DNA of 64,000 bases from Candidatus Bathyarchaeia archaeon (GTDB lineage Archaea; Thermoproteota; Bathyarchaeia; Bathyarchaeales; Bathycorpusculaceae): contig JBEKOM010000001.1 in NCBI GenBank assembly GCA_049521795.1, positions 32,001-96,000 of the forward strand. The letters are read 5' to 3'. The translations under genes and the position numbers were made by a program. Shown here piece after piece: positions 1 to 64,000 of the stretch (within the stretch, counting starts at the first letter, position 1; every line of letters starts with the position of its first letter). The notes beneath the pieces are model-generated. The model saw nothing but the letters and a program-made list of their open reading frames with translations, had not been told where the DNA came from and did no database searches.

Positions 1-241
1 AGGCTGCCAATCTTCAGTGCACTGCACAGGGACAAAATGCCCGATGTGTGGCCACGAATTGCCTTTGATCGCAACGCAAGTTCGTGACGTCATCTCTTCC
101 ACACCAACGGGGATCGCTGGATCACAGTCACATTTTTTAATGAGAATCTTCATAATTGAACCAAAATGCTGCCAAGAACATGCGGTGAAAGATTTGCAAA
201 CGCAGTCTGAACAAAAAGGACGAGTGGCCCGCTGGACCACA

Positions 242-1069
242 ATGAAAGGATTAAACAAAGTGATCCTGTTTCTCGCAGTGGCAGCATTGATCGAGTTTCT
301 CGTCGTTCTTTACGCTATGAGCTTGGGCGTTGAGGACACATCAGTCTTGAAATGGAGTTTCAACTTTCCAGGGACGGGTTGGCCAGAGACGATAGCGATA
401 AGCCCAGCGTTCTTTCTGGTCCCCATTTGCGTCATAATCACGCTTGCAGTCAGCTGGGCGTACCTCACTAAGAAGGTATCTTTGCGACGGCAAGAAATAC
501 GAAGAGGAAAGGTTGAAACCTTCCCAAGGCAGAGGGTTCAAAAGAGGGGACTGCTATCACGAATAAGTCGCGCTGCAAGGAACTTTTCTAAGAGGATAAA
601 GTCAAAGCTGCCGAAAACCAAGGGGATTTCTTCTCTTTCCCAAAGAATGCACATCCAAAGAGCCACAGTCAGAAGCGCCTTGATTGTACTGCTGGCTTTT
701 GTAGCTTTCACCCTGCTTTTCTCTCTTTTTGCCTACCCGCAGGCAATCTTTCGGTTTGTAACGAACGCTTATCAGACCGACCCGTCGCTACGCAACTTCG
801 TCATCTCGGTAGACAACTGGGCGAAAGGAGCGGCGCAAGCTCTGGGACCCATAGGCTGGCTGAGCACTTCCATAAACAACGGTCTGATTGCTGCTTCACC
901 AGGGGTCAGAGATCTAGGAGTTGCTTTTGGGGGCCTGATCAGTCCAATAGCAACCTTAGCCAGTGTTGACAAGTTCTTGCTTTTCCAAAACGCTGCGGCC
1001 TGGATTTCTGTAATATTAGTTTTCATTTATGGAGAGCGAACAGGGAAAAGCTACAGGTACAAGAAATAG
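242..1069 (+). CDS. Multi-pass membrane protein, unknown function
   Basis: Several hydrophobic segments around a basic loop; ATG at 242 preferred over the upstream GTG at 17. Confidence 0.7.
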   Translation: MKGLNKVILFLAVAALIEFLVVLYAMSLGVEDTSVLKWSFNFPGTGWPETIAISPAFFLVPICVIITLAVSWAYLTKKVSLRRQEIRRGKVETFPRQRVQKRGLLSRISRAARNFSKRIKSKLPKTKGISSLSQRMHIQRATVRSALIVLLAFVAFTLLFSLFAYPQAIFRFVTNAYQTDPSLRNFVISVDNWAKGAAQALGPIGWLSTSINNGLIAASPGVRDLGVAFGGLISPIATLASVDKFLLFQNAAAWISVILVFIYGERTGKSYRYKK

Positions 1070-1088
1070 CCAGACCCACGGGATCTCT

Positions 1089-1955
1089 ATGGATCGACGG
1101 CCCAGATTCGGTCCAGCTGGGGTTCCCCCACTGTTCAAGTCTATGAAGGCAACTTTGACGGATATTCCGAGACTTCTACGCGCAGAGGGACTTGACGCCT
1201 TCGAGTACGAAGCCGTTCAATGGGGAAAGAAGCCCCAAATGAGAAAAGAAGAGGCTCAGAAACTAGAGCTGGAAGCCAAGCAGAATGATGTTTGGCTCAG
1301 TCTTCACGGTTCGTACTTCATCAATTTCTGCGGCGAAAAAGCAATTGTTGAGGCAAGCAAACAACGCTTGATAGCGTGCGCAACTGCCGCTGAATGGATG
1401 AATGCGCACGTTGTGGTTTTCCATCCCGGTTTCTACGGAAAGAAAACACCCAAGGAGGCTCTCAAAACGTGCTCAAAAGCCTTGGAAGAGGTTGTTGAAA
1501 ACATGCTGAGCCTGGGGATTAGAAACGTTAGGATAGGACCAGAAACGATGGGCAGGACTTATCAGCTGGGAAGCCTCGACGAAACCTTGAGTCTGTGCGA
1601 GACAGTTGAACACACGCAGCTGGTTGTTGATTGGTCCCATCTTCACGCAAGAGACATAGGGCGCTTCAGAACTATCGAGGATTTCCGCAAGGTCGCAGAG
1701 CTCATTGAGAATAGACTTGGAACTGACGCTCTCAAGAATTTGCACTGTCACTTCACGAAAATCGAGTTCACTGACAAGGGTGAAAGACGCCATCGCACGC
1801 TGCAGGAAGCACGTTACGGACCAGACTTCCGAATGCTTGCAAGAGCCATCATTGAATTCGAGCTGAAACCAGTCATCATAAGCGAAAGCCCAATCCTAGA
1901 TCTCGACGCAATGAAGATGCGTGACATACTTCAAGAAGAGCTAAACAAGAGCTAA
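1089..1955 (+). CDS. Endonuclease IV-like TIM-barrel protein (AP endonuclease family 2)
   Basis: FGPAG N-terminus; metal-ligand motifs SLHGSYFIN, VFHPG, GPETMG, DWSHLHAR, HCHF, ISESP. Confidence 0.85.
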   Translation: MDRRPRFGPAGVPPLFKSMKATLTDIPRLLRAEGLDAFEYEAVQWGKKPQMRKEEAQKLELEAKQNDVWLSLHGSYFINFCGEKAIVEASKQRLIACATAAEWMNAHVVVFHPGFYGKKTPKEALKTCSKALEEVVENMLSLGIRNVRIGPETMGRTYQLGSLDETLSLCETVEHTQLVVDWSHLHARDIGRFRTIEDFRKVAELIENRLGTDALKNLHCHFTKIEFTDKGERRHRTLQEARYGPDFRMLARAIIEFELKPVIISESPILDLDAMKMRDILQEELNKS

Positions 1956-2009
1956 GAAAGTGCGATACGTTTTTACGCTGTCCTGTAGTGCTTTTCAAGA
2001 GGGCATGTT

Positions 2010-3257
2010 TTGGTTCGATTGAGAGGATTTCAAAAACTAGTCCCAGTAGAAACCGCGTTACAAACGTTTCTCGGAACATTGCGGATCAAACCGAAAGAAA
2101 CGTCTAGTCCCTTGCACTCAGCTCTAAACCGTGTCCTAGCCGAACAAATAATCGCAAGGACAGATTTGCCGAGGACTAACAGGTCAGCGATGGATGGATA
2201 CGCTGTAAACGCCGACAGCACTGCCCAAGCAACACAGCGTAGACCAGAAACTCTCAAGATCGTCAACAAGAGCGTCATGAACGAAGGCGAAGCAAAGCAG
2301 GTTTGGACGGGCAACTCGGTTCCCATTGGCGCAAACGCTGTCGTGATGCTGGAAAATGTCAAACTGGATGGAGACAAGGTCGCCGTGTCTAGCCCTGTGC
2401 CCCAATGGGAAAACGTTTCAAAAAAGGGCGAAGACGTGCGAAAACGACAGGTCGTTGCCGAAGCAGGAACTCGTCTAAAGCCTCAACATCTTGGACTGAT
2501 AGCTGCCTTTGGCATCGCTGAAGTAAAGGTTTTCAGAAGGCCCAAGATCGCCATTTTAGCAACTGGAAACGAGCTTGCCGAGGTGGGTAGCAGACTGCGA
2601 AGAGAACAGGTGTTTGACACCAACAGAACTGCCCTAGTTGCATTATGCAGTGAGCTAGGAGCACAAACTCTGGACTTGGGCATTGCCAGAGATGACGTAG
2701 ACGAAATCTCGGAAAAGCTGAGGCTAGGCCTCCTGAAGGCTGACGGCGTGATTAGTTCTGGCGGAACCAGTGTCGGGGGCCTGGATCTCGTTCCGGAAAC
2801 TGTCAATCGAGTTGGAAAGCCAGGCGTCATCGTTCATGGCGTGGCAATGCGTCCAGGCATGCCAACGGCGTTGGCGGTCGTGAAAGACAAACCCATCATC
2901 GTACTCCCTGGCAACCCTGTTGCTGCTATGCTAGGCTTCGAGGTTTTTGGCAGACCGGTGCTGAGCATGATGCTTGGGCTTAAACGGGCAGAACTGAGAC
3001 CCATATTGAGGGCGAGAATGACTAGGAGAATCTCCACCACCTTGGGAAGGAAGAATTTAGTTCGTGTCCACGTTGTTCAGAAGGATGATGATTTCTTCGC
3101 TGAACCAATTAGCGCTCGAGGTTCAAGTCTGATTTCCACTATGACAAGAGCTAACGGTTATGTCGTCGTGCCAGAAAACGTGGAAGGCGTAGAAGAAGGA
3201 GACATTGTCTTGGTCAACATGTTTGACGATTTAGAGGCGAATAGAAATCATGTTTAG
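2010..3257 (+). CDS. moeA: Molybdopterin molybdenumtransferase MoeA (paralog 1)
   Basis: SAMDGYAV, ATGNEL, SGGTSVG, MRPGMP, LPGNP motifs. Confidence 0.93.
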   Translation: MVRLRGFQKLVPVETALQTFLGTLRIKPKETSSPLHSALNRVLAEQIIARTDLPRTNRSAMDGYAVNADSTAQATQRRPETLKIVNKSVMNEGEAKQVWTGNSVPIGANAVVMLENVKLDGDKVAVSSPVPQWENVSKKGEDVRKRQVVAEAGTRLKPQHLGLIAAFGIAEVKVFRRPKIAILATGNELAEVGSRLRREQVFDTNRTALVALCSELGAQTLDLGIARDDVDEISEKLRLGLLKADGVISSGGTSVGGLDLVPETVNRVGKPGVIVHGVAMRPGMPTALAVVKDKPIIVLPGNPVAAMLGFEVFGRPVLSMMLGLKRAELRPILRARMTRRISTTLGRKNLVRVHVVQKDDDFFAEPISARGSSLISTMTRANGYVVVPENVEGVEEGDIVLVNMFDDLEANRNHV

Positions 3258-4491
3258 GAAACTGTTGACTTTTGAAGAGGCAAAAAAGGTCATTCTGGAA
3301 CGATTCAGCCCTAAGCCTTTGGGCGTTGAAGAGATTTCGCTTCTTGAGGCTAGCAGCCGTGTTCTGGCACAAGACGTGACGGCCGGCAGAGACATTCCAC
3401 CATTTGATCGGTCAACAGTCGATGGATACGCTGTCAGGGCTCAAGACACCTTTGGTGCCGAGGAAAACAGACCGATTACGCTGACGGCTCACGGAGCAGT
3501 GCGCGTTGGAGAAACTTCTAAGATAGTTGTCAGAAAGAAAGAAGCAGCAGAAATAGTCACAGGAGCACCTATCCCTGAAGGCGCAGATGCTGTTGTCATG
3601 GTTGAGCAGACTGAAAGAAAGGCTAACCGTATTCGTGTTTTCAGCGCAGTTGCAAGGCGTGAGAACATAATGAAGGCAGGACAGGACATCGGAAAAGGCG
3701 AGACTGTTCTCAAAACTGGCAAACTGCTCAGTTCGAGAGAAGTCGGTGTTCTAGCTGCCTTGGGCATAGCGAATGTCAAGGTTTACGTAGTTCCTCGAGT
3801 GGCAGTTTTTTCGACGGGAGCTGAGGTAACCGAACCAGGCAGAAGCCTGCCCGCTGGGAAGATCTACGACATCAACGCGTACACCTTGAGCGCAGCAGTG
3901 CTCGAAAGCGGAGCGAAGCCCATTTTTCTCGGCGTTTTCCCTGATGACCTCGTCAAACTTCAAAAAGCGCTGAGGCACGCCTTGGCCTCCGCCGACGTTG
4001 TAGTAACGTCTGGCGGTGTCTCCGTAGGTCCAAAGGACGTTATGCCAAAAGCCGTGGCCTCCCTCGGCCAACCTGGCACGATCATATCTGGAATAGCAAT
4101 GAAGCCTGGAAAACCCACGACGATAGGGTTGATCCGTAACAAACCAGTGTTTTCACTTCCCGGACATCCTACGTCTGCTTTGCTTGTTTTCCATCTGCTT
4201 GCCCGCCCGATAATACAGGCAATGGGAGGGAGAAAAGCAGAAGAAGACTCAGAAGTGAAGGCCCTAGCGAATGCAAGGATGTTCGCAGCAAAGGGAAGAA
4301 GAACATTTGTCATGGTAAGTGTGAACCGGAGTGAACTAAACAGGACTGTGGCCGAGCCTATTCTAGCAGGGGATTCTGGAGCGATAACGACCCTCACAAG
4401 AGCAGATGGTTATGTCGAGATACCTGAAAACGTGCAATTCGTGGATGTAGGCGAGGAAGTCACGGTGCGACTTTTTCGAAAAATGCCGTAA
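3250..4491 (+). CDS. moeA: Molybdopterin molybdenumtransferase MoeA (paralog 2)
   Basis: PPFDRSTVDGYAV, TGAPIPEGADAVVMVE, SGGVSVG, KPGKPT, LPGHP; overlaps paralog 1. Confidence 0.93.
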   Translation: MFRKLLTFEEAKKVILERFSPKPLGVEEISLLEASSRVLAQDVTAGRDIPPFDRSTVDGYAVRAQDTFGAEENRPITLTAHGAVRVGETSKIVVRKKEAAEIVTGAPIPEGADAVVMVEQTERKANRIRVFSAVARRENIMKAGQDIGKGETVLKTGKLLSSREVGVLAALGIANVKVYVVPRVAVFSTGAEVTEPGRSLPAGKIYDINAYTLSAAVLESGAKPIFLGVFPDDLVKLQKALRHALASADVVVTSGGVSVGPKDVMPKAVASLGQPGTIISGIAMKPGKPTTIGLIRNKPVFSLPGHPTSALLVFHLLARPIIQAMGGRKAEEDSEVKALANARMFAAKGRRTFVMVSVNRSELNRTVAEPILAGDSGAITTLTRADGYVEIPENVQFVDVGEEVTVRLFRKMP

Positions 4492-4554
4492 GCGACAAAA
4501 AGAATCTGGGGAAACGAAAGTTAACGCGATAGTATAAAATGAGAAAAGATGTCC

Positions 4555-4911
4555 TTATTCTTCTAGAACTTTTCTCTTGTTTGCGGCGTATGCTGTGAAG
4601 ACCCATGTTAGAATGAGGTAGAAAATCATTCCGACGCCGAGAAAATAATTGGCTGTAAAAACACTGAAAATGACATAGGACGCGTAGGTTGTGCTAGCGA
4701 AGAACAAGATTATGATAAACCAGAATGACCAGGCTCTCTTCCTAAACATGCCATAGGCAGCGATCAGGCTTAGTATGCCGAGGATCCCAACGTGCGGCGG
4801 AAAGCCACTCAATGGCAAAAGAGCAACGAATGCTATTCCAACGATTGCGTAGAAAACAGATGTTGCAAACAATCCCCAGCTCTCAATCCTCAGCCTCGAC
4901 CCGAGTGACAT
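4555..4911 (-). CDS. Small four-TM membrane protein
   Basis: 118 aa with four hydrophobic helices. Confidence 0.7.
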   Translation of the reverse strand: MSLGSRLRIESWGLFATSVFYAIVGIAFVALLPLSGFPPHVGILGILSLIAAYGMFRKRAWSFWFIIILFFASTTYASYVIFSVFTANYFLGVGMIFYLILTWVFTAYAANKRKVLEE

Positions 4912-4953
4912 TTTCCATACGCCTTTAACCCTAATGCATTGACAGTAAGATTA

Positions 4954-4992
4954 ATAAATCTAATGTTCCACTGTCCGCTTAAACTCACACTT
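4954..4992 (+). repeat. Left direct repeat of island (candidate attL or duplicated promoter)
   Basis: 32/39 identical to 12455-12493 by manual alignment. Confidence 0.7.
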
Positions 4993-5116
4993 TTCGATAC
5001 TTGTCTTTCTACATAAGAGCCTATACAATCACTGGAGTATCCATTGTAGTTCCTTCAGAAAAGAACATGTTAAGTCCACTAAAGGCTTCGTTTCATTTGC
5101 TTGATGAAGTTTTCCT

Positions 5117-5344
5117 TTATGCAAAACTCGTACGTATTCCTCTTTCAGCTTGACTGAAGCCTTTTGAACGTTTTTCAAACCATGGTTCATACCATGTTTT
5201 AGATACCCACTTATGTTTTTCACACGCAAGGATTTTTGTTTTAACATTAGTCTTATGTTCTGGGTTATGAAATGGACAGTTTTTATTTTCGGTGATTTTC
5301 AATTCACCTTTAAGCAATGCCTCTTTTATCCATCCTTTAGTCAT
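5117..5344 (-). CDS. Small hypothetical protein
   Basis: Start overlaps the stop of the HNH gene (ATGA coupling); contains Cys/His. Confidence 0.5.
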   Translation of the reverse strand: MTKGWIKEALLKGELKITENKNCPFHNPEHKTNVKTKILACEKHKWVSKTWYEPWFEKRSKGFSQAERGIRTSFA

Positions 5345-5754
5345 GTCTTCACCATTTTCTTTTCACTCATTTTTGAACCTCTCATTTGCTCTCTTTGTTG
5401 CCAAATCTCCCTTATTACATTACCCACCCTTTTGAATTCCTCATAGGTTAAAAAATCTGTCTTAGCCATATTACAGAGGGCGCAAGCCAAAACCGAATTC
5501 TCCAACGTATAACCTTGCTCGTTATCCTTACGGTCTATTTCCAACCTTCGTCCTCTCCTTCCAGAACCATAAAACTTCTTTTCCCAGATGCTAGTAAATT
5601 CCTTTTCCTCTATTCCGCAATAATGACACCTTGTTCCGTCCCTCTCGTAAAGTTGTTTTCGTAGTTTCTCTTTCTCTTTGACACCTCTTGGTGCTACATC
5701 TTTGAACTTTCTTGCGTGCTCTATAATCTTAATCCCCCTCTTCTGACTTATCAT
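5341..5754 (-). CDS. HNH endonuclease family protein
   Basis: RDGTRCHYCG ... LEIDRKDN..GY..EN.VLACALCNMAK, the HNH/Zn signature. Confidence 0.8.
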   Translation of the reverse strand: MISQKRGIKIIEHARKFKDVAPRGVKEKEKLRKQLYERDGTRCHYCGIEEKEFTSIWEKKFYGSGRRGRRLEIDRKDNEQGYTLENSVLACALCNMAKTDFLTYEEFKRVGNVIREIWQQREQMRGSKMSEKKMVKT

Positions 5755-5804
5755 ACTTCTTCCTCTTTGTCATTTTTGAACATCTAGTTTGTCCTTTGTA
5801 GTAT

Positions 5805-5823
5805 GCAGATTTAAGATTTCTGT
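5805..5823 (-). promoter_or_regulatory. Island motif A copy (BRE/TATA-like, ACAGAAATCTTAAATCTGC)
   Basis: Recurs at 7120-7148, 7314-7346, 7720-7752, 8439-8451 and 9881-9896, mostly just upstream of minus-strand ORFs. Confidence 0.65.
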
Positions 5824-5928
5824 CTTGCCTATTCTTCACATTTCACAATAAGAAAGAACAAGATTTGCGATTCATAAAATCTAATTCCTTCTCCTTGACT
5901 AATCAAATACAAAGAAAGGTAACCATCT

Positions 5929-6399
5929 ATGGGCAATTGTGCAAAATGCGGAAAGCAACTGAGCTGGATAGGTCAAAATGCAAGTTGTCAATTCATGCCA
6001 CGTTTTGTAAAGCAACATCCAGAGTACAAAGGTAAGAAATTCTGTAGAGAATGCATGGTTAAGGAGACTGCCGAAAGACAATTTAGAGAAGCACAAGACG
6101 GAAAAACCGCATTCATACAAGACGACGCCCAAACAGTTTTGCAGGATAGACAAAAAAGATTGACAATCTACACAGATGTAGCGGCAAAATTCGGCTATAC
6201 CTTTAAGCAAATCGAAGATGCCGCTTATAATAGAAGTGCTTATTCTATACCAGTTCAAATTCATCCTGCGACAATGATTTTCGAGAAAGCCATAGCCACT
6301 AATAAGGAAACCAATTTCCTCAATTGTCAATACTGCAAAACTCGCTATGATACAAACCAATACTTCAAATGTCCTCAATGCGGTTCGCCAGCAGCTTAG
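5929..6399 (+). CDS. Multi zinc-ribbon protein
   Basis: CAKCG, FCREC, CQYC and CPQCG pairs. Confidence 0.7.
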   Translation: MGNCAKCGKQLSWIGQNASCQFMPRFVKQHPEYKGKKFCRECMVKETAERQFREAQDGKTAFIQDDAQTVLQDRQKRLTIYTDVAAKFGYTFKQIEDAAYNRSAYSIPVQIHPATMIFEKAIATNKETNFLNCQYCKTRYDTNQYFKCPQCGSPAA

Positions 6400-6413
6400 A
6401 GAAGGCAAAAGGG

Positions 6414-6647
6414 ATGATGAGAATGGTGTGGGTAAAAGGTCACGCAAGAATAAGCGGAAAGTGTAACCATTGCAGGAAGGAAGTCAATAAAGGTGATACT
6501 GCTTTTGTTGAAATTCATGGCATATTTCCAAGGCCTTCAACAACTACAGCGTTATGCGAGGACTGCTTTAATCAATTGCATCCCAACGAAAAAACCGTTT
6601 CTGAAACGGGTTTGGCACTAAGAAGATTCACGTTTAGAACAAGCTAG
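6414..6647 (+). CDS. Small zinc-finger protein
   Basis: CNHC...LCEDCF; start at ATG 6414. Confidence 0.55.
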   Translation: MMRMVWVKGHARISGKCNHCRKEVNKGDTAFVEIHGIFPRPSTTTALCEDCFNQLHPNEKTVSETGLALRRFTFRTS

Positions 6648-6739
6648 AAGATTCATCAGACCAGATAGAACTACCAAATACACTTTCCCAAGAACTGGAA
6701 GAGATTAGTAAACTCTTGAAGGTGTGAAAACTCGAGAAG

Positions 6740-7060
6740 ATGAATGAAAAAATGAAAGACGAAACGAAGTTGGATATTGCTTTACTCTTAATTGTTCTTG
6801 CGACTCTGTTTCTTGTACCTCTGGCAGCCACTTGCATACTATATTATTCGTCAATCTTTAGACCGTCAACATTCACGGCAATCTATATTTGCACCTTCAT
6901 ATTTTGGTTCATTGCCTTTTTCGCTATTGTTGGATGGTATGACGAACAAGAACAGAATCGACAGATATTCGGAAGAATCAGAAAAGACATTGAAGAACGT
7001 AGAGAGCTAAGAGAGAGAATGCTGGAAAAACTACGCAAAGAACAAGATGAAGAAACTTAA
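6740..7060 (+). CDS. Two-TM protein with coiled-coil tail
   Basis: Two hydrophobic helices followed by a charged helical C-terminus. Confidence 0.6.
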   Translation: MNEKMKDETKLDIALLLIVLATLFLVPLAATCILYYSSIFRPSTFTAIYICTFIFWFIAFFAIVGWYDEQEQNRQIFGRIRKDIEERRELRERMLEKLRKEQDEET

Positions 7061-7119
7061 ACCCTTTCCTCTTTTGTTTCATCGACTTTTGTTTCACTCG
7101 TTCCTGAATCCCCAGTTTA

Positions 7120-7148
7120 TCTTCTGTTGCTGTGAAGATTTAAGATTT
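7120..7148 (-). promoter_or_regulatory. Island motif A copy (no clear downstream ORF)
   Basis: 27/29 identical to 7720-7748. Confidence 0.6.
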
Positions 7149-7296
7149 AGAGATTGATTTTCCCTATTTCTGGACAACTGTGCTTTTTCATTCTGTAACA
7201 AACTACCGTTCCATCGGTTCTTATGTGGAACAATGAGGAGTTGCAGTTTCGGCATCGCAGATATTTCTGTTTTCCATCATGCTTCAAGTTTTCCAT
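7147..7296 (-). CDS. 49-aa Cys-rich microprotein (not in ORF track)
   Basis: MENLKHDGKQKYLRCRNCNSSLFHIRTDGTVVCYRMKKHSCPEIGKINL; directly downstream of the motif A copy at 7314-7346. Confidence 0.55.
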   Translation of the reverse strand: MENLKHDGKQKYLRCRNCNSSLFHIRTDGTVVCYRMKKHSCPEIGKINL

Positions 7297-7313
7297 GTCT
7301 CTCGGCCAGTTTG

Positions 7314-7346
7314 TCTTCTGTTACCGTGCCGATTTAAGATTTCTGT
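7314..7346 (-). promoter_or_regulatory. Island motif A copy
   Basis: TCTTCTGTTACCGTGCCGATTTAAGATTTCTGT on the + strand. Confidence 0.65.
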
Positions 7347-7375
7347 GTTACAGCTTGACTAGAGCCTTTTCACCC

Positions 7376-7699
7376 TTAATAATCATAATAGGGTGCTCCT
7401 ATTCGCTTTGCTTCCTTTTTGAAATTTTCACCCTCTTCGCCCCAATCAGGTAATCCTCTTCTGTAAAGTTCTGCATGAACCATCTCATGTTTCAGAGTGG
7501 TTTCAAAGTTAGTTTCTTTGAGATTTAGACTAGCATAGTTTTCCAGCATATGTATTGTGAGGTTTTCTGGGTCTGTTCGTCCTTGTGCAGATTTCTCATC
7601 AAACAGAATAGTGTATGAGGGAAGTTTGCCCCCATAATACTTCTTGTTCAAAATAAAGAAAATTCTCTGTGCTTCTTGTCTTTTTGTATCATCAGTCAT
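7376..7699 (-). CDS. SprT-like zinc metalloprotease
   Basis: LNKKYYGGKLP N-terminal motif; TLKHEMVH (HExxH); GENFKKEA.RIG. Confidence 0.75.
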   Translation of the reverse strand: MTDDTKRQEAQRIFFILNKKYYGGKLPSYTILFDEKSAQGRTDPENLTIHMLENYASLNLKETNFETTLKHEMVHAELYRRGLPDWGEEGENFKKEAKRIGAPYYDY

Positions 7700-7719
7700 T
7701 TTGAAATCTCTACTTTTGT

Positions 7720-7752
7720 TCTTCTGTTGCTGTGCAGATTAAAGATTTCTGT
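7720..7752 (-). promoter_or_regulatory. Island motif A copy
   Basis: TCTTCTGTTGCTGTGCAGATTAAAGATTTCTGT, upstream of the SprT-like gene. Confidence 0.65.
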
Positions 7753-7775
7753 TAATTGACGTCTGAGTAGAGTCT

Positions 7776-8426
7776 TTATGATGTCGGTGTAAACATGCCG
7801 ACCACGTCTTCAGTGAAAGTCGTTGTATTTGTTTGGTTTGGTTGGACAGAAAACAGTTGTGCCTCGAACGTCAAATCGCCTAAATTGAAACCTATCGCAG
7901 TAACGTCAGGCGATATCCAATTAGGTTTTAGAAAGACCGTCAATTCCACGAGCAACTTATCTTCTATTGAGTTTATCACATTCCTTGAAATGAAGTATTG
8001 ATGTATGGCTCCTCCTAAGTAAGATGGTGAGTGTTCCATGGAGTTTAGATATTTCATGTCAAGCTCCAAGTTTACTTCACTAGTGTTGGCGAGATTGAGA
8101 GTATTGACGTTAATTGTTAACATGCCGTCATAAGGAGTTACCACTTTCAAATCCACCGTGACAAGTCCATCTAGGCTAGCAAAAGTATCATTACGCACGC
8201 AATACATAGAGTTGAGCGTTGAGGTCGCATTAATCGAGAATATGAAAGGTTGAAAGTAGGTGAGAGAGTTTATGGAGTTCTGCAAGTTGTAACTTTGCGA
8301 TGCATAATATATGTTGAAACCCGTGCTGATGAGCAGAGCAATCAAAGTAAGCATAGAGAGCCATTTTCTTCCTTTTCGAATCTTGATTCCATTCGCTTCT
8401 ATATATGCCATATCCGCTAATGACAA
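7776..8426 (-). CDS. Membrane-anchored extracellular protein
   Basis: N-terminal TM helix, beta-rich Asn/Thr-rich ectodomain with N-x-S/T sequons. Confidence 0.65.
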   Translation of the reverse strand: MSLADMAYIEANGIKIRKGRKWLSMLTLIALLISTGFNIYYASQSYNLQNSINSLTYFQPFIFSINATSTLNSMYCVRNDTFASLDGLVTVDLKVVTPYDGMLTINVNTLNLANTSEVNLELDMKYLNSMEHSPSYLGGAIHQYFISRNVINSIEDKLLVELTVFLKPNWISPDVTAIGFNLGDLTFEAQLFSVQPNQTNTTTFTEDVVGMFTPTS

Positions 8427-8466
8427 ACCCTAGAGAAATAAGATTTCTGTCTTTGTTGCGTTTCGT

Positions 8467-9006
8467 TTAGGTTGAACTAGGTTGCTGTGGGTTAGTAGGC
8501 GGTGGTGGTCGATTGGTTTCTACCGTTCTTTTCCTATGGCGTAGAGCGACCGCCAAAGCCATAATCACGATTAGAAGTATCACGACAACACCGATGATTA
8601 TCAACAATTGCCCTATGTCAAAGCCAAAGACCGAAGATAAGCCAACGTCATATGTCAAGTACACCGTTTTCCCAGTAAACAATGAGAAAGTGTTGCCGAA
8701 ATGTAATGTGTACGCTCCAGATGCTTGTGCGGTGAAATCAAATGTCTTACCTTGTGTGACTCTTCCATAGTCAAGGATTTTAGTACCTTGAGGGTCTGTC
8801 ACCCAGAAATCAATATCATTGCCACCACCACTTATAGACAATGACCCCGTGAACTTCTGTCCACCATCCAGATTAAACGTCACCATTTCCTCGCTCAATG
8901 CACCTACTTGAACAGTTTCAACACTAGAAGCCTTTACGAACGAAAAAGCAACAACTGATAATAGAATTGCCGTTATCACTAGAGCCAAAAAGAATTTGTT
9001 TTTCAA
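8467..9006 (-). CDS. GOLD-domain (emp24/p24-like) type I membrane protein
   Basis: Signal peptide; GGGNDIDFWVTDPQG...FDFTAQASGAYTLHFGNTFS..TGKTV resembles p24 GOLD; C-terminal TM and Pro-rich tail. Confidence 0.7.
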   Translation of the reverse strand: MKNKFFLALVITAILLSVVAFSFVKASSVETVQVGALSEEMVTFNLDGGQKFTGSLSISGGGNDIDFWVTDPQGTKILDYGRVTQGKTFDFTAQASGAYTLHFGNTFSLFTGKTVYLTYDVGLSSVFGFDIGQLLIIIGVVVILLIVIMALAVALRHRKRTVETNRPPPPTNPQQPSST

Positions 9007-9100
9007 TTGACTGCCTCAATTCAAGACTGACTTTTGACTCTAATAAAACTATGGGTTAATCGTCATTTCTGAAAAAGAATCAAGATAATGAACAGAATAT

Positions 9101-9847
9101 TCAGTTGGCAAGTGGTGGTGGAGGTGGAGTCGGCAATTGTTTCTTCTTCGACCTATTTCTCCTAATAACCAAGCCTGTTGTTACAGTTAATGCGCATACG
9201 ACAACTACAATACCTATGGCGACATAGGTCCAAGGAAATTGTGGTTGGACTCCTTTTATCGTTATCCATACTGGGTCCTCAACTCCACCAATTATGCCAC
9301 CGTCATTTGAAAAATATGGAGCATCCCCACCGCCAATAGGTCCGCTTCCTTCTTCGGATGCATCTTTGCAGTGGAAAGAACCAACAAGGTCGATGACATA
9401 ATGGAGCTTCACGGTCTCATCCTGAGCGATATTTTGATAAGGTCTTGACGCATTTACCGTATATGAGAATGATTGAGAACTGTTGAGAACTAAAGTATTT
9501 GACTGCACCCGCACTAAAGTCATCATCTGTTTGGAAAGGTCTTTAGAAAGAATTCTCTCTGTACCGAGTTCTACATAGACATCGTACACGCTAAGACTGA
9601 GATTCTCCACATTTGGATTTATGTTTTTTATTCCTATTGTGAAGTCTATTTCATGGTTTTCCTTTAGAAGCCAAATGTCATTATCCCATGAAAAACGAAT
9701 ATCTACATCAAAAAGCCTAGGTCCTATCAACCAACTGTAATGAAAAGTCGTTACCTTGGACCCACCGCTACAATATACCGTAAAGACAAGATTGCCAAAA
9801 AGCAAGCAGAAAAGAGTCAGCAGGGCGATTAGAGTGACCGCTTTCAT
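9101..9847 (-). CDS. Secreted/surface protein with C-terminal TM anchor and poly-Pro tail
   Basis: Signal peptide from ATG 9847; TM helix followed by RRNRSKKK..PTPPPPP. Confidence 0.7.
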   Translation of the reverse strand: MKAVTLIALLTLFCLLFGNLVFTVYCSGGSKVTTFHYSWLIGPRLFDVDIRFSWDNDIWLLKENHEIDFTIGIKNINPNVENLSLSVYDVYVELGTERILSKDLSKQMMTLVRVQSNTLVLNSSQSFSYTVNASRPYQNIAQDETVKLHYVIDLVGSFHCKDASEEGSGPIGGGDAPYFSNDGGIIGGVEDPVWITIKGVQPQFPWTYVAIGIVVVVCALTVTTGLVIRRNRSKKKQLPTPPPPPLAN

Positions 9848-9880
9848 CAGTCTCACCATGGGTGTTCTGATGCATCTGTG

Positions 9881-9896
9881 GATTAAAGATTTCTGT
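9881..9896 (-). promoter_or_regulatory. Island motif A copy
   Basis: GATTAAAGATTTCTGT, back-to-back with motif B. Confidence 0.6.
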
Positions 9897-9902
9897 CCTT
9901 GA

Positions 9903-9930
9903 GGTTTTGCGGAAAAGTTATAGCCGAACC
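9903..9930 (+). promoter_or_regulatory. Island motif B copy (GGTTTTGCGGAAAAGTTATAGCYGAACC)
   Basis: 27/28 identical to 10450-10477; purine-rich BRE plus TTATA, about 30 bp before ATG 9961. Confidence 0.7.
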
Positions 9931-9960
9931 GAAATAACACCATCTTCACAGGTGTTAGGA

Positions 9961-10422
9961 ATGGTTGACATAACAGAGATTTCTGCCCTTGTAGCTGCTG
10001 CAGGTGTGCTAGTTGGTGTTGCTTACTATGTTCTAGACATGAGGAATCAGACAAAAATGAGACAGATGGATTTTGTCCTGAGACTGCCTTCTTCCTTCAT
10101 AGGAAGAGATGTGTTTGAAACAATTGCAACTGTCATGAAAACAGAATTTAAGACCTTTGATGACTATGAAGAGAAATGTGGCATTGAAGCCCGTCAAGTA
10201 GCTGGCTTGGGTGAAGACCTTGGGCTTCTAGTCAAAAAAAAGGTCGTAGAATTTAACCTAGTCTATGAAAGGTATGATGTGAGGTCTGTATATGAAAAGT
10301 TGAAACCTTGGATAGAAGAGTCTAGAAGAAGAACGAACAATCCAAGAAATTTTGAATATTTTGAATATCTCTACAATGAAGAAAAGAAGAGAGAACAGAA
10401 ACTCAAGAAATCAAAAGCGTAA
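9961..10422 (+). CDS. Membrane-anchored helical protein (DUF4760-like)
   Basis: N-terminal TM; EDLGLLVKKKVV...FEYFEYLYNE pattern. Confidence 0.6.
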   Translation: MVDITEISALVAAAGVLVGVAYYVLDMRNQTKMRQMDFVLRLPSSFIGRDVFETIATVMKTEFKTFDDYEEKCGIEARQVAGLGEDLGLLVKKKVVEFNLVYERYDVRSVYEKLKPWIEESRRRTNNPRNFEYFEYLYNEEKKREQKLKKSKA

Positions 10423-10449
10423 ACTATCAGTCTTTTTGAACCAGTTTTT

Positions 10450-10477
10450 GGTTTTGCGGAAAAGTTATAGCTGAACC
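10450..10477 (+). promoter_or_regulatory. Island motif B copy
   Basis: Same motif, about 30 bp before TTG 10507. Confidence 0.7.
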
Positions 10478-10506
10478 AATGTAACTCTGTGGGTTGGTGA
10501 GTTGGG

Positions 10507-11058
10507 TTGCTTGAAGGTAAACTTGTGAACCTGCGAGCTTGGGAAAGGGAAGATATTGATTTCTTAGCTGAACATCGCAATGACATTAATTGTATGGGTG
10601 AGTACTGGCCCATTATTAGGCAGTATTCGAAGTCAGATTACCAGAAAGTGTTTGATAATCCTTCAAACTTGCAAATCTTACTTGAGGCTAAGACATTTGT
10701 CATTCAGAAGAAAGATGGGACTAGGATAGGAGAGATTCATCATTATCTAGATATAACCCATCATTGGATGGAGCTTGGTTATTGGTTAGTGCCGAGTGAA
10801 AGGAAAAAAGGATATGCAACCGAAGCAGTCCAGTTAATAGTTGACTACCCGTTTCTTTCAAAGGAACTTGTGCGTGTTCAGGCTATTACTGATGTCAGAA
10901 ATTTCGCTTCTCAGAGGGTTCTTGAAAAAGCAGGGTTCACGAAAGAAGGGATAGTCCGCAAGAGTGCTTTCACCCGAGGAGAATGGAAAGACGGGTGCCT
11001 ATTCAGTATTCTCAGAGAAGAATGGAAAGAACCAAAAATACTAACAAAAACCATATGA
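10507..11058 (+). CDS. GNAT acetyltransferase, RimJ/RimL family
   Basis: ELGYWL..ERKKGYATEA; NFASQRVLEKAGF.KEG. Confidence 0.9.
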   Translation: MLEGKLVNLRAWEREDIDFLAEHRNDINCMGEYWPIIRQYSKSDYQKVFDNPSNLQILLEAKTFVIQKKDGTRIGEIHHYLDITHHWMELGYWLVPSERKKGYATEAVQLIVDYPFLSKELVRVQAITDVRNFASQRVLEKAGFTKEGIVRKSAFTRGEWKDGCLFSILREEWKEPKILTKTI

Positions 11059-11146
11059 AGATGAATTGGCTGGCGTTTTTCTGTTCTACGCTTTCGACAT
11101 AACTCTCTTCTTTTCTGATGTATTAGAAGTTCTAAAAAGAAAAGTG

Positions 11147-12133
11147 CTAAGATTCTAGAAATCTCTTGATAGTTTCCATTGGACTCTCTTCGGTCATCAG
11201 TGCCAAGCTCTCTGAGGAATATTGTCCCCGAGACTGCCCAAGTTCTCTCTTGATGATTTTTGCCAAGGCCATTGCAATAGTGTCCACATCCAATTGATTG
11301 GCCTTGCCATTGACTTTCTCTAGAGGAATTGAATTTACAATTTGTTGCCAAGCCTCTCGAAGTTCATCTCTAGACAGGATATATGTCAAAACATCCTTGT
11401 TCACAGTCTTGAACATCAGAATCCTTAGAATGTCTCGATTTACATTCAAATGGCATCCAGTGTCGAAGAATATCTTTCGCATTATATGAGGATTGAAGAC
11501 AGGAACTCCAGCAATCTTGCAGATTCGTTCTAACATCTTGGCGATACCTCTTTTGGTTGTTGGCAATTCAAGACCTGACTTCTGAAGCTGTGTTGCAAGT
11601 CCCAGGGTCATTTCCGAAATGTAGACTCGGCCAGGAACATTCTCTTTTTCTGATTCTATCAAGAAAGTTCCTTCAGTCATTCTTGGAATAACTTTCTTCA
11701 CCAAGTCACCAACTCTGCAAGGACAGTCTCTCATTAGACCCAGCACCGTCTTAGTCTGCAGATCTCCTAGCCTGAAGCAATTCTGTAGATTTTCCAAGGT
11801 CGGAATATTGACATCAATCTTCATCTGGGTATCTGGAATTTTGTTTTTCAATCGAAGTTCCAAATCATAGTAACTAAAGAATGAACTTGCTCCGAAGACA
11901 TAATTGCTTGCTGTGGACTTGCTAAGTTTCTTTTTGTCCTGCAAGAATTTCCAGAATAAGACAATTTCTGTGGTGAACCTCTTTCCTTCCTTTCTTCTTA
12001 GTTCCAATATTTCTTCAGAGTCCATTCCAAGGAACTCTTTAAGATACAAGAATGCCTTAGCATGGTGAAGTTTGGTTGATTCCGAAATCAGACTTGCTAA
12101 CCATTCTTGTTCCTTGTCCAACATAGGATCCAA
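11147..12133 (-). CDS. Tyrosine recombinase/integrase (atypical)
   Basis: SAM-like core-binding region; catalytic R (PCRVGD), HxxR (PHIMRK), Y (VLTYI); usual LMGH replaced by LMFK. Confidence 0.75.
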   Translation of the reverse strand: MDPMLDKEQEWLASLISESTKLHHAKAFLYLKEFLGMDSEEILELRRKEGKRFTTEIVLFWKFLQDKKKLSKSTASNYVFGASSFFSYYDLELRLKNKIPDTQMKIDVNIPTLENLQNCFRLGDLQTKTVLGLMRDCPCRVGDLVKKVIPRMTEGTFLIESEKENVPGRVYISEMTLGLATQLQKSGLELPTTKRGIAKMLERICKIAGVPVFNPHIMRKIFFDTGCHLNVNRDILRILMFKTVNKDVLTYILSRDELREAWQQIVNSIPLEKVNGKANQLDVDTIAMALAKIIKRELGQSRGQYSSESLALMTEESPMETIKRFLES

Positions 12134-12454
12134 TTCTCGTGCCTCCCTTTTCGTTTTTATGAAGGCAGAATTCAGAAACGAGAACAGTCAGTTCCTACTT
12201 GGATCCAAATATCCATGGTACGTTGAAACCGAGGAGGGGTAGGTTCCTCAGCCCACCAAATAAGACTTCTCAACCCACTAAAATCTAAGAGGCGGGATGG
12301 AAGTTGAGTCCTGGCAAATGGGGACATCACCAGCCGACCCGCCCACTCTCCCTTCTTCTTTCTGCATCAACGTATTCTGGTCACTTGGCATTAACATATG
12401 CATCCCGCAGTCAAACCAGAACGCTTTAGCTGGCATCGTCCGACTATGGCACCG

Positions 12455-12493
12455 ATAAATCTAATGTTCCACTCCACACTTAACTCCACACTT
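12455..12493 (+). repeat. Right direct repeat of island (candidate attR or duplicated promoter)
   Basis: Matches 4954-4992; the 15-bp core also occurs at 14001-14015. Confidence 0.7.
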
Positions 12494-12593
12494 CACCGGA
12501 TGGAACTTCTAGGAAAGCAAGAGCGCGCGTTACGCTTATTAGTGAGCAATTTTGAGAGATCGTTCACAGTGCACTTTACGGGGCTAAACTGCA

Positions 12594-13325
12594 ATGGGAA
12601 CAGCTAAGGAAGAAAACTTTGACGAAGTCAATTACGAGCATCAAATCAAAGTCACCAGGAATGGCCCATACATTGTTTCTGGCAAACTCCCCATATCCGA
12701 ACAAATAATCATCGTCAACAAGGAAGGGATTCCAGTCGAATGGCGTTCGGGCAAGAAATATCCTTTACAGGAAAAATGCGGCCTTTGCCGATGCGGAGAA
12801 TCAAAGAACAAACCTTTCTGCGATGGAACACACACAAAAATCGGTTTTGACGGTACCGAAGGGGCCAGCAGTGAACCCTACCTGAAACAGGCAAAAACTA
12901 TACAGGGCCCAACGCTCAAGCTAACCGACGTTGAAGATCTTTGCGCCTCTGCGCGTTTCTGTCATAGAGCAGGCGAAATTTGGAACCTTGTTCCAAAATC
13001 AGACGACTTGGATTCTAAACGTGCGGCAATCGAAGAAGCAGCAGACTGCCCCTCAGGTCGCCTTGTAGTTTGGGACAAGAAAACAGGGAAGGCGATTGAA
13101 CCAAAATTGGAAAAATCAATCGGGCTAATCGAAGACCCTCAGCTGGAGTGCAGCGGTCCGATCTGGGTGCGAGGAAGCATCCCGATCAGGTCTGCAGATG
13201 GAAGAATCTATGAAGTTCGCAATCGCGTTACTCTCTGTCGCTGCGGCAAGTCCTCCATCAAGCCATTTTGCGACAGCAGCCACTTTCCCGAGCATCTCTA
13301 CGAAGAAATGATGTCTTCTAAGTAA
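12594..13325 (+). CDS. CDGSH iron-sulfur domain protein (two CDGSH motifs plus central Fe-S domain)
   Basis: LCRCGESKNKPFCDGTH and LCRCGKSSIKPFCDSSH; central CASARFC...CPSG. Confidence 0.9.
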   Translation: MGTAKEENFDEVNYEHQIKVTRNGPYIVSGKLPISEQIIIVNKEGIPVEWRSGKKYPLQEKCGLCRCGESKNKPFCDGTHTKIGFDGTEGASSEPYLKQAKTIQGPTLKLTDVEDLCASARFCHRAGEIWNLVPKSDDLDSKRAAIEEAADCPSGRLVVWDKKTGKAIEPKLEKSIGLIEDPQLECSGPIWVRGSIPIRSADGRIYEVRNRVTLCRCGKSSIKPFCDSSHFPEHLYEEMMSSK

Positions 13326-13570
13326 AGTCAACATGACCTTAATATTTTGCCGCGCGTGCGCTGAGAAAAACGGGAGGCCACCTACTGCCATGCTTTTCGC
13401 ACTGAGCATTTGAGCTAATGTTAGTAAGCTTCAACATCGATTACATTAGTCCAAGCTGCTTCATCATTCCGACTACGTCGTAGAAAAGACGTTCCTCTGC
13501 GATTTCGCTGCTTTTCCAAGTGGCAACGGTGCAGAATTCAAGGGGAAGCGCGCTAAAAAATGAGAAAAAT

Positions 13571-13909
13571 CTACGGATTCTTGGTGAGTTCTGCTAGTTG
13601 TTTTTTATTGAGCCCAACTCCAGGCGTGGCATCAAGTCTCTTGTGCACCTTTCCTTTTTTGAAAAGAAGCACCGTGGGGTAGTACTCTATCGCGTATAGC
13701 TCACATAAATCTGGTCTGTCATCAACTATGACGCTCATGCACTCTTGCGGATTGCCTCTTGCGTACTCTTCAAATACTGGTAGGAACCTTTGGGAAAATG
13801 GGCACCAACTAGCGTAGAAAAGGACGAAAGCCCTTTCCTTGTTTTCTATTTCTCCTTCCGGACTGCTGCTTCTGGAGACTTCTACTTTACGCCTTTCAGC
13901 TTTGCTCAT
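13571..13909 (-). CDS. Thioredoxin-fold protein (CxxS)
   Basis: FYASWCPFS motif; cis-Pro YYPT. Confidence 0.8.
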   Translation of the reverse strand: MSKAERRKVEVSRSSSPEGEIENKERAFVLFYASWCPFSQRFLPVFEEYARGNPQECMSVIVDDRPDLCELYAIEYYPTVLLFKKGKVHKRLDATPGVGLNKKQLAELTKNP

Positions 13910-14018
13910 TCATCCATCGGCCTCTTCTTCAACACATCTTAACCCTGTATGTCAGCAACCATTAGAGTTAACCTTAACGCATTTTTTATCATGGTTACAA
14001 ATAAATCTAATGTTCGAA

Positions 14019-15289
14019 CAATACTGTTAAGGCAAGTTGCCCGGTTCTTTGAGGCCCCAATCCGTTTTGGATTGTCAACTTTTTTTGACTTAACATTGAT
14101 TAATTCAGTTGTTTTCTGAGAGTTTGACACCTATTTCCGTCAAGTTTTCTTGACGAAAAGAGTTTTCTTCACGTTGTTGCACAAGTTAATTGGAGACATC
14201 TTATGTCTACTAATGATGAAGAACCATATTCGACGATTTTTGCATCTTTAAAACATCCCATCCGCCGTAGGATTCTGAGGATGTTGTCGAAGCAGCCTAT
14301 GGGTTTCATGGAGATGATTGAGGTTCTAGGGGTGTCCAATTCCTTTCTGACTTATCATCTTGAGAATCTCGGTGAATTGCTCAGCAAGACGGAAGACGGC
14401 AAGTACAAGCTCTCTAGTTTCGGGGAAGCTGCGAATGCAACAATGACCAAGGTAGAAGACATCCCAACGACTATACCCCACCATTCCACGAGAATAAAGA
14501 CACGTGGGTTTAGAGGCGGAAGTGCTGCCACGGCATTAGGAATAATCTGCATTTTGTTGATTGCTGGTTTGGGCGGAACACTTGCATACTATGCGATGGC
14601 AATTAACAACAAACAAAGTGAACTAAACTCTGCAAACAACACAATCAGCCAGCTAAACACTACCATAGCGAGCCAGAAAGAAGCTATTACCCAGTTGAAT
14701 ACCACGGTCACGAACCTTCAAGACCAAAACGGAAACCTGCAAACATGGCTAGATGGAAACCTGACTCTGACTAATAAGACTCAAATGTGGCTCAGTGGGA
14801 ATGTGACTGCCTACAATCAGCTTCAAGATGAAGTTAGTAACATCCACATCGGGGGCACAAAGAACTCTACGGTTTTGGTGAACAACGAAACATACCCACA
14901 GTATGAAGGACCGACGATAACGGAAAACAACGAAACAATCCAAATCATTCAGCTGGGCTGGGGTTTTTCTGTGCCATCTGCAGGATATATTTCTGTGATG
15001 TTTTCTTCAAACGGTACCTCAACCCCTGTTGAAGTCTCGTACTATCAGAACAGCACCATTAACTGGCTTGGATTCAACCCGATCCTTCAGTTTGATCTGG
15101 GTTCAAGTGGAATAATAGTTTTTCCCGTTTCGGCCTCTACAACCTACCTAATATCTCTTCATAATCCTCTCGGTGAAACTTCTGCTTTCACAATAACAAT
15201 AACGTACCACTACTAGAACCCATTTCTCTTTCTTTAGTCAATCAAGAAATACGAAGAATTTGTGTTGGGTAACTTACCTTAACAGTATC
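14019..15289. mobile_element. Non-autonomous TIR-bounded cassette carrying a wHTH-TM gene
   Basis: ATACTGTTAAGGCAAGTTGCCC (14021-14042) is inverted at 15267-15288 with 2 mismatches; flanked by TGTTCGAA at 14011-14018 and 15290-15297. Confidence 0.55.
14203..15216 (+). CDS. ArsR-type wHTH, TM, coiled-coil and extracellular domain protein
   Basis: FASLKHPIRRRILRML...LTYHLENLGEL; TM helix; heptad N/Q-rich coil. Confidence 0.8.
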   Translation: MSTNDEEPYSTIFASLKHPIRRRILRMLSKQPMGFMEMIEVLGVSNSFLTYHLENLGELLSKTEDGKYKLSSFGEAANATMTKVEDIPTTIPHHSTRIKTRGFRGGSAATALGIICILLIAGLGGTLAYYAMAINNKQSELNSANNTISQLNTTIASQKEAITQLNTTVTNLQDQNGNLQTWLDGNLTLTNKTQMWLSGNVTAYNQLQDEVSNIHIGGTKNSTVLVNNETYPQYEGPTITENNETIQIIQLGWGFSVPSAGYISVMFSSNGTSTPVEVSYYQNSTINWLGFNPILQFDLGSSGIIVFPVSASTTYLISLHNPLGETSAFTITITYHY

Positions 15290-15350
15290 TGTTCGAATTT
15301 CCTTTCTTAGCGCGCGCTGTTTGTTAAGGTTTGACCTGCGCTCTTCAACT

Positions 15351-16229
15351 TCATGTTTTGATCTTCTTTTCTAGCATAACCAGATGAGAAATATCTTGCT
15401 CATCAGCCCCAAACTCTAACTCGCCCACAACTTCTTCGAAACGCTTCTCAAGCGTCACCATGGCCGTGTTCAAACCACCTTCCAAAGCAATCTTTACACT
15501 ATGCGAAACCTGCCCCAGAACACCCTCTGAATCATGGGCATAAACTGTGAAACTCCACCACGGCTGATCCTTCCTGTCAGGCCTCAGATGACAAAAAGAC
15601 AACGAATCGATCTTTTCATTCTTCAATCCAACGTAGAAACGATGATCCTTACCGATCTCTTCAAGATTCTCCAGACTAAACTCCAAAGCCTTCCAATCAT
15701 AAACCAAAACCCCACCAGGGATCATGTCGACATTGTTTCTCAGCAAATCATAAAGCACGTTAGACCCCGTTTCTTCTAAAACATAGCGAACTCGCATCGG
15801 AGGCGACATCTTCACCGCAGTAGCCCAGAACACAGCCAACTCAAGAACGCTTGAGAACCCAGCTTTCACCGCAATCTTCAATGACTCGACATTCCGATCA
15901 CTAGTCGTATAACGAAGCCGCGCAACACCCAACCGCTCACCCTCTGCAACCAAATAAGCAGTGATTTCATTCGCATACCCTCTCTGCCTAAAATCTGGAT
16001 GCACCCTTAGGCCTTCCAACCAGCCAGTCCGTCCACCCTCAATCAGTCGTAAATTACCCACAGCCACAACCCTGCCCTCGACCTCCACACCGACAAAATC
16101 ACATTTCGGATCATTCACCCACACATCAAAAACCGTTCCCAAATAATCATGTCCATCCCAAGTATGCGCTGAAATCTCCAAAACATCGTCCCGATCCGAC
16201 TCAACCAATCTCCGAATCAACACAGACAT
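15351..16229 (-). CDS. GNAT family acetyltransferase
   Basis: WLEGLRVHPDFRQRGYA; GGAGGT ribosome-binding site before ATG 16229. Confidence 0.85.
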   Translation of the reverse strand: MSVLIRRLVESDRDDVLEISAHTWDGHDYLGTVFDVWVNDPKCDFVGVEVEGRVVAVGNLRLIEGGRTGWLEGLRVHPDFRQRGYANEITAYLVAEGERLGVARLRYTTSDRNVESLKIAVKAGFSSVLELAVFWATAVKMSPPMRVRYVLEETGSNVLYDLLRNNVDMIPGGVLVYDWKALEFSLENLEEIGKDHRFYVGLKNEKIDSLSFCHLRPDRKDQPWWSFTVYAHDSEGVLGQVSHSVKIALEGGLNTAMVTLEKRFEEVVGELEFGADEQDISHLVMLEKKIKT

Positions 16230-16319
16230 GACCTCCCCAGCGGCTTCCATCCTTATTTCATTTTTCCCGCAAACACGGAAACGAGGAACCGCTCCCGAAA
16301 AACCGCGGGCGCTAACTTC

Positions 16320-16397
16320 CTATCTTCTTTTCTGTTTCTTTCCGCCACGGGCTCTTCTCGCCTGATGTCCCTTCTGCCTATCGATTGCTTTTCCCAT
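16320..16397 (-). CDS. 25-aa highly basic peptide (not in ORF track)
   Basis: MGKAIDRQKGHQARRARGGKKQKRR, co-oriented between two minus-strand genes. Confidence 0.35.
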   Translation of the reverse strand: MGKAIDRQKGHQARRARGGKKQKRR

Positions 16398-16410
16398 AGG
16401 CTTACTTCTT

Positions 16411-16698
16411 TTACTCATTCTTGTCATCACCGCCTGAAGTGCGCTCAGGAGTTGATTCCGTTCCATTCGGATGCTTCTTCATCCACCTCAATGCGTAAGC
16501 TTCTGCTTTCGATGCAGTCGCATACTCTGGCGATATAGCCTCTCCCTTATCATCAACCCTTACCCTGGGAAACAGCAACGCCACGTATTCCGCCCCAAAC
16601 TCCTTCTTTGTAACAACAAGATTCTGTCCTGTGGTCTCATTCACGAATCCTCGCTGTCGGTCCATTTTTCTCCAGCCTGCTACTATTTTCAATGACAA
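16411..16698 (-). CDS. Hypothetical protein
   Basis: 95-aa ORF in a co-oriented run. Confidence 0.6.
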   Translation of the reverse strand: MSLKIVAGWRKMDRQRGFVNETTGQNLVVTKKEFGAEYVALLFPRVRVDDKGEAISPEYATASKAEAYALRWMKKHPNGTESTPERTSGGDDKNE

Positions 16699-16730
16699 TT
16701 CCTCAGTCGCTCTTCTTTGGCATGTGAGCC

Positions 16731-17372
16731 TTAAGAGCTGATCACTGCTTTCAACTGGCAGCTTGACTCGCGGACGCAGCTGAGCACGCCGTTTCTTCCA
16801 ATGTTCAACTGTCTTTGGCCTTTGAACGTAGAAGCCCTTGCATTCTCAATCTGAATAGTATCTCCCGTAGATATGGAGCCTATCTGCTCGTTCCACAAAC
16901 AAAGTCTGATCGTTCCTGTTTCATCTGCTATCAAGACATTTGCCACGCTCGCATAGTTTCCATAACGAGTGTAGACCAAGCTTGGCTTCGGAATCTCCAA
17001 AACCTTGGCCGTCAGACAAACCTGCCTCATCCCGCTCCGCAGATCTCTGATTGCAAGAACCGAAGATAGCCTAAGCTTCTTGGCTAGGAACCTGCATATC
17101 TTGTCAGTCCCCATATAATCTCTGATGGGATGACCCTTCTCTAAGAGGAATTCCTTGAACACTGAAAGCTGCGCAACAACTTTGGAACTCGTCATAATTA
17201 GAAACATGACCTTGTCCCGTGTTTCACCGCGCCATTCGATCGAAAGGTCCCCGCACACGGACTTCTTACCTTCTTCTGCCACAATCAACGCATAGAAGAG
17301 CCTGTCTGGGTCAACCTCGTATTTTGCTGAAAGAAACGCGAGATACTCAATGGTTGAAGTTTTCTTTCTCAA
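16731..17372 (-). CDS. OB-fold ssDNA-binding (SSB/RPA-like) protein with N-terminal extension
   Basis: IRDLRSGM..V...ADETGTIRLCLWNEQ...FKGQRQLNIG. Confidence 0.8.
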   Translation of the reverse strand: MRKKTSTIEYLAFLSAKYEVDPDRLFYALIVAEEGKKSVCGDLSIEWRGETRDKVMFLIMTSSKVVAQLSVFKEFLLEKGHPIRDYMGTDKICRFLAKKLRLSSVLAIRDLRSGMRQVCLTAKVLEIPKPSLVYTRYGNYASVANVLIADETGTIRLCLWNEQIGSISTGDTIQIENARASTFKGQRQLNIGRNGVLSCVRESSCQLKAVISS

Positions 17373-17443
17373 GACATCTCACTCATTTTCTATGCTTTAC
17401 CTGTTTTGGAAATGATGGTCAAATTCGAAAGCCCTGACAGCAA

Positions 17444-17770
17444 CTACATGGTAAGGTAGCCTTTGAGCCTCAATTGCTCAGTCTGGTTCTTTCTGTATCG
17501 CCAGAATATGTCGCCTCGTGTGTCTGACTGGAAGTCCCAAGGAGAGACTAGCACGATGTCTCCGTCTCGGATCCACACGCGTCTTTTCAGTTTGCCTCGG
17601 ACTCTGCATAATCGTTCCTTGCCATCTTGGCATTTGACCATGATTCGATCGAAACCAAGCATTTTGACTGCCACTCCTAACACGTCATTCTTGCTTGGGA
17701 ACAACATGTTTTCCAAGTTTTCTTCATTAATGACTTTTCTTTTACCCAATTTTCGCACCTCCAGAACCAT
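17444..17770 (-). CDS. eif1a: Translation initiation factor aIF-1A
   Basis: CQDGKERLCRVRGKLKRRVWIRDGDIVLVSPWDFQ. Confidence 0.95.
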   Translation of the reverse strand: MVLEVRKLGKRKVINEENLENMLFPSKNDVLGVAVKMLGFDRIMVKCQDGKERLCRVRGKLKRRVWIRDGDIVLVSPWDFQSDTRGDIFWRYRKNQTEQLRLKGYLTM

Positions 17771-18113
17771 CGGAGCATGGTTGCCTAAAGGGTCGTGACT
17801 AGTCAGAACGATCAGAGAAAAAGCGCACTCTGCGATCCAACTCTTCCTCTAAAGAATCCCAACTAGTAAGAGATGCGTCGCCAAGTATATAGGTCTATGT
17901 GGACAATTTTCTCAAAGTATCATCCGGCACAACTTTTTTGGCTCAGATGGGCCAGTGTTTTGAGTCTTTCGGCCTACGTCTTGTGGGGAGCACTCGGAAT
18001 CATTTCCGCCCGAGAATACCCCATTACAGTTTGAAGACACTTGTGGGCTCCCGCTCAGAAGAAAATCGAAAAATGGAAGAAAAATGATGCCAAGCTAGCG
18101 TTGCCGGCTTAGC

Positions 18114-18254
18114 TTAGAATCTTCTTCGTGGCGGTCCTCGTTTCGAATAGCAATCTCGACAGTAAACAGGTCTGCTTGGGTCAGGCTTGAATGGAACTTC
18201 ACAGTCTTTTCCACAATCAGCACAGACTGCCTTATGCATTTCTTTCTCGGACAT
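18114..18254 (-). CDS. CxxC-x17-CxxC domain protein
   Basis: MHKAVCADCGKDCEVPFKPDPSRPVYCRDCY. Confidence 0.88.
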   Translation of the reverse strand: MSEKEMHKAVCADCGKDCEVPFKPDPSRPVYCRDCYSKRGPPRRRF

Positions 18255-18410
18255 TAACTCTTTCAACTCCTCATATGCTGCTGTGCAAAAATCGCTTCTT
18301 ACACGCTGCATCGACGTTCGCCTCGGGGCTTATAAATAGAGCACCCTCAAATCGAGAAGATATACATGTTTAAGAGTGAGACATGCGTTAGAACGGTGTT
18401 GCAATGGTGT

Positions 18411-18686
18411 ATGCTTGTGTCTCAACCGGTTTATGGAACAATAGTGAATTATCGCATAGGCATCAGAACACAGATGTCAAAATGGTGCCTCATCCAGATC
18501 ATAGGCGAAAGTACCGTCTCTAAGGCAGGCCAGCTCATTGGACGAAGAGTCGTGCTAAAGTACGGAAAGAACAGCTTCACTGGTAGAATCATAAGCTTAC
18601 ACGGCAAGAAAGGCGTCGTCACAGCTAAATTCCGGAAAGGCATACCTGGACAAGCATTAGGAGCAAGGGTCGAACTAACTAGCTAA
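18411..18686 (+). CDS. rpl35ae: 50S ribosomal protein L35Ae
   Basis: G.IVNYRIG..TQ...LIGRRV...GRIISLHGKKGVVTAKFRKGIPGQALG. Confidence 0.85.
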   Translation: MLVSQPVYGTIVNYRIGIRTQMSKWCLIQIIGESTVSKAGQLIGRRVVLKYGKNSFTGRIISLHGKKGVVTAKFRKGIPGQALGARVELTS

Positions 18687-18794
18687 CCGCGCGCGCTAGT
18701 TTTTGCCTGAGCTCGTAAGAGTGGGCTTCTCGAACATTTAAGGGCAGGTCGAATACTATCATTAAGGCCAGAGGATTTGACCATGCAGTTCCGG

Positions 18795-19442
18795 TCATTT
18801 GACGGTCACTATCTTCCAGTAGTTCGGTCTGTCTTCTAGAGAAGTCACGTCGACCTTGGAAAAGTGATTCAGCAATCTGAGAACTTCGCATTTCGTAAAA
18901 AAGTGATGCGTTTCTCCAAAGCGTTTCTTTTCATAATCCTCCAAAATCCAGAAAGTATTCTTCTCCAGCATTCGACCTGTTCCATATCGCAGATCGTTTA
19001 CTGAAGCCAGGTTTGCGAAAAACCAACCATCTTTCCCGAGGATTCTGTAGACTTCGCTTACGCTTCTTACAATGTCCTTCTTGAGCGCATGATGCATGAC
19101 GCTGACACTGACAACAGCATCTAGACAGCAATCATTTATTGGGATGTTGGTCATCGTTGCGCGAACAAGGGCTACATTTTCTAGTCTCTCTTTTTGAACC
19201 CACGACCTCGCCATTTTCAGCGCGTTCTTCGAAATGTCCATACCGATAACTTCAAAGCCACTGTTCGCAAGCAAGACGCAGTGTCTACCAACCCCACAAC
19301 CCAGGTCGAGGATCTTCTTGACTTCGTGTTTTGTCAAGTCAGGTATAGCATCTGCAATGAACTGAGCAGTTTTCTTCAGTCTTTTTGGCACTTGCTTCAA
19401 AGTTGAATAGTATCTATCCCAGTTGGACCGCGTCTCGATCAA
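18795..19442 (-). CDS. Class I SAM-dependent methyltransferase
   Basis: ILDLGCGVGRH motif I; GMDIS. Confidence 0.88.
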   Translation of the reverse strand: MIETRSNWDRYYSTLKQVPKRLKKTAQFIADAIPDLTKHEVKKILDLGCGVGRHCVLLANSGFEVIGMDISKNALKMARSWVQKERLENVALVRATMTNIPINDCCLDAVVSVSVMHHALKKDIVRSVSEVYRILGKDGWFFANLASVNDLRYGTGRMLEKNTFWILEDYEKKRFGETHHFFTKCEVLRLLNHFSKVDVTSLEDRPNYWKIVTVK

Positions 19443-19632
19443 TATTTACTTCCCCGGTTAAGCCCGCACATGATTTCTTTTGTAGGCAATCGCAATATCT
19501 CTTTATGCATAGGCGTTAACATAAATGAATTCAATGTTGAAGGTTTGGCAGCCTTACGGAATTTTTAATATTAGGTTATGGTCCACAAGTGATAAGTACG
19601 GAAAGAAATGTCTAGCAAGCGGATGAAGACAG

Positions 19633-20532
19633 ATGAGCTATCATGAACTTTTTGTTTCGCCTTCAAACATCTTCAGCGGTTTTCAAAAACCATTTGACAA
19701 GGCAAACTATGCAATATTGGGAGTGCCGTTTGACGTCACTAGTACATACCGCACTGGAGCCAGGTTTGGACCCACCGCAATTCGGCAAGCGTCGCTTAAC
19801 ATAGAAACCTACAGTTTTCGCACGGGCGTGGATGTAGAAGACCTAGGTCTCCACGACCTGGGCGATTTGCACGTGTCTTCTGACACGGCGAAAACCTTGG
19901 AAATGCTTGAGCTTGTCATTGGGGACATCCTGAAAACGGGGAAGGTTCCGGTAACGATTGGCGGGGAACACACCATAACCTTTGGCATAGCAAAAGGCCT
20001 TGCAAAAATGGCTTCTACAACAGCAATAGTAAGCTTCGACGCCCACCTTGACATGCGTGACGAGTTCTTGGGACTGAAAATGTCACACACGACCTTCATG
20101 CGCAGAATAAATGAGGAAGTGAGACCCGCAAAAATCGTCGAGGTCGGCACACGGGCAGTCTGCAGAGAAGAGCTAAGGTACGCAAGAAAGGCACGAATAG
20201 AGTTTTTGACGACGGAGCAGATCAGAAAAGAAGGAACCAAACGCACAATAGAACAGTTGAGGGAAACACTGTCGAGCTACAAGAACGTCTACGTATCGGT
20301 CGACATGGACATACTTGACCCGGCTTTCGTGCCTGCCGTACAGAACCCAGAGGCTGACGGTTTAGAAATGCACTCTCTGCTTGACATTCTAGCAGGCATA
20401 TGTGATAAGCGTGTAGTCGGCTTTGACGTCCTAGAGATTGCGCCTGACTACGACCGAGGAGTCTCTGCGATCCAGGCGGCAAAAGTCATTTTCGAAATGC
20501 TTTGCCAAATAGAAAAGTCAAGGATAGCCTAG
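19633..20532 (+). CDS. speB: Agmatinase
   Basis: GGEHT, FDAHLD, SVDMDILDP ureohydrolase motifs. Confidence 0.9.
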   Translation: MSYHELFVSPSNIFSGFQKPFDKANYAILGVPFDVTSTYRTGARFGPTAIRQASLNIETYSFRTGVDVEDLGLHDLGDLHVSSDTAKTLEMLELVIGDILKTGKVPVTIGGEHTITFGIAKGLAKMASTTAIVSFDAHLDMRDEFLGLKMSHTTFMRRINEEVRPAKIVEVGTRAVCREELRYARKARIEFLTTEQIRKEGTKRTIEQLRETLSSYKNVYVSVDMDILDPAFVPAVQNPEADGLEMHSLLDILAGICDKRVVGFDVLEIAPDYDRGVSAIQAAKVIFEMLCQIEKSRIA

Positions 20533-20736
20533 TCGGAAATAAGAGAAGTCAAAGTGTGGCGCTACGAGAAGTCAGAGGATAAGAAAGGAGACCTATGCCA
20601 AGTAGAATTATTCTCAAGAACTATTCGACAGAATACTTGAATGTGAGCTTGCTGTGTGCAAGAAACCCGATGCCCTGACATTAGCAGATCACTTGTGGGA
20701 AGGAAGGCGCAAGCCAAGCCTTTCTGAATTGGCTCC

Positions 20737-22110
20737 TCAATCCTTGCTTTTCACAAGCTTCGCTATGAACAGACCGCTGCAGTGATGAACGTGCGGATAC
20801 AGTCTCTGACATTTGTCAAGTCCTCTTAAGCCTCCTAAACCTATTCTTGGCAGTATTTCGGTCAGCGAAAACTCAGGATGCCATTTCAGAAACCTTTCAA
20901 TGAGCATCTCATTTTCTTCAACTGTTATGCTGCATGTGGAATAGACCAATGCACCCTCAGGCCTGACGTATCCCGAGCAGTTGTCCAACATCTCCCATTG
21001 AATCTGAGCCATTCTGTCCACGGAACTTGGCGTCAGCCTCCATTTGAACGAGGGCAGTCTGCCAAAGATGCCTGTTCCCGTGCACGGTGCGTCCAACACC
21101 ACCAAGTCTGCTTCCACGTCGAAGGGCAGTGGGCTGCGAGCGTCAGCGATGATTGGCTCGGCGATCTTCACACTCATGCGCTTCACCTCGTTCTTCCAAG
21201 AGACCATTCTGCGCCTAGAATAGTCCACAGAAAGGATACGGCCGTTGTTTTGCATCAGCTGCCCCAGGTATGTCGTCTTTCCTCCTGGAGCGGAACAGAC
21301 GTCCAATACGGTCATACTTGGAGTTGGATTCGCCGCTTCAGCCGCAAAAGAGCTTGCTTTGTCCTGGATGTAAACAAGACCTTCTTTAAAGCAGGAGGTT
21401 TCCGTTATGGGTTGTCTTGCATTCTTGACCTCATACGCAAACATTAAATCTTTAACCTTATCAGCCTCAACCCCATCTTCAGAGAGCTTCTTTAGAATTC
21501 CGTCTCGTTCAGAATTAAGCGTGTTCAACCTTACGTAAGTTGGCATGGGCGATCTGTTCGATTCCAGCATCGCCAGGGCGTCTCTTCTGCCAAAAAGCCT
21601 GAAGCAGTATTCGACAAACCAGATGTGATGAAAAGTGCACAATGCGACTCGAGCTTCATCATTTTTCTGCTCTAAGACCACCTCAGGTCTTTGCGTTAGC
21701 AGCATGCCTAGAAAAGGCTCGATGGGTCGCAAGGTTTCCCATCCTAAAACGGAGCGTGCCAGTTTGACTATGTTTTCAGCCTCTTCAACGTCAGCTTCAG
21801 ACCAGTGCTTAGCTATTCTCGTTTGATACACGTAAAGCCGCAGGAAAGCTTGAACGCCAAGGTTGAATTGACCTAGTTCTGCAGGCTTAATGGCTTTGTT
21901 TACAAAAGCATCTATGAAGTTCTGTCTCCGAACGGTTTCGTACACAAGCAAGCGAGCAAGTCGGACAGCATCTGGGTCTCGCATTCTCAGCTGTTTAACG
22001 GTCCTCGCCAAAGCTGAAGGCTCACTCAGCCTTCGCATTTGCATCCAGCTGAGAGTTTCAATCGCAATCGTCCAAGCTTCTCTGAGCAAAGTGTCCACAC
22101 AGTCAGACAT
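20737..22110 (-). CDS. RsmB/NOL1/NOP2 RNA m5C methyltransferase
   Basis: DVCSAPGGKT, DAPCTG, YSTCS...EENE; start codon uncertain. Confidence 0.9.
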   Translation of the reverse strand: MSDCVDTLLREAWTIAIETLSWMQMRRLSEPSALARTVKQLRMRDPDAVRLARLLVYETVRRQNFIDAFVNKAIKPAELGQFNLGVQAFLRLYVYQTRIAKHWSEADVEEAENIVKLARSVLGWETLRPIEPFLGMLLTQRPEVVLEQKNDEARVALCTFHHIWFVEYCFRLFGRRDALAMLESNRSPMPTYVRLNTLNSERDGILKKLSEDGVEADKVKDLMFAYEVKNARQPITETSCFKEGLVYIQDKASSFAAEAANPTPSMTVLDVCSAPGGKTTYLGQLMQNNGRILSVDYSRRRMVSWKNEVKRMSVKIAEPIIADARSPLPFDVEADLVVLDAPCTGTGIFGRLPSFKWRLTPSSVDRMAQIQWEMLDNCSGYVRPEGALVYSTCSITVEENEMLIERFLKWHPEFSLTEILPRIGLGGLRGLDKCQRLYPHVHHCSGLFIAKLVKSKD

Positions 22111-22320
22111 ATGCAAGGTTCTACATAAAAATAGAAGATGCCCCATTCATTCCGCGTCCAGCCTGAAATCAACGAACTTAAAGAAGGCGTTTGACCGTCG
22201 TTGAGGCCATCAACAGTGACAAAAACTATTCCAGTTAAGAGAGACGACATGGCCAACAGCATCTGAGGACAAGAGATTTTAAGCAATCCAGTTCATAAAA
22301 GCAATCGAGTCAAGACCTCG

Positions 22321-25017
22321 ATGACGCAGAAGACACAGAAACACTTGGAGGATTTTCCATCCAAGGAACGCAAACCTTCGACTGAAAAGAAAGTTGACTC
22401 TGGGCCGTTGGCAATCGGAGAGCATGGAAAGAGAGAAGGGAGAAGACGCGTCTTTCCCCCGCTTGCTCCTGAGAACTTGCCATGTTCATACTTTGTCTCA
22501 GCCACTTATGACGGAAGGGCTGGCAAGGCAGTAATCAAACTCTATGAACCGATTTCGGGTCAGATCTACTTCTGGTATGACAACACAGGCCACCAACCCT
22601 ACTGTCTCACAAACCTTTCGCAGTACGAGCTTGAAAAAATCAGCCGTGTAATTCAACACCCAGGCTTCGACCGTTTTGAGATTGTGGAAAAATTTGACCC
22701 GCTGCTAGACAGGAAGGTGAAGGTCACGAAAATAGTGACCAAAGATCCGTTGGCTATCGGCGGCCGACCCTCGGGATGCATTAGAGACATTATTCCAGAG
22801 GATTTCCCAAAGGTCTCTGACGCGCCAATTGTCCCAGAAGAAATCAAAGTCTGGGAATCAACGATAAAGTATTACCAATCCTACATTTACGACCGGCAAC
22901 TTCTGCCCGGAATGATTTACGAGATACGAGACTGCAACCTCGTCCTGAAAAGGCTCGAAGAAGCCGACAAGACCGTGTGTCAGATTCGAGGAACCTTCAA
23001 GGACTCGACTGATGAAGAGTTGGAATTCATCGAAGAATGGGCTAGACTGCTGGAATACCCTGCTCCCAAGTTTCGCCGCGTGGCCCTCGACATAGAAGTG
23101 TTGGCCCCTATCTCCACGAGAGTACCTGACCCCCGGGAAGCGGCTTGCCCCGTTATATGTGTTTCACTATACGGTTCAGATGGACTGAAGAAAGTCTTGC
23201 TCCTGAAACGCGAGGGAGTCCGCGAGGGCACGGAGCACCTGTGCGCGGATGTGGAGCTTGAAAGTTTTGATTCTGAGGACAAACTCATAAGTTCTGTTCT
23301 TGACGTGTTGTGGGAATATCCTTTCGTCCTGACTTTTAACGGGGACGACTTTGACCTTCAATACTTGTTCCACCGTGCTCTGAACCTTGGCATCAGACGA
23401 AGCGAGATCCCAATAGAAGTTGGAAAGAGATCCTGCTTGCTGAGTTATGGAGTTCATCTTGACCTTTACAAGTTTTTCTTCAACCGTTCAATTCAGATTT
23501 ATGCTTTCAACAACCGTTACAGAGACGTGACGCTGAATGACGTTGGAAAAGCTCTGATCGAACTTGAAAAAGTGCCACTTGACAAAACTTTAGGCGAGTT
23601 AACTTACACAGAGCTTGCCGAGTATTGCCTCAGAGACTCTGAAATCACTTTCAAACTTACAAGTTTTGAAGACGAACTCGTCATGAAGCTGATCCTAGTC
23701 CTTGCAAGAATCAGCAGCATGCCGATGGAAGACGTGAGTCGACAAGGCGTCTCTCGCTGGATACGAAACTTTCTGCAACGGGAGCACCGCAAGAGGAACA
23801 TGCTCATCCCGAGTCCCCAAGACATACTGGCGACGAAGGGCAAGACCGCAACGAAAGCAATCATAAAGGGCAAGAAATACAAGGGAGCAATAGTCGTCGA
23901 GCCTGTGCCAGGAGTTTACTTCAACGTTGCTGTTATGGATTTTCCAAGCCTGTACCCGTCAATCATCAAGGTGTGGAACCTGGGCTACCAGTCCATATTG
24001 TGTCCGCACCCGGAATGCCGCGGCAACGTCGTTCCAGGCACGCCAAACTGGGTTTGTACTAGGAAACGAGCGTTAGAGAGCTTGTTGATCGGTTCTTTGA
24101 GAGACTTGCGTGTGCAGTGGTACAAGCCTAAGACGAAAGACAAGTCTCTCAGCGCTGATTTGAGAAGCTGGTACAACATCACTCAGGGAGCTCTTAAAGT
24201 CATACTGAACGCGAGCTACGGCGTCTTCGGAGCCGAAAGCTTCGACCTCTACTGCCCACCAGTGGCTGAGGCAACGGCGGCCATCGGAAGACACTCAATA
24301 ACGCGGATACTCAACAAAGCAGAGGAGCTGAGTATCCAGGTGCTCTACGGAGACACGGACAGCCTCTTCCTGAAAAACCCTTCAAAACAGCAAACTGAAG
24401 AACTGGCGCACTGGACAGAACACGAACTTAAAATGAGCTTGGACGTTGACAAGGTTTACAGGTATGCCGTTTTCAGCTCTCGCAAAAAAAACTATCTCGG
24501 AGTCTTTGAAGACGGCGCAGTTGACGTCAAAGGATTAACAGGCAAGAAGAAACACATTCCAATTCTCATCAAGAAAGCCTTCGACAGAATGAAGGACTCT
24601 CTCGCGAAAGTCAAAACTCCGACAGACTTTGAAGAGGCAAAAAAAAGCATCTGCGAAATTGTCCTCGAATGCTACATACAGTTGAAGAGGCGAGAATGGG
24701 AAAACCTACGTGAATTGGCATTTAACGTAGTCTTAGGTGAAGATATCGAGCACTATACGAAGACAACTCCTCAACATGTCAAAGCCGCTAAGATTCTGCA
24801 GAAGAATGGGGCAGAGCTGAGAGCTGGCGACCTCATAAGCTTCGTTAAGACGACCAGAGAGCCAAACGTGAAACCAGTCGAGTTGGCAACCAAAAACGAG
24901 GTTGACGTTGACAAATACGTAGCTTACCTACGTTCGACGTTTGACCAAGTCTTGGACGCGCTGGGTCTGGACTTTGACGAAATAATAGGATTAACAAAAC
25001 TGGAAAGATTCATGTGA
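22321..25017 (+). CDS. polB: Family B DNA polymerase (PolB1-like)
   Basis: Exonuclease LDIE and FNGDDFD; polymerase DFPSLYPS, KVILNASYG, YGDTDS, KKNY. Confidence 0.95.
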   Translation: MTQKTQKHLEDFPSKERKPSTEKKVDSGPLAIGEHGKREGRRRVFPPLAPENLPCSYFVSATYDGRAGKAVIKLYEPISGQIYFWYDNTGHQPYCLTNLSQYELEKISRVIQHPGFDRFEIVEKFDPLLDRKVKVTKIVTKDPLAIGGRPSGCIRDIIPEDFPKVSDAPIVPEEIKVWESTIKYYQSYIYDRQLLPGMIYEIRDCNLVLKRLEEADKTVCQIRGTFKDSTDEELEFIEEWARLLEYPAPKFRRVALDIEVLAPISTRVPDPREAACPVICVSLYGSDGLKKVLLLKREGVREGTEHLCADVELESFDSEDKLISSVLDVLWEYPFVLTFNGDDFDLQYLFHRALNLGIRRSEIPIEVGKRSCLLSYGVHLDLYKFFFNRSIQIYAFNNRYRDVTLNDVGKALIELEKVPLDKTLGELTYTELAEYCLRDSEITFKLTSFEDELVMKLILVLARISSMPMEDVSRQGVSRWIRNFLQREHRKRNMLIPSPQDILATKGKTATKAIIKGKKYKGAIVVEPVPGVYFNVAVMDFPSLYPSIIKVWNLGYQSILCPHPECRGNVVPGTPNWVCTRKRALESLLIGSLRDLRVQWYKPKTKDKSLSADLRSWYNITQGALKVILNASYGVFGAESFDLYCPPVAEATAAIGRHSITRILNKAEELSIQVLYGDTDSLFLKNPSKQQTEELAHWTEHELKMSLDVDKVYRYAVFSSRKKNYLGVFEDGAVDVKGLTGKKKHIPILIKKAFDRMKDSLAKVKTPTDFEEAKKSICEIVLECYIQLKRREWENLRELAFNVVLGEDIEHYTKTTPQHVKAAKILQKNGAELRAGDLISFVKTTREPNVKPVELATKNEVDVDKYVAYLRSTFDQVLDALGLDFDEIIGLTKLERFM

Positions 25018-25023
25018 ACGTTG

Positions 25024-25578
25024 CTACTTGTTTTCAGTGACCACTCTTAGGCCCCTAGACTTTAGAGGCTCAATAAAGCCTTTCCTGCTTAACACTGAAA
25101 GCAATAAGTAGCCAATTCCTGCTAACACAATTAAGCTGCTAATGGTCAAACTTACAACCATCGCAGCCCACGCTGGCAAGACGCTGAGAACCTGTGGAGG
25201 CTGAAAGTCGAAAACCAGCCAAAGGTAGCTGCCAACGATGAGGCCTATCGGAAGGGCCCCAAGAACACAAGCAGCGAACCGATGCTTCCTCAGAAGCAAT
25301 ATAACCATTGCCGCAATCAGATTTGCAATCGGCCCAATGACAACATCTTGAACTCCTATAAAGTAATAGGCGTTTGTCAAAAAACAGCCCAGCGTCACGC
25401 CTGCGCCGATTGGCCACCCCAGTAGCGCAACGAGAGGAATGAGACAGTCTGCGAGGCGCAACTGAACTGGCCCATATATCGTCGGGTTGCCAACTGAAAC
25501 CATCTGAAGAACGTTGATGACAACATACAAAGCAGCGAAAACGCTTGCCAACACTAAATCTCTGGATTCAATTCTCAA
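25024..25578 (-). CDS. queT: QueT family transporter (ECF S-component, queuosine/archaeosine precursor)
   Basis: FAALYVVI...YGPVQLRLAD.L...GVTLGCFLTN; TTG start at 25578 with GGAGGC Shine-Dalgarno. Confidence 0.75.
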   Translation of the reverse strand: MRIESRDLVLASVFAALYVVINVLQMVSVGNPTIYGPVQLRLADCLIPLVALLGWPIGAGVTLGCFLTNAYYFIGVQDVVIGPIANLIAAMVILLLRKHRFAACVLGALPIGLIVGSYLWLVFDFQPPQVLSVLPAWAAMVVSLTISSLIVLAGIGYLLLSVLSRKGFIEPLKSRGLRVVTENK

Positions 25579-25648
25579 TCTTTCTGCCTCCCTCGCCCGG
25601 GGTTTACTAAGGCGGAACGGGTGGAGGCCCACTCACCCGCCTAAGGCC
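25579..25648 (-). promoter_or_regulatory. Structured 5' leader of queT, candidate riboswitch
   Basis: Stem CGGGUG/CACCCG whose loop contains GCCUC, complementary to the SD GAGGC; TATA-like TTTAATAAAG at about 25665-25674. Confidence 0.4.
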
Positions 25649-26023
25649 TAAGAACACCACAGATCTTTATTAAACATTCCTGAGACTCACACGCTCGCGC
25701 TCGTCAAACGAGCTTTGACAATTGAAAAAGTGGCTCTTACAATTAATAGACATCAATGGTACTCGCTCAAAGAAGTCTGGAAGATAGGCGTGTCGGACTA
25801 GGAAAACAGCCCACGTAGCTCCGCATCCAACCTGAACAACCTCACCGTTTTCAACAACGCTTGCAAAGTGTATATACAAAACGTATATACAAAATGTATA
25901 TGCTTTCATTTTCACTTTTTTTGCGAATTTGGAGGATAAGCCCGCGCGGTGTACGTGGAAAATTTATGGGTGACGCATGAACGTCTGGAGGCTGCTTGAA
26001 AATGCTTTTCAAACAGTGCTACT

Positions 26024-26893
26024 TCATGTTAAGAGCCTGAGGGCGAGAGCAAGGGACGTTGATGCTGCAACAAGGACCGAGACGAGCAAGACAGCCTGAC
26101 GCTCGGTCAGAGGCCGATGAAACGTGAGAAGAGTGAGTAGGCTTCTTCTGTGATCTGAAGACAGTCTTTTCCCATCAAAAGAGAGACTCGCCTTGGTCCG
26201 GTAGATAAAGAAGGTCAGCAGTATCAGCGCAGAATTGAAAATGTACGGCAGAACAGACACGACTAAGTCCAGCTTTATCTCGGATATGATCCCGAAAGAA
26301 GCCAAAGTCATCCCAATGGCGAAGGATCCTGTGTTGCCAACGAAGATCTTTCCTTCAAAATTCAAGAAAGCAAGGATGAGCCATACGGCCAAGGGAACGT
26401 AAAGCAGGACTCCGTTTGACCCTGACATAGCCATCAACCCTATCATGACTATTGCCGGACACACCGTTTCCAAACCGTTCAGCCCCCCCAGCTGATTCAC
26501 CGTATTCGTAACTATCGTGACGAGCACCGGAATTATCACATAGTAGTACCACACCCCGAAGTCAATAGTGCCGAGCAACGGAATCGCCATAGACGTGCGA
26601 ACTCCAGGAGTGTAAAACGCAAAGGCCGCAAGAGGCAACGCAACGACAAGCGGAAGAAACGCTTTAAAACGCCACTTCAGATCCATCCAGTCATCCAGCA
26701 ACCCCATGAAGCCGCCGAACAGCACGCACACGGCCAACGTCAAAGGCGGAGAAACCCCGTTTGAGGCCTTGACTATGTTCAGAGAGTACAAGAGAAACAG
26801 GTACACGACACTGGTCAGAACGTAGACGATGCCTAGGCCATTAGGAACCAAAGGCTTGTTTGGCTTGTGCTGGTCAGGAGCCCTAGGAAGCAA
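26024..26893 (-). CDS. UDP-GlcNAc:dolichol-phosphate GlcNAc-1-P transferase (AglH/Alg7, MraY-like)
   Basis: D.HKPNKP.VP..LG, GLLDDW, N.VN.LGGLNGLE, IFVGNTG; adjacent to aglB; start uncertain. Confidence 0.8.
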   Translation of the reverse strand: MLPRAPDQHKPNKPLVPNGLGIVYVLTSVVYLFLLYSLNIVKASNGVSPPLTLAVCVLFGGFMGLLDDWMDLKWRFKAFLPLVVALPLAAFAFYTPGVRTSMAIPLLGTIDFGVWYYYVIIPVLVTIVTNTVNQLGGLNGLETVCPAIVMIGLMAMSGSNGVLLYVPLAVWLILAFLNFEGKIFVGNTGSFAIGMTLASFGIISEIKLDLVVSVLPYIFNSALILLTFFIYRTKASLSFDGKRLSSDHRRSLLTLLTFHRPLTERQAVLLVSVLVAASTSLALALRLLT

Positions 26894-26907
26894 AGACGTT
26901 CCCCTTT

Positions 26908-29154
26908 CTAAGCATTCGGATAATCTTGGTAGTACTTTTGCCAGTCGATTTTGTAGAGGCACACAAGTGGCACAAGCCCGCCGTAATTGCTCTGTGAGGC
27001 AGTGGGCGTCAAGGTCTCACCTGAGAAGAACTCTTCCGTAAAGTACGTAGGCTGAGTAACGTTGCCAGCGTCAGGGTCGCTAACGCTGTTGACCGTACAC
27101 CAACGGTCTTTTCCCCAGCTCATCAACTTGTACACCGTTGAGTTTAATCCAACGCTGTTCCACACCCACGCGTTAGTCGTGTTGTCGAACGCGCCGAACG
27201 TGGTCTCATTTTGCCAGGAAGAGGCCTGGTCGATAAGGTTGTTACTTATGAACCGTTGTTGCGCGTTTCCGGAAATCTTTGCCATCCAAGTCCACTTTCC
27301 GTTGTCGCCGCCCGCCCAGTCAACCCAGCTTCCCTGGTAGCTAAAAGTGTCGAACACAAGTATGTATTGCGCGTCGTATTTCTTCAGCATGTTCACCGAA
27401 TAAGTCTCGTTTGCCATAAAGATGAACCCAAGATTCTCTATCTGCGTACTGTTAATCGTGGCGTTGTCGGCAATCGTGGTGACGTTTCCCAGGAAGGTCA
27501 GCCAGTATCCGTAGTCCCACCAACTGACCACAACGGTGGAAGAGCTTTGGAAGTCGTTCAGGTATTTCAGCATGTCGAACCACTGTGTGACAGGCTGATT
27601 GGGCGTCACCGAAAGACTGCCTCCGGTGACCGTGACTGGCTGGTAAGCTTGTCTGTAGACTGTAGGTACACCGCCAGATTGTGGCGAAAATGCTAGGTTT
27701 GTCATCAGAACTATGAATATTAGGAAAATGGCAACTCCGCTGAACTCTTTTCCCACGTGCTCCAGAGCTCTTCTTTTTCCAGCCAATCTCGGCGGTTCCT
27801 TCAACAAGGTCACAAACGGTTTTGACATGCCCACTATTCCTACAGCCGCGACAAGAGCGAACGCAGGAGCCAAAATGACCATCAAGCGCACCTCTGAAGC
27901 AGCGAAGTAAACGGTCGTCAAAGCAAAGAGCAGCATGAAGAGATTCTTATTCGTAAGGTTCCTTGCAAGAAAGAATAGACCCACGCCAAAGAAGAGTATC
28001 GCTATGCCAAGGTCGTAGTACATTGAACCCCAAGAAGATATCCTGTGTTCAGCCACAGACTCTATTAGCGCGACATCCCCTCGCAGGTACGGATTTAGAA
28101 CCGTAAGGATCTTTCCAGATATGCGCGTCATGTAACCGGACAACGTGAGCACGGTGAAACTGCCGATTATTCCCGCTACGAACACCACGACAAACATGAA
28201 CTTTTCCCTGGCGGAGGTCAGGTTGTTGATGATCTCGTTCAGACAAAGAAGACCGAAGACTGCTGCAACAGGCAAGATGGCGGACGTAACGGCGAAATCG
28301 GTTGTGATTTCAGTTCGGGTGCTCATAGCAAAGAGGAGACTCGGCCCGAAAGTCAAACCATAAACCAAAAAGAGGCGCCGCGAGTATCTCTTAAGCAGGA
28401 GCAACGCGAAAACGAAGAGCGCGGCCAGGTCTATCGGATAGTATGACGCGCCCCATCCAAGAACGAAGTAAGTTAAGGCGACGCCTGATCCAAGTGAGTA
28501 TGCAACTGTTGAACCTATCGGCCTTTCTTCATCAACGGCCCTTAGGAAGAAAAGAATGAAGGCTGGGAGCGCAACGATGCCAACGTTTTCGGTGGTAAAG
28601 AAGCCCAGCGTAATCTTGGTGATGACAGCGGGGCTTATCGCCAAGAAGAGGGCCGCAAGCAAGCCGACAGGTTTTCCTCCCAAGTCCTTTCCAAGGAAAT
28701 AGAGTATTAAAGCGCCGAGCGCGGCCATTATTGGAGGCAACAGCGCCAAGAAGGCCATCAAGTCGAAGTTAACGCCCAAGAACGTCACGATTTCGTAAAG
28801 GACAGACCCAACGAATGGCAACCCAGGGAGAGACACCCCCATGTTTATACCGTCTGGGTACCAGCGCTGCTTGTCAACCCATTGCGTAGGCCAGTAGGGC
28901 GACAGCAAACCATGAGTCGTCATCTCCTTCGCAAGACTGTACTGATAGTACGGGTCAAACTCCGAAAGATGAATTGTCCCTAATTGTATCTCCCAACGAA
29001 GCGGCAGCACACGTATGGTGAAAGCCAGGAGGAGGACGAGCAGCAAGGCCGAAGAAGTTAAGATTTGAGTATGGTTTACTTTGGGTCGCAGTTTTCCTAG
29101 GCTCTTTATGCCTTTGACAAGACTCTCTCTTGATAGGACGCTGCTGAGCTTCAC
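26908..29154 (-). CDS. aglB: Oligosaccharyltransferase AglB (STT3)
   Basis: EFDPYY, SVAEH, SWWDYGY and DNAT motifs; multi-TM; start uncertain. Confidence 0.93.
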   Translation of the reverse strand: MKLSSVLSRESLVKGIKSLGKLRPKVNHTQILTSSALLLVLLLAFTIRVLPLRWEIQLGTIHLSEFDPYYQYSLAKEMTTHGLLSPYWPTQWVDKQRWYPDGINMGVSLPGLPFVGSVLYEIVTFLGVNFDLMAFLALLPPIMAALGALILYFLGKDLGGKPVGLLAALFLAISPAVITKITLGFFTTENVGIVALPAFILFFLRAVDEERPIGSTVAYSLGSGVALTYFVLGWGASYYPIDLAALFVFALLLLKRYSRRLFLVYGLTFGPSLLFAMSTRTEITTDFAVTSAILPVAAVFGLLCLNEIINNLTSAREKFMFVVVFVAGIIGSFTVLTLSGYMTRISGKILTVLNPYLRGDVALIESVAEHRISSWGSMYYDLGIAILFFGVGLFFLARNLTNKNLFMLLFALTTVYFAASEVRLMVILAPAFALVAAVGIVGMSKPFVTLLKEPPRLAGKRRALEHVGKEFSGVAIFLIFIVLMTNLAFSPQSGGVPTVYRQAYQPVTVTGGSLSVTPNQPVTQWFDMLKYLNDFQSSSTVVVSWWDYGYWLTFLGNVTTIADNATINSTQIENLGFIFMANETYSVNMLKKYDAQYILVFDTFSYQGSWVDWAGGDNGKWTWMAKISGNAQQRFISNNLIDQASSWQNETTFGAFDNTTNAWVWNSVGLNSTVYKLMSWGKDRWCTVNSVSDPDAGNVTQPTYFTEEFFSGETLTPTASQSNYGGLVPLVCLYKIDWQKYYQDYPNA

Positions 29155-29289
29155 TCTTGGTTCATCTCTTACACACAGTTCTTGGAGGTGTTTTATTTTC
29201 CTTGCGGTTAACAACGTCTACGGAAGTGTTCAGATGAGAAGCGCCGTTCATATAAGCCTTTCCGACCCTCAAACAACCTGAAACAGACG

Positions 29290-30441
29290 CTACGCTCGTT
29301 CTGTTCTTCGCTTGTAGCCGTATTTTTCAGGGTCGTAGAGCGGGAACGCTTCTATCTTGCTCTTTGTCATCTTGCCGCGTATGTTTACGTTTATGAGTGT
29401 GCCTTTTTCGGCATAGGAAGCTTGAACATACCCCATACCGACGCCGCACTTAAGAAGCGGCGAAAAAGTGCCGCTCGTCACCCGACCAATCCTTTCCCCT
29501 ACGGGCGAATAGATTTCAAAACCTGGTCTAGGTATTCCCTGATCAGTCATCCCTATTCCAATGCGTTTGCGTTTCAATCCTTCAGTTTTCTGTTTAAGCA
29601 ACGCTTCTTTCCCAATGAATCTTTCCTTCTGCAGTTTTACAACGAAGCCAAGTCCTGCTTCTAGAGGCGTTGTACCTTCATCGATGTCATTTCCGTAGAG
29701 ACACAGCCCAGCTTCAAGTCGGAGTGTGTCTCTGGCTCCTAGGCCGCAAGGTTCTATTCCGAAGTTCTTACCAGCTTCGATAATCGCGTTCCACACTTTC
29801 ACAGCCAAGTCTGGCTTCTCTAGTGAAGCGTCCCACACGAAGACTTCGAACCCGTCTTCTCCAGTGTAACCTGTTCGAGAAAGAAAAACATCCACATCTG
29901 CCAGACGCGAATGACCACACTTGAACCTTCCAATTTCACCTAGGTCTTTACTGGAGGTTTTCTGAAGCGTCTTTTCAGCATTCGGACCTTGAACTGCAAA
30001 CATTGCCACGTTATCCGACACATCCTCAATCCTCACATTGAAGCCCTTCGCATTCTTGATAAACCAGTTGTAATCCTTTTCACGATTGCTCGCGTTGAAG
30101 ACTACTAGAAACTTTTCTGTCTCAAGCCGATACACGACAAAGTCGTCTACTATACCGCCAGTTTGAATGCACATGACCGAGTATTGGGCACTGTCCGATG
30201 AGAGGATCGAGACATCGTTCGTCATGACGTAGTTCAAAAAACGTTCTGCGTCAGCACCTGTGACCACCACGCGCCCCATGTGGCTGATGTCAAAGATGCC
30301 GACGCTGTTGCGTACAGCCATATGTTCAGGTGCTATGTCTTTGTAGTAAAGCGGCATTTCAAAGCCTGCGAAGACCGTTAGTTTAGCTGCTTTCATATGC
30401 ATTTCGTGTAGTTGTGTCCTTCGGATTGCTTCGCCGTTCAA
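29290..30441 (-). CDS. gcvT: Glycine cleavage system aminomethyltransferase T
   Basis: FDISHMG, SRTGYTGEDGFE, GLGARDTLRLEAG. Confidence 0.95.
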   Translation of the reverse strand: MNGEAIRRTQLHEMHMKAAKLTVFAGFEMPLYYKDIAPEHMAVRNSVGIFDISHMGRVVVTGADAERFLNYVMTNDVSILSSDSAQYSVMCIQTGGIVDDFVVYRLETEKFLVVFNASNREKDYNWFIKNAKGFNVRIEDVSDNVAMFAVQGPNAEKTLQKTSSKDLGEIGRFKCGHSRLADVDVFLSRTGYTGEDGFEVFVWDASLEKPDLAVKVWNAIIEAGKNFGIEPCGLGARDTLRLEAGLCLYGNDIDEGTTPLEAGLGFVVKLQKERFIGKEALLKQKTEGLKRKRIGIGMTDQGIPRPGFEIYSPVGERIGRVTSGTFSPLLKCGVGMGYVQASYAEKGTLINVNIRGKMTKSKIEAFPLYDPEKYGYKRRTERA

Positions 30442-30461
30442 ACCTCTATCCTCTTTAAGAA

Positions 30462-30626
30462 CTATTTAGCAGGCTTCACGTCCACATCGATAGGTATAAG
30501 GGAAAGCTTCTTCCCACACTTCGGGCATTTTCCCTCGAGCTCGTGCAAGATCTCATCAGGGGGTCGCAATTCAGCACCTTCATACAGTATGTGACCGCAT
30601 CCTTCACAGGCAACTCGTTGAGGCAT
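30462..30626 (-). CDS. 54-aa zinc-ribbon protein (not in ORF track)
   Basis: MPQRVACEGCGHILYEG...GKCPKCGKKL. Confidence 0.75.
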   Translation of the reverse strand: MPQRVACEGCGHILYEGAELRPPDEILHELEGKCPKCGKKLSLIPIDVDVKPAK

Positions 30627-31140
30627 GACAACTGTGCTCCTAGTGATGATAAAAGAAGTAAACGACCATGACGTATTTATCGGTTGCTAGGCAAGCGAAC
30701 TCGATCCCGTTCAATGCAGCACGTGATGTCCTGATTCTGAATTGCAGGCCGTTCCCAGTTTCGCTTTTTCACACCACTAACGAACCCACCCCTAGGTTTT
30801 TTCTGCAGCAAACACCGCGATGCGATCTTTAACGGATGCCTAAATCCTTCTCGATCATTGACCTGCCACTTTCAGCATGAAAGTCGGAACTTGTGCTAGG
30901 TCGCCAACTTCATCGGTTTCCTGCCATAGCCTTTCCCAGCTTTCAAACCTTGACCTTGTTACTTCACGTCTCAAGGAGATAGAACATAGTTTGTCATTTT
31001 TCAGCCTTCTTGATTCGTGCCAGTCTCCGGAAAAGACGCCATGGAGCAACGAAGCCGCCAAGGCAGGCAAAATCTTAATCTCCTCTCAACCTTTACTTTG
31101 AACGATATGTGGGAAGAAATATCAGCGGCTCGTATAACGT

Positions 31141-33216
31141 ATGAATAGGTACACCCTGATCATAACGGAGAAGCCGGATGCTGCACGAAGAATCGCCTGT
31201 GCCCTTGACGAACTGGAAAAGCCCAGGAAACTGTCGGACAACGGCGTGCCTTACTACGTAGCTAAGCGTGACGCGGAAATAGTTGTAGTTCCAGCCTTGG
31301 GTCATCTGTACACGATTGCTGACGAGCTGAAGGGAAGAAACCACTACCCGGTCTTCAATTTTAGATGGGTGCCGAGATACGTTGCCGAGAGAGGAGCAGC
31401 CCGGATTCGCGACTGGCTTCAGACTATCACGACGTTGGCAAAGAACGCTGAAGTTTTTATCGATGCTTGCGACTTCGACGTGGAAGGGTGCGTCATCGGT
31501 TACTGCATACTTAAACATGCTTGCGGGGGCAAGGAACACGTATCCAAGCGAATGAAATTCTCAACTCTGACGAAGCGGGAATTGGAAAAAGCCTACGCTC
31601 AACCATTACCACACTTGGATTTTGGCCTGATAGAAGCAGGACTTACGAGGCACGAAGTCGATTGGCTGTACGGCATAAACCTTTCAAGGGCCCTTACTAT
31701 CGCAACCAGAAAATGCAGCGGGAAGTACGCAACACTAACTACCGGAAGAGTCCAAGGCCCAACTCTAAAGTTTCTCGTTGCAAGAGAAGAAGCTATCAGA
31801 AGCTTCGTGCCGACGCCGTACTGGAAAATCAGAGCCCAAGTCGAGATCGACGGCCGAATCTTTGAAGCGAGATACGTAGAAGAAAGAATTGAGAACAGGA
31901 ACGAAGCGGAAACTATCGCAAACTCTTGCATAGACAAGAAAGGGCAGGTTGAAGAAATCGAGATCAAACAATTCAAGCAACCACCACCCTTCCCTTTTAA
32001 CCTAGGGACCCTGCAGAATGAAGCTTACAGCCTGTTCAGGTATACGCCTCGACGCACTTTGAACACAGCACAACAACTCTACTTAGACGCATTAATCTCC
32101 TATCCAAGAACTGACAGTCAGAGACTCCCGTCGACTGAAGACTATAGAACGATACTGAAAAACTTGATGAAAGACGACCGGTACAGTGAGTTTGCGTCGG
32201 AACTTCTCGCTAAACAGGCACTTAAACCGAACGAGGGAAAGAAAGACGACCCAGCACACCCAGCCATCTATCCAACTGGAAACCTGCCGCGGCGAGCCCT
32301 TGAAACATCCGAGAGAAAGGTTTGGGATCTAGTCGTCCGAAGGTTCATGGCTACTTTCAGCGAGCCAGCAGTAAAGCAGAACATGAAAGTCCACATCAAA
32401 ATCAACGGACACCGCTTTCACTTCAATGGGAAGCGAATACTGGTCCATGGATGGATGCACTACTACCAGCCTTACGTCAAGTTTGATGAAATCCTGCTGC
32501 CGCCGATAAAGAAGGGGCAGATCATCAACGTCGAAAAAACAAATCTAGAAGAAACGTTCACTGAACCACCGTCACGGTACAATCCAAGCAGTCTTCTCAA
32601 GGATATGGAAGACGCAAGAATCGGCACAAAAGCGACAAGGGCCGACATAATGCAAACACTTTGTGACAGAAAATACATTGAAGGCGAAAAAATGACTGTG
32701 ACGAGCTTGGGCTTCGAAGTTTTCGATGTCTTGAAAAAACACTGCCCATCAGTCGTTTCCACAGCCTTAACGAGAAAACTCGAAGAAAAGATGGACAGAA
32801 TTCGGGAGAACAGGGAAACTAGGGAAAATGTTTTGGCTGATGTCATCGGAATGCTTGACCCCTTGTTAGCAGCCTTCAAGAAAGACGAGAGGGTCGTTGG
32901 GGAACAACTAGACAATGCTTTGGAAAGATCAAAGCTAGAAGAAAGAATAATTGGCGTTTGCCCAGTGTGCAAAACTGGAAAACTCATCACAAACTACTCA
33001 AGAAAAACTGGAAAACGCTTCATCGGCTGCACGAACTACTTTAAGGGGTTGTGTAAAACCTCATTCCCGCTTCCACAAAGAGGCACGATAAGGTCAACTG
33101 GAAAAAAATGCCCTGCATGCGGTTGGCCCACTGTTCAAGTGGGTACAAAGAGACATTCATGGGTTTTGTGCTTCAACCTTGAATGCAACTCAAAAACAGG
33201 AAATGAAAAGATTTGA
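31141..33216 (+). CDS. topA: Type IA DNA topoisomerase
   Basis: TOPRIM TEKP and DFDVEG; GRVQ; ISYPRT catalytic Tyr; C-terminal zinc ribbons. Confidence 0.95.
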   Translation: MNRYTLIITEKPDAARRIACALDELEKPRKLSDNGVPYYVAKRDAEIVVVPALGHLYTIADELKGRNHYPVFNFRWVPRYVAERGAARIRDWLQTITTLAKNAEVFIDACDFDVEGCVIGYCILKHACGGKEHVSKRMKFSTLTKRELEKAYAQPLPHLDFGLIEAGLTRHEVDWLYGINLSRALTIATRKCSGKYATLTTGRVQGPTLKFLVAREEAIRSFVPTPYWKIRAQVEIDGRIFEARYVEERIENRNEAETIANSCIDKKGQVEEIEIKQFKQPPPFPFNLGTLQNEAYSLFRYTPRRTLNTAQQLYLDALISYPRTDSQRLPSTEDYRTILKNLMKDDRYSEFASELLAKQALKPNEGKKDDPAHPAIYPTGNLPRRALETSERKVWDLVVRRFMATFSEPAVKQNMKVHIKINGHRFHFNGKRILVHGWMHYYQPYVKFDEILLPPIKKGQIINVEKTNLEETFTEPPSRYNPSSLLKDMEDARIGTKATRADIMQTLCDRKYIEGEKMTVTSLGFEVFDVLKKHCPSVVSTALTRKLEEKMDRIRENRETRENVLADVIGMLDPLLAAFKKDERVVGEQLDNALERSKLEERIIGVCPVCKTGKLITNYSRKTGKRFIGCTNYFKGLCKTSFPLPQRGTIRSTGKKCPACGWPTVQVGTKRHSWVLCFNLECNSKTGNEKI

Positions 33217-33446
33217 AATGTGCAGTATGCGACAGAAAATCGGGCGCAGACAAGTATTGCAGGTTGCATGAGAAAGCCTACGAAAACATCGCCAGAAGTT
33301 ATGCCCAATGGAGAAAGGCATTTGAGATTTCTTGGAAAGAGTATTTAAGTCAGATTGCCAACAATCCATTAACAGGAGAATGGGTGAAAGAAGTCGCCGA
33401 GCATCTTATGAAAAGTGGAGAGCAGATAGATGTCAAAAACGGTTAA
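33213..33446 (+). CDS. Small Cys-rich hypothetical protein coupled to topA
   Basis: CAVC...YCRLH; overlaps the topA stop. Confidence 0.7.
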   Translation: MKCAVCDRKSGADKYCRLHEKAYENIARSYAQWRKAFEISWKEYLSQIANNPLTGEWVKEVAEHLMKSGEQIDVKNG

Positions 33447-33855
33447 GAGAAGCATCTCTTCATTGTCATTTTCATTAAACAAACTTTATCGGACAATATC
33501 GAGTGCAAGACCATCAAATCTCATCATTCCATTTCTCTCGATAGCATTCACCGTATTCCTGTTCGGAGGTGGGGTGTACGACTTGATAATGAAACCGCTT
33601 CCAGCAGTCTATTACGGTGGGCGATTCCTTTTCCTCTACCCGTCGCTTTCCGACCAGTTCATAGGCGACAGCATCGTTTCAATGACCGTTTACGCCCTTG
33701 GAATTATCGGCTTGCTTACAGTTTATCAGAGCACCAAGTATGTGTACAAGCCAAGACAAGCCTATATGATGCTGATGATAGGAATTGTTCTTGTGATGTT
33801 GGCATACATATTTCTTGAGGCGTCATTACACTTCAAGTTGACTGGAGGGGCATGA
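33430..33855 (+). CDS. OST3/OST6 (OSTC/DC2)-like three-TM protein
   Basis: GG.YDLIMKP.P...FLYPSLSDQFIGD pattern resembling eukaryotic OST subunit C-terminal region. Confidence 0.55.
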   Translation: MSKTVKRSISSLSFSLNKLYRTISSARPSNLIIPFLSIAFTVFLFGGGVYDLIMKPLPAVYYGGRFLFLYPSLSDQFIGDSIVSMTVYALGIIGLLTVYQSTKYVYKPRQAYMMLMIGIVLVMLAYIFLEASLHFKLTGGA

Positions 33856-33872
33856 AAGCGCATCGCCTGGTA

Positions 33873-34370
33873 CTACCAGGGATTACTCTTTAGCCTCAAC
33901 TTGAAAGCCGCGAAGTTTGTTAACAGATGGATCGGGGGGGTGATCACTAGAATGGTGACAAGCAACTCCCAATTCCACGCGATAGAAAGTAGAAGCGAGA
34001 AGAGAATCGCACCTAATATGAAGTCTAGCTGATCTACAACCGGCAACAACCCGCCTGGAGGAATGTTAAGTCTCCGTTTTAGAAAGGCTCCAGCCAAGTC
34101 TCCAAACAGGGCGCCAAAAGACAGCAGCAAACCAAACATAATAGGATAATTGAAGGCCTTGCTCTCTGCCAAGCCTGCCACAGTTCCTACAGCCAGCCCT
34201 GCAAAAAAACCTCTAAAAGTCTTATTTTTTCCAAATACAGGCTTCCCATCTGGCAGCTTTTTTCCAAAATCAATAGCTAGTCCACCACCAGCAAGTACAG
34301 GAACGGCGTTCGCGCAATACGCTGGAAATATGAACTTTAACGCTTCAAAGACTAGGTGAATAAGATCCAT
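33873..34370 (-). CDS. carS: CDP-archaeol synthase
   Basis: PAYCANAVPV, IDFG...GKNKTFRG, GDLAGAFLKRRL, DQLDF. Confidence 0.92.
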   Translation of the reverse strand: MDLIHLVFEALKFIFPAYCANAVPVLAGGGLAIDFGKKLPDGKPVFGKNKTFRGFFAGLAVGTVAGLAESKAFNYPIMFGLLLSFGALFGDLAGAFLKRRLNIPPGGLLPVVDQLDFILGAILFSLLLSIAWNWELLVTILVITPPIHLLTNFAAFKLRLKSNPW

Positions 34371-34399
34371 CTACCTCACTCCATTTGATGACGCCCATA

Positions 34400-35098
34400 C
34401 TAGTGTATTCCAGATTCTTCAAGTCTTAGGTTGCAACTCATTGGAGCAAGACTCCGAGGGTTCTTTTCAACAGTTGCCGCGATATTTCGAGGGTTTTGAG
34501 TGAGCTTCATGTTGAGGACCGTGTCAGCCCAGAACTTTAGGACCCTTGTGGCAACAGGTTCGATGCTCACAGGAACTTGACTTAGAACACTGTGAACCTG
34601 ACTGGTCAATAGAACCAGGATTCTCTGGGTTCTGGCAGTCTGTGCTAGTTCTGCCAACTGTCTGTTTAGTTCTCGGTTAAGCTCAAACGTTTTTGAAGGA
34701 GACTCAGCGATCCTGAGCCGGTACAGCGCTGTTAAGGTGTCAAACACTACGAGTTTGAAATTCTGGTTTATATAATCAGTCAACTGATCCACAACCAGTG
34801 TCTGCTCACGAAAGTCATTCGGCCTGACTAGAATTATCAGTTCCGGGACTTCTTTGAACTGTTTTGGAACGATCTGAGAAAGCCTTTGAGCTGAAAACAT
34901 TCTATCCGAATCCACAAAGAGCGTTTTGTAGCCTTCTCTGGCACAGTTTGCGGCGCATTGCATGGACAGTGTTGTCTTTCCGGTTTCGGCCTCGCCATAG
35001 ACGAGAGCCACACTGTCAACCTGGAAGCCTCCCTGAAGGAAGTCGTCGATTGATCTGCAACCTGTTGGAATTTTCTCAAGCAAGTTCGAACACATCAA
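34400..35098 (-). CDS. radB: DNA repair protein RadB
   Basis: IPTGC.SID..L.GG; Walker A GEAETGKT; RecA core only. Confidence 0.8.
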   Translation of the reverse strand: MMCSNLLEKIPTGCRSIDDFLQGGFQVDSVALVYGEAETGKTTLSMQCAANCAREGYKTLFVDSDRMFSAQRLSQIVPKQFKEVPELIILVRPNDFREQTLVVDQLTDYINQNFKLVVFDTLTALYRLRIAESPSKTFELNRELNRQLAELAQTARTQRILVLLTSQVHSVLSQVPVSIEPVATRVLKFWADTVLNMKLTQNPRNIAATVEKNPRSLAPMSCNLRLEESGIH

Positions 35099-35164
35099 CA
35101 GGTATAAATCGCCGAATTATAATGTGTTTTTCTGTTCACAAGTCTCAAGCCGTTTGGAAGTCTC

Positions 35165-35800
35165 ATGAAAGCGAAAATAGCCGTTGCAACAGTTTCAGGG
35201 AAAGCCTATTTCCTCATCGTAAGCGAACTTAAGAGAAAGAATGTTCCTTTTCTAAGCTTAACTCCGTTCGAACCCGTTCCAATAGAAGTCAAGGTTGTTG
35301 TAACGACCGAAGAGGAAAAGGAATTGATAAGTCATGAAGAAATATTAGCCTATAAGGATGGAATGGAAACAGTTGCGCTCATAAACGAAGCTTTGCAAAT
35401 TGTTCATGGAAAAGAGTCTTATGAAAAGGTGACTATAGGTGTCGACCCAGGTGAGGTTTTCGGATTGGCAGTTCTGGCCGGTGGCAGAGTGGTTGAGACA
35501 GGAAACTGTTACAGCGTTGATGAGACTCTGCATAAGATAGAGACAATAATTAGGGGCCTTGAGCATGTTCCAGTTTCAGCGATTTCAGTGAAGGTAGGCG
35601 ATGGGGTTCCTACGTGCAAGGAAAGGCTTTTACATGAATTGGACAGGGCCCTGTCCCCCAACGTGGTGTTGGAGAGCGTTGGAGAAGCTGGTACGAACCG
35701 TCGGCTGAACGAAGCGAAACACAGAAGAGGCTTAAGAGATATTGTTTCTGCGATTCAGATAGCAGGGAGAAGCGGTCACACATTTCAAAGGAGGAAGTAG
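35165..35800 (+). CDS. Hypothetical protein with RNase H-like (YqgF/RuvC-type) motif
   Basis: IGVDPG..GLAV; VGDG; E.GT; DIVSA..IA. Confidence 0.6.
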   Translation: MKAKIAVATVSGKAYFLIVSELKRKNVPFLSLTPFEPVPIEVKVVVTTEEEKELISHEEILAYKDGMETVALINEALQIVHGKESYEKVTIGVDPGEVFGLAVLAGGRVVETGNCYSVDETLHKIETIIRGLEHVPVSAISVKVGDGVPTCKERLLHELDRALSPNVVLESVGEAGTNRRLNEAKHRRGLRDIVSAIQIAGRSGHTFQRRK

Positions 35801-35801
35801 A

Positions 35802-37115
35802 GTGAATCGTACAGTTGAAAAAGGCAAGACTCTTCTAGTTGACGGCCCAGCCGCGGTCACTGTGAATTCGGGCAAGGTAGAAGTTTTCGGGTCAGTGATA
35901 AGGGAAACAGGCAAAGTTGTCATACGTGAAGGAAAAAGGTTACCCTTCGCAGTCGAAGAAAAGACTATTCTCGACATTTCACTAGGCGAAAACGCAGCCT
36001 TGGAGGAAGTTGATGGCAACACTATCCCCTCCTCCTGGACTGAGTCAGCTCAAGAACTTCTGAACCTACAGATCAGACCCGCAACGGCAATGATCTTCGG
36101 AACTGCGGACGCCGGAAAGACCAGTTTCTGCACATACTTGATAAACAGAGTCTTACGCGAAAAACGTAAAATCGCAGTTTTGGACGGAGACCTGGGTCAA
36201 TCAGACATTGGACCACCTTCAACCGTTGCCTACACCTTTGTGACCAAACCATTAACCGACCTCTTTAACTTGCAAGCAAAAAACGCTGTTTTCATCGGTG
36301 AAACATCACCGGGCAACGCCGTGGACAAGATGATCGAAGGCCTTTCACTTCTGAAAAAAGAGATCATGGCTAGCAATCCTGAGTTTCTTATCGTGAACAC
36401 TGACGGTTGGGTTGAAGGAGAATGTGCCGTTCCGTACAAACTCAAACTTGCAGAGGAGCTTAAGCCTGAAGTGATATTCTGCATGGAGCAAAAAGACGAA
36501 CTGGCACCATTGCTCACTGCCCTGGAAAAATTCAAGAAGACAACCGTTGAATCGCCTACCGCAATAAGACAGAGGGACAGGGAGAAACGTAAAACCCTCC
36601 GCGAGCTTGGATACAAAAAATACTTGCGAAACCCAAGAGTCCAGTCGCTTTCGTTGAACTGGCTAAAAGTCGAGGGAAACGATTCTTTTGGCCTGAACAA
36701 GACCCACATGAACAGCATGGGAGCAAGAAGAATATGCGATCTTCTTGGAATGAAACCTCTGCAACTATCTGTGTTAAGCGATAAAATCAGCATAGTCATA
36801 GGAAGAAGACGCTGGATTGACTCGGACAAAATAAACAAGGTTGAGCAGTTGACCAAGAAGAGGGTCATAGTAACTAGGAAAGGCGAAGAGGAAGGCCTGC
36901 TTGCAGCCTTATATGACGATGGGAGAAGATTTCTCGGGATCGGCATCTTGCAGGAAGTAGACTACCTTAGGAAGACCGTGAAAGTCGTCACCCCCGTGTC
37001 CGAAGAAGTCTCAATCCTCGCCTTAGGAAAAGTGAAGCTCGACAGGAACATGAAAGAGATCTCTCTGACTGAAGAAAACAACGTGGACTTTGCATCTTTC
37101 AAAAAGCTTTTTTGA
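35802..37115 (+). CDS. Clp1/Grc3 polynucleotide 5'-hydroxyl kinase
   Basis: GTADAGKT, DGDLGQSDIGPP, NTDGW. Confidence 0.88.
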   Translation: MNRTVEKGKTLLVDGPAAVTVNSGKVEVFGSVIRETGKVVIREGKRLPFAVEEKTILDISLGENAALEEVDGNTIPSSWTESAQELLNLQIRPATAMIFGTADAGKTSFCTYLINRVLREKRKIAVLDGDLGQSDIGPPSTVAYTFVTKPLTDLFNLQAKNAVFIGETSPGNAVDKMIEGLSLLKKEIMASNPEFLIVNTDGWVEGECAVPYKLKLAEELKPEVIFCMEQKDELAPLLTALEKFKKTTVESPTAIRQRDREKRKTLRELGYKKYLRNPRVQSLSLNWLKVEGNDSFGLNKTHMNSMGARRICDLLGMKPLQLSVLSDKISIVIGRRRWIDSDKINKVEQLTKKRVIVTRKGEEEGLLAALYDDGRRFLGIGILQEVDYLRKTVKVVTPVSEEVSILALGKVKLDRNMKEISLTEENNVDFASFKKLF

Positions 37116-37154
37116 AAAGGCGGGCATTGACACGAGAGTCCGCGGGACAAAGGA

Positions 37155-37772
37155 CTATGAACTCTTCTTCAACTGACCTGCACCCTTTACAAGACTGAGT
37201 ATTAGATTCCACATCACCTTGGTTCTCCGTGGATTCTGGCACCTGTCAAAATGAAAGCACGTCACGCCCAGTTCTTTGCACTTAGCTATGTTCCTCTTTG
37301 AGTCGTCTACTAACAAAACCTCGTTGGGGCCGACCTTTGACTTATCTAAAATGTATGCAATCTGTGCCTTCTTGCTGGGCAATCTTTCTCTAGTCAAAAT
37401 CTCTCTGAAGTAACATTTTAGATCATGTTCACGAAGAAACTTTTCGACCACCACGGCACTTTGCATTGAAACTACGTACGTCTCAGAACAAGTTACAGAA
37501 ATCTTTTGCAGGAATTCCTTGAAAAACGGTGTAGGCTCTGCGTTTTTCAGAGCCTCGAGTTCCAGTTTCTCCATTTCGCTACTCACTATCTGAAAACTTG
37601 AGGTGCCATGATAAGATTCGTAGAAGGTGAGCAGGCTTTTTATGTTGTAACCTGATATGGTAGATGCCAAACGTATTGCGGAGTTCCAGTCAACGTTTAG
37701 GTTTGTGATCACGCCGTCGAAATCAAGCGCGATCACCTTAACTTTGTTTTTCAGGTTTAGATTATTCTCCAT
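37155..37772 (-). CDS. HAD-family hydrolase
   Basis: ALDFDGVI motif I; LVDDS motif IV. Confidence 0.85.
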   Translation of the reverse strand: MENNLNLKNKVKVIALDFDGVITNLNVDWNSAIRLASTISGYNIKSLLTFYESYHGTSSFQIVSSEMEKLELEALKNAEPTPFFKEFLQKISVTCSETYVVSMQSAVVVEKFLREHDLKCYFREILTRERLPSKKAQIAYILDKSKVGPNEVLLVDDSKRNIAKCKELGVTCFHFDRCQNPRRTKVMWNLILSLVKGAGQLKKSS

Positions 37773-38863
37773 GTATTGTTATCACACTCAAGAATTACGC
37801 CGGCATCCAATTGCCGCACTAGGTAATAGTTGCCTGGAAACAAATCATAAGTGGGCAAGTCAACGCTTAGACTCCCGTTCAACCCTAACATTAGGTACGC
37901 GTAGGCTATGTTCAACTCTGGCTTCTTGAACGCTTTAGCAAAGGCGTACCCCCACAATGGGGCAGTTGTGTGCCATTTTCCGTCCACCTCTGTTATCATA
38001 GGCTTGCCAGTGATGTCTTCCTTAGCGTCTACTGAAAAAAAGCCATGTGGTTTAGAATCCAGTGCTTTGATTGCTTCCACGCCGACTCGATTTAGTTCTT
38101 GTTCTCTAACCGTTTTTGCTATGGTCGGTGTACCGGTGATTCCGGAAAGCGAAACGTGTTTCAAAGCATACTCTAGTCTCTCCCTGGCATAAGAGGTTAT
38201 CAGCTGCCCTTTGAACCAGAGTGAGTCAAATGCGAGGTCTCTTCCTGGTAGATATTCTTGGAGTATGAAGTCGCCGATAGCCGCTCGATTCTGAAGAGCG
38301 TTCAGTGTTACCCAATGTCGGGCCTGTTCCGGCGTGTCAACTTTTAAGCCAAGTCTTCCCCCAGCTCCATGCTTAGCTCTGATCCAGAGAGGGCGACCGA
38401 TCTCTGAAAATGCGTCATCAATGTTGTTGAGGGAATTTGGGGCCATCGTTCTCGGCACGGGAACGTTTTGCTTTGAAAGCGCATTGTGCATTTCCAGTTT
38501 GTCGGGCATTATTGACGTTGGTTTAGGCAAGTACGTTTCCACTTTTTCATTCTTGAATAAAACCGAGTTTTCTGAAACCACTCGTGCCTCACTACTAGGA
38601 TGAGGATGCAAGAACCTGATGGCATATTTTTTGATGAGTTTCAGAAGTGTTGGGACAAAGTTTGGGTCGTCGTGTCTAGGGGAGACGAATCTAACGTCTG
38701 CCTGAGGGAACTGAAGATAGTAAGGGTTGTGATCAGTGCACGCTAGGAACAATTTTGTGCTGTTTTGTGTTTCCGCCAGTCTCAATGCTCTAACGAAGTT
38801 GATTCCCCCGATTCCTCCTGTTCCGGTGACTAGTACGTTCGTTAAGCTGTCCATCTTTCTCAC
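37757..38863 (-). CDS. ATP-grasp ligase
   Basis: DKLEM...VPRT; ILQEYLPG; P.ITEVD. Confidence 0.8.
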   Translation of the reverse strand: MRKMDSLTNVLVTGTGGIGGINFVRALRLAETQNSTKLFLACTDHNPYYLQFPQADVRFVSPRHDDPNFVPTLLKLIKKYAIRFLHPHPSSEARVVSENSVLFKNEKVETYLPKPTSIMPDKLEMHNALSKQNVPVPRTMAPNSLNNIDDAFSEIGRPLWIRAKHGAGGRLGLKVDTPEQARHWVTLNALQNRAAIGDFILQEYLPGRDLAFDSLWFKGQLITSYARERLEYALKHVSLSGITGTPTIAKTVREQELNRVGVEAIKALDSKPHGFFSVDAKEDITGKPMITEVDGKWHTTAPLWGYAFAKAFKKPELNIAYAYLMLGLNGSLSVDLPTYDLFPGNYYLVRQLDAGVILECDNNTWRII

Positions 38864-38869
38864 CGATCA

Positions 38870-39691
38870 TTAATGCGTCCAATTCTTTGCTTTTTGCACT
38901 AGTTCAAAGGCTTCAATCCCTTTTAAAAAGGCCACATTTGAGTTGGAAGCGATTTGATTGATCAAGTCTGAGTATGCCCGCCCTCCCTTCATCATGATTG
39001 AATTATCGTGCCAGAGCAGCGTCATAATTTGAACGCCTGAAACGAAAAATCTTTCCATTGTCTTAAGCACAAATTTGATTATTGTTTTTTCTGTGAGACC
39101 CATATACGTAAATAGGTAGGCGTCCATGAATGTCACCGGGAAAACGACTAGACCGTTCTTACGCAGATAACCAGAATTTCTCGGGTCGACCCTTTCTTTG
39201 GAGTACGTCAGTGATGAGTCATATTTTAAACCTGCCTTAGCAAGGTTTGAAAAGGTGTTCTCAGAGACTTTCAAGTAGTGCACTCTTGACCCGTAAACTG
39301 ATCTTCCAACGGTTTTTTCAAGTGATCTCTTTTCGGAAAGGATCTCTCTGATGGTTGATGTGCTGTTTACGTGCAGACCTACTTCCCATCCGTTTTTCGC
39401 GAGTTCCTTCGTTGTATCTTCGTACTGCTCCACTGAGGTTCCGTCGTCGTATTTGGGTCGAAAGAAGAATGTGGAACGAATGTTGAATCTTTCTTCAATT
39501 TCCGTGACAGTTGGGACACCATAGTATGGATTGAAGCCTTCATCCGCAACCTTCCTCATTATGTCTGGATCGAATCTGCTTCGACGAGCCAAAATATGCG
39601 AGATTCCGGGACCTTTCCGAGGCCAATCGACATCATGCGTTACAACCAACGCGCGCATTCTTTCGGACAGAAGCGGCGAACTCGATTTCAA
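38870..39691 (-). CDS. Polysaccharide deacetylase family protein
   Basis: THDVD, STFFF, EVGLH, R.HYL, YDSS, LLWH. Confidence 0.85.
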   Translation of the reverse strand: MKSSSPLLSERMRALVVTHDVDWPRKGPGISHILARRSRFDPDIMRKVADEGFNPYYGVPTVTEIEERFNIRSTFFFRPKYDDGTSVEQYEDTTKELAKNGWEVGLHVNSTSTIREILSEKRSLEKTVGRSVYGSRVHYLKVSENTFSNLAKAGLKYDSSLTYSKERVDPRNSGYLRKNGLVVFPVTFMDAYLFTYMGLTEKTIIKFVLKTMERFFVSGVQIMTLLWHDNSIMMKGGRAYSDLINQIASNSNVAFLKGIEAFELVQKAKNWTH

Positions 39692-39761
39692 GTTGGGCCC
39701 CTTGTTGTTTTATCAATAGTTCTGCTCCTAATAAAGAACGCGCGCCCACAACTGGCTTGCT

Positions 39762-40424
39762 CTAGCTCCATAGATGTCTCGATGGGCAAAGCCTAGCTAG
39801 TGGACATTCCGTGCACAGTGGAGTTTTTGCCTTGCAGTACTTTCTCCCGTGCAGAATCAACAATATGTGAACAGCGAGATAGTCTGTTGGATCGTAGATC
39901 GACTGGAGAGCTCCACGCACAGTTTCGTAGTCTGCCTCTTCAGCTACTAGGCCCAGCCGTTTCGATACTCTGTTGACGTGCGTATCAACTGGCACCGTTG
40001 GTTTCTTGGCGCTGAACAGCAATAACACGTCTGCTGTTTTGGGTCCTACCCCCGGAAGTTGCAAGAGCTCGTCCCTTGCCTCATCAAGAGGCTTTGACAA
40101 GATCTGTGCCAAGTCACCGTTGTATTTCTCGAGTATTATCTTTGAGACTTGGTGTATCACTCGAGCTTTGTTGTGGTATAGACCGCCGACCTTCAAGTAG
40201 TTTTCGACCTGCTTGATCTCAGCATCTGCGAGGGCTTCGGGAGTTATTCGGAACTTGTTCGAGAGGTTTTCGAAGGCTCTTGCCATGTTCTTATCGTTCG
40301 TGTTTTGTGAAATGATCGTTGCAATCAACGTTGCGAAAGGGTTGCGAGCCGCGGTCGTCCACGTTGGCACCGCAAACGTAGTGCGAAGTATTCTCAGGAT
40401 TGTTTCGGCACGACGGTCAGCCAT
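39762..40424 (-). CDS. nth: Endonuclease III
   Basis: HhH LPGVGPKTA, VDTHV.R, 4Fe-4S C-x6-C-x2-C-x5-C. Confidence 0.92.
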   Translation of the reverse strand: MADRRAETILRILRTTFAVPTWTTAARNPFATLIATIISQNTNDKNMARAFENLSNKFRITPEALADAEIKQVENYLKVGGLYHNKARVIHQVSKIILEKYNGDLAQILSKPLDEARDELLQLPGVGPKTADVLLLFSAKKPTVPVDTHVNRVSKRLGLVAEEADYETVRGALQSIYDPTDYLAVHILLILHGRKYCKAKTPLCTECPLARLCPSRHLWS

Positions 40425-40497
40425 TACGGATCCCCTTGTTTTGAAAGCAATAAATAGTGAGTACCTAAAGCTACTAATAAGCAATGGAGAGGGAAGG

Positions 40498-40869
40498 TTG
40501 GAGCGGGCAAGAGTCTTTAAAGACGAAATAACTGAGCAGAGCACGCGTTTTCTTGCGGTCTACGTGGAGGCGAAGAATTCATGTTTGGTAATGCTGAGTG
40601 AGAGGGAAGACAAGCTTGGGACGCTTGCAATCGCCGTTCCGAGACCGAAGGATTTGCTCGGTCCCCCATCATCTTCAGTTCTCCTCGGGGACAAGAACGC
40701 GATTTCAGCCCGCATGTTCGCAGAACTCTTGGCTGCAAGAAAGGAGAAGATAGCCTTGGTCTCGGTTTATCTTGAAACGATGGATGAGACGCAGGCGCAG
40801 TCAGTCTTCAAACGCTTGATAGAGAAGGTTGCCCACGAGCAGCCTCAGAAGGAGGCGTCTGGCGCATGA
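40498..40869 (+). CDS. Hypothetical protein (possibly proteasome assembly chaperone-like)
   Basis: KLGTLAIAVP...SSVLLG; TTG start; coupled to the UbiD-family gene. Confidence 0.55.
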   Translation: MERARVFKDEITEQSTRFLAVYVEAKNSCLVMLSEREDKLGTLAIAVPRPKDLLGPPSSSVLLGDKNAISARMFAELLAARKEKIALVSVYLETMDETQAQSVFKRLIEKVAHEQPQKEASGA

Positions 40870-42212
40870 GCCTCAGAGAATTTCTCAAGCAAATGGAAAA
40901 AGAAAGGGAAGTTTTGCACGTAAAGGATGAAGTCTCATCACGCTTCGAAATGGCGTATATAATGAAGAGCTTTGACAGCGAAGGCCCAATTCTGCTTTTT
41001 GAGAACGTTGATGATCATGCGACGAGGGTTGTTGCCAACGTCTCTGGGACCAGGAAGAGAATTTGCAGAGCGCTCCACGTTGGCCATGATGAGCTTTATG
41101 GAAGACTGACAGCTGCTTGGCGCTCGCCGAGTAAACCCAACGCGGTCAAGAATGCTGCAGCTAAAGAGTGTAAAGAGAAAGATGTTGACTTATCGAGGAT
41201 TCCTGCTCTTACTCACTTTGAGAAGGACGCAGGGCCTTACATCACTTCGGCAGTTGTGCATGCCAGAAGTCTCGACGGAGAGGTTGAAAACGTTTCAGTA
41301 CATCGCCTTCAGGTTTTGGACAGAAAGCACTTGGCTATTCGTCTCGTGCCCCGGCATCTTTTCAAATTGTGGCGAATGGCAAAGGAGGCTGGAAAAGACC
41401 TTGACGTCGCGATCTCTGTCGGCGTTCACCCGGCAGTGTTGCTGGCAGCTTCTTGTCCTTTGCCCTTCGGCGTGAGCGAGTACGGCGTTGCAAACGCCCT
41501 GTTGGACAACAACCTTAAGCTGACTGAGTGTGAGCACGTGAGCGCTTGTTGCCCAGCTGAGGCTGAGCTTGTCTTGGAAGGAAGAATCTCGGCGACGAAG
41601 GAGGTTGTTGAGGGTCCGTTTGTCGATGTCACCGGAACTTATGATGCGCAGAGAAGACAGCCGGTTGTAGACATTGTCGGTCTCTCGCACAGACGGGAAT
41701 ATGTCTATCATGCGCTTCTCTCTTCAGGAGCTGAGCACAGGCTCATGATGGGGTTGCCTCATGAAGTGCTGATCTGGGAAGCGGTTTCGAAGGTTGTGCC
41801 GAGGGTTTGTGCAGTGAACCTGTCAGTCGGTGGATGCGGGTGGCTTCACGCTGTGATCTCTGTTGAGAAACAATTGGAAGGTGATGGGAAGAACGCTTTG
41901 CTGGCGGCCTTTGCGGCGCATCCGAGTTTGAAACACGCGGTAGTTGTGGATTCTGACATTGACGTGTGTGACGTTTCAGACGTGGAGTGGGCTGTTGCGA
42001 CGCGTTTTCAGGGAAGTGAAGACTTGATCCTGATGGAGAACGTGCGCGGCTCAAGTCTGGACCCTTCAGCGGATCAAGAAAGGGTCTTGACTGCGAAAGT
42101 GGGCTTCGACGCCACTAGACCTTTGGGCAAGCCGAGAGAGAAATTTGAGAAAGCGAGAATTCCGGCTGGCGACAGCGCTGAGAAGACCGTTCACAGGTTG
42201 CGTCGAGCATGA
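40866..42212 (+). CDS. UbiD family prFMN decarboxylase (possibly anhydromevalonate phosphate decarboxylase)
   Basis: EKDAGPYIT, N.SVHR, EGPFVD.TG.Y, VDSDID, SSLDPS. Confidence 0.88.
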   Translation: MSLREFLKQMEKEREVLHVKDEVSSRFEMAYIMKSFDSEGPILLFENVDDHATRVVANVSGTRKRICRALHVGHDELYGRLTAAWRSPSKPNAVKNAAAKECKEKDVDLSRIPALTHFEKDAGPYITSAVVHARSLDGEVENVSVHRLQVLDRKHLAIRLVPRHLFKLWRMAKEAGKDLDVAISVGVHPAVLLAASCPLPFGVSEYGVANALLDNNLKLTECEHVSACCPAEAELVLEGRISATKEVVEGPFVDVTGTYDAQRRQPVVDIVGLSHRREYVYHALLSSGAEHRLMMGLPHEVLIWEAVSKVVPRVCAVNLSVGGCGWLHAVISVEKQLEGDGKNALLAAFAAHPSLKHAVVVDSDIDVCDVSDVEWAVATRFQGSEDLILMENVRGSSLDPSADQERVLTAKVGFDATRPLGKPREKFEKARIPAGDSAEKTVHRLRRA

Positions 42213-42218
42213 GCGGAG

Positions 42219-42716
42219 GTGACTTGTTTGGCTGGTGAGAAAAAGAGAGAAGGAGACGTGTCTCTGAGGGTTGAGGACATTATGGTGAAGGAGGTCGTTA
42301 CCATAGATGAAGACTTGACTGTGAAAGAAGCTGCGGAGATCATGAACAAGTTTGAGATCGGCTGCGTGATCGGTGTGAGAAAGGGGAAGGCCATGGGAAT
42401 ACTGACTGAGCGAGACGTGCTGAAAAGGATAGTTGCAGAGGGCAAAGATGCGAGTAAGACTAAGGTCAGAGATGCTATGACGAGTCCTCTGGTCATCGCT
42501 GAGCCGAGTATGGACCTCGCGGAAGCGGTGAAGATGATGTTTCAGATGAAGATCAAGAAACTGCCCGTGGTCGATGGAAAACGTCTCGTAGGCCTAGTAA
42601 GCCTTACGGACATAGCTCGTTTTCAGCCTCAGATGATCACCATACTGAAGCAGCTTGCAGCAAAACAGACACCACCGAAAAGCATGCAGAAAGTCATCGA
42701 CCGCTACGTTGTCTAG
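42219..42716 (+). CDS. CBS domain pair protein
   Basis: GILTERD and GLVSLTD tandem CBS motifs. Confidence 0.88.
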   Translation: MTCLAGEKKREGDVSLRVEDIMVKEVVTIDEDLTVKEAAEIMNKFEIGCVIGVRKGKAMGILTERDVLKRIVAEGKDASKTKVRDAMTSPLVIAEPSMDLAEAVKMMFQMKIKKLPVVDGKRLVGLVSLTDIARFQPQMITILKQLAAKQTPPKSMQKVIDRYVV

Positions 42717-42771
42717 ACAAACGCTCAAGGTCCCTATTCCGATTAAGCGAGCATGGGTGTTCCAAAATTCC

Positions 42772-42997
42772 CTAGCGCGCGCTAAGCATGAGCGCTACAT
42801 CCCTGTGTTCGCGTTTTGACCCGTCTATTTTACCCTCCCCCTCCCCCTAGGGTGCTAGTACTGCACATAGGCGTTCGTGAGGGTCCTAGTGGATTTGTAT
42901 GGGCTTCAAGCTGAGCGCGTGTAGAGGGCTTGAAGGAGGTCTGGGCGAGCGTAGTACTTTTCTATGTGCTTGACCGTCGCTCATTAGCGCGCGCTAG
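42772..42997. repeat. MITE-like or long palindromic intergenic element
   Basis: CTAGCGCGCGCTAA (42772-42785) inverted at 42984-42997; nested GCACATAG/CTATGTGC and CTTCAAGC/GCTTGAAG. Confidence 0.5.
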
Positions 42998-43491
42998 TAA
43001 ACCAGGGAGCTTTCTTTCCACATTCTTAGAAGTTTCTGGCATTCCTCCGCTACTTCTTTTTCATGGGTCTTGCTCTTCAAAGCTTCGAGGAACTCTATTC
43101 GTTTCTCACCTGAACGCTTTTCCGCTACTCCTCCATAGTAGAGTTCTCCCTCAAGATACTCCTTCATGCTGTTGGCTTTCTGCACGAAGACGCTGGCCGC
43201 GTCAACCGAATTTTCAACAGCGTATTCATTTGCCCACAAAGCCGCCTCTGCTTGTCGGAGCTGCGTGAGACCGTCAATCTGTCTTACGCTGCGGACGTAG
43301 GTTCTGAAAAAATCGTAATAGCCGGCGGTCTTGACGAGAGCCAATGCTTTTCTGACTTTCTGCCTGAAGGCTGCGCTTCCTCTGATCCCTATGCGGTGCT
43401 TGTATCCCCCAGCGATTAGCGCTCTGGCCTGCTTGACTTCTTCTTCCGTGTAGACTCGCGCGGGGAAACTCGAGGAAATCTTGACCCTCAT
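42994..43491 (-). CDS. Hypothetical protein
   Basis: 165-aa ORF downstream of rps25e. Confidence 0.7.
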   Translation of the reverse strand: MRVKISSSFPARVYTEEEVKQARALIAGGYKHRIGIRGSAAFRQKVRKALALVKTAGYYDFFRTYVRSVRQIDGLTQLRQAEAALWANEYAVENSVDAASVFVQKANSMKEYLEGELYYGGVAEKRSGEKRIEFLEALKSKTHEKEVAEECQKLLRMWKESSLVY

Positions 43492-43542
43492 GTCGGTAAA
43501 AGCAGGTTCTGTAACTGAATAGGGAGCAGGCCCGTGAACGGC

Positions 43543-43866
43543 TCAGTCTACCCGGTATATTTTGATGTTGTGATTTCCTGAAACCAGTTGGATCGCGCCG
43601 TTTTCTTTTAGTTGATCCAATAAGTCTTTCGCTGTGCTTATGCGCATGTTGAAATGCGTTGCCACAGAATACGGTGTCAAGACGTGCATCTTCTTCAGTT
43701 CGCCAATGACCTTTTCACTCTTCGCGTCTGGCGGGATCACTGCAGGCAGTTTCTTCTCCTTTGAAGGTCCCGCCTTCTCCTTTTTCTTCTTGTCTTTATC
43801 CTCACTGTCCTTTTTATCCTGCATGCGTTCAACTTGTTTCAGGCTGAGTTTCTTTTTTCCACCCAT
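43543..43866 (-). CDS. rps25e: 30S ribosomal protein S25e
   Basis: MGGKKK basic N-terminus; LTPYSVA....ISTAK.LL..L wHTH. Confidence 0.88.
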   Translation of the reverse strand: MGGKKKLSLKQVERMQDKKDSEDKDKKKKEKAGPSKEKKLPAVIPPDAKSEKVIGELKKMHVLTPYSVATHFNMRISTAKDLLDQLKENGAIQLVSGNHNIKIYRVD

Positions 43867-44034
43867 TTTGATCAGCTTCCAGTATTGAAATTTGTAGGGT
43901 GGTTCTTAAGCATTTTCCGTGTCGGAAGCCGTTTTCGTGGACATTGAAGATGGTTGGAGACTATTAAGATCACGGAGTAGGCAGGCAGAAACTTCTGATT
44001 TGACAAAAAAGAAAGAGAGAATTGGCGAAAACGG

Positions 44035-44256
44035 CTATTTGCCCATCACTTTTTTCGCTGCGATCTCGATGTCCTCAGACTTTATGGTTTTTCTCCCAGC
44101 GTGCATTGCGAAGTCCAAGGCTTCTCTTGCGATTTTCACACCGATTTCCTCTAACGCTTTGGCCAGTTCTTTTGCTGCCGCTTCGCTTACTCTATCCGCC
44201 CCAGCCTTTTTGCACAATCTGTGCATTGGGGCTACGGCTAATTCTAATTCGACCAC
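44035..44256 (-). CDS. Archaeal histone (HMf-like)
   Basis: [22 protein letters not shown]...[12 protein letters not shown]. Confidence 0.93.
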
Positions 44257-44622
44257 AAATAGTCCTCCGTAGCCTCTTTTTCTCTTTAAAGCCGTATTTA
44301 ACGTTTATTGTTCATAATTCTTCTCGGTTGATCGCGCTTGTTTAATCTGTAGCCACCTCCAGAGATGGATTTAACGTCTCGAAGCAAAATGCTGTTCGAC
44401 TTTCTGGGATCTAACAGTGCTATTTCTCTTCAATCGCATGTTTTTTTCAGTCTGCGCGCGCAAGCAGCGCATTCAGCACTAAACATCTAGGCTGTTTCAG
44501 ATTATTCGACGGTTGGAATAGGTAAAGTTAAATTAGCCTTGTTATGCTTATGACAGCTTGCTTCAGCAAATCCTTAATCATGGAGCACAGAACAACAGAG
44601 ATGTACTTGGAGGAACAGTTGC

Positions 44623-44850
44623 GTGGGAAGTGTTCGAACCGAACAGATCAAACGCACGGCCAAAGAACTGATTAGACGTTTCCCCGGCAAGTTTTCCCGT
44701 GATTTCGAAAACAACAAGCACATGGTTTCGACTCTAGTGCAAGGAGGGACGCCGAAAGTGAGAAATCAGATTGCCGGGTACATATCGCGCTATTTTGCGG
44801 CTGAAGAAACTGAGCCGCCAAGTGAAGTTGTGGAAGAAGAAGTGGAGTAG
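44623..44850 (+). CDS. rps17e: 30S ribosomal protein S17e
   Basis: MGSVRT..IKR.A...DFENNK...RNQIAGYI. Confidence 0.93.
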   Translation: MGSVRTEQIKRTAKELIRRFPGKFSRDFENNKHMVSTLVQGGTPKVRNQIAGYISRYFAAEETEPPSEVVEEEVE

Positions 44851-44902
44851 CTCTGTTAGGGGCGAGTTGACCTCAAAACTCGTGCAGAGACGAAGGAAAT
44901 TG

Positions 44903-45280
44903 ATGGACGAGTACAGAAAGGGTTGGGCGCTTCGATATCTGCGCGAAGCAAAAGCAGAGCTTGAAGCTGCGAGAAAAATGCCTTACATGGCTCCGAGCCT
45001 GGTTTTGGAGGCTGTTAGAAAAGCTCGAAACGCCATTTACTATAGTCTGGGGGAGCCTGCGTTCGTCGAAATCGTCGTACGAGACACTGCAGAAAAAACG
45101 CAGCCTCAGATGATTAGCGATCCCGTCCTGAAGTGTCTAGTTGAAATCGAAGGAATCGTGCTTCAGCTGTCACAACTTGAGGAAGTGGACAGTGAGAGAG
45201 CGATGAAGCAGGCAGACACTCTGATACAGTTAGCATCAGAAATCGTTGAAACTTTGACAGAAGAAAAAACAGAGGATTGA
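44903..45280 (+). CDS. Helical hypothetical protein (HEPN-like bundle possible)
   Basis: RYLREAKAEL..A...A.RKA..AIY helical pattern. Confidence 0.6.
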   Translation: MDEYRKGWALRYLREAKAELEAARKMPYMAPSLVLEAVRKARNAIYYSLGEPAFVEIVVRDTAEKTQPQMISDPVLKCLVEIEGIVLQLSQLEEVDSERAMKQADTLIQLASEIVETLTEEKTED

Positions 45281-45286
45281 GGAAGC

Positions 45287-46459
45287 CTATTGTTTCTTCA
45301 GAGACTTTTCTATGCGGTCTAAGGCCTTCTTGATGTTCTCAATCGAGTTCGCAAAGGATATGCGCAGATAGCCCTCGCCGAACTTGCCGAAAGACGTTCC
45401 AGGCAACACTGCCACGCCTCCGTTGTAGAGCAGGTGATCCCCGAGCTTGCGACTGTTCATGCCTGTCCCCGTTATGTTCGGAAACACGTAGAAAGCCCCG
45501 TGAGGCTTCTTGCATGTCATCCCTTTTATGTCGTTTAGGCCTTTGACTATGACTTCTCTCCTCTTCTTGAACTCTTCGACCATTCTTTCCGGTTCTTTCT
45601 GAGATCCCGTTAAAGCTTCAACTCCAGCGAGCTGAGTGAAAGTGGCAGTGCACGAGTTCGAGTTAGTCATCAGCTGCGCGACTTTTTCAGCCAAGTCTTT
45701 TCTCATGACACCGTAGCCGAGTCTCCATCCTGTCATGGCGTACGTTTTTGAGAAACCGTCCAGCAGGATCGTCTTGTCCTTCATCCCTGGGAATTGGGTT
45801 ATGCTTTCATGTTTGCCCTCGTAGATTATCCTGCTGTAGATCTCGTCAGAGAGCACAAAAACATCGTCTCTGTCTTTTAGACAGTCGGCAATGACCTTCA
45901 ACTGCTCCTTCGTGACGACTCCGCCGGTTGGGTTTTCTGGAGAGTTGAGGATTATCATTTTCGTCTTCTTCGTTACCTGTTCCTTCACATATTCGGGGTC
46001 GAGGCCGAACTCGTTTTCCTCTTTGAGGGGTATGGGCACGGCTTTTGCACCGACGAAGTTTATCATAGACTCGTAGATTGGGAAGCCTGGATTCGGGTAC
46101 AGTACCTCGTCGCCGGGGTTTACCAGCGCCAGGATGCTGAAGAACATTATCGGCTTGCCGCCAGGTGTGACGACCACTTCTTCCGGCTTGACTTCCAGTT
46201 TTCTGGTTTTGGAAATGTAATCTGCGACTGCCTGTCTCAGTTCTGGGATACCGGCAGACGGTGTGTAGTGAGTGTAGCCTGCGCTGAGGGCTCTTGTTGC
46301 GGCGTCCTTGATGTTTTTCGGCGTGTCAAAGTCCGGTTCACCTATCTCCAAGTGCACGACGTCCTTTCCCTGCTTCTCAAGTGCCCTGGCCTTTGCGAGA
46401 ACTTCGAACGCTGTTTCTGTTCCGAGAGTTTTCATCCTATCTGCGAAGATAGAGCTCAC
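45287..46459 (-). CDS. Class I/II PLP-dependent aminotransferase (aspartate aminotransferase-like)
   Basis: GEPDF, NSPENPTG, SDEIY, GFSKTYAMTGWRLG. Confidence 0.92.
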   Translation of the reverse strand: MSSIFADRMKTLGTETAFEVLAKARALEKQGKDVVHLEIGEPDFDTPKNIKDAATRALSAGYTHYTPSAGIPELRQAVADYISKTRKLEVKPEEVVVTPGGKPIMFFSILALVNPGDEVLYPNPGFPIYESMINFVGAKAVPIPLKEENEFGLDPEYVKEQVTKKTKMIILNSPENPTGGVVTKEQLKVIADCLKDRDDVFVLSDEIYSRIIYEGKHESITQFPGMKDKTILLDGFSKTYAMTGWRLGYGVMRKDLAEKVAQLMTNSNSCTATFTQLAGVEALTGSQKEPERMVEEFKKRREVIVKGLNDIKGMTCKKPHGAFYVFPNITGTGMNSRKLGDHLLYNGGVAVLPGTSFGKFGEGYLRISFANSIENIKKALDRIEKSLKKQ

Positions 46460-46644
46460 TCAAATCACCTAGTTTTGAAAGGAATTAGACGTAGAAGAGG
46501 ATGAGTATTTAACCATTTTACTTGTCCTGCTTCAAATTCATGATCCGACCTTGCATCATAGCTTCGAAAAAGCGATGAAAACATCAGAGAAAGGTGCGGA
46601 AAAGGTTGATTCGACGTGTTGCTTTGGCTATTTGCGTGCGATGC

Positions 46645-47646
46645 CTAGAATTGTCTTGTCAGTGGCCGAGTCTTCATCACGTCTGGGTTGATCAGGTTCG
46701 GCGGTTTCTTTCCTTCGAAGAACGCGACTAGGTTTTCTGCGACCATCTCGGCCATTCTGGAGCGAGTTTCGAGACTTGCGCTTGATATGTGTGGGGCTAA
46801 GACAACGTTGTCCAGCTTGAGCAACGGGCTGTCGACCGGTATGGGTTCCTGTTCGAAAACGTCCAGTGCTGCGCCAGCAATCCAACCCTCTTTTAACGCT
46901 TTGTACAATGCCTTCTCATCCACGACCGGCCCCCTTGAATTGTTTATCAGATAAGCTGTTTTCTTCATCATTCTGAGCTTCTGCTCGTCTATCAGATGAT
47001 GCGTCTCTTTCATCAACGGGACGTGGATGCTGACGAAGTCCGACTGTTTCAGCAATGTATCGAGGTCGGCTTTCTTTGCTCCGAGCTTCTCTATCTCTGG
47101 TCTTGGCACAACATCGTAGAACAGGATTTTCATGTCGAACCCTGTTGCTCGTTTGGCCACAGCGTAGCCGATTCTTCCCGCGCCCACAACACCGATGGTT
47201 GTGCCGTAGACGTCTCTGCCTGCCATCATGTTGGGGTGCCATCCGACCTTCCATTGCCCAGTGCGAACGTACTTGTCTGCTTCGGCCACTCTTCTGGCAA
47301 CCGCTAGTAGCAAGGCCCAAGCAAAGTCTGCAGTTGTGTCGGTCAGGACTTCAGGCGTGTTCGTTACGTAAATTCCTCTTTTCGTAGCTTCAGGTACGTC
47401 TATGTTGTCAAAGCCCACGGCTAATTGAGAAACGATCTTCAGCTTTGGCGCCGCATCAAAGACTTCAGGGTCTATCTTATCGGACAGAAGCGTGACAAGT
47501 GCGTCCACGTTTCTTGCTTTCTCTATTATCGTTTTTTTCGGCGGCGGAGCGTACTCAGGCCAGACTTCGGTGTCGAAGTGCTGCCTTATTATTTTCAGGC
47601 CTCTTTCACCGATATCCCGCGTAACGTAAATCTTCGGTTTTGTCAT
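46645..47646 (-). CDS. gyaR: Glyoxylate/hydroxypyruvate reductase
   Basis: AVGFDNID, TNTPEVLT, GAGRIG, RGPVVD, DVFEQEP, PHISSA. Confidence 0.9.
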   Translation of the reverse strand: MTKPKIYVTRDIGERGLKIIRQHFDTEVWPEYAPPPKKTIIEKARNVDALVTLLSDKIDPEVFDAAPKLKIVSQLAVGFDNIDVPEATKRGIYVTNTPEVLTDTTADFAWALLLAVARRVAEADKYVRTGQWKVGWHPNMMAGRDVYGTTIGVVGAGRIGYAVAKRATGFDMKILFYDVVPRPEIEKLGAKKADLDTLLKQSDFVSIHVPLMKETHHLIDEQKLRMMKKTAYLINNSRGPVVDEKALYKALKEGWIAGAALDVFEQEPIPVDSPLLKLDNVVLAPHISSASLETRSRMAEMVAENLVAFFEGKKPPNLINPDVMKTRPLTRQF

Positions 47647-47742
47647 GTAATTCACCGTGCAAATGTTTGCGCAATTCTTTATTAGAGTTGACTTATTACA
47701 CTTACGCAATCGTCTTTGAAGAAGGTCCGAGGGACTGCAGAG

Positions 47743-49119
47743 ATGCTGGCAATAAGGAATAGGGAACAGTTGGTCAATAACGGCGAGACTCAGCGCAGCC
47801 GAAGAGCCAGGGAGCTAGCCCTCGGAAGCCTCGAAGCCGCGTTGAACGCGGTGGACCCCAAACAGTTAATAGAATCAAAAGTAGTGCTGAAAGACTGCAC
47901 TCTGAAAGTTGATGACTATTCCTTTGATGTGAGAGAGTTCAAGAACATCTACGTCATAGGCGGCGGCAAAGCAAGTGGATCCATGGCGGAAGCCTTGGAG
48001 CAGGTTCTGGACGCACGCATAACGGATGGGCTTGTAAACGTTCTCCATGAAAGCAGAAACAAGACTAGAATCATAAAGCTTCACGGAGCAAATCACCCTG
48101 TTCCAGACGAGGCCGGAGTAGAAGGAACACGCCGGATGCTTGAGATAGCTGAAGGCGCGACAGCTGACGACCTGATCATATGTTTGATCTCAGGCGGAGG
48201 CTCAAGTCTAATGCCTCTGCCAAGGGGAGATGTCACGCTTGCGGACAAGAGACAGGTAACAGATGCCTTGCTTAAGAGCGGCGGCACAATAAACGAGGTC
48301 AACACGGTCCGAAAACACATTTCAGACTTTAAGGGTGGTTGGCTTGCGAAGAAAGCCTACCCAGCCACGATTTTGAATCTGATCCTGTCCGACGTCACAG
48401 GCGATCCGTTGGATTTCATCGCTTCAGGCCCGACTGTTCCTGACTCCACAACGTTCAGCGAGGCCGTAGGAGTTCTGAAGAAGTATGCCCTTTGGGCCAA
48501 CGCGCCGTCATCTGTAAGGAAGCTCTTGTCGGACGGGGAGAAGGGCCTAGTTCCTGAAACGCCAAAAGCCGGAGATGAGGTTTTCAAGAAGGTTTACAGC
48601 TTTGTTGTTGGGAACAACCGGGTCGCCACTCAAGCGGCATGCGAAGGTTTGAAGTCTGCCGGCTTGAAGACCTTGATGCTAACTGCCATGTTGGAGGGGG
48701 AAGCCAGACAAGTGGGAATCGTGCTGGCTTCGATCGCACGTGAAGCTTCGGTTTCTGGAAACCCTGTTCCAAGACCAGCGGGCATAGTTGCAGGAGGAGA
48801 AACAACGGTGTTCGTGGTTGGGAAGGGCATGGGGGGAAGAAACCAGGAGATTGCCTTAGCAGCAGCGATGAAGCTTGAAGGTTTGGACGGTGTGGCTGTG
48901 GCTTCCTTGAGCACGGACGGCGTTGACGGTCCGACGGAGGCTGCTGGGGCAGTCGTCGACGGGCAATCGCTCGCAAGGGCAAAGGAGATCGGCCTAGCTC
49001 CTGAGAAGTTCTTGGCTGACAATGATTCATACCATTTCTTCTCTAAGCTCGGCGACCTCATCTTCACAGGACCCACGGGCACAAACGTCAACGATGTTTC
49101 GGTAATGGTCATTCTGTAA
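47743..49119 (+). CDS. gck: Glycerate 2-kinase (MOFRL family)
   Basis: GGGKA, HPVPD, SGGGS, GGETTV, GGRNQE, GPTGTNVND. Confidence 0.92.
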   Translation: MLAIRNREQLVNNGETQRSRRARELALGSLEAALNAVDPKQLIESKVVLKDCTLKVDDYSFDVREFKNIYVIGGGKASGSMAEALEQVLDARITDGLVNVLHESRNKTRIIKLHGANHPVPDEAGVEGTRRMLEIAEGATADDLIICLISGGGSSLMPLPRGDVTLADKRQVTDALLKSGGTINEVNTVRKHISDFKGGWLAKKAYPATILNLILSDVTGDPLDFIASGPTVPDSTTFSEAVGVLKKYALWANAPSSVRKLLSDGEKGLVPETPKAGDEVFKKVYSFVVGNNRVATQAACEGLKSAGLKTLMLTAMLEGEARQVGIVLASIAREASVSGNPVPRPAGIVAGGETTVFVVGKGMGGRNQEIALAAAMKLEGLDGVAVASLSTDGVDGPTEAAGAVVDGQSLARAKEIGLAPEKFLADNDSYHFFSKLGDLIFTGPTGTNVNDVSVMVIL

Positions 49120-49138
49120 GACGGGAAGGAAAGCTGCA

Positions 49139-49423
49139 ATGATTGTAAGTGTGAAGTTCGTCGGATCGTTTCGAGGCATCTCCGGCAAGGACAAGCTGAC
49201 ACTCAAGTTTGGACGGCCTGTTTCGCTTACGGCCCTCGTGGAGAAGACTGTTGAACAGCTGCCTAAGCTCAAATCTTCTCTGATCGATCCTGAGTCTGGA
49301 GAGCCTAGAAGGAGCATGCTGGTGCTCGTGAATGGAAGGGAAATCAGTGTTTTGAACGGTTTGGAGACGCGTGTGAATGATGAGGATGAAGTGGTTTTTG
49401 TTCCGGTCGTGCACGGAGGTTGA
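49139..49423 (+). CDS. MoaD/ThiS ubiquitin-like sulfur carrier (SAMP)
   Basis: Beta-grasp fold; VLVNG; C-terminal HGG. Confidence 0.88.
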   Translation: MIVSVKFVGSFRGISGKDKLTLKFGRPVSLTALVEKTVEQLPKLKSSLIDPESGEPRRSMLVLVNGREISVLNGLETRVNDEDEVVFVPVVHGG

Positions 49424-49429
49424 GCTCGT

Positions 49430-50218
49430 TTGAGGCTCATTGCTGTCAAGACACGTGTCGTTAAAGCTGGAGACGACTTGGTCGAGTTGGTTCTTGAGGC
49501 TCTAAAGTCTCAAGGCTTACAGCTGGAGAATAACGATGTGTTGGCGTTGACTTCAAAGGTTGTGTCCTTTTCGGAAGGACGCACGGTTAAGTTAAGTGAG
49601 GTGAAACCTTCGGAAGAGGCCAAGAGACTGGCAAGGGAATATTCGTTGAAGCCAGAATTTGCCGAGCTGATCCTGCGAGAAGCAGACAGGGTCTGCGGAG
49701 GGGTTGAGAGAGCCGTTTTGACGCTCAAGAACGGGGTTATGGCTGCTAACGCGGGCATAGACAACAAGAACGCGCCTTCTGATTATGCTGTCCTGTGGCC
49801 CAAAGACCCTGCGGCTTCTGCAAGGGAGGTTAGAGACCGAGTCAAAAGCAGAACTGGCAAAGATGTCGCCGTTATAATAGTTGACAGCGGCTTGGTTCCT
49901 CTAAGAATCGGAACGACCGGCTTGGCCTTAGCAGTTGCAGGCTTTAAGCCCATAAGGGACAGCAGAGGCTGCAAAGACCTCTTCGGAAAGTCCATCGTGA
50001 TCACGCGACAAGCAGTTGCGGACGATCTGGCTTCAGCAGCCCACCTGCTGATGGGCGAGGCGACTGAGAAAACTCCCCTAGTGCTGATCAAGGATGCGCC
50101 AGTGGATTTTGACGGTAGCGTTTACGGTTCCGCTGACATGATGATGCCCTTCAAAGAATGCATATTCATGAACACGCTGGGGACGCAATCAGGCGTAAAG
50201 AAAAAGGCCAGAGCATGA
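49430..50218 (+). CDS. cofE: Coenzyme F420-0:L-glutamate ligase
   Basis: TSKVVS..EGR, ANAGID..N, DLFG..I.IT..A.AD.LA, MGEA.E. Confidence 0.88.
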   Translation: MRLIAVKTRVVKAGDDLVELVLEALKSQGLQLENNDVLALTSKVVSFSEGRTVKLSEVKPSEEAKRLAREYSLKPEFAELILREADRVCGGVERAVLTLKNGVMAANAGIDNKNAPSDYAVLWPKDPAASAREVRDRVKSRTGKDVAVIIVDSGLVPLRIGTTGLALAVAGFKPIRDSRGCKDLFGKSIVITRQAVADDLASAAHLLMGEATEKTPLVLIKDAPVDFDGSVYGSADMMMPFKECIFMNTLGTQSGVKKKARA

Positions 50219-50310
50219 TCGTTGCCCTTCATGAGGCTCCCAAAGGGTTTTTCAAAACTAGCCCCGTTGCACGAGCAACTGCGAATTATGCATAAAGCCT
50301 TTTAAGAAGT

Positions 50311-50577
50311 ATGAATTGTATGACATATGTGAAAAGTGGAATAGCTATGAGTACACGTGACGAAGGTATGTCGATTTATGGGACGGTGAAAGTCGGCGAC
50401 CGAGGCCAAGTGGTGATTCCGGTCAAGGCTCGAAAAGACTTCAACATAAAGCCAGGTGACCTGTTGCTCGTGGTGGCGGGCAAGAAGAAGCGTGGCATCG
50501 CGATGGTCAAAGCAGACGCGATGAGGGAGTTCGCGTCAAGAGTCCTGAAGGGTCTAGAGCAGACCGCAGACGAGTAA
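50311..50577 (+). CDS. AbrB/MazE family DNA-binding protein
   Basis: GTVKVGDRGQVVIP..ARK.FNIKPGD. Confidence 0.85.
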   Translation: MNCMTYVKSGIAMSTRDEGMSIYGTVKVGDRGQVVIPVKARKDFNIKPGDLLLVVAGKKKRGIAMVKADAMREFASRVLKGLEQTADE

Positions 50578-50607
50578 CGAGCACGGTGTCCATGCGGCTG
50601 GAATGTC

Positions 50608-51072
50608 ATGTTTGAAAGGCGTGAACGGATTCAGAGATGGTTCAACGATGTCGTCGAGAAGTTTCGCCAGAAGGGAGCGGTCAGTCCTGACAAGGCGATG
50701 ACGGCTGAGGAGCTCGGTCTTCCGCCGAGGTTCGAAGAGGCGATGAAGAGGCGTCTGGGCCGCTTAGGCGTGTTCGTGGAAGTGAATGGCAGGTACTATC
50801 TTTCAGAAGAAAGGTTGAAGCAAGTGGAAGAACTGCGATCTGCACGGGGCGGGGCATGGAATCCAGGAAACAGAATTATGACGTTGAGACTGTTTCAGTT
50901 GGTCACTATTGTTCTCGTCGTTACTCTTTTCCTCGTAAACCTCTTCGTTCAGAGTTGGGAGCTGAGAATAGTATCCGCCGTCCTTTTGGTTATCTGGCTA
51001 GTGATAGCCATGCTGCAGATATACTTTCTCTCGCGTGTCCGAAAGAGATACACTTCACAGCAGGCCAGCTAG
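50608..51072 (+). CDS. Hypothetical protein (wHTH-like plus two TM)
   Basis: FRQKGA.SP..A.T.EELGL; two C-terminal TM helices. Confidence 0.65.
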   Translation: MFERRERIQRWFNDVVEKFRQKGAVSPDKAMTAEELGLPPRFEEAMKRRLGRLGVFVEVNGRYYLSEERLKQVEELRSARGGAWNPGNRIMTLRLFQLVTIVLVVTLFLVNLFVQSWELRIVSAVLLVIWLVIAMLQIYFLSRVRKRYTSQQAS

Positions 51073-51207
51073 GCACGGGGCGGCTATGCTGTGCCTTGCC
51101 CCTCGACGGAAATCGCGACATTCAACCGCACTCTGGTGTCTGTCTGGGGCACAGAATCCGTTGCTTATGACAAAGTATCTGCAGTTTGAACCTTTTGCAG
51201 CAGCTGT

Positions 51208-51924
51208 TCAACGCTTCCGTGGATCGGGCCAGAGATTGGTTGATCTCAAAACTCTTGACAAAGAAGCTCCGATAAATGTCGCGCTTAACGCGATGACAAT
51301 TCGCTCTACAGGATAAAGAACCGTGAGTGTTTGCCAAGTCGGCAACAGATTTGTCGCATTCGGTATCAAAGCTTCAAAGACTAATGACCCGGCAATCTGA
51401 CCCGCGAGCGTGGACGTCAGGCAAGTGATGAAAAATCCGAGGAGCAGTTTCAGGTTGCTTCCAGATTCTAGAGACCTTGCAGCTAGGGACTGCAGGGGCG
51501 AGACCAGAACGATGAGGACCGCTATCTGGAACCACAGTTCTAGGGGGAACAGCCATGCAGGTCCAACGATTGGATAGAACGCAAAAAGCAGTAGCAACGA
51601 TAGGTAGGCTAGTATGCTGATTATTCTTTTTCCGCTTTTGACCATTCCAGCGCAGAATGTCGTGGCAATGCCTGAGGCGAAGCTCGGGTAGGAGAGGGCG
51701 CCTAGAAAAAACCCGATTGTTCCCCCAAGAAACGCGGATAGAGTTCCTATGTAAGGGCCGAGCAGTATTCCGATGATCGGCGCTACGATTGCAGCAGCAG
51801 TGATTGCTTGCCCCGATAGGCCGATTATCGGAGAGATCTTTATGAATCCGAAAACAGCGTACAAAGCCGTGAAAGTCACCGTCAACGCAGTGTCTTTGGT
51901 CGTCAGTTTTCCGTAGTGCGTCAT
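51208..51924 (-). CDS. ECF transporter S-component
   Basis: FTALY motif; P.IGILLGPY.G; multi-TM. Confidence 0.7.
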   Translation of the reverse strand: MTHYGKLTTKDTALTVTFTALYAVFGFIKISPIIGLSGQAITAAAIVAPIIGILLGPYIGTLSAFLGGTIGFFLGALSYPSFASGIATTFCAGMVKSGKRIISILAYLSLLLLFAFYPIVGPAWLFPLELWFQIAVLIVLVSPLQSLAARSLESGSNLKLLLGFFITCLTSTLAGQIAGSLVFEALIPNATNLLPTWQTLTVLYPVERIVIALSATFIGASLSRVLRSTNLWPDPRKR

Positions 51925-51989
51925 TCTTGTAGTCCTTCGGTGCTATGCGTGGAAACCTAATTATTGGGTGTTGTTTATAAAAGAATGAC

Positions 51990-52784
51990 ATGGCTCGGCG
52001 CATAATCACTCTGACGACTGATTTTGGCTTGAAGGACCCGTACGTGGCAGAGATGAAAGCTGTCATTCTGAACATATGCCTCGACGCCATAATCATAGAC
52101 ATTTCTCATCAAGTCGACAAATTCAACGTTAGGATGGGAGCATACGTCTTAGCATCAGCATCTCCGTATTTTCCAGAAGGCACCATCAACGTTGCGGTTG
52201 TCGACCCGGGAGTTGGAACCAAGAGGCGTCCGCTGTGTATACAGACGAGACACGGCTATTTCATTGGGCCAGACAACGGAGTGCTCGTTCTGGCGGCGAA
52301 GGCCCAGAGGGTAGAGCATGTTTACGAGCTAACGAACTCAAGGTTCATGATGCCAAACGTTTCGAACACGTTTCATGGGAGGGACATCTTCTCGCCAGCA
52401 GCAGCCTACCTGGCAAACGGAGAACTTCCGTCAGACCTTGGACGAGAAACAAGAAAGATAACGGTCCCTGAATTTGCGAAAGTCGTCAGGAGGAAAGCAG
52501 GGCTTGTTGGTGAGGTGATTTACGTAGACGACTTTGGAAACATAATAACAAACATTGGAGAAAAAGAGCTTGCCCCGATGCGAACTATGAAGGCTGTGAA
52601 GGTCAAGGTGAAAAACACTTGGTTTACATTGAGGTTCTGCAGGGCCTACGGGGAAGTTGAGGCGCAGGAACCGTTAGCCCTTATTGGAAGTCACAATTTC
52701 CTCGAACTTTCCGTAAACCAAGGCAACGCATCAAGAGTGTTCAAAGTGAAGAGTGGAGACAGGGTTGTTCTTCAGCGGTCTTAG
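51990..52784 (+). CDS. SAM hydroxide adenosyltransferase (DUF62)
   Basis: TLTTDFG, VVDPGVGT.R, GPDNG, TFHGRDIF, DDFGNIITN. Confidence 0.92.
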   Translation: MARRIITLTTDFGLKDPYVAEMKAVILNICLDAIIIDISHQVDKFNVRMGAYVLASASPYFPEGTINVAVVDPGVGTKRRPLCIQTRHGYFIGPDNGVLVLAAKAQRVEHVYELTNSRFMMPNVSNTFHGRDIFSPAAAYLANGELPSDLGRETRKITVPEFAKVVRRKAGLVGEVIYVDDFGNIITNIGEKELAPMRTMKAVKVKVKNTWFTLRFCRAYGEVEAQEPLALIGSHNFLELSVNQGNASRVFKVKSGDRVVLQRS

Positions 52785-53222
52785 CCTCGATCATCAGTCC
52801 CCTGTACGGTCGTTCGATATGTCGGTTTCTTGAATATGAGTGTCCGGAACCTATTTCAAGCGTAGAAATCCTGCTTTTACGCTGAGATGAGAATGTGTTC
52901 TTGACCAGAAATGTTCCAGGGAATATTCTTTGACGCTACCGAGACATTGATACTTCTGTTTCTGTCCCAATTGTCACTGATCGTAATCGCAGGCGCGATC
53001 TGGGCGAGGATAAGACAGTGAGGCTTTTCAGAAATCGAGGGAAGGCTGTGAGAAAGTGGCGCATGAGAGCGCTCTTTGTTGATCTTCACAAGACGAGGAT
53101 AACGATTTGGACGCCTCCGGGAAAGCATTTGCCTCCTTGGATTTTCAAACGGTCGACACCTTGCGAGAAAGCGAGTAATCATTCATGATCTGTGAGAGTG
53201 CGAGGTCTCTTTATTGAATATC

Positions 53223-53747
53223 CTAGGCTTTGTCGTTTTTGCTTAGGTCTTTGAGCCTGTTGATTCCGTCTATTTCTCTTATAAAAGCTGCCACGCTTTT
53301 GGGCACGAGTTTTTCCCAGTTTTCGTCCTTGACCATTCTCTTTCTGATTTCGGTCGAAGAGTATAGTTTCCTGTCAAAGAAACGAATGGGCTTCACTTTG
53401 TATTCAGCCTCCGTGAAGAGACGACGCGTCAACGGTTCGTTCGAGTAGACAACGTCAAAGCGAGGAGTATAGCCCTCTAAGGAAGACACCCACATCATGT
53501 GCAAGTGCACATCTGGAACGGGCACGATCCAAACTCGTTCATAATCTACTTTGCATTCTTCCAACGCTTCGCGAACCATAACCAGCCTTTCTCCTGCGGT
53601 GAACGGGTTGCTAAGGTTGTGGCTGTACTGCGCGCTGCCGATCACGATTACGAGTTCGTCAACCTCTTTCAGAACTTCCTTTATTGCGCTGAGGTGCCCC
53701 AGATGAAAAGGTTGAAACCTTCCTACGTAAAGGCCCCGTTTGCCCAT
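53223..53747 (-). CDS. nadM: Nicotinamide-nucleotide adenylyltransferase
   Basis: GRFQPFHLGH, GSAQ, NPFTAGER, SSTEIR. Confidence 0.93.
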   Translation of the reverse strand: MGKRGLYVGRFQPFHLGHLSAIKEVLKEVDELVIVIGSAQYSHNLSNPFTAGERLVMVREALEECKVDYERVWIVPVPDVHLHMMWVSSLEGYTPRFDVVYSNEPLTRRLFTEAEYKVKPIRFFDRKLYSSTEIRKRMVKDENWEKLVPKSVAAFIREIDGINRLKDLSKNDKA

Positions 53748-53793
53748 TCGGATCGTCTCTTGCAACCTGTTATCTGTCGAAGAGAATTAACAT

Positions 53794-54381
53794 TTATCCC
53801 TGCTCTGCTTTCCTGATCGCAAGCTCGACTGGAAACACTCGCAATTTCTTGCCGTTCACCGGAATTATGCGTTCAGCAGGGTATCCACGCCTTTCACGCT
53901 TCAGAAAAGCAAGCTTGACGTCCAAGCCGCCTCCGTACCCACCCAGTGTCAAGTCCGCCCTTACAACTCGATGGCACGGGCAGACCGGTGCAAAAGGGTT
54001 TGAAGCCATGACCTGCCCAACAGCTCTCGGCCCTCCTCCGACGGTTTTGGCAACTTCACCGTACGTGGTCACGTAGCCCGGCGGTACCTTGCAAACGGTT
54101 TCGATTACTTTCTTAGTGTACTTTGGCAGATGCTCCTCGGCCAGGGAGAACGTTTGAGACACGTCTTTCCCATCGTAAATCTCCTTCAACGCTTCGATTA
54201 CAGAATGCGCAAACTCTGTTCTCTCTGGATTTTCCGCAGAACCATGAAAGCGGACACCCTCCCTCAATTCTCGTAGAGCATTGTTCTGAGTGAAGGCAAA
54301 AGTTGTCGCGTAGACAGATTCTTCTTCAAACGCGACTCCAAACCAGACATCTCCCACTTTCTCAGTGTAAACACTTATCAT
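53794..54381 (-). CDS. ogt: O6-methylguanine-DNA methyltransferase
   Basis: TYGEVA, RAVG, PCHRVV, GGY.GG. Confidence 0.9.
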   Translation of the reverse strand: MISVYTEKVGDVWFGVAFEEESVYATTFAFTQNNALRELREGVRFHGSAENPERTEFAHSVIEALKEIYDGKDVSQTFSLAEEHLPKYTKKVIETVCKVPPGYVTTYGEVAKTVGGGPRAVGQVMASNPFAPVCPCHRVVRADLTLGGYGGGLDVKLAFLKRERRGYPAERIIPVNGKKLRVFPVELAIRKAEQG

Positions 54382-54492
54382 GCTTGCTTCCTCTCGTAGA
54401 ACTATCGCCGCATCTAGTCTTATTTCTTGCTCCTCTAATTCAATCTTGCACGCACACGCTTCATTGAGAAAACCGCAAACACACTTGCCGAA

Positions 54493-55035
54493 GTGCGCGC
54501 GTTGAACGAAAAAGACTTGAACAACCATGAGAACCTGCGATGGGCATGGAATGTGATCGACAACGAAAGTCGATTTTGGCTTGCCTCTCAGATAACGGAG
54601 AAAAGGGAAATTGCAGACGCAAGACAGGTTCTGGCTCAAGCCTCAGGCCTTTCAAAAACGAGACCGATGGCAACAGTGACAGACGGACTGAGAGCCTATC
54701 AAGAGGCGATACCTAAGGAGATTTTCCCTTTGAAGGGGCCGAGGACTCAGCATGTTAATATTCCGAATATTAGAGATCGTTCCAACAACAACATGGTTGA
54801 AAGATTGCACGGAACGATTAGGCAGAGAAACAAGGTTATGCGAGGACTCGATGATCAAGAGACAGCACAGACAATGATGGATGGACTCAGAATTTACTAC
54901 AATTTCATAAGGCCGCACACTGCCCTAAACGGAAAAACGCCCGCACAAAAAGCAAATATTGAAACTGACAAGGCAGAATGGATGTCTCTAATTAAGAAGT
55001 CAAGTCAACATCAGAGGTTTGAGACAAGTTCTTAA
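54493..55035 (+). pseudogene. C-terminal half of an IS6-like DDE transposase
   Basis: WNVID..SRFWLA, VTDGLRAY, NNMVERLHG, YNFIRPH.ALNGKTPA; first Asp, HTH and Zn fingers missing. Confidence 0.85.
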
Positions 55036-55060
55036 GGCGTGGTAGGACTCTTATTCAAAC

Positions 55061-55915
55061 ATGGCAGGAATTGATGTTAATGTTTTGCTGAATACAATAC
55101 TTGGTGGAATCATAACGATCTCGGGAAGTCTTGCAGTTGCTGGATTGTACATAAGAAACCAAAATAAAAATCAAAGAAAAAGACGTCTGCAGGAGTTGAT
55201 TCAACAAACGTACTTCGAGCAGGGTATTCTCCCAGTCCTAGCAGCATTGTCAGAATATGGAACGAATACCGTATTTGCTTTAGCTGACACGAGAATATGG
55301 CTGGTAAGATGCTTCAGACTTGGAGAAGGTACTGAAGTTCTAAAAACACGATTGGAAGAGATTGCAAAACGTCCCGTGATAGTGGATTTAACTAGCCACA
55401 ATTTCACTAATGTTTTGAAGTGGCTTCCTACCCTTCAAAAATTCGGAATGCCATTGTATAGTTCAATCAAGAGAACTCTTCAATTCTACAGTAGCCTTGT
55501 AAGTGATGCAACTTCGTTTAGCTTATTGGAGAAAACCATTAAAAACTCTTCAGTTGAGGAGGTTGCTCGAAGTATGGGTGCAGTTGCCCAAATAATTGAT
55601 TTTACGCTAATGTATCTTGAAAAAAGATTTACAAACCTCAGAGACTATTTCTGGCAGCAGGAATTGGAGAATTACCACGATTTCTCGCAAGTGTTTTCAG
55701 ACACAAAATATCGTAACTTTCTATCAGTTATGGATCAGTATATGAAGCGGTTGACCCAATTGATGAATGCCATGCAATCAGAGAAGCCAGAGGACCGACC
55801 AAGAGAAACTCTTTCATTCAGCAAATGGCTAGGGGATAACTTGGACAATAACCCCCTTGAAAATAACGCCAAAACAGAAGAAGTACAGAAAATTGAAACA
55901 AAAAAGCCTAGTTAG
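55061..55915 (+). CDS. Cargo protein of element A, N-terminal TM plus helical domain
   Basis: 284-aa ORF; no family recognised. Confidence 0.7.
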   Translation: MAGIDVNVLLNTILGGIITISGSLAVAGLYIRNQNKNQRKRRLQELIQQTYFEQGILPVLAALSEYGTNTVFALADTRIWLVRCFRLGEGTEVLKTRLEEIAKRPVIVDLTSHNFTNVLKWLPTLQKFGMPLYSSIKRTLQFYSSLVSDATSFSLLEKTIKNSSVEEVARSMGAVAQIIDFTLMYLEKRFTNLRDYFWQQELENYHDFSQVFSDTKYRNFLSVMDQYMKRLTQLMNAMQSEKPEDRPRETLSFSKWLGDNLDNNPLENNAKTEEVQKIETKKPS

Positions 55916-55977
55916 ATTTGCTTAACTTGGCAATCTTGCCTTTTGATAGAAACATCAATCATTAGAAAAATTCTATC

Positions 55978-56136
55978 TCAAGCAAAAAGTCTCCATAATA
56001 ATATTATGGAGCAAACAATACAGATTATTCCAGAGCTTATAGCGACTTTGATAAGCTCTTTGTCTGGTTCTCTTTGCCACCATTCTTTTATTTTGAGAAT
56101 AAACAAATCAATTCTAACCTTTGACGAATGAATCAC
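55978..56136 (-). CDS. Possible 52-aa membrane peptide
   Basis: GTG start after AGAGG; C-terminal hydrophobic helix. Confidence 0.3.
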   Translation of the reverse strand: MIHSSKVRIDLFILKIKEWWQREPDKELIKVAISSGIICIVCSIILLWRLFA

Positions 56137-56296
56137 CCTCTCATGCTCCAGTTTTTGAGAGAAAAGTTCATGCCTCGGAGAACCTGAATCATTGTTCTAT
56201 GTGGGTTTCCTGACAGATGGTTCATTCGACGAAGACTATATAGAACGATGGAAAAGCCCCGACAGTTAACAAACTTCTTTAAGCCCCGAAGAGTTA

Positions 56297-56319
56297 ACAG
56301 AACCCTTTATCAGGTTCTG
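56297..56319. repeat. A/B junction ACAGAACC-CTTTATCA-GGTTCTG
   Basis: Exact 23-bp direct repeat with 60452-60474; palindromic arms around an asymmetric 8-bp core. Confidence 0.95.
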
Positions 56320-56378
56320 TAAACTTATCGGTTGGTGGTTCTGTGATAATGTAACCTTGCCTGTCATGGCATTAATGG

Positions 56379-56876
56379 CTACTGAGACTCTGTAATGTGA
56401 ATATCGTTTTGGATGTTGATCGCGACATTTAATCTAAGAGTCAGCGTTTTGAACCCAAGCTTTTGAGCGATCTGGAAAGAAGCTTTTTGATATTTCTTCG
56501 GTTCTGATTGATTGACCTTGACCTCAATAAAGAAGAGGTCACCATCTTTCTTTACGACAAAATCTGGAGCGATGCCGACACGACTATAATGACTTGCTAG
56601 CCTCGTTTCAGCCTCTTCCCTTGCCAACTTCCTTATAGCCTCAATGTATGCTTCCATATCTTCAAGTTTTCCACCAAAAAAGTCGCTAAAGAACTTGTCA
56701 AATTTTTCTGACTTTTTGCGATGCATATAGAAATCGAGTTTGAACATTATATCTCGGAACAAATGGACTTCATAGCCGTTTTGCTTCAAGTATTCTCTCG
56801 CTACTTTTTCCCCAATAGAACCGAACTCATTACTGACATTGACTTTCCATGTGCCGTCATTTGCACCTTTTGTCAT
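56379..56876 (-). CDS. PD-(D/E)XK nuclease (YraN/Hjc/VRR-NUC-like)
   Basis: GSIGEKVAREYL...APDFVV...FFIEVK. Confidence 0.8.
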   Translation of the reverse strand: MTKGANDGTWKVNVSNEFGSIGEKVAREYLKQNGYEVHLFRDIMFKLDFYMHRKKSEKFDKFFSDFFGGKLEDMEAYIEAIRKLAREEAETRLASHYSRVGIAPDFVVKKDGDLFFIEVKVNQSEPKKYQKASFQIAQKLGFKTLTLRLNVAINIQNDIHITESQ

Positions 56877-57010
56877 GCCAACTACCTCAATAACAGTCTC
56901 CCAGTTGGGAGTATTAATCTGATCTGAAACTCGATACTGTAAACTTACCTGTCATGGGTTCTTGGGTTGAAATTTCTGGCATCGATTTTATTGGTACAAT
57001 GAGTGCGCGC

Positions 57011-57259
57011 TCATGATGTTATGCGAAAATAAGAATGATCGTATTCTGGAACGAAATCTGGTTTTCCCTTTTTGAGTTCATTCCAGACTTCTTTGAATGT
57101 TTCTTCTTTAGATTTTCCACTTTTTGCGATATGGCTCTTTCTTACTTCAGAATACACTAGCCGAAAGTGATTTTGAAGAGAACCCTTTACTCCTCTAGGA
57201 ATACGTGCCAAATCCTCTTTTACTTGTTGATTGAGAGTTTCTAGGCTTACCTTGACCAT
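57011..57259 (-). CDS. Small hypothetical protein
   Basis: 82-aa ORF with own TATA-like upstream region. Confidence 0.55.
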   Translation of the reverse strand: MVKVSLETLNQQVKEDLARIPRGVKGSLQNHFRLVYSEVRKSHIAKSGKSKEETFKEVWNELKKGKPDFVPEYDHSYFRITS

Positions 57260-57373
57260 GAGACGACATCTCCACTATAACAATCTTCATTTTCTTGATT
57301 AATACATATTTCCAACATTTTTTTGTTCAAATGAGCCCTAAGCACAAATCCGATTTTTCTTCTGTGAACCATT

Positions 57374-57583
57374 TTGAGTTATCGAAAACGACATGACGCT
57401 AAGAAATGGCTTGTCGTAAGAAGGAAAGGACACAGTATTATCCGAGTTGTCGCTGGAGAACGATATAGAACTAAAAAAAGAGCTCTGAAAGAGGCTAGGG
57501 ATTATAACAAAGCGTACAAGGGTTCCGATGTCAAGTTCATGGTCAGAAAAGAAGGGTGGAGAAGAAAGCGGTGGTGGTCATAA
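57374..57583 (+). CDS. Small very basic protein
   Basis: 69 aa, K/R-rich. Confidence 0.5.
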   Translation: MSYRKRHDAKKWLVVRRKGHSIIRVVAGERYRTKKRALKEARDYNKAYKGSDVKFMVRKEGWRRKRWWS

Positions 57584-57623
57584 TCAGGGTTCGACCCTTG
57601 TAAACTGGCATAAGATCACTTCT

Positions 57624-57689
57624 TAAAACGGGCCCTAACGCAACTTGGGAAAAAAGGGCCCTGATACAGCCTTCCTAAAACGGGCCCTA
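57624..57689 (+). repeat. Three 14-bp repeats with 26-bp period
   Basis: TAAAACGGGCCCTA at 57624 and 57676; AAAAAAGGGCCCTG at 57650. Confidence 0.75.
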
Positions 57690-57721
57690 TCTGATGCCTA
57701 ATAGAAAAATCCTAGCGGGCT

Positions 57722-57919
57722 TTGATAGGGTTGAAGCAAATGTTAAATTCTGAAGAGCATGAAACAAAAAATAAGGCTGAGGAAATGCCACCAAAGAGAA
57801 CAAGTCAGAAGAAACCCAGAAAAAGAAGAGCTAGAAAAAAATCTAGCAAAGGCGGTTTCTGGGATGAAGTTGAAAAATTCCTTGGAATTAAGCAGACAAG
57901 GAAGAAGAGAGCAAGATGA
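57722..57919 (+). CDS. Small basic protein coupled to PIN gene (antitoxin position)
   Basis: Stop overlaps the PIN start (ATGA); start uncertain. Confidence 0.45.
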   Translation: MIGLKQMLNSEEHETKNKAEEMPPKRTSQKKPRKRRARKKSSKGGFWDEVEKFLGIKQTRKKRAR

Positions 57920-58464
57920 GAGTTTACTTGGATTCATGTATTCTCTTGGACTTTCTCCTAGATCGTAATGATGCATCGAGTCGTTTTATTGAGCATTTTG
58001 CGAAAGAACATGGGATAACTCTTATTCTGAGTAAATGGACACTAATCGAAACGCTCGGAGGCATGAAAGACAGATTTATGCTTCTGAAACTGATTTTTGA
58101 AGAGAACTTGGCTCCTGAAGAGGTACTGAGAAGGAGAAGAGAAATCGAGCCTAAGAAACATGAATTAAAAGGGCTACTCGATCAACTAAAGAGATTTGTC
58201 GAATATGATGTCAAAGGCATTGCTGAAGTTTTCGATGAACCAAACGCGACTTGGCATACGATTTTAGAGAGCTTGGAGACGCTCAAGGATACGGGACTTG
58301 ATGCTGGAGACGCTCTGCATCTCCATAATGCATTGAAAGCAAAATGCGATGTTTTCCTAACGCGAGATAGCCCTGCGACTAGAAGGGTAAAGAAATCCAA
58401 GCTAATGAAGATTCAAACTCCAGAAAATCTTATGAAAGACAGGAAAACTCACTCTTCAAATTAG
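57916..58464 (+). CDS. PIN-domain (VapC-like) ribonuclease
   Basis: VYLDSCIL, TLIE, DAGDALHL, FLTRD acidic tetrad. Confidence 0.85.
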   Translation: MRVYLDSCILLDFLLDRNDASSRFIEHFAKEHGITLILSKWTLIETLGGMKDRFMLLKLIFEENLAPEEVLRRRREIEPKKHELKGLLDQLKRFVEYDVKGIAEVFDEPNATWHTILESLETLKDTGLDAGDALHLHNALKAKCDVFLTRDSPATRRVKKSKLMKIQTPENLMKDRKTHSSN

Positions 58465-59606
58465 CATTTTTTGCTCGCATTTTGTATTAGAGTTAGCCAC
58501 TTGTTCTTTCCTAGTTTCAGGTCTATGTTGGCTTGTTGTGCTGGAGTTTTTCCGTTTAGGGCTTGATGTGGTCTTATGACGTTGTAGTATGTTCTGTACG
58601 TTTCTGTCATTGTTTTTGCTGTGCGTTCTGTCTTTAAACCTCTCATAACCTTGTCTCGTTCTCTGATCGTGCCATGCAATCTTTCTATGATATTGTTGTT
58701 GGCTCTGCTTCTTATTCCAGCGTTTGCCATATGTTTTGTTCTCGGATTCTTCAGAGTCCAAAACTCCTTCTTGAAAGCTTCAGCGTACGAGCGTAAGCCA
58801 TCCGTGATTATGACCTCTGGATTATGTCCAACCTTTTCCTTAGCTTTTGCGAAAACTTGTCTTGCATCTGAAGCTTCCCTGCCTTCAGAAACATGAGACG
58901 CAAGTAAGTATCTGGTCGAATTGTCCATACAATTCCATAACCAGAGCCATTTTCCACCACAGCGGATTTTCATTTCATCCGTGTTCCAGACTTTTGATAG
59001 CTCTGGTTCAAGCTGGTCAACGTAGGCGTTGATGATTCGTCCATACTTCTGCAACCACTTGAAAACTCCCATCTGACTAATGTCTAAACCATAAAACTGC
59101 TTGATATGGTCAACGATCTTTCTGAGGCTTATGCCCTTGAAATAGAGGTCTAAAGCTAACGAAACAATTTTGGGATCGAACCGCATCCTAGCGAACCCTT
59201 CATCAACAACGAAGCTTTGACCGCAATCCTTGCACTTGAACCTCGGAGTTTTCACGTTTCTGTTCTTGCGGTAACCCCATTTGATAATGTTGACTGACCC
59301 ACAGAATTTGCAAGTGGAAGCCTCTGAAAATTCTCGGTAAAGCTGGAAAACATCAGCATTGTCAATTTTCTCTTTAAGGCTTATCCAGAAGCGAACAGCA
59401 AAAATGTGTTTGCAAACAACCTTTCGGTATTCGTGATCTGGGCAAGTGCAATCCCATTCTTTTCCGTTAGTTACAACATATTGACCGTTCCCAGATTGAC
59501 TTTTCACCTTGAATATGTGAGATTCTTTTTGCTCTATCTGCTCGTTTTGGGCTATTATTGCGAAGCCTCGAACCATTCTTCCGTTTGTCAGGTTTTGAGT
59601 TGTCAT
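58461..59606 (-). CDS. IS6-like DDE transposase with N-terminal SWIM finger and zinc ribbon
   Basis: SWIM CTCPD...CKH; CKFCGS/CKDCG ribbon; HTH; D (TDE), D (ITDG), E (NNIIER). Confidence 0.92.
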   Translation of the reverse strand: MTTQNLTNGRMVRGFAIIAQNEQIEQKESHIFKVKSQSGNGQYVVTNGKEWDCTCPDHEYRKVVCKHIFAVRFWISLKEKIDNADVFQLYREFSEASTCKFCGSVNIIKWGYRKNRNVKTPRFKCKDCGQSFVVDEGFARMRFDPKIVSLALDLYFKGISLRKIVDHIKQFYGLDISQMGVFKWLQKYGRIINAYVDQLEPELSKVWNTDEMKIRCGGKWLWLWNCMDNSTRYLLASHVSEGREASDARQVFAKAKEKVGHNPEVIITDGLRSYAEAFKKEFWTLKNPRTKHMANAGIRSRANNNIIERLHGTIRERDKVMRGLKTERTAKTMTETYRTYYNVIRPHQALNGKTPAQQANIDLKLGKNKWLTLIQNASKKC

Positions 59607-59692
59607 GTTGTTACACCTATTGGTATCTAATGGTATAATAGCAAATCTTAAATATAAAGGTTGCTAATGGTATCTATAGGTAGTGATTCAGA

Positions 59693-59830
59693 ATGCCTAT
59701 GAAGAAAATAATGGTATCAATGACGCAAGAAATGGTAGATGCCCTAGAAAAAGAGAGAAAAAAACGAAAACTAGCTAGTGTCCCTGAGGTGGTCAGACAA
59801 ATATTGGGAGAATACGTTTCTAGTGACTGA
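59693..59830 (+). CDS. Ribbon-helix-helix (CopG-like) regulator divergent from the transposase (not in ORF track)
   Basis: MPMKKIMVSMTQEMVDALEKERKKRKLASVPEVVRQILGEYVSSD. Confidence 0.75.
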   Translation: MPMKKIMVSMTQEMVDALEKERKKRKLASVPEVVRQILGEYVSSD

Positions 59831-60369
59831 AGTAAATGCTGGTCTTTCATGTCTAAGATCAAGCAAGAGATGCCACACTTTTCTATCAGAGAAGTTTCTG
59901 CCAACGAATCGGAAAAGCAATTCGTGCTTGCGACCCTTCTCTAGTGAGAGTGTCGGCATCCCAAACACTTGTTCATCCTGAACAAGCTGGAAAAGGGCAT
60001 GTTTGTCTTTTGTTATTGTACACAATCTTACTGAGATTGTTTGATCAGGATCAAGGTCAAAAGGCGCAAGTTTTTCTGGAAAATTAAGGTCTAAAGTGCC
60101 ATACTCGCGCAAAAGCTTAGGCGGTTTCGGTCTCATGGGCAATTTTTGTTTTACTTTAAATTTGACCCTAACACCAATAGCTGTTCGTTTTCCAGCATTG
60201 TGAAGGTAGAAAGAGCAATCATTTGTTCCTACATGGCAATCTTCGATTCTAAGTTTCGGCTTGTTGATAAAAAACGGTAAAGCTCTATAACCGCTGAAAT
60301 TGCCGAAAACGTGAACAGGACTATCAGAATCGCATCCGTCCAACTCGTTATAATCGGAATCGCTGACAT
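59771..60369 (-). pseudogene. Membrane-anchored cargo gene with apparent frameshift in a T6 run
   Basis: ATG 60369 gives a TM helix (MSAIPIITSW...ELYRF) that joins the long frame FINKPKLRIED only after a shift at 60269-60274. Confidence 0.5.
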
Positions 60370-60451
60370 GAGAAAACGGTTTATGGCTATTGCAATATAA
60401 GGTTATTCTCTGAAGGTCAATTCCCAAAAAAAAGAACCAACCGATAAGTTT

Positions 60452-60474
60452 ACAGAACCCTTTATCAGGTTCTG
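60452..60474. repeat. B/C junction ACAGAACC-CTTTATCA-GGTTCTG
   Basis: Identical to 56297-56319. Confidence 0.95.
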
Positions 60475-60802
60475 GTAACTTCATGGGCGACAGAGAACCC
60501 TGTTAAATTTCGGGTGATGATTTCCCTTTTCGAGAAAAGGGTGTTAACAGTCGGGTGATAGACCCTTCAAGTGGGAAGGTGAGGGAAAGGGCAATAGGGA
60601 AGGAAAAATCTTTGCCTCTTCCCTCTCCTTGTACTGTTTCTTCTCCCTTCTCCTTCCCTCAAAACTTAGTTGAATAATCAAATATGGCTTATGGAGGATA
60701 GTTCTAGAGGAATCTTCTATTCAAATTCATCAAAAACAATTCTGTTTGATTAAGGGACCTGTACTAGAAAGAAAAAGATAATTGGTTTGTGGGGATGTAG
60801 GC

Positions 60803-61129
60803 TTACTTCTTTTTCATTGCTGCGATTTTAGCTTTTAGAACTGCTCTTATGGTTTCCTTGGCTTTCTCGTATGATATTATCTCATGCACGTCAGAGACAA
60901 CGTAAGGAGAGAATATGAGTACACGCTTGTAGGAATCTGCAGTTTCCCCTTTGCCGATTACGTATCCAGAGTATCCATCGTGGAAAGCCCCCCACTCTTC
61001 AATCTCTCCCTTCTTAATCATTCCATCCATGCTTGCAAACATCATTTCGTAGAGTTCTAAGAGCTTAGAAGGGTCTGTAGGCCATGGTGCTGACGGATTG
61101 AAGTGCCAAAAGTTTAGAAATCTAGCCAT
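60803..61129 (-). CDS. DUF3303-like small alpha/beta protein
   Basis: MARFL..W...G.IEEWG.F.DG.SGY pattern. Confidence 0.55.
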   Translation of the reverse strand: MARFLNFWHFNPSAPWPTDPSKLLELYEMMFASMDGMIKKGEIEEWGAFHDGYSGYVIGKGETADSYKRVLIFSPYVVSDVHEIISYEKAKETIRAVLKAKIAAMKKK

Positions 61130-61222
61130 TCAAGCCACCTCCCGTTATAGTTGTGTTTTGGGATGTTTGTTATAACTTCTATTTAAAATCATGGAAGAAT
61201 GGCAGAAAATGAGGAAAACAAC

Positions 61223-62344
61223 CTAGGGTTTGTTCTTAGACGCGTTCTCTATGATGGTTTTCCATTTGTCTTGTCCTTGAACCGTTATGCCGCATGCTTC
61301 CGCTGGAGTCTTTCCACCTAAGCTTTCATGGGGTCTGACATAGTTGTGGAAGAGTTGATAACCCGAGAGTATTGCTGAATCTTCTTTCTTTAAGCCTCTG
61401 AACACTTTCTCACGATCTCGGATTTCACCGTTCATGCGTTCCATCTTATTGTTCTCATGTTTTCCACGGAAGCTGATTTGTCGAATATGTTCAGTCCTAG
61501 GGCCCTTGAGAGTCCAGTATTCTTTCTTGTAAGCTTCATGATAAGACCTCAACCCGTCAGTGATTATGGTTTTCGGCTGTTTCCCCATAAGCTCCTTGCT
61601 CATTCGAAACAGCCTTCTCGCATCGTGCGAGACTTTTGTTTCAGCTACCTCTTGAGCGATCCAGAAACGAGTCTCATCATCCATCATGGCAAAGAGGTAT
61701 TTCATATCGCCCTTAATCTTGACATAAAGCTCATCTGCTCTCCATGTATCGCTAACGTTTGGTTTTATTTTTTCAAGGTAATCATTCATCAGCTTCACAT
61801 ATTTTCGTATCCACTTCAAAACTGAAACGTGGCTTACTGAAACGCCCTGTAGCTTGAGGAACTTCTGAACGTTTCTGAGTGATTCTCCAGTGAAGTATAG
61901 CTGCATTGCCGAGGTTATGATTTGAGGCGAGGCTTTCATTCCCTCAAAGCCCACGTTGACCGAGAACCGTTTTCCACATGATTTGCATAGGTATCGCTGA
62001 ATATCGTATTTCTTGTTATGTCGTACTGCGTCTTTGACTATTTGCTCTGAACCACAATAGATGCATTTTGAAGTGTTCAAAGGAGCGATGACAACGTTCT
62101 TCTTGACTTGTTCCTTGATTCTTATGCTGGTCTCAACCGCAAAAATGTGTTTGCACTTTACCTGTCGAAACCTGTTATCTGGACATTCACAAGTCCATTC
62201 ATTGTCAACTTTGGAAACAGCGTATTCGCCGTTTCCTGATTGCGAAAGAACGGTATAGAAATTTTCTTCTACTTGTTTGACTTGGCTTTCTTTATGGGCT
62301 ATTTCTAAGCCTCTTTCTTCTCTCAAATTTTCAGTCACGTTCAT
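61223..62344 (-). CDS. IS6-like DDE transposase with N-terminal SWIM finger and zinc ribbon
   Basis: CECPD...CKH; CIYCGS/CKSCG; WRADE, ITDG, NNKMER; HNYVRPH.SLGGKTPA. Confidence 0.92.
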   Translation of the reverse strand: MNVTENLREERGLEIAHKESQVKQVEENFYTVLSQSGNGEYAVSKVDNEWTCECPDNRFRQVKCKHIFAVETSIRIKEQVKKNVVIAPLNTSKCIYCGSEQIVKDAVRHNKKYDIQRYLCKSCGKRFSVNVGFEGMKASPQIITSAMQLYFTGESLRNVQKFLKLQGVSVSHVSVLKWIRKYVKLMNDYLEKIKPNVSDTWRADELYVKIKGDMKYLFAMMDDETRFWIAQEVAETKVSHDARRLFRMSKELMGKQPKTIITDGLRSYHEAYKKEYWTLKGPRTEHIRQISFRGKHENNKMERMNGEIRDREKVFRGLKKEDSAILSGYQLFHNYVRPHESLGGKTPAEACGITVQGQDKWKTIIENASKNKP

Positions 62345-62456
62345 GGTTACATTCACCGATAGATGTATCTATGCATGGCTACTAATAAATGTGTCGGTAG
62401 CTATATAGATAAAGTTATAAATAAAGCCACCTATACGTTTATCGGAAGATGTTTCG

Positions 62457-62705
62457 ATGAAATCAAAAGACAAATTAGGCGAAAAGTTAATAACAGTGCT
62501 TGGTGAGGCCAGCGAACCGCTGGAGACGAAGGAGATAGAGGAGAAGGTGCCAGCGGAAACGAGATCAAAGATTTTCAATCGATTGAAAGACCTGAGAGGC
62601 GAGGGTCCCATTAAAGGTAAAATGGTGGGTTCTGGCAAAGGAACGTGGGTTTGGTGGGACAAGAATGCTTTTGCAAGACCAAACAGAACGGAGAGTAAAA
62701 AATGA
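62457..62705 (+). CDS. Small winged-helix DNA-binding protein divergent from the transposase
   Basis: EPLETKEI...TRSKIFNRL.DL..EG.I.G wHTH pattern. Confidence 0.7.
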   Translation: MKSKDKLGEKLITVLGEASEPLETKEIEEKVPAETRSKIFNRLKDLRGEGPIKGKMVGSGKGTWVWWDKNAFARPNRTESKK

Positions 62706-64000
62706 GTCTGAGCGAACAATTACTGCAGGTTGTTCCTCAGAAAATAGGCAAGTATTTGTACTACCGTCTTGGCGAAACAACGATTAATCAACTTGTGAAT
62801 TTCGGTCTCATACCGAAAATTGATTATGGTGCATTGATAGCTAAAAAACCAGACGGCTTAATTGTCCATCATAAGGAAGTCAAAGGGATAGTAGAAGCGA
62901 AAAGTCCTGATGAGCTTAACACTACCGAGAAAGAGAATATTGCCATCTCACAGGAAAAGGATGTTGCAAAGAAACTGTGCAAGTTGCTGATAATCACTGA
63001 CAATAGTTCAAAGACTCTTTGGATTAACCCTTTAAATGGGGGAAGAATAAAAGAAAAGAATGGCTCTGAAGTAAGAGCAGTATTCGACGCTAAGTTCACA
63101 AAGAACGTTAATGAGATTGAACGTCTAATTGAGGAAATAGACCTTTCAATCAACGAAACAAACTCAACACTTCGCGAAGAGAAGATCATAGACCCTTCTG
63201 ATCTCGCTCGCCAGATGTGGCAAACTATCTGGGTAGCAACTGGAAAATCTCCAATAAAATGCCTATACAATGTCGTAGAACTCCTCATTTTCAAGTTCCT
63301 GAGCGATCTAAAGGTGCTGGAAGATGAGTATGCTTTCAACCACGTTTACGAAATCTCAAAGACAGACCCAGAAGAAGCTCTGACATTCTACGCACGAAAT
63401 TCAAGAGTGAAGATATTAGAACTTTTTCCAGAGGGAAAAGACAAGACAACTCTGATCAACGGAACAATTTTCGTAAATGAAAGTGGCAAGGCCAATCTAT
63501 CTCAAGCTGTCTTATTTCACCATTCTTTAAAACACCTCTATGAGTACGAATACAATTTCGGCACTTTCATCAAGATAGATAAGAGCTTCAAAACCAAATT
63601 ATACGAGACCTTTCTCAAACAAGAAGTTGAGGCACTAGGACAATATTTTACGACCAGAAAAATCGTTCAATCAATGATAAGGCTATCGAAACTGGACGAG
63701 GAAGAATTTGATTTTAAGGGCAAAAGAATTTGTGACCCGTTTTGCGGAGTCGGTGGCTTCCTACTCGAAATCTTGAATTTGAATGATCGAATGAAACAGT
63801 GTTATACTCCAGATGAAAATGGCGTTATTGACCTTCCTTTCACCATACATGGATTCGACAAGGGATTCGAGAAAGATGATGAAAGAACGATCATATTGGC
63901 TAAGGCAAACATGCTCATCTACCTCACTGACATCATTTTCAGAAATCCTAACGCAACGAAGGAGTTTGCCAGAGTTTTTAATGAAACCTTCACATTGTTC
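62702..64000 (+). CDS. Restriction endonuclease-N6 adenine methyltransferase fusion (Type IIG/IIB-like), 3' end outside the window
   Basis: Open frame from ATG 62702: KPDGL...VEAK (PD-(D/E)XK), LGQYFT, ICDPFCGVGGFL (motif I). Confidence 0.88.
   Translation, partial: MSLSEQLLQVVPQKIGKYLYYRLGETTINQLVNFGLIPKIDYGALIAKKPDGLIVHHKEVKGIVEAKSPDELNTTEKENIAISQEKDVAKKLCKLLIITDNSSKTLWINPLNGGRIKEKNGSEVRAVFDAKFTKNVNEIERLIEEIDLSINETNSTLREEKIIDPSDLARQMWQTIWVATGKSPIKCLYNVVELLIFKFLSDLKVLEDEYAFNHVYEISKTDPEEALTFYARNSRVKILELFPEGKDKTTLINGTIFVNESGKANLSQAVLFHHSLKHLYEYEYNFGTFIKIDKSFKTKLYETFLKQEVEALGQYFTTRKIVQSMIRLSKLDEEEFDFKGKRICDPFCGVGGFLLEILNLNDRMKQCYTPDENGVIDLPFTIHGFDKGFEKDDERTIILAKANMLIYLTDIIFRNPNATKEFARVFNETFTLF

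What the first reader, a model, noticed from the sequence alone, without database searches (positions are those of the whole stretch)
54493..64000. End-to-end array of distinct cargo-carrying IS6-like transposons sharing one 8-bp target
Seen: the end of element A, then CTTTATCA, then complete element B (perfect 24-bp TIRs), then CTTTATCA, then the start of element C. Both junctions are the same 23-bp near-palindrome ACAGAACC-CTTTATCA-GGTTCTG. The three transposases, their ends and their cargo differ, and A's transposase points the opposite way, so this is not a tandem duplication. Established: IS6-family ends often start GG(T/C)(T/A)CTGT and make 8-bp duplications, but typical members are under 1 kb, carry no cargo and show little target specificity. 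Inference: these elements insert repeatedly at one site, or precisely next to a resident element's end, duplicating the 8-mer each time. This would build an expandable repeat-cargo-repeat island, analogous in logic to casposon or Tn7 stacking and to integron arrays. I do not know of a description of this for this transposase group.
Basis: partly seen in the sequence, partly recalled or inferred. Interest (0 to 1): 0.9.

Follow-up and report, generated by a model that had tools for sequence, protein, structure and literature searches.

The report
Archaeal transposons that dock end-to-end
Gene-carrying jumping elements in an uncultured archaeon land exactly beside the end of a related element already in the chromosome, copying the same 8 bases each time, so they line up into a growing row of cargo genes.

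Summary
Between the ogt and proteasome-beta genes lie three different IS6-like transposons: A (left-truncated remnant), B (4147 bp, perfect 24-bp ends) and C (7161 bp, running 3.6 kb past the window). They are separated and closed by three copies of CTTTATCA.

The transposases pass NCBI's IS6 model. They carry two extra N-terminal zinc domains. The elements carry cargo: a PIN protein and an 890-aa DNA methyltransferase.

The 8-mer is not a specific target. Seven solo relatives have seven other 8-bp duplications. The same end-8 bp-end junction occurs in Bathyarchaeia, Nitrososphaerota, Methanoregula, Methanothrix and a Dehalococcoidia genome, and in 106 usable metagenome junctions with 95 distinct 8-mers. 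Where a far end could be found without using the 8-mer, 22 of 27 elements repeat their junction's 8-mer there. One contig holds a full three-element stack with four copies.

With the gap left free (0-24 bp) in 401 Bathyarchaeia genomes, 8 of 17 junctions have exactly 8 bp.

Three sister species carry different stacks at the same site, and four distant ones have it empty.

Best reading: insertion directed to the 8 bp flanking a resident end. This is a new variant of known double-insertion and IS-end targeting. I found no description in print.

The parts
53794..54381 (-). Host left flank: 6-O-methylguanine DNA methyltransferase (ogt) gene
   Evidence: Pfam PF01035, E 6e-27. Collinear with G001 and G002 at 90-92% nt up to window 54491-54493.
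54493..56304 (+). Element A, a left-truncated remnant. It holds the C-terminal half of an IS6-like transposase (54493-55035), a 284-aa ORF with no family match (55061-55915), and the right end ...GAGTTAACAGAACC.
   Evidence: Pfam DDE_Tnp_IS240, E 1.5e-15. tblastn aligns only TnpB residues 195-379. Host homology to G001/G002 stops at 54493. About 330 bp of host spacer present in both sisters is missing here and was not found elsewhere in G000.
56305..56312 (.). CTTTATCA, copy 1 (between A and B)
56313..60459 (.). Element B, complete, 4147 bp. Its inverted ends are GGTTCTGTAAACTTATCGGTTGGT at 56313-56336 and 60436-60459.
   Evidence: 24/24 end match and 8/8 flanking 8-mers. G001 has an element with the same ends and a 94% identical transposase at the same site, but inverted and with different cargo.
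56379..56876 (-). B cargo: 165-aa ORF, weakly like PD-(D/E)xK/Cas4 nucleases
   Evidence: Only sub-threshold matches: Pfam UPF0102 at E 0.003 and PADLOC Cas4 at E 7e-4.
57374..57583 (+). Conserved 69-aa basic protein ('p69'), a second gene shared by many of these elements
   Evidence: 80% identical copy in C (L001:11947-12153, - strand). tblastn hits in 17 loci, including D, B' and a 908-bp transposase-less element. Alignment A1 has 14 sequences. No Pfam, Atlas or fold match.
57916..58464 (+). B cargo: PIN-domain protein (toxin-like nuclease). It is preceded by a 65-aa ORF at 57722-57919.
   Evidence: Pfam PIN_3 and PIN, E about 1e-6. No family for the 65-aa ORF.
58461..59606 (-). Transposase of B, 381 aa: SWIM-like zinc finger, IS1/IS1595-type zinc ribbon, then an IS6-type DDE domain
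   Evidence: NCBIfam IS6 equivalog NF033587, 138 bits against a cut-off of 125. Pfam DDE_Tnp_IS240 at E 5e-21 and SWIM at E 1.6e-4. The motifs ..TDEMK....ITDGLRSY....NNIIERLHGTIRER.. are visible in the translation. Assigning them to the catalytic DDE+R is my reading.
59693..59830 (+). 45-aa ribbon-helix-helix protein, divergent from the B transposase gene
   Evidence: Pfam RHH_1, E 1.2e-5.
59771..60484 (-). 237-aa ORF with no family match. As listed it starts inside C's left end and reads across the 8-mer into B. The true start is probably inside B.
   Evidence: ORF list. No Pfam, NCBIfam or PADLOC match. A homologue lies next to the transposase in G001's B'.
60460..60467 (.). CTTTATCA, copy 2 (between B and C)
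60468..64000 (.). Element C, left 3.5 kb of 7161 bp. The left end is GGTTCTGGTAACTTCATGGGCGA. The element continues to C1:99628, where copy 3 of CTTTATCA follows.
   Evidence: The right end TCGCCTATGAAGTTACCAGAACC followed by CTTTATCA and TTAAG is seen. G010 has the same right end followed by GTTTATCA at the same site.
61223..62356 (-). Transposase of C, 377 aa, same domain layout as B's
   Evidence: NCBIfam IS6, 129.3 bits against a cut-off of 125. Pfam DDE_Tnp_IS240 at E 6e-18 and SWIM. 42% identical to TnpB and 63% to the transposase of solo element D.
62457..62705 (+). 82-aa ORF divergent from the C transposase gene, possibly a winged helix
   Evidence: Only a sub-threshold Pfam WH_Rok match, E 0.006.
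62702..64000 (+). C cargo: start of an 890-aa N6-adenine DNA methyltransferase fused to a specificity (target-recognition) region. It ends at L001:11374, beyond the window.
   Evidence: Pfam N6_Mtase at E 4.5e-24 and Eco57I at E 6e-8. PADLOC type I MTase at E 6e-29 and type I specificity subunit at E 7e-19.

Best explanation
These are autonomous DDE transposons of the IS6 lineage, together with non-autonomous derivatives. They have GGTTCTG-tipped inverted ends, make 8-bp target duplications, and carry cargo.

A first copy lands at an ordinary, non-specific 8-mer. Later copies, usually of a different element, are then directed to the 8 bp that directly flank a resident element's end. One strand transfer hits the bond between the resident end and its flank. 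The other hits 8 bp further out. Repair then copies the same 8-mer again, giving S-E1-S-E2-S, and so on.

My proposed basis (inferred): the incoming transpososome, or transposase sitting on the resident end, captures that end as its target. This is the same first step proposed for IS26's targeted cointegration. Because the two elements are not identical, the event finishes as a normal insertion with a duplication.

The result is an expandable row of cargo genes at a site that harms no host gene.
For: Shown by sequence:
1. In G000, three copies of CTTTATCA bound A|B|C. C's far end was found as predicted.
2. The family makes 8-bp duplications at varied sites. Seven solo elements have seven different 8-mers, six of them perfect, with no end-like sequence abutting.
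3. The same architecture recurs with locus-specific 8-mers.
   - Of the 14 loci from the genome-contig scan that are not bacterial hairpins (31 loci in all), a far end lay in reach in 9 examined. It repeats the junction 8-mer exactly in 8 (L064, L073, L076, L082, L084, L085, L088, L091) and 7/8 on both sides in L072.
   - L039 in another genus has CTAACTTC, CTAACTTC, CTAACTTT.
   - In metagenome contigs, far ends were located by end similarity alone. 22 of 27 elements carry the identical 8-mer.
   - L182 is host-GCCGCGAA-E1-GCCGCGAA-E2-GCCGCGAA-E3-GCCGCGAA-host.
4. Abutting ends mostly belong to different elements. Arm identity is mostly 14-17 of 24, and there are 95 distinct 8-mers among 106 junctions.
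5. The spacing is specific. With the gap left free at 0-24 bp in 401 Bathyarchaeia genomes, 8 of 17 junctions have 8 bp. Without G000 it is 6 of 15, binomial P 1.5e-5 against a uniform gap. The reversed-pattern control gave 2 hits.
6. The same host site differs between species. G001 has A'-B', with B' inverted relative to B, only 86.7% nt identity against 90-94% for host flanks, and other cargo. G002 has X-Y. G010 has a C-like remnant. Four species at 75-79% identity have the site empty, for example ..GTCTCCGTCT-CTTTGACA-TTAAGTTTAATAGG.
7. A C-type end also occurs in a stack at CGCTTCAA.

Inferred from the literature: the IS26 model, in which a cleaved donor end attacks the end of a resident IS, and the cited IS3/IS30 targeting of inverted repeats (sections read).
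Against: - No experiment or read-level evidence shows an insertion happening. The order of arrival within a stack is unknown.
- Stacking is not the rule. In my sample of relatives, 7 loci are solo against 4 stacked loci, which represent only 2 independent sites. Only 13 of 401 Bathyarchaeia genomes had any junction at gaps 0-24.
- 5 of 27 far ends do not repeat the 8-mer. One of them carries its reverse complement.
- Four junctions have a 6-bp gap, which this model does not explain.
- The published IS26 work says targeted integration needs identical ends and transposases. Cross-recognition between elements sharing only about 7 terminal bases is therefore my assumption.
- The collection scans fixed the gap at 8 bp and the tip at GGTTCTG. 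Related genomes are not independent samples.
Confidence: 0.78

Rival explanations
1. Sequence-specific hot spot. The elements recognise CTTTATCA, or the region upstream of the proteasome gene, and each insertion independently picks that sequence, as casposons or Tn7 do.
For: Four related species have elements at exactly this site, with different elements and orientations. The outgroup empty sites keep a similar 8-mer, CTTTGACA. Casposon tandems separated by a shared duplication were explained this way (passages read).
Against: There are 95 distinct 8-mers at 106 metagenome junctions. Seven solo relatives sit at seven other 8-mers. A C-type end is in a stack at CGCTTCAA. In the G000 assembly CTTTATCA was found beside an element end only at these three places. 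The four occupied species form one close group (92-94% identity), so a single ancestral first insertion followed by end-directed additions fits equally well.
Confidence: 0.05
2. Cassette-like recombination. Elements leave as circles carrying an end-8 bp-end joint and re-enter by recombination between that joint and a resident joint (identical over 22 nt within a stack), as integron cassettes do.
For: Within a stack all joints share CAGAACC-8mer-GGTTCTG. One contig (L185) has the middle 8-mer inverted, which suggests DNA transactions at the palindromic joint.
Against: The only recombinase-type genes matched among the ORFs scanned in A, B and C are the DDE transposases. A newcomer from elsewhere cannot already carry the local 8-mer, so at least its first entry must be a duplication-making insertion next to an end. 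The 8-mers differ between loci even for related ends.
Confidence: 0.07
3. Random insertion plus selection. Insertions land anywhere, and only those in a harmless place, such as next to an existing element, survive.
For: The site is intergenic. It lies just upstream of the AT-rich stretch TTAAGTTTAATAG before the proteasome gene and leaves that stretch intact. That this stretch is the promoter is my reading.
Against: Selection cannot explain re-use of the very same 8 bp. Positions inside resident cargo or a few bases away would be equally harmless, yet with the gap free 8 of 17 junctions have exactly 8 bp, and far ends repeat the 8-mer in 22 of 27 cases.
Confidence: 0.03
4. Assembly artefact at repeated ends.
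For: The ends are short repeats, and some junctions in other genomes lie near contig ends (G256).
Against: The same architecture appears in a single-contig genome (G001), in many independent assemblies, and in contigs of runs from other studies that bridge A|B. The shared repeat is only 22 nt, and the flanking sequences are unique.
Confidence: 0.01

Closest known systems
IS26 / IS6-family targeted conservative cointegration (Harmer & Hall; model in Varani et al. 2021, PMC7986276, sections 22-23 read)
   Same: Same transposase lineage (IS6 models), GG...G7 end tips and 8-bp duplications. A resident element's end is used as the preferred target. In the proposed first step a cleaved donor end attacks the bond at the resident end.
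   Different: IS26 needs identical ends and transposases, makes no new duplication and no abutting ends, and yields arrays that share IS copies. Here the partners are different elements, each addition re-duplicates the 8-mer, and full elements abut.
Tandem casposons separated by a shared target duplication (Krupovic et al. 2016, PMC4779613, passages read) and Tn7 accumulation at attTn7 (cited there)
   Same: Archaeal cargo-carrying transposons stacked with the duplication preserved between them. The result is an island.
   Different: Those are explained by a sequence-specific target and use Cas1 or TnsABCD machinery. Here the 8-mer differs at nearly every locus, and the enzyme is an IS6-type DDE transposase.
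Double insertion of P element, hobo and R1 in Drosophila, and bacterial IS tandem dimers (McGurk & Barbash, bioRxiv 10.1101/158386, passages read)
   Same: Head-to-tail junctions that retain exactly one duplication length (8 nt for P).
   Different: Those are copies of the same element at sites matching its own target motif. Here there are mostly different elements, no common motif, and stacks of up to three or more.
IS30 and IS3/IS911 insertion targeted to inverted repeats (cited in PMC7986276 section 23; details recalled, not read)
   Same: A transposase uses an IS end as its target.
   Different: Different families and different junction spacers. Not described as building arrays of distinct cargo elements.
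ISDsp3 of Dehalococcoides and the long zinc-finger IS6 clades h/i or VII/VIII (PMC7986276, PMC6807381, passages read)
   Same: IS6-like transposases with N-terminal zinc-finger extensions. ISDsp3 carries one passenger gene. A Dehalococcoidia genome (L072) also shows a stack.
   Different: Those are 1.2-1.8 kb with at most one passenger. The elements here are 3-7 kb with several cargo genes and a conserved 69-aa accessory gene. Their relationship to those clades was not tested.

Membership tests
IS6 (IS6/IS26) family | DDE transposase matching the family's curated models | tested here: met
   NCBIfam NF033587 scores 138 and 129.3 bits against a cut-off of 125. Pfam DDE_Tnp_IS240 at E 5e-21 and 6e-18.
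IS6 (IS6/IS26) family | Inverted ends beginning GG with G at position 7 | tested here: met
   GGTTCTG at the ends of A, B, C, D and relatives. The criterion is taken from the abstract of PMC6807381.
IS6 (IS6/IS26) family | 8-bp target site duplication | tested here: met
   Perfect 8-bp repeats flank B, D and 5 further solo relatives. One (L049) is offset by one base.
IS6 (IS6/IS26) family | Short (about 0.7-0.9 kb, at most about 1.8 kb), single ORF, no passenger genes | tested here: not met
   B is 4147 bp, C 7161 bp, D 3851 bp, with 4 or more extra ORFs each. Size range and the single passenger-carrying member are from PMC7986276.
IS6 (IS6/IS26) family | Movement only by cointegrate formation (replicative), resolved by host recombination | not testable with these tools
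   Needs a mating-out or plasmid fusion assay.
IS6 (IS6/IS26) family | Placement within the IS26-type or the ISfinder archaeal clades | not tested
   No reference IS6 transposases were aligned. PMC6807381 argues that archaeal and long bacterial members are only distantly related.
IS26-type targeted conservative integration | No new duplication, no abutting ends, identical reacting ends required | tested here: not met
   Every junction keeps an extra copy of the 8-mer, and abutting ends mostly differ (14-17 of 24 identical).
Site-specific stacking (casposon / Tn7 type) | Adjacent elements separated only by a shared duplication | tested here: met
Site-specific stacking (casposon / Tn7 type) | One conserved target sequence at all insertion loci | tested here: not met
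   95 distinct 8-mers at 106 junctions. Solo elements sit at 7 different 8-mers.
Integron-like cassette array | Tyrosine recombinase with attI/attC recombination sites | tested here: not met
   No integrase family matched among the ORFs of A, B and C that were scanned. Only DDE transposases matched. Not every small ORF was scanned.

The most novel reading that the evidence does not exclude
End-docking is a dedicated, encoded strategy. On this reading the elements mark their ends, perhaps through the conserved 69-aa basic protein that even transposase-less copies keep, so that any relative can dock beside them. That would give archaea an open-ended, integron-like platform for collecting cargo such as defence genes without a site-specific recombinase. 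The lineage involved (Bathyarchaeota) is reported to lack detectable CRISPR-Cas (passage in PMC12669027).
Probability: 0.2. Interest if true: 0.85.

Novelty: new variant of a known kind. Interest (0 to 1): 0.66.

Why it matters
**Natural evidence for end-targeting.** It gives widespread natural evidence that IS6-type transposases can use a resident element's end as a target, even between different elements. The mechanism behind IS26's clinically important targeted reaction is still only modelled. These archaeal stacks are the outcome that model predicts when homology is absent. They offer many natural substrates to test it.

**A new route to gene islands.** Repeated docking of unrelated cargo transposons at a harmless site is a simple way for gene islands to grow. 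Here the cargo includes a methyltransferase and a PIN protein.

**A wider IS6 lineage.** It extends the IS6 lineage from sub-kilobase single-gene elements to 3-7 kb cargo transposons with a second conserved gene.

Tried and rejected
- **Structured RNA as target.** The roughly 330-bp host spacer that G001 and G002 have to the left of the stack gave no Rfam match at E 0.01 or better. It was not found in G000 or in 58 of 60 other genomes of the family. The two hits cover only about 40 nt. That search drew one genome per genus and so was poorly aimed. I repeated the question at genus level with the proteasome flank.

- **Excision or circles.** Laying contigs of four peat-metagenome runs on L001:1-14500 showed no A-8mer-C joint and no B circle joint. 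Contigs drop rare forms, so this says nothing either way. The joints and loose ends listed there involve related ends or the p69 region of other organisms.

- **Viral carriers.** The junction pattern gave 0 hits in viral contigs. Two IMG/VR contigs encode relatives of TnpB (53% and 44% identity), but I found no GGTTCTG-type end pairs in them.

- **p69 function.** No Pfam match. Protein atlas best score 0.83 to unnamed clusters. The AlphaFold model (pLDDT 73.5, strand-strand-helix-strand) had no PDB match at E 0.001 or better.

- **Solved relatives of TnpB.** None by sequence.

- **Hits rejected as unrelated.** In the genome scan, 17 of 31 loci are bacterial A-run/T-run or perfect hairpins without a transposase. 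In the metagenome scan, 12 of 120 loci share the spacer GTGACGGC/GCCGTCAC and have no transposase hit.

- **Literature.** Eight full-text searches found no description of stacking for IS6-like elements. Subscription journals and supplementary files were not visible. ISfinder/TnPedia entries could not be consulted.

Full report
**1. What is in the window**

The region from window 54493 to the window's end holds three different elements of one kind.

- **B** (56313-60459, 4147 bp) has perfect 24-bp inverted ends and CTTTATCA on both sides.
- **A** lies to its left and ends ...GAGTTAACAGAACC at 56304.
- **C** starts GGTTCTGGTAAC... at 60468.

Both junctions read CAGAACC-CTTTATCA-GGTTCTG. They are the only two such junctions in the 2.44-Mb assembly.

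The window is G000:C1:32001-96000, so C could be followed to the right. It ends ...TCGCCTATGAAGTTACCAGAACC at C1:99628, 7161 bp from its start. It is followed by a third CTTTATCA and then TTAAGTTTAATAG, 49 bp before a proteasome-subunit gene.

A is a remnant. Only the C-terminal half of its transposase is left. The left neighbour is an ogt gene.

**2. What the elements are**

The B and C transposases (381 and 377 aa) pass NCBI's IS6-family model: 138 and 129.3 bits against a cut-off of 125. They match Pfam DDE_Tnp_IS240. In front of the IS6 core they have a SWIM-like zinc finger and an IS1/IS1595-type zinc ribbon. They are 42% identical to each other. The A fragment is 54% identical to TnpB and 36% to TnpC.

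A fourth, solo element D (C1:584502-588352, 3851 bp) has GGTTCTG ends and a perfect duplication, CGCAGCTG.

Cargo:
- B carries a PIN-domain protein, a ribbon-helix-helix protein and a weakly nuclease-like ORF.
- C carries an 890-aa N6-adenine methyltransferase fused to a specificity region.
- Several ORFs match nothing.

A 69-aa basic protein is shared by B, C (80% identical), D and many relatives. These include a 908-bp element without a transposase. Its function is unknown.

The nearest titled records are labelled Candidatus Bathyarchaeota or Bathyarchaeia. Runs that hold the DNA are labelled peat metagenome.

**3. Is CTTTATCA a specific target? No**

Relatives of TnpB occur in 21 of 61 related genomes, G000 included. 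I fetched 20 regions around them.

Seven solo elements have clear ends. Their 8-bp duplications are CGCAGCTG, CTGAAAAC, GAAAATGG, CTTTTGAA, GTTCTACT, TTATGCTC and GAAAACTG (the last offset by one base). Nothing end-like abuts them.

For 11 of the 22 loci examined my end pattern found no pair.

**4. The same host site in sister species**

The proteasome flank was found in 9 of 11 genomes of the genus, G000 included.

| Genome | Identity to G000 in this segment | State of the site |
|---|---|---|
| G000 | 100% | A (remnant)-B-C |
| G001 | 93% | CTTTATCA-A' (1074 bp)-CTTTATCA-B' (4259 bp)-CTTTATCA |
| G002 | 94% | a remnant X, then CTTTATCA-Y (6570 bp)-CTTTATCA |
| G010 | 92% | a C-type right end followed by GTTTATCA |
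| G006, G008, G003, G005 | 75-79% | empty |
| G004 | 79% | different upstream sequence; cannot be scored |

An example of an empty site is G006...GAGAAGTCTCCGTCT-CTTTGACA-TTAAGTTTAATAGG.

B' has B's ends and a 94% identical transposase. However, it lies inverted, shares only 1948 bp with B at 86.7% nt identity (host flanks are 90-94%), and has other cargo. Y's transposase gene is 83% identical in DNA to A's and is also inverted.

So the site has been filled and refilled by separate events. In G000, about 330 bp of host spacer and A's left part are missing.

**5. Stacking elsewhere**

*Genome scan.* A scan of one genome per prokaryotic species for end-8 bp-end, with degenerate end extensions, returned 31 loci.
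- 17 are bacterial hairpins without a transposase.
- 12 are archaeal: Bathyarchaeia, Nitrososphaerota, Methanoregula/Methanoregulaceae and Methanothrix. Ten of these have a transposase homologue inside the 8 kb or less that was held.
- One is a Dehalococcoidia genome (L072), and one is a short contig like the Methanoregula locus.

A far end lay in reach in nine of these loci. The junction's 8-mer recurs there exactly in eight and 7/8 on both sides in L072. In four loci no far end was in reach. Each locus has its own 8-mer.

*Other genomes.* L039, from another genus of the family, is a stack with CTAACTTC, CTAACTTC, CTAACTTT. My pattern had missed it because one end reads GGCACAG. G002 has a second junction elsewhere.

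64 have a transposase hit. 12 are an unrelated recurring hairpin. I located far ends by end similarity alone. Of 27 elements, 22 carry the identical 8-mer and 5 do not; one of the 5 has its reverse complement.

- L182 is a complete three-element stack with four copies of GCCGCGAA between host flanks.
- L181 has three elements with CGAAATCT.
- Among 106 usable junctions there are 95 distinct 8-mers. The abutting ends are mostly 14-17 of 24 identical, meaning different elements.

**6. Spacing control**

I left the gap free (0-24 bp) in 401 Bathyarchaeia genomes. Seventeen junctions were found in 13 genomes.

| Gap (bp) | Junctions |
|---|---|
| 8 | 8 |
| 6 | 4 |
| 7, 11, 12, 17, 23 | 1 each |

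The reversed pattern gave 2 hits. Without G000's two junctions, 6 of 15 at one gap length has a binomial P of 1.5e-5 against a uniform gap. Related genomes are not independent, so this is indicative only. The 6-bp class is unexplained.

**7. Mechanism**

Shown:
- The elements make 8-bp duplications at varied sites.
- Stacked neighbours share one 8-mer, including at their outer ends.
- Neighbours are usually different elements.
- The gap is 8 bp far more often than any other length.

Inferred:
- A newcomer's two strand transfers hit the two edges of the 8 bp that flank a resident end.
- One of those bonds is the very bond a transposase cleaves at that end.
- This matches the first step of the published model for IS26's targeted reaction, where a cleaved donor end attacks the end of a resident IS (sections 22-23 read).
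- There, identity between the two IS allows branch migration, and no duplication results.
- Here, without identity, I propose that the second end attacks 8 bp away and the event completes as an ordinary insertion.

Whether the newcomer's transposase, the resident's transposase or p69 recognises the resident end is open.

**8. Comparison with what is known**

- Tandem elements that keep one duplication between them are known for casposons, where they are explained by a specific target.
- They are also known for P, hobo and R1 in Drosophila and for some bacterial IS dimers, which involve the same element at preferred motifs.
- End-targeting is known for IS26 and is cited for IS3/IS30.
- The 2021 IS6 review names one passenger-carrying member and sizes up to about 1.76 kb.
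- Harmer and Hall regard archaeal and long zinc-finger members as only distant relatives of IS26.
- I found no report of heterologous end-to-end stacking for this group in eight searches. Subscription journals, supplements and ISfinder were not searchable.

**9. Verdict**

This is a new variant of known kinds: double insertion and IS-end targeting. It is general across several archaeal lineages and one bacterial genome.

Main limits:
- No direct evidence of the event.
- The scans were tied to one end tip and, apart, to one gap length.
- Loci were short.
- Solo copies outnumber stacks in my sample of relatives.

Noticed in passing
window 57374-57583 (+); L001:11947-12153 (-); L002:4854-5045; L135:1423-1626: A conserved 69-aa basic protein is a second near-core gene of these transposons. 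In B, C and D it lies in the opposite part of the element from the transposase gene. It is also kept in a 908-bp transposase-less element. IS6 elements are described as single-gene. No family or fold match.
   Followed up: partly
L001:11617-12584 (C's p69 region) and L001:2905-3872, 4357-4840: In two peat runs (X3, X4) contig depth over the p69 region reaches about 160 and about 1700, against 2-6 elsewhere. Joints link it to a B-type end in the opposite orientation. This points to a very abundant related small element in those communities.
   Followed up: no
window 56240-56304, 60468-60580; L001:13530-13628; L033:7123-7190: Inside the ends there are repeated subterminal motifs, seen by eye. 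Examples are GTTAAC-N5-GGGGC twice in A's right end and GTTAA-N5-CGGGTGA in both ends of C. They could be multiple transposase-binding sites, which would be unusual for IS6.
   Followed up: no
window 54480-54500 compared with L033:6789-7114 and L036:5231-5553: G000 lacks about 330 bp of host spacer that G001 and G002 share, together with the left part of A. G010 shows a similar left-side truncation of its C-like element. Deletions next to the stack seem recurrent.
   Followed up: partly
L033:7123-7470: G001's A' starts with a left end. It has a second, nearly identical left end 339 bp further in, preceded by TGTTATCA (6 of 8 like CTTTATCA). This may be a one-ended remnant or an adjacent-deletion product.
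   Followed up: no
L185:226-5320: This is a three-element stack in which the middle 8-mer is the reverse complement (TGTTTTGT, ACAAAACA, TGTTTTGT). It looks as if the 8 bp between two abutting ends had been flipped.
   Followed up: no
G256:C4:104-131, G256:C7:377-404, G449:C38:14959-14986, G449:C77:2812-2839: Four end-to-end junctions have a 6-bp gap instead of 8. Two have perfectly palindromic arms and lie near contig ends. They may represent another subgroup or another kind of joint.
   Followed up: no
L102, L115, L117, L130, L139, L144, L150, L158, L165, L203, L204, L214: Twelve metagenome contigs, one of them labelled human gut, share the same hairpin CAGAACC-GTGACGGC-GGTTCTG with 18-19/24 arm identity and no transposase hit. 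This is an unrelated conserved palindrome.
   Followed up: no
L072:4505-6939: A Dehalococcoidia genome carries a two-element stack with GGCCAGCA, GGCCAGAA, GGCCAGCA. The behaviour is therefore not confined to archaea. The only passenger-carrying IS6 in the review, ISDsp3, is also from Dehalococcoides.
   Followed up: partly
window 59771-60484 (-): The 237-aa ORF, as listed, begins at an ATG inside C's left end and reads through the 8-mer into B. Stacking may create or extend reading frames across junctions.
   Followed up: no
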